A stretch of DNA of 20,675 bases, from assembly GCA_033762295.1 (NCBI GenBank), contig JANRLW010000094.1, positions 1 to 20,675 of the forward strand. The letters are read 5' to 3'. Position numbers and translations under genes: made by a program. Under the pieces are notes generated by a model. The model did not search any database. It saw only the letters and a program-made list of their open reading frames with translations, and was not told the DNA's origin. How positions within the stretch are numbered: the first letter of the stretch is position 1; the number at the start of each line of letters is the position of its first letter. Source of the stretch: Capsulimonadales bacterium. Its GTDB lineage: Bacteria; Armatimonadota; Armatimonadia; Armatimonadales; Armatimonadaceae. Below are positions 1-20,675 of this stretch, one piece after another.

Positions 1-195
1 GATGTCGAACCGACCGTGCGGGAATCTCTCCTTTTCACAAGCCACACAAACAAGCTATGGTTGTTGGCGAGCATCGATGCGAAGAGGGCGTTGCCGGTGT
101 TGAAGCAGGTTTCGCAGACGAGCGCCAACGAAAAGGTTCGCGCCGAAGCGGCGACTATCCTCGGGAAAATCCGACAAAAGTACGGCTACAAATGA
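1..195 (+). CDS. C-terminal part of a HEAT/PBS-lyase-like repeat protein (5' truncated)
   Basis: Frame 1 is open from base 1 to TGA at 193-195 (manual translation). ...RALPVLKQVSQTSANEKVRAEAATILGKI... fits the HEAT-like helix-turn-'VRxxAAxxLGxI' pattern. Confidence 0.5.
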   Translation, partial: DVEPTVRESLLFTSHTNKLWLLASIDAKRALPVLKQVSQTSANEKVRAEAATILGKIRQKYGYK

Positions 196-236
196 ATCGT
201 TGAATCAATGACCGAAGTTCTTCACGGAGAGTTACT

Positions 237-695
237 ATGCCGCTACCGATTTCAACCCCTCTGCCATCATTGAGCGATGCCGTGCTATGGCTGAACGCCG
301 AAACGGCACCTATCTGTACCGAGGGACCGGTGCTGGTGCATTTCTGGGCGATGTCCTGCCCGGCATGCAAAGCGAATATGCCCGCATTGCAGGAATTGCG
401 TGATAGCTACCAGCCGTATGGTCTCCAAACGCTCGCGGTACATATGCCGCGGGGCGATTTCGACCTTGACCTCGAACGCCTGCAACAGACCGGAACGGAA
501 CTCGGCATTACGGAACCCTGCGCCGCCGATAACACGCACGCCATCGGCGACCGGTTTCAAACTGGCGGCGTCTGGCCCGTCTATTTTCTGTTCGGACCGG
601 ATTTGCGCCTGAAACGGCACGCGGCAGGCGGCTTCGGTGTTCGCATGATTAAGGTTGGCGTGGAGCAGATGTTCGGAATAGGTACAAAATCGTAA
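237..695 (+). CDS. TlpA/redoxin-family thiol-disulfide oxidoreductase (YkuV-like), cytoplasmic
   Basis: VLVHFWAMSCPAC (CxxC), AVHMPR, and cis-Pro motif WPVYFLF. GGAG lies upstream of the ATG. No signal peptide. Confidence 0.85.
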   Translation: MPLPISTPLPSLSDAVLWLNAETAPICTEGPVLVHFWAMSCPACKANMPALQELRDSYQPYGLQTLAVHMPRGDFDLDLERLQQTGTELGITEPCAADNTHAIGDRFQTGGVWPVYFLFGPDLRLKRHAAGGFGVRMIKVGVEQMFGIGTKS

Positions 696-712
696 TCGCC
701 CCGCTCCACCGA

Positions 713-1453
713 ATGGATGATTCACGTCTAGCGAATGCTCTCCTACGCAGAATAGCGATCAGGGAAAAGTCACGAGCGCAGGTCAATTTTCTGCGTTTGC
801 TGGCTTCCCACACGCTCGGCGATTCTCTCATCCTGTACGGCAGTGCGGCCCTGCACGGCGTTCATCTACAGGAACGTTTCCCGGAAGACCTGGATTTCCT
901 CGCTCCCGAAGAGATTGCCGCGACATTTGGTACCGACTTCGCCCGGTATGGATTACCCATTAAACTGGCAGCGACACCATCCGGCGAACGGGTTCCGGCT
1001 TATTTCGAACGGGGAACGGTTTTTGAACGCGTTGTCGTCAGTATTGACGTGACGAGCCGCGACTCGTTACCCGCGGGAGAGGAAAGAACGTTTCACGGTT
1101 TGTCGGGAACGGTCCTTGTCCATGCCGTCCCCTTTTTACAGATGGTCGCCGAAAAAGTGAACTGTGTATCCGAGCGGGGTGAACCGACGGATTACACAGA
1201 CCTATTTCTTGCTTTACGAAAATCGCCCGCGATTGCCTCCGTAGTAGCAGAAGTTTTGCGGGAGGCGGCGGAAACACATAGCCGACCGCGATGGGTTTCG
1301 GAAGCGGCACGGAAAGGATTGGAAACGGTCGCTCAACACTGGACGGAATCCATCGGGCACACCATGCTCGTTATTCCCGCCTTCACCGACGTTTCCGATA
1401 CGCTTTTGCGCTTTTTTGACTTCCTCGACACCTGCCTTCCGCCGACAAAATAG
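713..1453 (+). CDS. AbiEii/AbiGii-family (DUF1814/MenT-like) nucleotidyltransferase
   Basis: LILYGSAAL...RFPEDLDF resembles LKGGTAL...RFSEDLDF, and AEKV...R...DYTDL resembles EKxxA..R..RDxYDL. Confidence 0.75.
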   Translation: MDDSRLANALLRRIAIREKSRAQVNFLRLLASHTLGDSLILYGSAALHGVHLQERFPEDLDFLAPEEIAATFGTDFARYGLPIKLAATPSGERVPAYFERGTVFERVVVSIDVTSRDSLPAGEERTFHGLSGTVLVHAVPFLQMVAEKVNCVSERGEPTDYTDLFLALRKSPAIASVVAEVLREAAETHSRPRWVSEAARKGLETVAQHWTESIGHTMLVIPAFTDVSDTLLRFFDFLDTCLPPTK

Positions 1454-1458
1454 CTCCT

Positions 1459-4236
1459 TTACCGGGGCGCGTCGCCGCTCTGGCTCAGCAGTTTGGCGAC
1501 CAGAGCCGTCCATCCGGTCTGGTGGCTCGCGCCCAGACCCGCGCCGTTGTCCCCGTGGAAATACTCGTAGAAAAGGATATGGTCCCGCCAGTGCGGGTCG
1601 TTCCGGAACTCCGGAATTCCGCCGTAGATGGGACGTTTGCCCTCCGCATCCCGCAGGAACAGGCTCGATAGTCGGTGCGACAGGTGACCGGCGATATGCC
1701 ACAGGTCGTACCAGCGATCGGACCCGGTCGGAAACTCCGCGAAGAACTCGCTCCCGTAGACATAATCAAACTTCTGCAACGCCTCGATCAGAAGGTAATT
1801 CAACGGGAACCAGATCGGACCGCGCCAGTTGGAATTCCCCCCGAACAGAGCCGTGGTCGATTCCGCCGGCGCGTATTCCACCCGGTAACGCATCCCGTTC
1901 AGGTCCAGGACATACGGATGGTCCCGGTGATGGCGGGACAGGGAGCGGATACCGTACGGCGAAAGAAACTCATTTTCGTCGAACACGTAGCGGAGGATCC
2001 GTCGCAAACGCTCGCCGCTGACCAGGGAGAAAAGCGCCCGGTTTCGCTGCCCGCGCCGCCCCATGTGCGCGACATCCCTGGCCAGATGGGGTTTCTCCCG
2101 GAGAAACCACTCGAGCCGCCGGACGAAGTCGGGGACCGCCGCCAGAACGTCGGCGTCGAACGCTTCCACGGCGAACAGAGGAATCAAGCCGACCATCGTC
2201 CGCAACCGCAACAGCATACAACGATCGGAATGTTCGTCGTCGTCCGGCAAGTGCAGAATGTCGTAATAAAAGCCGTCGTGTTCGTCCCAGAGGGAGATTC
2301 CGTTGTCGCCGATATTGTTCAGCGCATGCGCGATGTAGACAAAATGCTCGGCGAACTTGGTCGCGACGTCAGCATAGGTCGGATCGACCCGCGCCAGTTC
2401 CAGGGCGATCGCCAGCATGTTCAGACTGAACATCGCCATCCAGGCGGTACCGTCACACTGCTCCAGAAAACCGCCGGTCGGCAGGGGAGCGGAGCGGTCG
2501 AAGACGCCGATGTTGTCCAGCCCGAGAAACCCGCCCTCGAAAATGTTGTTTCCCTGAGCGTCCTTCCGATTGACCCACCAGGTGAAGTTCAACAGGAGTT
2601 TGTGGAAGATACGTTCGAGAAAATCGGTGTCGCCGGGTTCGTTGCGCGAATTCCCCCGCATCCGCCGCTCGATCCGATAGATCCGCAGAGCGGCCCAGGC
2701 ATGAACCGGCGGATTGACATCCGAAAAGTTCCACTCGTAGGCGGGCAACTGGCCGTTGGGATGCATATACCACTCGCGGCAGAGCAGTAGCATCTGGTGC
2801 TTGGCGAAGTCCGGATCGATTAACGCGAACGGGATCATGTGGAACGCCAGGTCCCAGGCGGCGAACCACGGGTACTCCCACTTGTCCGGCATGCTCAGAA
2901 TGTCCTGCATATGGGCGGTGTGCCACTCCCGGTTACGCCCCGTCCGACGTTGGGGAGGCGGAGCGGGCTGCGCCGGATCGCCCGTCAGCCACCGGTCGAC
3001 ATCGAAATGGTAGAACTGCTTGGACCAGATCAGCCCGGCGAAGGCTTGCCGTTGCACCTGGCGGGCGTCCTCGGAGAGTTCCGCCTCCGGATCGGTCGGG
3101 GAGAACTGGGAGTAGAAATCGTCCGCCTCCCGGATGCGTCGGGCGAACAGATCGTCGAACGCCGTCGGCGCGAATGGGTCGTCCTCCGTACCGAAGTGAC
3201 CGGGCGGCTCGCGCCGCAGCCGCAGTCGAAGGGTCGCGGACCCACCCGACGGAATCCGGAGAGAATACCAGGCGGTCGATTTGGTGCCCCGATGGTCCGG
3301 ATTGACCGCCGAAAGCTCCCCCCGGATGACCCGATCATGAAACGCGTCCTTCGGCCAGCGGGTCACACTCGGTACGCCGAAAAGCCGTTCGTTATTGGTT
3401 TCGTTGTCGCAGAAAAGAAGCGTCGGGACCGTCGGCTCTCGCTGAGCGATCAGGTGAAACGTTCCGAGATGCGGATGATCCGCCCGGATCACATTCTCGC
3501 GAACGGCGACGATTTCCGGCGGCGTCGGGTCCGGGGTATCCCATCGCCAATCGTTGCGAAACCAGAACGTCGGCAACAGATGCAACGGAGCCTCGTCCGG
3601 TCCGCGATTGTGGGCCGAAATGCGAATCGCGATATCGTCCGGCGTTTCTCGTGCGTACTCGACGAACACATCAAAGTAGCGGCTCTGGCGGAAGATGCCG
3701 GTGTCCAGCAGTTCGTACTCCCATTCGTAACGGTTCCGCAGGCGGTTGACCGTCCGCAGGTCCCCGTAGGGAAACGCTTCCTGCGGATATTTGTAAAGGA
3801 ATTTCAAATAGGAGTGTGAGGGGGTCGCATCCAGGTAGAAGTAGTACTCCTTGACGTCCTCGCCGTGGTTGCCCTGCGGGCCGGTCAGTCCGAAGAGACG
3901 TTCTTTCAGGATCGGGTCGCGTTCGTTCCAGAGGGCAAGAGCGAAGCAGAGCCGTTGTCGGATGTCGGAGATGCCCCCGAGACCGTCCTCGTTCCAGCGA
4001 TAGGCGCGGCTACGCGCATGGTCGTGCGGAAAATAGTCCCATGCGCTTCCATCCGGGGAGTAATCCTCGCGAACCGTTCCCCAGGCCCGTTCGGCGAGAT
4101 ACGGACCCCAGTGTCGCCAGGTGTCGGGCGTCCGGTGGGAGTCCTCGATGCGCTGCTGTTCCGCGCAGAGGTTCGGAGTGGTCCGAACGGTTCGTTCTCC
4201 GGGAGCGGGAGGAACGCCTGAAGGTTGAGTGGTCAT
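1459..4236 (-). CDS. Glycoside hydrolase family 63-like (MGH1-like) alpha-glucosidase / glycosylglycerate hydrolase
   Basis: 925 aa with family motifs [69 protein letters not shown] and [22 protein letters not shown]. Confidence 0.9.
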
Positions 4237-4326
4237 AAATCCGCCTTTCCAGGTCGCAAAAATATTCCGAACAGCAAAGAACCTTCCGGCAAAGAAGGTG
4301 AAGACGGAGGCTCGTTCGAACCTCTA

Positions 4327-5376
4327 ATGATGACGATGAAAATCGAGACGCTTCGTATTCTTTACGCCTGTACGCTGGCCGTTGTCGCGCTGATTCCGAC
4401 CTTTGTGACGCTGTCCGGTTGCGGCGGCGGCAGCAGCAGCTCTCCGCGACCCGGCGGCGGGGCGACCCCGACCCCGACTCCGGCTCCGACCGTCACCCCG
4501 ACCGTGCCGCCCGTTCCGACCGCGACCCCGGTTCCCACGCCGACGCCGTCCGGTTCCTCCACGCCGGTGCCGACCCCGGTTCCGACCGCGACCCCGGTGC
4601 CGACGCCGACGCCGACCATCCCGCCGTTACCGACGAACGTGCCGACCTTGCCGCCCCCGTCCGCGACGCCCACCCCGACCGCGACTCCGACGGCGACCGC
4701 GACCCCCACTCCGACCCCGACCCCCTCGCCCCTCCTGGGCGATGTTCTGAAACAACTCAACCAGGACGCCCGCCGCATCAACACCGTGGCGCTGTCGCCG
4801 ACCGACGCCTGGGTCGTCATTTTCGACGATATCGGGTTCAAAACACAGTCCGTTCCGCAGACTCTGACCGACGAACTGGCCCGGATCGCCACCCTCGGCA
4901 CGAAGATCAAGGCGGTCGCTCTCGGAACCAACGATTCCTGGCTGGTGATTTACGGGAAGAACCTGTTTACGGCGCAGGCTATCCCCACCGCCCTCTTCGA
5001 CCGACTGACGGAACTGAACGCCGCCGGTATCGAGATCCGGACGGCTGCTCTTTCGCCGGAAGGGAACTGGGTCGTCCTCTACGATCAGGCAAGTTTCTCC
5101 GCGAAGAACGTCCCGGAGGCGCTGTTTTCCCGAATGCGGGGCGAGGCGGCGGCAGGCGGGTCCCTTCTGCTGGTCGCGCTTGGGCCGAACAATAGCTGGG
5201 CGCTCACGACGGGGAACTTCGGGTTCCAAACCGCCGGGGTGCCTCAGGGAATGTTCGATGCGCTGACCGCGATCGGCGAGAGTCGGCTCACCGTCACCGG
5301 ACTGGCTCTGGGCAAGGTCGGCAGCTACGCCGTGACGTACGGTACGAACGGCTGGGGCGCGGTCACCACCCGGTAG
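4327..5376 (+). CDS. Lipoprotein with Pro/Thr-rich stalk and C-terminal five-repeat domain
   Basis: Start at ATG 4327 (or 4330/4336). Signal peptide ends in lipobox LSG|C (Cys codon 4420-4422), followed by a GGGSSSS linker, a PT-rich stalk and 5 x 43-aa repeats. Confidence 0.8.
   Translation: MMTMKIETLRILYACTLAVVALIPTFVTLSGCGGGSSSSPRPGGGATPTPTPAPTVTPTVPPVPTATPVPTPTPSGSSTPVPTPVPTATPVPTPTPTIPPLPTNVPTLPPPSATPTPTATPTATATPTPTPTPSPLLGDVLKQLNQDARRINTVALSPTDAWVVIFDDIGFKTQSVPQTLTDELARIATLGTKIKAVALGTNDSWLVIYGKNLFTAQAIPTALFDRLTELNAAGIEIRTAALSPEGNWVVLYDQASFSAKNVPEALFSRMRGEAAAGGSLLLVALGPNNSWALTTGNFGFQTAGVPQGMFDALTAIGESRLTVTGLALGKVGSYAVTYGTNGWGAVTTR
4465..4728 (+). repeat. Low-complexity coding repeat (TPTPTP / VPTATPVPTPTP linker)
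   Basis: Translation is almost entirely P, T, V, A and S. The unit VPTATPVPTPTP occurs twice. Confidence 0.9.
4729..5373 (+). repeat. Five tandem 43-aa protein repeats
   Basis: Manual alignment gives gap-free 43-aa units: xxLxDxLxxxxxxGxxIxxVAL[SG]xxxxWxVxYxxxxFxxxx[VI]P. Confidence 0.85.
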
Positions 5377-5394
5377 CGCGCCCCGGCGAAGGGT

Positions 5395-6201
5395 TCAGTA
5401 CAGCGTCACCTGCTGGGACAGCGCCCCGTCCAGGTAGAACGTCCCGCCCGACGCGTAGTTCGACTCATCGCTCGAAAGCCAGACGACCAGGGAGGCGACC
5501 TCCTCCGGGGTGCCGAATCGACCCCAGGGAATCTCCGACAGGGCGTTCTTCATCGCTTCCGGATCGGACAGAACGCTCTGATTGATCGGGGTGGCGATCG
5601 CACCGGGCGCGATATTGTTGATATTTATGTGGTGGGGCGCCAGTTCGATGGCCAGGTTGCGGCAGAACATGCGCATACCGCCCTTCGAGGCGCAGTACGC
5701 CGTGTACTGGGGGAAGGAGATATCCTCATGCGTCGAGGAGATATTGACGATCTTGCCCCGGCTTTCGGTGTCCGGGAGGCGAGGTTGCGCGAGCATCCGC
5801 AGGACGCACGCCTGGGTGACGTTGAACGGACCCTTCAGGTTGACCGCAATCACGATGTCCCACTCGTGCTCGGTGACCTCGACAAACGGCTTTTTGATCT
5901 CGATCCCGGCGTTGTTGACGACGATATCGATCCGCCCGAAAACCCGGACGGCTTCCGCGACCATCGCATCGACCTGATCGCGCCGCGTCACATCCGCCGC
6001 GAAGGCGAGGGCCCGGTCCGGACCGCCGGCCGTTTGCACGATCGTTTCCGCCTCCGCCCTCCGTCCGGCGGCCTTCTCGTCCTCGCCGCCCAGATAGTTG
6101 ACGACGACCTTCGCCCCTTCCGCCGCCAATCGCAACGCGATGGCCTTGCCGATACCGCTCGATGCCCCGGTGACCAGAGCGACTCTGTTGCCAAGACGCA
6201 T
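5395..6201 (-). CDS. Short-chain dehydrogenase/reductase, glucose 1-dehydrogenase-like
   Basis: TGASSGIG, NNAG, NISSTHE, catalytic YCASK, PGAIATPIN. These are typical of the GDH subgroup of SDRs. Confidence 0.9.
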   Translation of the reverse strand: MRLGNRVALVTGASSGIGKAIALRLAAEGAKVVVNYLGGEDEKAAGRRAEAETIVQTAGGPDRALAFAADVTRRDQVDAMVAEAVRVFGRIDIVVNNAGIEIKKPFVEVTEHEWDIVIAVNLKGPFNVTQACVLRMLAQPRLPDTESRGKIVNISSTHEDISFPQYTAYCASKGGMRMFCRNLAIELAPHHININNIAPGAIATPINQSVLSDPEAMKNALSEIPWGRFGTPEEVASLVVWLSSDESNYASGGTFYLDGALSQQVTLY

Positions 6202-6266
6202 GAAGAATCCGCCATTTCCCTCAGGTTGACCACAGTGTACCTGAACAGGGAGATAAACAGGACAGG

Positions 6267-7148
6267 TCAGGCAGGGGGCGTCAGACGACGAACGATTTCG
6301 GCGGCCGGAAGCAGATCGGAGATACGGGAGAGACCGGACCCGGCGAACAGCGCGCTCTTATCCTCGTCGCGCGCCGTGACCAGACGCCGCCGGGGGGCGC
6401 AGGGCCAATCGCCAATCATCCGCGGGTCGAGAACGAGTTGCTGCGAATCGGCGCGGAGCAGACGCGATTTACAGCGACGTTCCGCCTGCGATTCCTCCGA
6501 CAGCAGGAAACGCGTTCCCAGCATCGCCGCCGAAGCGCCCCAGGAAAGGACCTCCGCCACATCCTCCGCATTCGCCAGTCCGCCGCCGGCGACGATCGGC
6601 ACTCGGTCCCCCGTCCGGTCCCGGAGTCGGGCGATCAGCTCGCGCAACGGATAGGGCGAACGTACCGGTCCCCCGGCTTCCGTACCCTGAGCGACCAGGA
6701 TATCCGCGCCACAGTCGAGCGCCTCCCGCGCCTGATCGTCGGACCCGACCTGCCAGAAGATCGTCCCGCCGGACTGCCGGATCAACCGGCAGAACCGGGG
6801 GCCGTTCCACCAGAAAACCTGAAAGTGGCGGAAACCCGCTTCAAGACAGGTCATCGGAACGCTGTCCCGGTGCCATTGATAGGTGAAGGAGATCAGGACG
6901 GGCCGGGCGGTGCGCGCACGTATCCGGGCGAGCCGACGGCGGAGCACGGTTTCCCGGATGTCATGAACCGAAAGACATCCCAGTGCTCCCGCGCGTGAAA
7001 CTTCCGCCGCCAATCTCGGACCATCGCAATCGCCCAGCGTCGCCTGAACGATCGGCGTCCTTAATTCGATGTTTGCGAGTTGCCACTGACGCTTCCCACG
7101 CGGGCGAACTCGATTTGATTTTCCGAAGGCGAATGATGTTCGTTCCAT
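6267..7148 (-). CDS. Nitronate monooxygenase / FabK-like FMN TIM-barrel protein (atypical active-site motif)
   Basis: PIVQA, LAAEVSRAGALG, GADILVAQGTEAGG, PIVAGGGL, GASAAMLGTRFL..EES. Start taken at ATG 7148; the longer ORF overlaps cstA. Confidence 0.8.
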   Translation of the reverse strand: MERTSFAFGKSNRVRPRGKRQWQLANIELRTPIVQATLGDCDGPRLAAEVSRAGALGCLSVHDIRETVLRRRLARIRARTARPVLISFTYQWHRDSVPMTCLEAGFRHFQVFWWNGPRFCRLIRQSGGTIFWQVGSDDQAREALDCGADILVAQGTEAGGPVRSPYPLRELIARLRDRTGDRVPIVAGGGLANAEDVAEVLSWGASAAMLGTRFLLSEESQAERRCKSRLLRADSQQLVLDPRMIGDWPCAPRRRLVTARDEDKSALFAGSGLSRISDLLPAAEIVRRLTPPA

Positions 7149-7303
7149 AACGGTTGATCCGCCGTCGTTCCCGCCGCTTCCCGATACGATCCGAAGGCCG
7201 AAGCGCGAAAAAACGGAACGGTACCACAGATTGTACGTTTTTCCGTTGGTTTTAGTTTCGGCGGAACCCCGGTTTTCCGGAGAGCGAAAGAGGGGCGTGC
7301 AGG

Positions 7304-9205
7304 TCATCCGACAATCGGGACCGCTCCGTCCGGGAGCGACGCCTCCGGCTCCTCCGCACCGCCCGTTCGCAGCAGTTCCCGCCAGCGGAGGGCCGAGGTC
7401 ACGAGAATCCCGATGACACATCCGAGCAGCAGGACGGTCAGGCCGACGTCGATGTACGCGAACGCCACCCCGTACTTCCGGATGAACCGGTCCGAGAGGA
7501 AACCCCAGGGAGCGAAGATATTCATCAGGCCCGCCGTCACCGTCGTGACCACCAGCAGGACCATCGGAACCGCCGTCGTCCAGACGTAACGTACGCGCCC
7601 CATTTTCAGAAGAACCGTGGTGCCGACCGCCAGCGCCACGACGGCCAGAAGCTGGTTGGCCACCCCGAACATCGGCCAGAGGCTCATGATGGAGCCGTTA
7701 TACACCAGCCAGCCCCACGCACCGACCACCAGAAAAGAGGCCAGAGCGACGCCGAACCGGTTGCCGTTCTCTCCGAGGGGTCGGTAGACTTTCCCGAGTA
7801 TCTCCTGCATCAGGTAACGCGCGACACGGGTGCCGGTATCGACCGCCGTCAGGATGAAAAGCGCCTCGAAGACGATGACGAAGTGGTACCAGTACTTGAG
7901 AAGGCCGGTCAGCCCGGGAATCTTGCCGAAAATGGAGGCCATACCGACCGCCAGAGCGACCCCGCCGCCGGTTCGCCCGACCAACTGCTCCTCGACCTCC
8001 TGCGACAGACGGGTGATCTCGACCGGAAGATAGCCGGTCTTCGCCTGCACCAGAGCGTTGATCGCGTTCATATCGAGGTTGCCCTTCATCGATTTGACGG
8101 CGACGCTGACCGCTTCCGAGTTCATGGCGAAGTAATCCCCCGGATGAAGAGCGCAGGCGGCGACCAGCGCCGTAATTGCGACAAACCCCTCGGTGACCAT
8201 CGCGCCGTAGCCGATGAACTTCATCGCCCCTTCGTCGGGGATCATCTTCGGCGTGGTTCCGGAGGCGATCAGGGAGTGAAACCCGGAGACCGCGCCGCAG
8301 GCGATGGTGATGAACAGGTAAGGAAAGAGAGGGCCGGGGACGACCGGACCGCCGCCGCTGACAAACGACGTAAACGGTGGCATTCGCAGTGTCGGGCCGA
8401 CCAGGACGATCCCGCCCGCCAGCATGAGGATCACCCCCAGCTTCACCCAGGTCGACAGGTAATCGCGCGGACAGAGGAGCATCCAGACCGGCAGCGTCGC
8501 CGCCACAAAACCGTACACCGGCAGCGCGACGGCCAGGACTTCGCGCGAATGGGTGAAGTACGCGGCCAGACCCCATTGCGACAGATACGGGCCGGCCAGA
8601 GTCGCCGCGACCAGGCCGACGACGCCGATGGCCGAGGCTTCGCCGACCTTGCCCGGACGGATTTTGTACATCCATAGCCCCATGATCAGGGCGAGCGGGA
8701 CGGTGGCCAGAACGGTGAACGTGCCCCAGGCGGATTCGGCCAGAGCGCCGACGACGACGATCGCCAGGACCGCCATCGACAGCAGAAGGATCAGCAGCAC
8801 GGCGACCGATGCGATCGCTCCGGTCACGGGACCGGTTTCGTCGCGGGCGATCCGGACCAGCGAGTTCCCTCCGCGTCGCACCGAGGCGAACAGAATGACG
8901 AAATCGTGCACCGCTCCGGCCAGCACCGCGCCCAGAAGGATCCACAGGACGCCGGGGACGACCCCGTACTGCGCGGCCAGCACCGGCCCGATCAGCGGGC
9001 CGGCGGCCGCGATGGCGGCGAAATGGTGGCCGAACAGGACGAACCGGTTGGTCTTGACGAAATCGCGTCCGTCCGATTGGGTCACTGCCGGGGTCGGACG
9101 TTGGTCGTTGGTGCGCAAGACGCGCTCCGCCAGAAACGAGCCGTAGATGCGGTAGGCAAGAACGAAGAAACAGGCGGCGAAAAGCACCAGAACGACGGAG
9201 TTCAC
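7304..9205 (-). CDS. cstA: Carbon starvation protein A family transporter (CstA/BtsT; peptide or pyruvate uptake)
   Basis: VLFGHHFAAIAAAGPLIGP, PVWMLLCPRDYLS, ITIACGAVSGFHSL, SGTTPKM, FEALFILTAVDTGTR, WPMFGVANQLLA, and many TM helices. AAGGAG lies upstream of the GTG start. Confidence 0.93.
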   Translation of the reverse strand: MNSVVLVLFAACFFVLAYRIYGSFLAERVLRTNDQRPTPAVTQSDGRDFVKTNRFVLFGHHFAAIAAAGPLIGPVLAAQYGVVPGVLWILLGAVLAGAVHDFVILFASVRRGGNSLVRIARDETGPVTGAIASVAVLLILLLSMAVLAIVVVGALAESAWGTFTVLATVPLALIMGLWMYKIRPGKVGEASAIGVVGLVAATLAGPYLSQWGLAAYFTHSREVLAVALPVYGFVAATLPVWMLLCPRDYLSTWVKLGVILMLAGGIVLVGPTLRMPPFTSFVSGGGPVVPGPLFPYLFITIACGAVSGFHSLIASGTTPKMIPDEGAMKFIGYGAMVTEGFVAITALVAACALHPGDYFAMNSEAVSVAVKSMKGNLDMNAINALVQAKTGYLPVEITRLSQEVEEQLVGRTGGGVALAVGMASIFGKIPGLTGLLKYWYHFVIVFEALFILTAVDTGTRVARYLMQEILGKVYRPLGENGNRFGVALASFLVVGAWGWLVYNGSIMSLWPMFGVANQLLAVVALAVGTTVLLKMGRVRYVWTTAVPMVLLVVTTVTAGLMNIFAPWGFLSDRFIRKYGVAFAYIDVGLTVLLLGCVIGILVTSALRWRELLRTGGAEEPEASLPDGAVPIVG

Positions 9206-9252
9206 GGTCAGGCTCCTTGGAAGACGGGAGATGGATTCGGCGGTCGTAGGGC

Positions 9253-9281
9253 ATTGTAACCAGAGTGCGGGGCCTTGTCAA
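9253..9281 (-). promoter_or_regulatory. Sigma70-type promoter for cstA
   Basis: Minus strand TTGACA (9281-9276), 17 nt spacer, TACAAT (9258-9253). Confidence 0.75.
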
Positions 9282-9305
9282 ACAACGGGGCGTCCGGGGT
9301 ACGCT
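9275..9305 (+). promoter_or_regulatory. Putative promoter for leaderless modB mRNA
   Basis: TACGCT (9300-9305) ends 6 nt before ATG 9312, with no SD. A possible -35 TTGTCA (9275-9280) has a long 19-nt spacer. Confidence 0.45.
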
Positions 9306-9311
9306 GGTACC

Positions 9312-10001
9312 ATGGACACCCTCCGAATGGCGTTGCCGTTATCGCTGAAGGTGACGGCGCTGGCCATGGCGATCGTGGTTCCGGTCGGACTCTGGGCGGG
9401 CTGGCAACTGGCGAGAAGCGGTCGCTTTTTCGGACGTTCGCTCGTGGAAACGCTGCTGGCGCTGCCTCTGGCGCTGCCACCGACCGTCGTCGGTTACGGA
9501 TTGCTCCTGCTCTTCGGGCGCGGGACGCCCTTCGGACGCTGGCTGCAGGATGTCCTTCACGTCTCCCTGCTGTTTACCTGGCAGGGGGCGGCTATCGCGG
9601 CGGCAATCATGGCGCTGCCGCTGTTCGTCCGCTCGGCGGAGGCCGCCTTCTCCTTCGTCGATCGTGATCTGATGGAGTGCGCTCGAACGCTCGGGGCGGA
9701 CGAGGGAGCGATTCTGTTCCGGGTGCTGATTCCCCTCGCCTGGCAGGGCCTGCTTTCCGGAGCCATGCTGGCGTTCGCCCGCGCGCTCGGAGAGTTCGGC
9801 GCGACTCTGATGGTCGCGGGATCGATTCCGGGCGAGACGGAGACACTGCCGCTGGCGCTCTACGCAGCGGTTCAGGCGGGCGACGACCGGACCGCGCTTC
9901 TGATGGCGGGAACCCTGATGGGCGTCGCCTATGCCGCCACGGCGTTCTCCCTGCGGCGGAGCGAACGGTCGGACCGGGGGATCGAACTCCGGATGCGATG
10001 A
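9312..10001 (+). CDS. modB: Molybdate ABC transporter permease
   Basis: LPLALPPTVVGYGLL, FTWQGAAIAA, EAA-like loop ECARTLGA, FARALGEFGATLMVAGSIPGETETLPLA. Start at ATG 9312. Confidence 0.9.
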   Translation: MDTLRMALPLSLKVTALAMAIVVPVGLWAGWQLARSGRFFGRSLVETLLALPLALPPTVVGYGLLLLFGRGTPFGRWLQDVLHVSLLFTWQGAAIAAAIMALPLFVRSAEAAFSFVDRDLMECARTLGADEGAILFRVLIPLAWQGLLSGAMLAFARALGEFGATLMVAGSIPGETETLPLALYAAVQAGDDRTALLMAGTLMGVAYAATAFSLRRSERSDRGIELRMR

Positions 10002-10003
10002 GA

Positions 10004-10032
10004 TAACGGGTAACGGGTTAACGGGTAACGGT
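10004..10032. repeat. Short tandem heptamer repeat (TAACGGG)x4, imperfect
   Basis: taacggg taacggg t taacggg taacggt, between the convergent stops of modB and the RsbW-like gene. Confidence 0.8.
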
Positions 10033-10042
10033 ACGAGCCCCG

Positions 10043-10558
10043 TCAGGAGAGCCATTTCCGCATCAAGGCGACCGTTTTGCCATCCCGGACGAAGTACTCG
10101 ACCTCGTCCATCATGATGTTCATCAAGGCGAGGCCGCGCCCGTTCTCGGCCAGAAGCTCCGCGTCGGGCATCTTGCCGGGCGTTTCGGGTTGAAATCCCC
10201 CGCTTTCATTGATTACCTCGATCTCCAGAAGGTTGGCGTGCAGACGAATCACCACATCGACTTCCGGCCTGCCGTCTTCGGCGCGGGCATAGGCGACCGC
10301 ATTGTTTACGGCCTCTCCGACCGCCAGTTTGACGGCCGCGCGAACGTCCTCCGAAAGCGAGCGCAGCTGACAGAGACAATCGACCATCTCCCGGACCACC
10401 CGGACATATCCGGAAGCGGCGGGGATGCGAACGTGCACCGGGACCGCCACCCGTTCCTCGGAAAACAGTGTCTCCGTCAGGTCGGCAGTGTCGCCGGGCG
10501 AAAGCGGCGAAAGATCGGTGCGTGTGTCAATGGCCATTTTAGGCGGGTTTTCCTGCAT
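10043..10558 (-). CDS. RsbW/SpoIIAB-like anti-sigma factor / Ser kinase (HATPase_c_2)
   Basis: VKLAVGEAVNNAVAYA (N box), ENGRGLALM..MMDEVEY (G2 box), GKTVALMRK. Alternative start at ATG 10537. Confidence 0.85.
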   Translation of the reverse strand: MQENPPKMAIDTRTDLSPLSPGDTADLTETLFSEERVAVPVHVRIPAASGYVRVVREMVDCLCQLRSLSEDVRAAVKLAVGEAVNNAVAYARAEDGRPEVDVVIRLHANLLEIEVINESGGFQPETPGKMPDAELLAENGRGLALMNIMMDEVEYFVRDGKTVALMRKWLS

Positions 10559-10643
10559 CAGTTCCTGTAAGTCGTGGTTTCACCTGACACCGATCGGTCG
10601 ATTCCGATTGCAGATTCGGACTGTTGCCTGACGTTATTCACAC

Positions 10644-10668
10644 GACGATACATTATAGTATGACGATA
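10644..10668 (-). promoter_or_regulatory. Putative internal promoter (-10 TATAAT) for the RsbW-like gene, flanked by 7-bp direct repeats
   Basis: Minus strand TATCGTC-atac-TATAAT-g-TATCGTC, with TATAAT at 10657-10652. No good -35. Confidence 0.45.
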
Positions 10669-10760
10669 TTTACCGGCGGATTGGTTTCGGCGTATTCCGA
10701 CTTCTTTTTCGGCGGACGGGCTATTTTTCCGCCGATACTCCCGACCGACCCGGAACCGGG

Positions 10761-13241
10761 TCACCGGGCGCGGCTGAGCAGGGTTGCCGCCGTTTCCAGT
10801 ACCAGTTGACGGGTCGCTCCCGCCCCCGATCCGAGCAGTACGGCGACCGCCACCTCCCGCCCCGGCGAATAGGCGACCTGAAATTCGACCGTCTCGTTCT
10901 TCCCCGCTTCCAGCGCCTCCGAGAGAGCGGCCAGGGTGAAAGGGTCCGGAGCGGAGGATGCGGTGCCGGTGCGCCAGTGGCTTTCCTCCCGGTAGAAGGT
11001 AAGAATCGGGGCGTTCAAACCGAGGGCGAGTGCCGCCACCACCTCCTCGGCCTGCACCTCCTCGGTATGGGTGGCCATGTTGAGCAGCCGTTCGAGGAGA
11101 CGAGCGGTACGTTCGCTGCGTTCGCCCTCCTGCGCCAGACGAGCATTGCGAAAGGCCACCGCCGCCTGAGTGGCGAACGTCAGCAGCAGACGAACCTCCT
11201 CGGCCTGCCAGTGCCGGTGATCCCGCGTGTAGACTTCCAGTACCCCGATCACCTCCGATCCGCCCCGCAACGGAACTCCGAGGTAGGACATGATACCGCC
11301 ACGGACCGGGCGGTCGTAACCGGCCGAGAACCGCGGGTCGTCCGGCAGGTTTTCCACGGTCAGTGGGCGGGCCTGCTGTACGACCCATCCGGTGGGGGAA
11401 GCGGCGACCACCGGAACCGGGCCGCCTCCGCTCTCCACACGAAAACCGACCGCCGCCGCGACCTCCACCAGCGCGCGACCCTCCGGGCCGCGCCGAACGG
11501 CGTGGAGAACGCAGCGATCCGCCTCCATCACATCCTGGGTCAGACTGGCGATCAGTTCGGGAACGTTTTGCGGGGAGCGCGTCGCGGAGAGCGCCCGGGC
11601 GACCCGATGGAAGAACTTTCGCACATCGCTCGATTTGCGCCGGACGGTCGTATAGACCCGCGCATTCTCGATCGCGACCGCCGCCTGGTTGGCAATCGTG
11701 TAAAGCAACTCCATCTCCGCCACCGTAAACAGACGACGGCGTGAGGACAGGGCGGTCAGCACCCCGATGGTGGAGGTGCCCAGTTGCAGCGGCATCGCGA
11801 CCAGGGAGACGGCGCCTTCGGTATGGAACGGTGCGGAGGCATTGCGCTGGTCCGCCGCGATATCCCGGACCGCCGTCGGTGTCTCGAACTCCATGACCCA
11901 ACCAATGATTCCCTGCCCGATCCGCGGACGGAGACGTTCGGACGCGCCTTCGGGAAGGCCCCGTTGAAAAACCAGTTCCAGAACGTCGCCGTGCCGTTCC
12001 CGCAGAAAGAGAGCGAATTTGTCGACCGAGACCAGATGGAGAACGGCATCCGCAACGCGTTCCAGAATATCGGGGAGGCGCAGAGTGGAGGTGACCGCCT
12101 GGGAAAGCTCATACAGGGCGGCCGCTTCCTCGGCGCGGCGGGTCGCATCCTCGTACAGACTCGCGTTCTCCAGAGCGACCGCCGCCTGCGCCGCGACGGC
12201 GGTCAGCAGATTCGTCTCGGCGTTGGAAAATTCGTCGGTGTCGGACAGCGCCAGCACGAGGCCATGCGCGGTATCTCCGGCCCGGATCGGAGCGGCCAGC
12301 GCGGTCCGCGCCGATCGCTCCGGAAAGATCGGCGCGGTTTGAAGCAACCGACCCGGGAAGAACGGAAGGGACGCCATCTCCTCGTCGGAATCGGTGAACC
12401 GGATCAGGGAAGGCCCCCGGTCCGTGAGCAGCAGACGACCGACGCCGCTATCGGCTGCCAGCGTGATTTCCCGCTCCTCTTCCGTCAGCCCCGATTCCTC
12501 GGCAATATAGAGATGCGTCCGCTCGTCGTTGGTGAGAAAGGCGACGACGGCGGTCGATTCGATATGCTTGGAAGCCTGCTCGACGACGGCCTGCAGGACC
12601 TCCTGAGCGGTCAACTGCCCGGATACCCGCCGAACCGCCTCGTTCAACATCGTCAGTTCCCGACTCTGCCGCTGCTCGTTCTGCCGAAGGCGCGTGCTGC
12701 CGATAACGATGGCGGCGATGTTGCTGAGCGTCGACAGGGTCAGGAAATCCGTGCCATCGAAGGGCAGGTTACCGGCCTTATTCAGGGCGGTCAGGGAACC
12801 CACCGGCACGCCGTCGTCGTAGATCGGAACGACCAGGGCGGATTCCACCCGGGGCGGGTTACCGCCGGTCAACAGCGGGCGGTAGGCCAGAAAGGGTTCG
12901 CCCGTTCGCGCGGTGTTTCCGGCGACCGTATCCGTCAACCGGACCTGGGAGCCGAGCATCTCCTCCGCCTGCTCACCGGCGACCGCGACAAAGGTGACGG
13001 TGTCCGCGCCGTCATCGAGCAGGGCAATGGCCGACGACCCGCTGCCGGTCATCAGACAGACCTTCTGTGTCACCAGATTGAGAACGAACTCCTGCGTCTC
13101 GCCGTGAGCGATCACCCCCAGGATTTCATGGAGAACGGAAAGCACGGTCGCCGGCGACGTGGTGACCGACGGGACGGCAGGAGGTGAACTTCCCATGTCG
13201 GGAAGCGGAGCGGGGTCCGTGCTGTTGGCCTCGTCGGTCAT
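10761..13241 (-). CDS. Multi-GAF domain protein (four GAF domains plus a degenerate C-terminal domain), no recognisable output domain
   Basis: Four GAF signatures (SALVVPI..GVPVGSL; TALAAPI...HGLV; SLVAMPL...IGVL; SYLGVPL...IGVL), each followed by a helix such as QAAVA[IL]ENAxLY. Start taken at ATG 13241. Confidence 0.88.
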   Translation of the reverse strand: MTDEANSTDPAPLPDMGSSPPAVPSVTTSPATVLSVLHEILGVIAHGETQEFVLNLVTQKVCLMTGSGSSAIALLDDGADTVTFVAVAGEQAEEMLGSQVRLTDTVAGNTARTGEPFLAYRPLLTGGNPPRVESALVVPIYDDGVPVGSLTALNKAGNLPFDGTDFLTLSTLSNIAAIVIGSTRLRQNEQRQSRELTMLNEAVRRVSGQLTAQEVLQAVVEQASKHIESTAVVAFLTNDERTHLYIAEESGLTEEEREITLAADSGVGRLLLTDRGPSLIRFTDSDEEMASLPFFPGRLLQTAPIFPERSARTALAAPIRAGDTAHGLVLALSDTDEFSNAETNLLTAVAAQAAVALENASLYEDATRRAEEAAALYELSQAVTSTLRLPDILERVADAVLHLVSVDKFALFLRERHGDVLELVFQRGLPEGASERLRPRIGQGIIGWVMEFETPTAVRDIAADQRNASAPFHTEGAVSLVAMPLQLGTSTIGVLTALSSRRRLFTVAEMELLYTIANQAAVAIENARVYTTVRRKSSDVRKFFHRVARALSATRSPQNVPELIASLTQDVMEADRCVLHAVRRGPEGRALVEVAAAVGFRVESGGGPVPVVAASPTGWVVQQARPLTVENLPDDPRFSAGYDRPVRGGIMSYLGVPLRGGSEVIGVLEVYTRDHRHWQAEEVRLLLTFATQAAVAFRNARLAQEGERSERTARLLERLLNMATHTEEVQAEEVVAALALGLNAPILTFYREESHWRTGTASSAPDPFTLAALSEALEAGKNETVEFQVAYSPGREVAVAVLLGSGAGATRQLVLETAATLLSRAR

Positions 13242-13289
13242 GTTCGCGGATCGAGAAAACAAGAGAACAGGCGTTTCTGAAACCGTGCC

Positions 13290-13319
13290 ATTGTAGCCGC
13301 TTCCCGTTTGTTACGTCAA
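13290..13319 (-). promoter_or_regulatory. Sigma70-type promoter for the GAF gene
   Basis: Minus strand TTGACG (13319-13314), 18 nt spacer, TACAAT (13295-13290). Confidence 0.7.
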
Positions 13320-13344
13320 GGGGACAAATAATCGAGCCGGACGG

Positions 13345-13350
13345 TACAAT
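13345..13350 (+). promoter_or_regulatory. -10 element for a leaderless hisD mRNA
   Basis: TACAAT ends 7 nt before ATG 13358, with no SD between. Confidence 0.55.
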
Positions 13351-13357
13351 ACGGGCC

Positions 13358-14644
13358 ATGCGCACCTTCGATACCCGTTCGACCCCGATCGCCGACCTGG
13401 GACGCCTTTTTGATGAACGCCTGGAGGCCGCCGCCGCCGACGCGGAAGAGGCCGTTCGCGAAATCCTTGCCGACGTGCGAAACCGGGGCGATGCCGCCGT
13501 TCTGGACTACACCCGCCGTTTCGATTATCCGCACGCGGAAAACCTTCGGGTTCCCGAGGAACGGATCGAGGAGGCGGCCGAGCGGATCGCACGAACGCCC
13601 CTGCAAAACGCTCTGGAGCAGGCGGCGCAGCGGATTCGCGTCTTCCACGAGAAGCATCGGCGTACCTCCTGGATCGATGCGGAGCGTCCCGGCGAAACCC
13701 TCGGGCAGATCGTCCGACCGCTGGCGCAGGTCGGCATCTACGTACCGGGCGGGACGGCGGACTACCCGTCGACCGTCCTGATGACCTGCATTCCGGCGGC
13801 CGTCGCCGGAGTCGGGCGGATCGCCGTCGCGACCCCGCCGAACCGCGAGACCGGGCTTCCGCCGATCGCGACGCTCGCCGCCCTGCGTATCGCCGGTGTC
13901 ACCGAGGTTTACGCCATGGGCGGAGCGCAGGCCATCGCCGCATTCGCCTTCGGAACCCGGAGCGTGGCGCGGGTCGATAAGGTCTTCGGACCGGGAAACG
14001 TCTACGTCAATCTGGCAAAGAAGATGGTGTACGGCATGGTCGGAGTCGACCTGCTCGCCGGGCCGAGCGAGGTGGCGGTCCTGGCGGACGAGGCGGGCGA
14101 CCCGGTCGCCGCCGCCGCCGATATCCTGACCCAGTGTGAACATGATACCAACAGCTCCGCGCTGGTCGTGTCCCCCTCGGAGGCGTTCCTGCAGGCGGTG
14201 CGGGAGGAGATCGCACGGCAGGCAACCACCCTGCCGCGCGGCGAGATCGCACGGCAGGCGCTGGCAGCGCACGGTTTTTGCGTCCTGACCCGTGACCTGA
14301 GCGAAGCGGCGGCGGTCGTCTCCCGATACGCGCCGGAACACCTGCACCTCGACACCCGGGAACCGTACGGTCTGCTCGGGGCGATCACGAACGCCGGGGC
14401 GATTCTGATCGGGCGGCATACCTCCGCGCCGCTCGGGGACTATGTCGCCGGTCCGAGCCACACCCTGCCGACCGCCGGCTGCGCCCGGTTCGCCTCCCCG
14501 CTCAATATTGACGACTTCACCAAGAAGACCAGCCTGCTCGCGTTTTCGGCGGACGCCGCCTCCGCCCTGAGCGAGGCCGCCGTCGTCTTCGCCGAGTTTG
14601 AGGGACTGGAAGGACATGCGCGCGCCGCCCGTCGGCATCGCTGA
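13358..14644 (+). CDS. hisD: Histidinol dehydrogenase
   Basis: GIYVPGG, GGAQAIAA, GPGNVYV..AK, AGPSEV, QCEHD, APEHL, GDYVAGPSHTLPT, EGLEGHA. Start at ATG 13358. Confidence 0.96.
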   Translation: MRTFDTRSTPIADLGRLFDERLEAAAADAEEAVREILADVRNRGDAAVLDYTRRFDYPHAENLRVPEERIEEAAERIARTPLQNALEQAAQRIRVFHEKHRRTSWIDAERPGETLGQIVRPLAQVGIYVPGGTADYPSTVLMTCIPAAVAGVGRIAVATPPNRETGLPPIATLAALRIAGVTEVYAMGGAQAIAAFAFGTRSVARVDKVFGPGNVYVNLAKKMVYGMVGVDLLAGPSEVAVLADEAGDPVAAAADILTQCEHDTNSSALVVSPSEAFLQAVREEIARQATTLPRGEIARQALAAHGFCVLTRDLSEAAAVVSRYAPEHLHLDTREPYGLLGAITNAGAILIGRHTSAPLGDYVAGPSHTLPTAGCARFASPLNIDDFTKKTSLLAFSADAASALSEAAVVFAEFEGLEGHARAARRHR

Positions 14645-14671
14645 TTCCGGCGGCAATATCCCCGATCGCGC

Positions 14672-16030
14672 CTAGAGCAGCCCCTCCTCACGCATCAACT
14701 GCGGCAGAAAGGCGGTCGAAAGTTCGTTGTCGCGGTAACGTGGGTCGGCAAGGATCCGGAGAAGGAAGGGGATGTTCGTCGGAATGCCCCGAATGATCGT
14801 CTCCTCCAGACAGCGTTGCATACGGGCGATCGCTTCGGTCCGGTTCGCGCCCCAGACGATAATCTTCGCCAGGTTGGAGTCGTAATAGGGGGGGACGACG
14901 TAGTCCGTGTAGATCTGAGTATCGACACGGACACCCAGACCGCCCGGCAGTCGGACGGTCGTCAACGGACCGGCGGCAGGAGCGAAGTTTCGCTGTGGGT
15001 CCTGCGCGGTTACCCGGCACTCGATCGAGTGCCCATGCCACTCGATCTCCTCCTGCCGGTAGGGTAATGGTTCGCCGGCGGCGATGCGGATCTGCCACTG
15101 CACGAGATCGATGCCGGTGACCGCTTCGGTCACCGGATGTTCGACCTGGATCCGTGTGTTCATTTCCATGAAATAGAACTCACCCTCGGGCGTGAAGATG
15201 AATTCGACCGTTCCCGCGTTGGTGTAACCGACGGCCTGCGCCGCCCGGACGGCGGCTTCGCCCATCCGCCGCCGCAGGTCCGGGGTCAGACTCGCCGAGG
15301 GGGCCTCCTCAACCACCTTCTGGTGGCGCACCGTCTGGACCGAGCACTCTCGTTCTCCCAGATGGAGATAGTTCCCGTGCCGGTCCGCGAGTACCTGGAC
15401 CTCGATGTGCCGCATCTGCCGGATGTACTTCTCCATGTACACGTCCGGATTGCCGAACGCCGAGGACGCTTCCGACTGGGCGATTTTGAGAACGCGGAGC
15501 AGTTCGTCCTCATCCTCGACCACCCGAATGCCGCGTCCGCCTCCGCCGGCCGTCGCCTTGACGACGACCGGGTAGCCGATGCCGGCCGCAACCCGCGCGG
15601 CGTCGGTTTCATCGCCGAGAACGCCTTCGGAACCGGGGACCGTCGGAACACCCGCCGCTCTGGCCGTTCGGCGCGCCGTCGCCTTATCACCCATCGCCTC
15701 GATCGCCGCGACGGGCGGACCGATGAAGGTGAGTCCGGCGGCGGCGCAGACCTCCGCGAAGGAGGCGACCTCGGACAGAAACCCGTAGCCGGGGTGGATC
15801 GCTTCCGCGCCGGTGATCAGGGCGGCGGAGATGATGTTCGGGACGTTCAGGTAGGAGTCCTTGCCGGCCGGAGGACCGACACAGACCGCCTCATCGGCGA
15901 GTTGCACCGGAAGGGAATCGATGTCCGCCTGGGAGTGTATCGCCACCGTCGCGATCCCCATCTCCCGGCAGGCGCGAATCACCCGGACGGCGATCTCGCC
16001 GCGATTGGCTATCAGTATCTTCTTGAACAT
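14672..16030 (-). CDS. accC: Biotin carboxylase (acetyl-CoA carboxylase biotin carboxylase subunit)
   Basis: MFKKILIANRGEIAVR, IHPGYGFLSE, MGDK, KATAGGGGRG, RHIEVQ, FMEMNTRIQVEHPVTE, PPYYDS. True start is ATG 16030. Confidence 0.93.
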   Translation of the reverse strand: MFKKILIANRGEIAVRVIRACREMGIATVAIHSQADIDSLPVQLADEAVCVGPPAGKDSYLNVPNIISAALITGAEAIHPGYGFLSEVASFAEVCAAAGLTFIGPPVAAIEAMGDKATARRTARAAGVPTVPGSEGVLGDETDAARVAAGIGYPVVVKATAGGGGRGIRVVEDEDELLRVLKIAQSEASSAFGNPDVYMEKYIRQMRHIEVQVLADRHGNYLHLGERECSVQTVRHQKVVEEAPSASLTPDLRRRMGEAAVRAAQAVGYTNAGTVEFIFTPEGEFYFMEMNTRIQVEHPVTEAVTGIDLVQWQIRIAAGEPLPYRQEEIEWHGHSIECRVTAQDPQRNFAPAAGPLTTVRLPGGLGVRVDTQIYTDYVVPPYYDSNLAKIIVWGANRTEAIARMQRCLEETIIRGIPTNIPFLLRILADPRYRDNELSTAFLPQLMREEGLL

Positions 16031-16068
16031 GTCTGTTGGAAAGGTTTGAGCGGTACGGGAAAGCGGAC

Positions 16069-16491
16069 CTACGGCCCGATCTGCGGAAGGTTCGCGCCTC
16101 CGCCCAGATTGGGAATCTCCGCGGTGCCGCCGGAGTTGCCGACGCGTCCGGTGACCGGATCGTAGGCCAGAGGCCGTTTCGTCACCGGATCGAGCAGCAT
16201 TTCGTCGGTGACCCCGTACGATTTCAGTTCGAGCAGCGTCTCCGGATTGCGGTCGTCGTGATCCTGTCGGTACATCTGCAACGCCAGGTTGATCTGCCCG
16301 ATATATTCGGTGCCGGCGACCTGTTTGGCGCGTTCGCGCGGTGCAACGATCCTCTTTTTGGTGACCGGGTCCGTTCCGCCCAGCAGACGGGGCAACAGCA
16401 GGGAGGCGAGAATGGCAATGATCACGGCGACCACAAGCAGTTCGATCAGACCGAAGGCACGTGTGCGCGCCGACGCGGAAGGACGATGCAT
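16069..16491 (-). CDS. Prepilin-type N-terminal cleavage/methylation domain protein (GspG-like pseudopilin)
   Basis: Basic leader followed by A|FGLIELLVVAVIIAILASLLLP (class III signal, Glu5). ALQMY...P.TL.EL and DP....L.Y resemble GspG-like pilins. SD GGAGG lies in the end of the upstream gene. Confidence 0.8.
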   Translation of the reverse strand: MHRPSASARTRAFGLIELLVVAVIIAILASLLLPRLLGGTDPVTKKRIVAPRERAKQVAGTEYIGQINLALQMYRQDHDDRNPETLLELKSYGVTDEMLLDPVTKRPLAYDPVTGRVGNSGGTAEIPNLGGGANLPQIGP

Positions 16492-16493
16492 GG

Positions 16494-16946
16494 TTATTCC
16501 TCCGGGACGATTTCAAACAACGGCTGGCCGTATTCCACCGGCTGCCCATCCATGACCAGAATCGCCTGAATTCGCCCGCCGACCGGGGCCGTGCAGTCGT
16601 TCAGAAGGCGCATGGTCTCGATCTGCCCGAGCACCTGCCCCTCCGTTACCGGATCGCCCACCTGAATCGGCGAACGTGTCAGGGCATGAAAGACACCGAC
16701 ATATCCGGCGCAAACCGTCTCCGTTTTCGGAAGGACCGAATGCGCCGAGGGGGGAACGGCGTTGATGCCGTCGAAGAGGGCGGTGGCGACCGATGTCCTC
16801 CGCGTGCGTTCCGTCGTACGGGCCCGCGGAGGCGGTTCCGGACGGCGCAGCCGCAGACGAACGCCGTTCGCCCGAACCTCCAGTTCCGTCAGGGAGGTCG
16901 ATTCCCGCAGCACCGCCGTCAGTTCCTCAATCTGCGAATAGTCCAC
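16494..16946 (-). CDS. AccB/BCCP-like biotinyl-domain protein lacking the biotin-accepting lysine
   Basis: N-terminus MDYSQIEEL...LTELEV, then a linker, then VGVFH...IQVGDPVTEGQVLGQIETMRLLNDCTAPVGGRI...DGQPVEYGQPLFEI. This is the BCCP layout, but with MR in place of MK. Start taken at GTG 16946. Confidence 0.85.
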   Translation of the reverse strand: MDYSQIEELTAVLRESTSLTELEVRANGVRLRLRRPEPPPRARTTERTRRTSVATALFDGINAVPPSAHSVLPKTETVCAGYVGVFHALTRSPIQVGDPVTEGQVLGQIETMRLLNDCTAPVGGRIQAILVMDGQPVEYGQPLFEIVPEE

Positions 16947-16954
16947 GACTTCGA

Positions 16955-16963
16955 ATTGTATCA
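16955..16963 (-). promoter_or_regulatory. Extended -10 promoter (TGnTACAAT) for the accB-like/pilin/accC unit
   Basis: Minus strand TGATACAAT, ending 8 nt before GTG 16946. Confidence 0.55.
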
Positions 16964-17051
16964 CAGTTCCGACAGCCGGACGGTCGCAAAACGGGCAGCC
17001 GCACGTGGAGGGAACCGTCTACCCGCCCGGATGGTAAACGAAGGCGGCGAT

Positions 17052-17083
17052 TTGCCGGCGAGCCTCCGGGCATGGAATAATCT
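17052..17083 (+). promoter_or_regulatory. Putative promoter for the leaderless 17090 ORF
   Basis: TTGCCG (17052-17057), 18 nt spacer, AATAAT (17076-17081). TAATCT (17078-17083) is an alternative -10. ATG follows 6-8 nt later with no SD. Confidence 0.4.
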
Positions 17084-17089
17084 CCGTGT

Positions 17090-17587
17090 ATGAAACGCCG
17101 CGTCCTGCGATTCGCCCGGTTCATCAGCCTCCTGATCGCTCTGTTTTTCCTCGCGTTCCTGCCGTTCGCCTATCACTTCTATTCCACACTGGGCATCGAT
17201 ACGGACCGGACGGACGGACCCGCGTCCATCTATTATCGGTACTATCGCGTTCGGTGGCGCGGAGACGGGACGGTGGAGATCGGGAGCGGAGCGCATCACT
17301 ACGCGGCGAACGTCAAAAAGCCGGAGCCTTTCGACCTGGCCGGGCGCTTCTTCGATCCGCCGCGCCCCGGGACGGTGCGAAACCGGTGGAACGCTCTGGG
17401 GTTCCGGCGCAAACTCTCCCGGGCGGAGGATGAGTTCAGCGTCCGGGACGCCTCCCTGCTCCGCCCGTATCAGAACTGGGTCGGTATGCCGGCCTGGTTA
17501 CCGGTGATATTCTTCGGCGGTCTCGCCCTGATCCTTCGGGCGGCCGAACGCAAAACGCCGGAATCGTCCGCTAAATCTTCGCCTTGA
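17090..17587 (+). CDS. Hypothetical membrane protein (N- and C-terminal TM helices)
   Basis: MKRR + hydrophobic helix, a beta-rich aromatic middle, and C-terminal MPAWLPVIFFGGLALIL. The 3' end overlaps the convergent gene by 17 nt. Confidence 0.65.
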   Translation: MKRRVLRFARFISLLIALFFLAFLPFAYHFYSTLGIDTDRTDGPASIYYRYYRVRWRGDGTVEIGSGAHHYAANVKKPEPFDLAGRFFDPPRPGTVRNRWNALGFRRKLSRAEDEFSVRDASLLRPYQNWVGMPAWLPVIFFGGLALILRAAERKTPESSAKSSP

Positions 17588-18815
17588 AGCACGCCCATTC
17601 CAGCGTCTGCAGCATTTTGGAGACGATCATCAGGGAGACGGCGACGACGATACCCCAGCTGACGATGTCATTGGGCTTGCCGAAGGTCGGTGTGTTCTGT
17701 CCCCCGGCTTTGAACGAGATGCGCGAAACGAGAGCATCGGCCATCGTAAACCCGCCGGAGATCAGATCCTTCATCCACCCGGACAGGAAGAAGCAGAGCG
17801 CAATACCGCCAATGATGACGATCGGCAGGAGGATACGATACTTTTCCGCCTGATGCTCGTTATAAATGATGCAGTTCCGGCAGCGTTCGACCTTTTCGGC
17901 CATCGTCAATTCGATCCGTCGCCGGGAGAACTCCTGGTCGATGCCGACGATGCCCCGTCCGCCGACCGTCATCTCCGGTCCCCGTCCGGCGGTCGAACCG
18001 CCGATACCGCTGAAGGTCATCGGGGTCGGCGCCGCGCCGGGCGTGGGGGAGTTGGCGTAGTTGCGCTGGGGATCGGGAGCCATACCGAGGACGATTCCCT
18101 GCACCTTCTGCGCAGCCTGGGTGACGATGTCCTCTTCGCAATAGCACCCCCGCCGTTCCTTCCAGCAGGCCTTCTTCGCCTGGAAGATCGGGCAGTGCGG
18201 TCGAATCGAATCCCGGCAGTACGGTCCTTCCCAGCATCTTCCGAAGAGGGAGGTCCGCATCGGCTTGCGTTCCGCCGAGGCGTCGTTGCCGTACGTAAAC
18301 GACTCCGGGTTCATCTGTTTGTCGCGGAAAGCGGAGGTGAACCGCCGGATGATGTCCCAGATGACCAGGGCCAGGCCGACGACGCCGGGCACGTAGGCCG
18401 CGTTGCGGAACCCCATAAGAGCGGCGACGAGGCCGCGGCCCGACTGGCTCTGATTCCCGAACGTCGCGAAAACGAACGGGATGCCGAAAGCCAGGCCCAC
18501 CGCCCCGGCGAGCATGATATATCCGATCGTCTCCTCGCCCCAGAGGACCAGAGCGACGCAGAGCGACCCGATCATCAGACCCCAGAGCAAAATCTGTGAA
18601 GCGGTCCCCAGAACGCCCAGAACGCGGGTTTGATCCGCCTGGGGGAGCGTGTCCACGCCGGCCAGATTCCCGGAGAACATTCCGAACAGAATATATATCG
18701 CGGCAAGACCGGCCGCGGCGAACGACAGGTTCATCACCAGCGCGACCACATTATAAACGGTCGGACCCAGCACCGACCAGAGGGTGCGCCCTTCCGACTG
18801 CTCTTCGGCACTCAT
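17571..18815 (-). CDS. Multi-pass membrane protein with Cys-rich (two-CW-like) soluble domain
   Basis: Strong SD (GAGGAGG) before ATG 18815. About 4 N-terminal and 2 C-terminal TM segments. CWEGPYC-x7-CP-x7-CW-x5-CYC ... CRNCIIY. Confidence 0.8.
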   Translation of the reverse strand: MSAEEQSEGRTLWSVLGPTVYNVVALVMNLSFAAAGLAAIYILFGMFSGNLAGVDTLPQADQTRVLGVLGTASQILLWGLMIGSLCVALVLWGEETIGYIMLAGAVGLAFGIPFVFATFGNQSQSGRGLVAALMGFRNAAYVPGVVGLALVIWDIIRRFTSAFRDKQMNPESFTYGNDASAERKPMRTSLFGRCWEGPYCRDSIRPHCPIFQAKKACWKERRGCYCEEDIVTQAAQKVQGIVLGMAPDPQRNYANSPTPGAAPTPMTFSGIGGSTAGRGPEMTVGGRGIVGIDQEFSRRRIELTMAEKVERCRNCIIYNEHQAEKYRILLPIVIIGGIALCFFLSGWMKDLISGGFTMADALVSRISFKAGGQNTPTFGKPNDIVSWGIVVAVSLMIVSKMLQTLEWACFKAKI

Positions 18816-19068
18816 ACCGACCTCCTCAATAACAGGCGACGCGGACTCTCCGAACGACGGAGCGATACGGTCGCGAACATGACCGGGCGGAAACGTTTCG
18901 ATGGAAGCGGAGCTGAAGATAGAGGTTCCCGAGTCGTGCGTGCCACCGTGCGATGGCACGAACCGGAAGCCATACCGCTATCATAGACGGTTACGGTCCG
19001 GAAATTGTTACTTCAGGAAAGCGGAAGTGGGCAGATTTTCCGAAAATAATTCGGAGACAGGCAGTGAA

Positions 19069-19102
19069 CGTCCGTTCCCGAAAACTCTGACGGGAACGGA
19101 CG
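19069..19102 (-). terminator. Stem-loop downstream of efp (probable terminator or mRNA-stabilising hairpin)
   Basis: Perfect 12-bp stem CGTCCGTTCCCG/CGGGAACGGACG with a 10-nt loop, 16 nt after the efp stop. The U-tail is weak. Confidence 0.6.
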
Positions 19103-19118
19103 ACGGTCGGGAGTCGCG

Positions 19119-19676
19119 CTATTTTACGCGTTCCAGATAGGAGTCCGTCCGCGTGTCGATCCGAATCTTTTCGCCGATATTGATGAACAGCGGAACGTTG
19201 ACCACCGCGCCGGTCTCCACCTTCGCCGGTTTCGACCCGCCGGTCGCCGTATCGCCACGGACACCCGGATCGGTTTCCACGACCTGCAGTTCCATGAAAT
19301 CCGGCACGCTGACGCCGATGACCTCCCCCTTGTATCGTATGACCGAAATGTCCATATTTTCCTTCAAATATTTCCGCTGGTCACCGAAGAGGCTTGCCTG
19401 AATCCCGGTCTGCTCGAACGATTCCATGTCCATCAGGAAGGCTTCGTCGTCCTGCGTGTACAGATACTGCATGGTCGTACGCTCCAGGACGGCCTGTTCC
19501 ACCTTCTCGCCCGCGCGGAAGGTCCGCTCGATCGAGTTGCCGGTACGCAGGTTCTTGATGCGGGTACGGACGAAGGCAGCCCCTTTACCGGGCTTGACGT
19601 GCATAAACTCAACGATAGTCCAGATGTCGTTGTCCAGGAGAATGGACAGACCGTTGCGAAAGTCGCTTGTATCCAT
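19119..19676 (-). CDS. efp: Translation elongation factor P
   Basis: HVKPGKGAAFVRT, YLY, FLMDMESFEQ, PGVRGDTATGGSKPAKVETG..V.VPLFI..GEKIRIDTR..SYLER. Confidence 0.97.
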   Translation of the reverse strand: MDTSDFRNGLSILLDNDIWTIVEFMHVKPGKGAAFVRTRIKNLRTGNSIERTFRAGEKVEQAVLERTTMQYLYTQDDEAFLMDMESFEQTGIQASLFGDQRKYLKENMDISVIRYKGEVIGVSVPDFMELQVVETDPGVRGDTATGGSKPAKVETGAVVNVPLFINIGEKIRIDTRTDSYLERVK

Positions 19677-19801
19677 AATGATTTCTTGTTCCAGTGGTGG
19701 CGGAAAGGGCGTGGGGCGTCCGTTCCGGGGCCGGGAGCGGGAGATAACGCCCCGGCCCGGGCCACCGCATTATAGCATGCGACAAAAGATGGATACAAGC
19801 G
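19664..19801. repeat. Perfect 13-bp inverted repeat flanking the efp leader and -10 box
   Basis: CGCTTGTATCCAT (19664-19676) and ATGGATACAAGCG (19789-19801), with 112 bp between the arms. Confidence 0.8.
19769..19798 (-). promoter_or_regulatory. Sigma70-type promoter for efp
   Basis: Minus strand TTGTAT (19798-19793), 18 nt spacer, TATAAT (19774-19769) preceded by TGn (extended -10). Confidence 0.7.
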
Positions 19802-19849
19802 TTCTTCTCACGGGTTGCCCGGCAAACGATGTGTGGCCGAACCGCAACG

Positions 19850-20675
19850 TCAGGCGAAAAAGAGCGTCGCCCCCTCGACCTCCGCCTGATCGCGGGTGTA
19901 GGAGACGCCATGCACCTTGATACCCTCGCGCAGGACCGTGATAATCCCGCCCTTGTTGCCCAGGTTGATACTGCCGTCGGAAACGACCCGCAACGTCTCC
20001 CCGGCGGCCAGTGTTCCGAGCGGTCCCAGGTCCATCGTATTTTTCGACGCATCGGCGATCTGCCAGCCCGACAGCGAGATCGTCTCGGCGGTGGTATTGA
20101 GCAGCGTGATCGTTTCCGGGTGCGGGACGCCGTCGTTGCCGGAAGGATTGACCAGGGCGGCGACGATCCGGATCGCATTCTCCCAGGGGTACGGAGGCGG
20201 CGGTTCCGGCAAAACGGGGGACGGTTCGACCGGGCGCGGCAGACCGATCGGATGCCGTGGAGAACGGGCCGGCCCGGGACGGAACCCCGGCAGGGCGTGT
20301 CCGCGCAGGTCGTCCGTGTGCCAGACCTGCGACTGAAACGCCAGAAAGATCGCCACCGTCTGTCCCGTTCCGGGAAAGTGCACGATCAACCCGCCGTCCT
20401 GAAAAACGCCGTCGTCGCGCCGATGCCGGTGGTCGTTCCCCTGGTTCATATGGACATCGTGTACCCCGTTCCCCGGACGGAACCCGAAGATTTTATCGGG
20501 AGCATGCTCCGGCCCGAAACGCGCGCCGAAGGCGAAGAGACGGGCGTTCGGGTCGCGAAGGGCCCGCCCGAGATGGAAACCGACCCGCTCGTTCAGGTCG
20601 TTGTCCGGTCCGGGAACGTCGAACGGCAGCGGACGCATCTCGGTCGGGTCGAACAGATTGCCACGGATGTAATCG
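19850..20675 (-). CDS. DUF2278 (YukJ-like) protein fused to a C-terminal lamin-tail (LTD-like) domain, 5' truncated
   Basis: The frame stays open to the window edge (DYIRGNLFDP). GNGVHDVHMNQGN and DGVFQDGGL..FLAFQSQ.WHTDD are followed by a Pro-rich linker and IVAALVNP...ETITLLN......LSGWQI.D ... LGNKGG.I. Confidence 0.82.
   Translation of the reverse strand, partial: DYIRGNLFDPTEMRPLPFDVPGPDNDLNERVGFHLGRALRDPNARLFAFGARFGPEHAPDKIFGFRPGNGVHDVHMNQGNDHRHRRDDGVFQDGGLIVHFPGTGQTVAIFLAFQSQVWHTDDLRGHALPGFRPGPARSPRHPIGLPRPVEPSPVLPEPPPPYPWENAIRIVAALVNPSGNDGVPHPETITLLNTTAETISLSGWQIADASKNTMDLGPLGTLAAGETLRVVSDGSINLGNKGGIITVLREGIKVHGVSYTRDQAEVEGATLFFA

Follow-up and report, generated by a model that had tools for sequence, protein, structure and literature searches.

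An accC-linked BCCP paralogue without the biotin-acceptor lysine in Armatimonadota, a candidate BADC-like partner of acetyl-CoA carboxylase

The window, a stretch of 20,675 nucleotides of DNA from a Capsulimonadales bacterium analysed here as a whole, carries near accC a gene for a biotin carboxyl carrier protein (BCCP)-type protein, here called accB', in which an arginine stands at the position of the biotin-acceptor lysine. We propose, with a rough probability of 0.58, that accB' is a BCCP paralogue that cannot be biotinylated and that selection maintains in the role of a non-catalytic partner of acetyl-CoA carboxylase (ACC), in convergence with the BADC proteins of plants. A BADC-like regulatory or scaffold subunit is the best-supported reading of the sequence data; its binding to AccC or to BCCP, an effect on ACC activity and the direction of any such effect are what we infer for it. 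The gene and the parts of its predicted product are as follows.

16494..16964, minus strand: accB', BCCP-type paralogue without the biotinyl Lys (ORF, Pfam, TIGR00531, AF2)
16845..16940, minus strand: BCCP N-domain, helix plus beta-hairpin, residues 9-40 (AF2 and alignment with the E. coli BCCP N-terminus)
16668..16688, minus strand: shortened thumb loop FHALTRSP, 4-5 residues short of canonical BCCP (profile alignment)
16503..16724, minus strand: biotinyl-type beta-barrel, residues 81-154, with GQPVEYGQPLF (AF2, Foldseek, conservation)
16608..16610, minus strand: CGC codon for Arg119 (156-aa numbering) at the biotin-acceptor position (sequence and profile alignment to 4hr7_B)

The open reading frame yields 156 aa from the GTG at 16964 and 150 aa from the GTG at 16946, of which the latter is the likely true start, because homologues begin M-D/N-Y/H-x-Q-I-E; it ends with the TAA at 16496-16494. 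On the minus strand the hairpin reads cag atc gag acc atg cgc ctt ctg aac gac, or QIETMRLLND, with ATG at 16613-16611 and CGC at 16610-16608. This agrees with the original prediction, as does its remark on the codon, since CGC is unlike AAA and AAG at all three positions. Alignment of the family profile with 4hr7_B places Arg119 opposite the EAMK lysine, Lys122 of E. coli BCCP, so that the biotin-acceptor Lys of the (A/S)MK(M/L) hairpin is absent and ETMR stands in its place. Biotinylation of some other lysine had been raised as a way in which this interpretation could fail; the hairpin holds no other Lys, and since the only lysine of the protein, K80, lies in the variable, non-conserved linker, there is no alternative acceptor at the hairpin. 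Lys occupies the acceptor site in 29 of 30 AccBs of other phyla and in 39/39 second paralogues (see below), and because it is near-universal in these proteins, the Arg of accB' is not a chance variation. In a 33-sequence alignment (A1), M118, R119, L120 and D123 are each at least 90% conserved, position 119 as R, and the GQPVEYGQPLF motif is invariant or nearly so. Most Arg forms of the window's family read MRL[ML][NS][DE]C, with a Cys five residues past the Arg (16608-16625 of the window, A1); canonical BCCPs have Ile or Val at that position, and the Cys is missing in one genus of the family.

Apart from the acceptor residue, accB' has the full-length layout of a BCCP, comprising an N-terminal domain, a Pro/Ala-rich linker and a C-terminal barrel. 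Pfam Biotin_lipoyl (PF00364) matches residues 90-152 (E 6.6e-13), and the family profile matches E. coli BCCP (4hr7_B) end to end, over 21-175, with an E value of 2.2e-24. The NCBIfam BCCP model TIGR00531 aligns with residues 2-154 of 156 at 67.2 bits, below its cut-off of 115.2, under which the canonical paralogue of the same genome also falls (82.9 bits). The AF2 model has a mean pLDDT of 85.6, reaching 96-98 over the barrel (81-154), and gives a disordered linker and an N-terminal part made up of a helix (9-21) and two strands (27-32 and 35-40); R38 and R41 of this N-domain are invariant in A1. The best Foldseek matches are 1bdo, the E. coli biotinyl domain (TMt 0.82), P. horikoshii BCCP, Arabidopsis BCCP1 and 4hr7_G.

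The suggestion that the rest of the BCCP layout is intact therefore holds for the N-terminal domain, the linker and the barrel, but not for the thumb loop, which is 4-5 residues shorter than in canonical BCCPs and shows a 4-residue gap against the E. coli TPSPDAKAF. The GxF motif and the acceptor site are 31 residues apart in 39/39 second paralogues and in 27 of the 28 AccBs scored from other phyla; the spacing falls to 26 in most accC-linked copies and to 23-28, for the most part, in those of the window's family. Work by Cronan in 2001 reportedly found the thumb to be required for ACC function in E. coli. The barrel of accB' is thumb-less and a close structural match to the thumb-less biotinyl domains of P. 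horikoshii BCCP, transcarboxylase 1.3S and PC/PCC; those domains, in contrast, carry the biotinyl Lys and act as carriers. The N-domain has the alpha/beta/beta form of E. coli BCCP in ACC filaments, for which passages of a preprint propose that the N-terminal alpha/beta/beta motif oligomerises and holds BCCP in the assembly (PMC11160672).

The genome of the window (132 contigs, 94.5% complete) encodes a conventional carrier elsewhere. Six Biotin_lipoyl matches were found: accB', a second accB, three strong lipoyl E2 acyltransferases and one weak match that sits inside a 591-aa frame. The second accB, on another contig (G000:C43), encodes 178 aa with LIEAMKVF, thus the EAMK motif whose presence in the genome the original prediction had proposed to look for, and a full-length thumb; it adjoins a homoserine-dehydrogenase-like gene, not accC. 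Aside from the weak match, it is the only other BCCP-type protein found in the genome. A single tblastn match for accC was obtained, accD and accA form one adjacent pair, and one biotin ligase was found, which has a birA_ligase domain (263 aa), passes TIGR00121 with 120.9 bits and aligns to residues 81-308 of bifunctional BirA, the repressor domain being absent. From this inventory, the second accB is the only biotinylatable protein found in the genome. That the AccC of the window might work with a carrier encoded elsewhere, an alternative entertained in the original prediction, is thereby borne out at the genomic level.

Source names place the window in Armatimonadota, and the state of the acceptor site is shared with close relatives; all genomes compared are draft or MAG assemblies. 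In the window's family the accC-linked copy is non-Lys in 25/25 genomes (R 19 with the window included, G 5, H 1), and hence beside accC in each of the 24 others (R 18, H 1, G 5), Gly being found in all 5 genomes of one genus. The best 41 metagenome proteins among 5.8 billion carry R in 38, T in 2 and G in 1 case. The alignment with relatives suggested in the original prediction therefore shows a conserved non-Lys residue in all 24 and no Lys among family members or metagenome proteins; its view that a sequencing error was improbable can be strengthened, as conservation among relatives excludes such an error as the cause of the Arg. Genera with only about 45-55% identity share the Arg, and because it is kept across genera that have only about half their residues in common, the Arg itself appears to be constrained. 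The hairpin is not under constraint everywhere, as seen in genus g6, which sits on a long branch and has the degenerate form DTVGIT. In the sister family the accC-linked copy has K in 15/16 genomes and R in 1/16.

Sampling was extended to other families of the phylum with two sets of 20 and 60 genomes; the set of 60 includes one locus that could not be read and one that contained the second paralogue. The 78 readable accC-linked copies of these sets comprise 38 K and 40 non-K forms. Across 119 Armatimonadota genomes the copy is K in 53 and non-K in 66 (R 40, G 14, H 3, S 3, T 2, and A, Q, D and N 1 each), a ratio that may be tilted because the genomes were sampled as ranked by their similarity to an Arg-form query; 20 of the 29 sampled families include non-Lys forms. 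When 1.84 billion proteins were searched with the family profile, the best 150 cluster representatives divided into 82 with K and 68 without, a ratio that may likewise be tilted by a profile built from Arg forms. On a gene tree of the 119 genomes built without the acceptor column, which is one quick and weakly resolved tree, at least 15 changes between K and non-K were counted. The 53 Lys-bearing copies have the canonical SMK motif and may still be working carriers in those lineages. Since 53/119 copies keep SMK, the biotin-free role could be derived rather than ancestral. Within one genus, L207 (G121) and L208 (G221) have near-identical hairpins with K and S, respectively (KIGTIQAVKLMTDLTS vs KIGTIQAVSLLTDLTS), a difference that reads as a very recent loss of the Lys.

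The second paralogue accompanies the accC-linked copy nearly throughout. Searches recovered it from 22 of 24 family genomes, the other two being 78% and 85% complete, from 16/16 genomes of the sister family and, at E <= 1e-8, from 247 of 251 genomes of the phylum. It has Lys in all 64 genomes read, namely 39 of the two families including the window's and 25 others; the latter are non-Lys genomes of other families, each with (E/M)AMK. These 25 come from 40 non-Lys genomes of other families; one of the remaining 15 (80% complete) gave no second-paralogue match. Coexistence with a Lys-bearing BCCP, a trait of the BADC type, is thus present in the window's genome, in 22/24 family genomes and in the 25/25 non-Lys genomes checked in other families.

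The two paralogues also separate in phylogeny. In a 125-row tree from a quick IQ-TREE search, weakly resolved as trees of such short proteins are, a branch with an SH-aLRT support of 96 sets apart the accC-linked copies, 56 Armatimonadota rows and one long Chloroflexota row, and the second paralogue (39 rows, support 100) groups with 29 AccBs of other phyla. Given the short loop of most accC-linked copies, the thumb-less state is old and phylum-wide, and the Lys was lost later and many times. The Chloroflexota row (L108, a Candidatus Limnocylindria record; 755-1951 and 3414-4796) is a BCCP-like gene situated some 1.4 kb upstream of accC; it reads AIQSLGHMAEV, with Gly at the acceptor site, and joins the accC-linked clade of Armatimonadota by a long branch. 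Lys-less BCCP paralogues may thus exist outside Armatimonadota.

Selection on accB' was estimated as dN/dS (Nei-Gojobori) within genera for pairs with dS <= 2, values that are rough because most dS values are saturated. The accC-linked copies have a median of 0.19 in the window's family (0.10-0.32, 12 pairs, non-Lys) and 0.25 in the sister family, where they bear Lys; the second accB has 0.13 and 0.19 in the same families, and accC 0.04 in the window's family. The least saturated non-Lys pairs give 0.154 (dS 0.50), 0.111 (dS 0.95) and 0.195 (dS 0.87), and the values for non-Lys accB' are no higher than those for the Lys-bearing copies of the sister family. Given the family-wide conservation of the non-Lys state and these ratios, accB' is evidently under purifying selection and not a decaying gene; the degradation that had been considered as a competing explanation is matched neither by the dN/dS values nor by frameshifts, none of which were seen in relatives.

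The genes around accB' are arranged as follows.

19119-19676, minus strand: efp (ORF and domain search)
17571-18959, minus strand: Cys-rich membrane protein, no Pfam or NCBIfam family (ORF)
17090-17587, plus strand: 165-aa ORF with an N-terminal hydrophobic stretch and no family assignment, between the membrane gene and accB'
16069..16491, minus strand: pilin-like ORF, 140 aa, between accB' and accC (Pfam N_methyl, NCBIfam GspG-like N-terminus)
14672..16030, minus strand: accC, biotin carboxylase, start ATG 16030 (Pfam Biotin_carb_N, CPSase_L_D2, Biotin_carb_C)

The accC gene lies 0.46 kb downstream of accB' on the same strand, with one small ORF in between. The proposal that accB' heads the accC unit is upheld with the qualification that this pilin-like ORF (16069-16491) intervenes; it has a prepilin-type N-terminal methylation motif, begins 2 nt past the accB' stop and is similarly placed in most relatives across the phylum. 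The start of the membrane protein is probably at 18815, because its ESM Atlas entry begins at residue 49; the ESM Atlas clusters of this protein are Armatimonadota-only. The order efp, Cys-rich membrane protein, accB', pilin-like gene and accC is seen again in the two families of the order and in numerous further families of the phylum; in several families the accC locus is without the membrane gene or the pilin-like gene. The membrane protein and the pseudopilin-like protein are thus interleaved in the usual efp-accB-accC cluster. The 165-aa plus-strand ORF overlaps the end of the membrane gene by 17 nt, and was found at this locus only in the window's genome among the loci compared. A search of 15 other family genomes gave homologues of it in 3, at other places; it looks like a genome-specific insertion into a conserved cluster. 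As it separates accB' from the upstream genes, accB', the pilin-like gene and accC form a unit of their own here. A promoter and terminator scan of 14500-19800 gave counts no higher than in shuffles, and a look-up of sequencing runs for 14672-17000 listed none. Elsewhere in the window, an 833-aa ORF (10761-13262, minus strand) lies upstream of hisD on the opposite strand.

On the basis of these findings, we propose the following hypothetical scenario, in which (i) the second accB, with EAMK and an intact thumb, would be the real carrier and serve the single AccC, the AccD/AccA pair and the BirA-type ligase; (ii) accB' would enter the biotin carboxylase subcomplex; (iii) it would dock on AccC, co-oligomerise with the true BCCP via its N-domain, or both; and (iv) once in the subcomplex, it would act as a scaffold for assembly or, as a competitor of the carrier, set the level of ACC activity, as proposed for plant BADC. 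Passages of PMC11926652 and PMC12706156 describe BADC proteins as BCCP homologues without the biotinylation motif, non-catalytic and found beside true BCCPs, for which an association with BC and BCCP has been reported together with inhibition or scaffolding of ACCase. These articles and PMC7712654 contain two proposals, that BADC competes with BCCP for BC and that it serves as glue or cap in the assembly. Like plant BADC, accB' is a BCCP homologue without the biotinylation site that coexists with a true BCCP and is under apparent purifying selection. Unlike plant BADC, it is bacterial, thumb-less and placed in an operon-like unit with accC. It would also differ in its independent origin, with Lys lost repeatedly inside Armatimonadota: since Lys-bearing members persist in the accB' clade, the bacterial Lys-less forms should be independent of plant BADC, as judged from a tree built without plant sequences.

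The same comparison separates accB' from its bacterial homologues. With canonical AccB/BCCP (TIGR00531, E. coli AccB, 1BDO, 4HR7) it shares the three-part architecture, the fold and the accC/efp neighbourhood, but it lacks the acceptor Lys, has a thumb 4-5 residues shorter, scores below the cut-off and falls in a separate clade. The second accB, which is present in nearly all genomes of the phylum, is a paralogue of the same architecture; in contrast to accB', it keeps the Lys and the full thumb, groups with the AccBs of other phyla and adjoins homoserine dehydrogenase.

Several other roles of accB' were weighed against that of a non-catalytic ACC partner. It could act mainly as a regulator of expression that represses or tunes its own accB'-accC unit, as the N-terminal part of E. 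coli AccB does, the carrier role having moved to the second accB. The N-domain is indeed retained and conserved, residues 1-68 of E. coli AccB alone are stated in a part of PMC11160672 to repress accBC expression, and accB' heads its own unit with accC, cut off from the upstream genes by the opposite-strand gene. However, the best-conserved parts of the protein are the barrel and the hairpin, which such a role does not need, and no DNA- or RNA-binding feature was identified in accB', so that we regard this explanation as unlikely; it is also not exclusive of the reading of accB' as a non-catalytic ACC subunit. Somewhat less probable still is a function together with the Cys-rich membrane and pilin-like neighbours, whether as an adaptor that docks ACC to the membrane or in some process in which ACC has no part. 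The recurrence of the five-gene order in both families of the order and in many others speaks for such a link, as do the 2 nt that separate the accB' stop from the pilin-like gene and the docking of plant ACC to the envelope by small membrane proteins, CTI, described in a section of PMC7712654. Yet pseudopilin-type domains are normally found outside the cytoplasm and BCCP is cytoplasmic, which makes the arrangement topologically awkward; moreover, the membrane or the pilin-like gene is missing there in several families, and in the window's genome the inserted opposite-strand gene parts the membrane gene from accB'. A more elaborate version, in which efp, the membrane protein, accB', the pilin-like protein and accC form a membrane-docked ACC control module around a biotin-independent BCCP-like subunit, with any remaining Lys an unneeded relic, strikes us as improbable; if true, it would mean bacterial convergence on both BADC (the dead carrier) and CTI (the membrane dock).

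Whether accB' has a function at all was considered as well. A redundant duplicate drifting to loss, whose Lys was lost neutrally because the second accB suffices, would be consistent with the frequency of Lys loss and its many forms (R, G, H, S, T, A, Q, D, N), and with the faster evolution of accB' than of the canonical paralogue. We consider this very improbable, given that each of the 119 genomes in which a syntenic copy was identified yielded a reading of it (one made without a screen for internal stops), that dN/dS stays at 0.10-0.32 and does not exceed that of Lys-bearing copies, that the Arg is kept across genera at about 45-55% identity and that GQPVEYGQPLF is invariant or nearly so. 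Least probable in our estimate is that accB' acts as a decoy for the biotin ligase, by which biotin use or the control of a biotin operon would be tuned: the hairpin motif around the Arg is conserved, and apo-AccB relieves the repression of biotin synthesis in E. coli according to a passage of PMC11160672, but the only ligase found (263 aa) has no repressor domain to control, and the motif is lost in genus g6.

An earlier role of accB' in a second carboxylase, the loss of which would have released the Lys from constraint, was rejected, as no link with the Lys state was found. A search for PF01039 in 41 genomes returned nothing but accD and accA from the majority in each of the two families, irrespective of the Lys state, and an extra full-length carboxyltransferase in 8 non-Lys genomes and 1 Lys genome. 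Full-length carboxyltransferases of the propionyl/methylcrotonyl-CoA carboxylase beta type (E about 1e-153) are encoded by G003, G006, G009, G014, G016, G017, G020, G023 and G034; within the family this type occurs in some genera and is absent from the window's genome.

In summary, our analysis points to accB' as a non-catalytic, BADC-like ACC partner in Armatimonadota. Non-biotinylated BCCP look-alikes that shape ACC have so far been described only for plant plastids, a passage of PMC11926652 calling BADC 'unique to the plant htACCase', and we found no description of a bacterial non-biotinylated BCCP paralogue in the literature searched, which included work on BADC and on cyanobacteria and left subscription journals mostly outside its coverage. 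For annotation, the sources apply the name 'acetyl-CoA carboxylase biotin carboxyl carrier protein' to these genes, yet the products of roughly one in two cannot carry biotin, and the gene of the real carrier lies elsewhere. A phylum with an accC-linked, thumb-less BCCP paralogue in which the Lys was lost many times would show that a BADC-like device has evolved independently, and accB' would offer a simple bacterial system in which to address the question of inhibition versus scaffolding in ACC.
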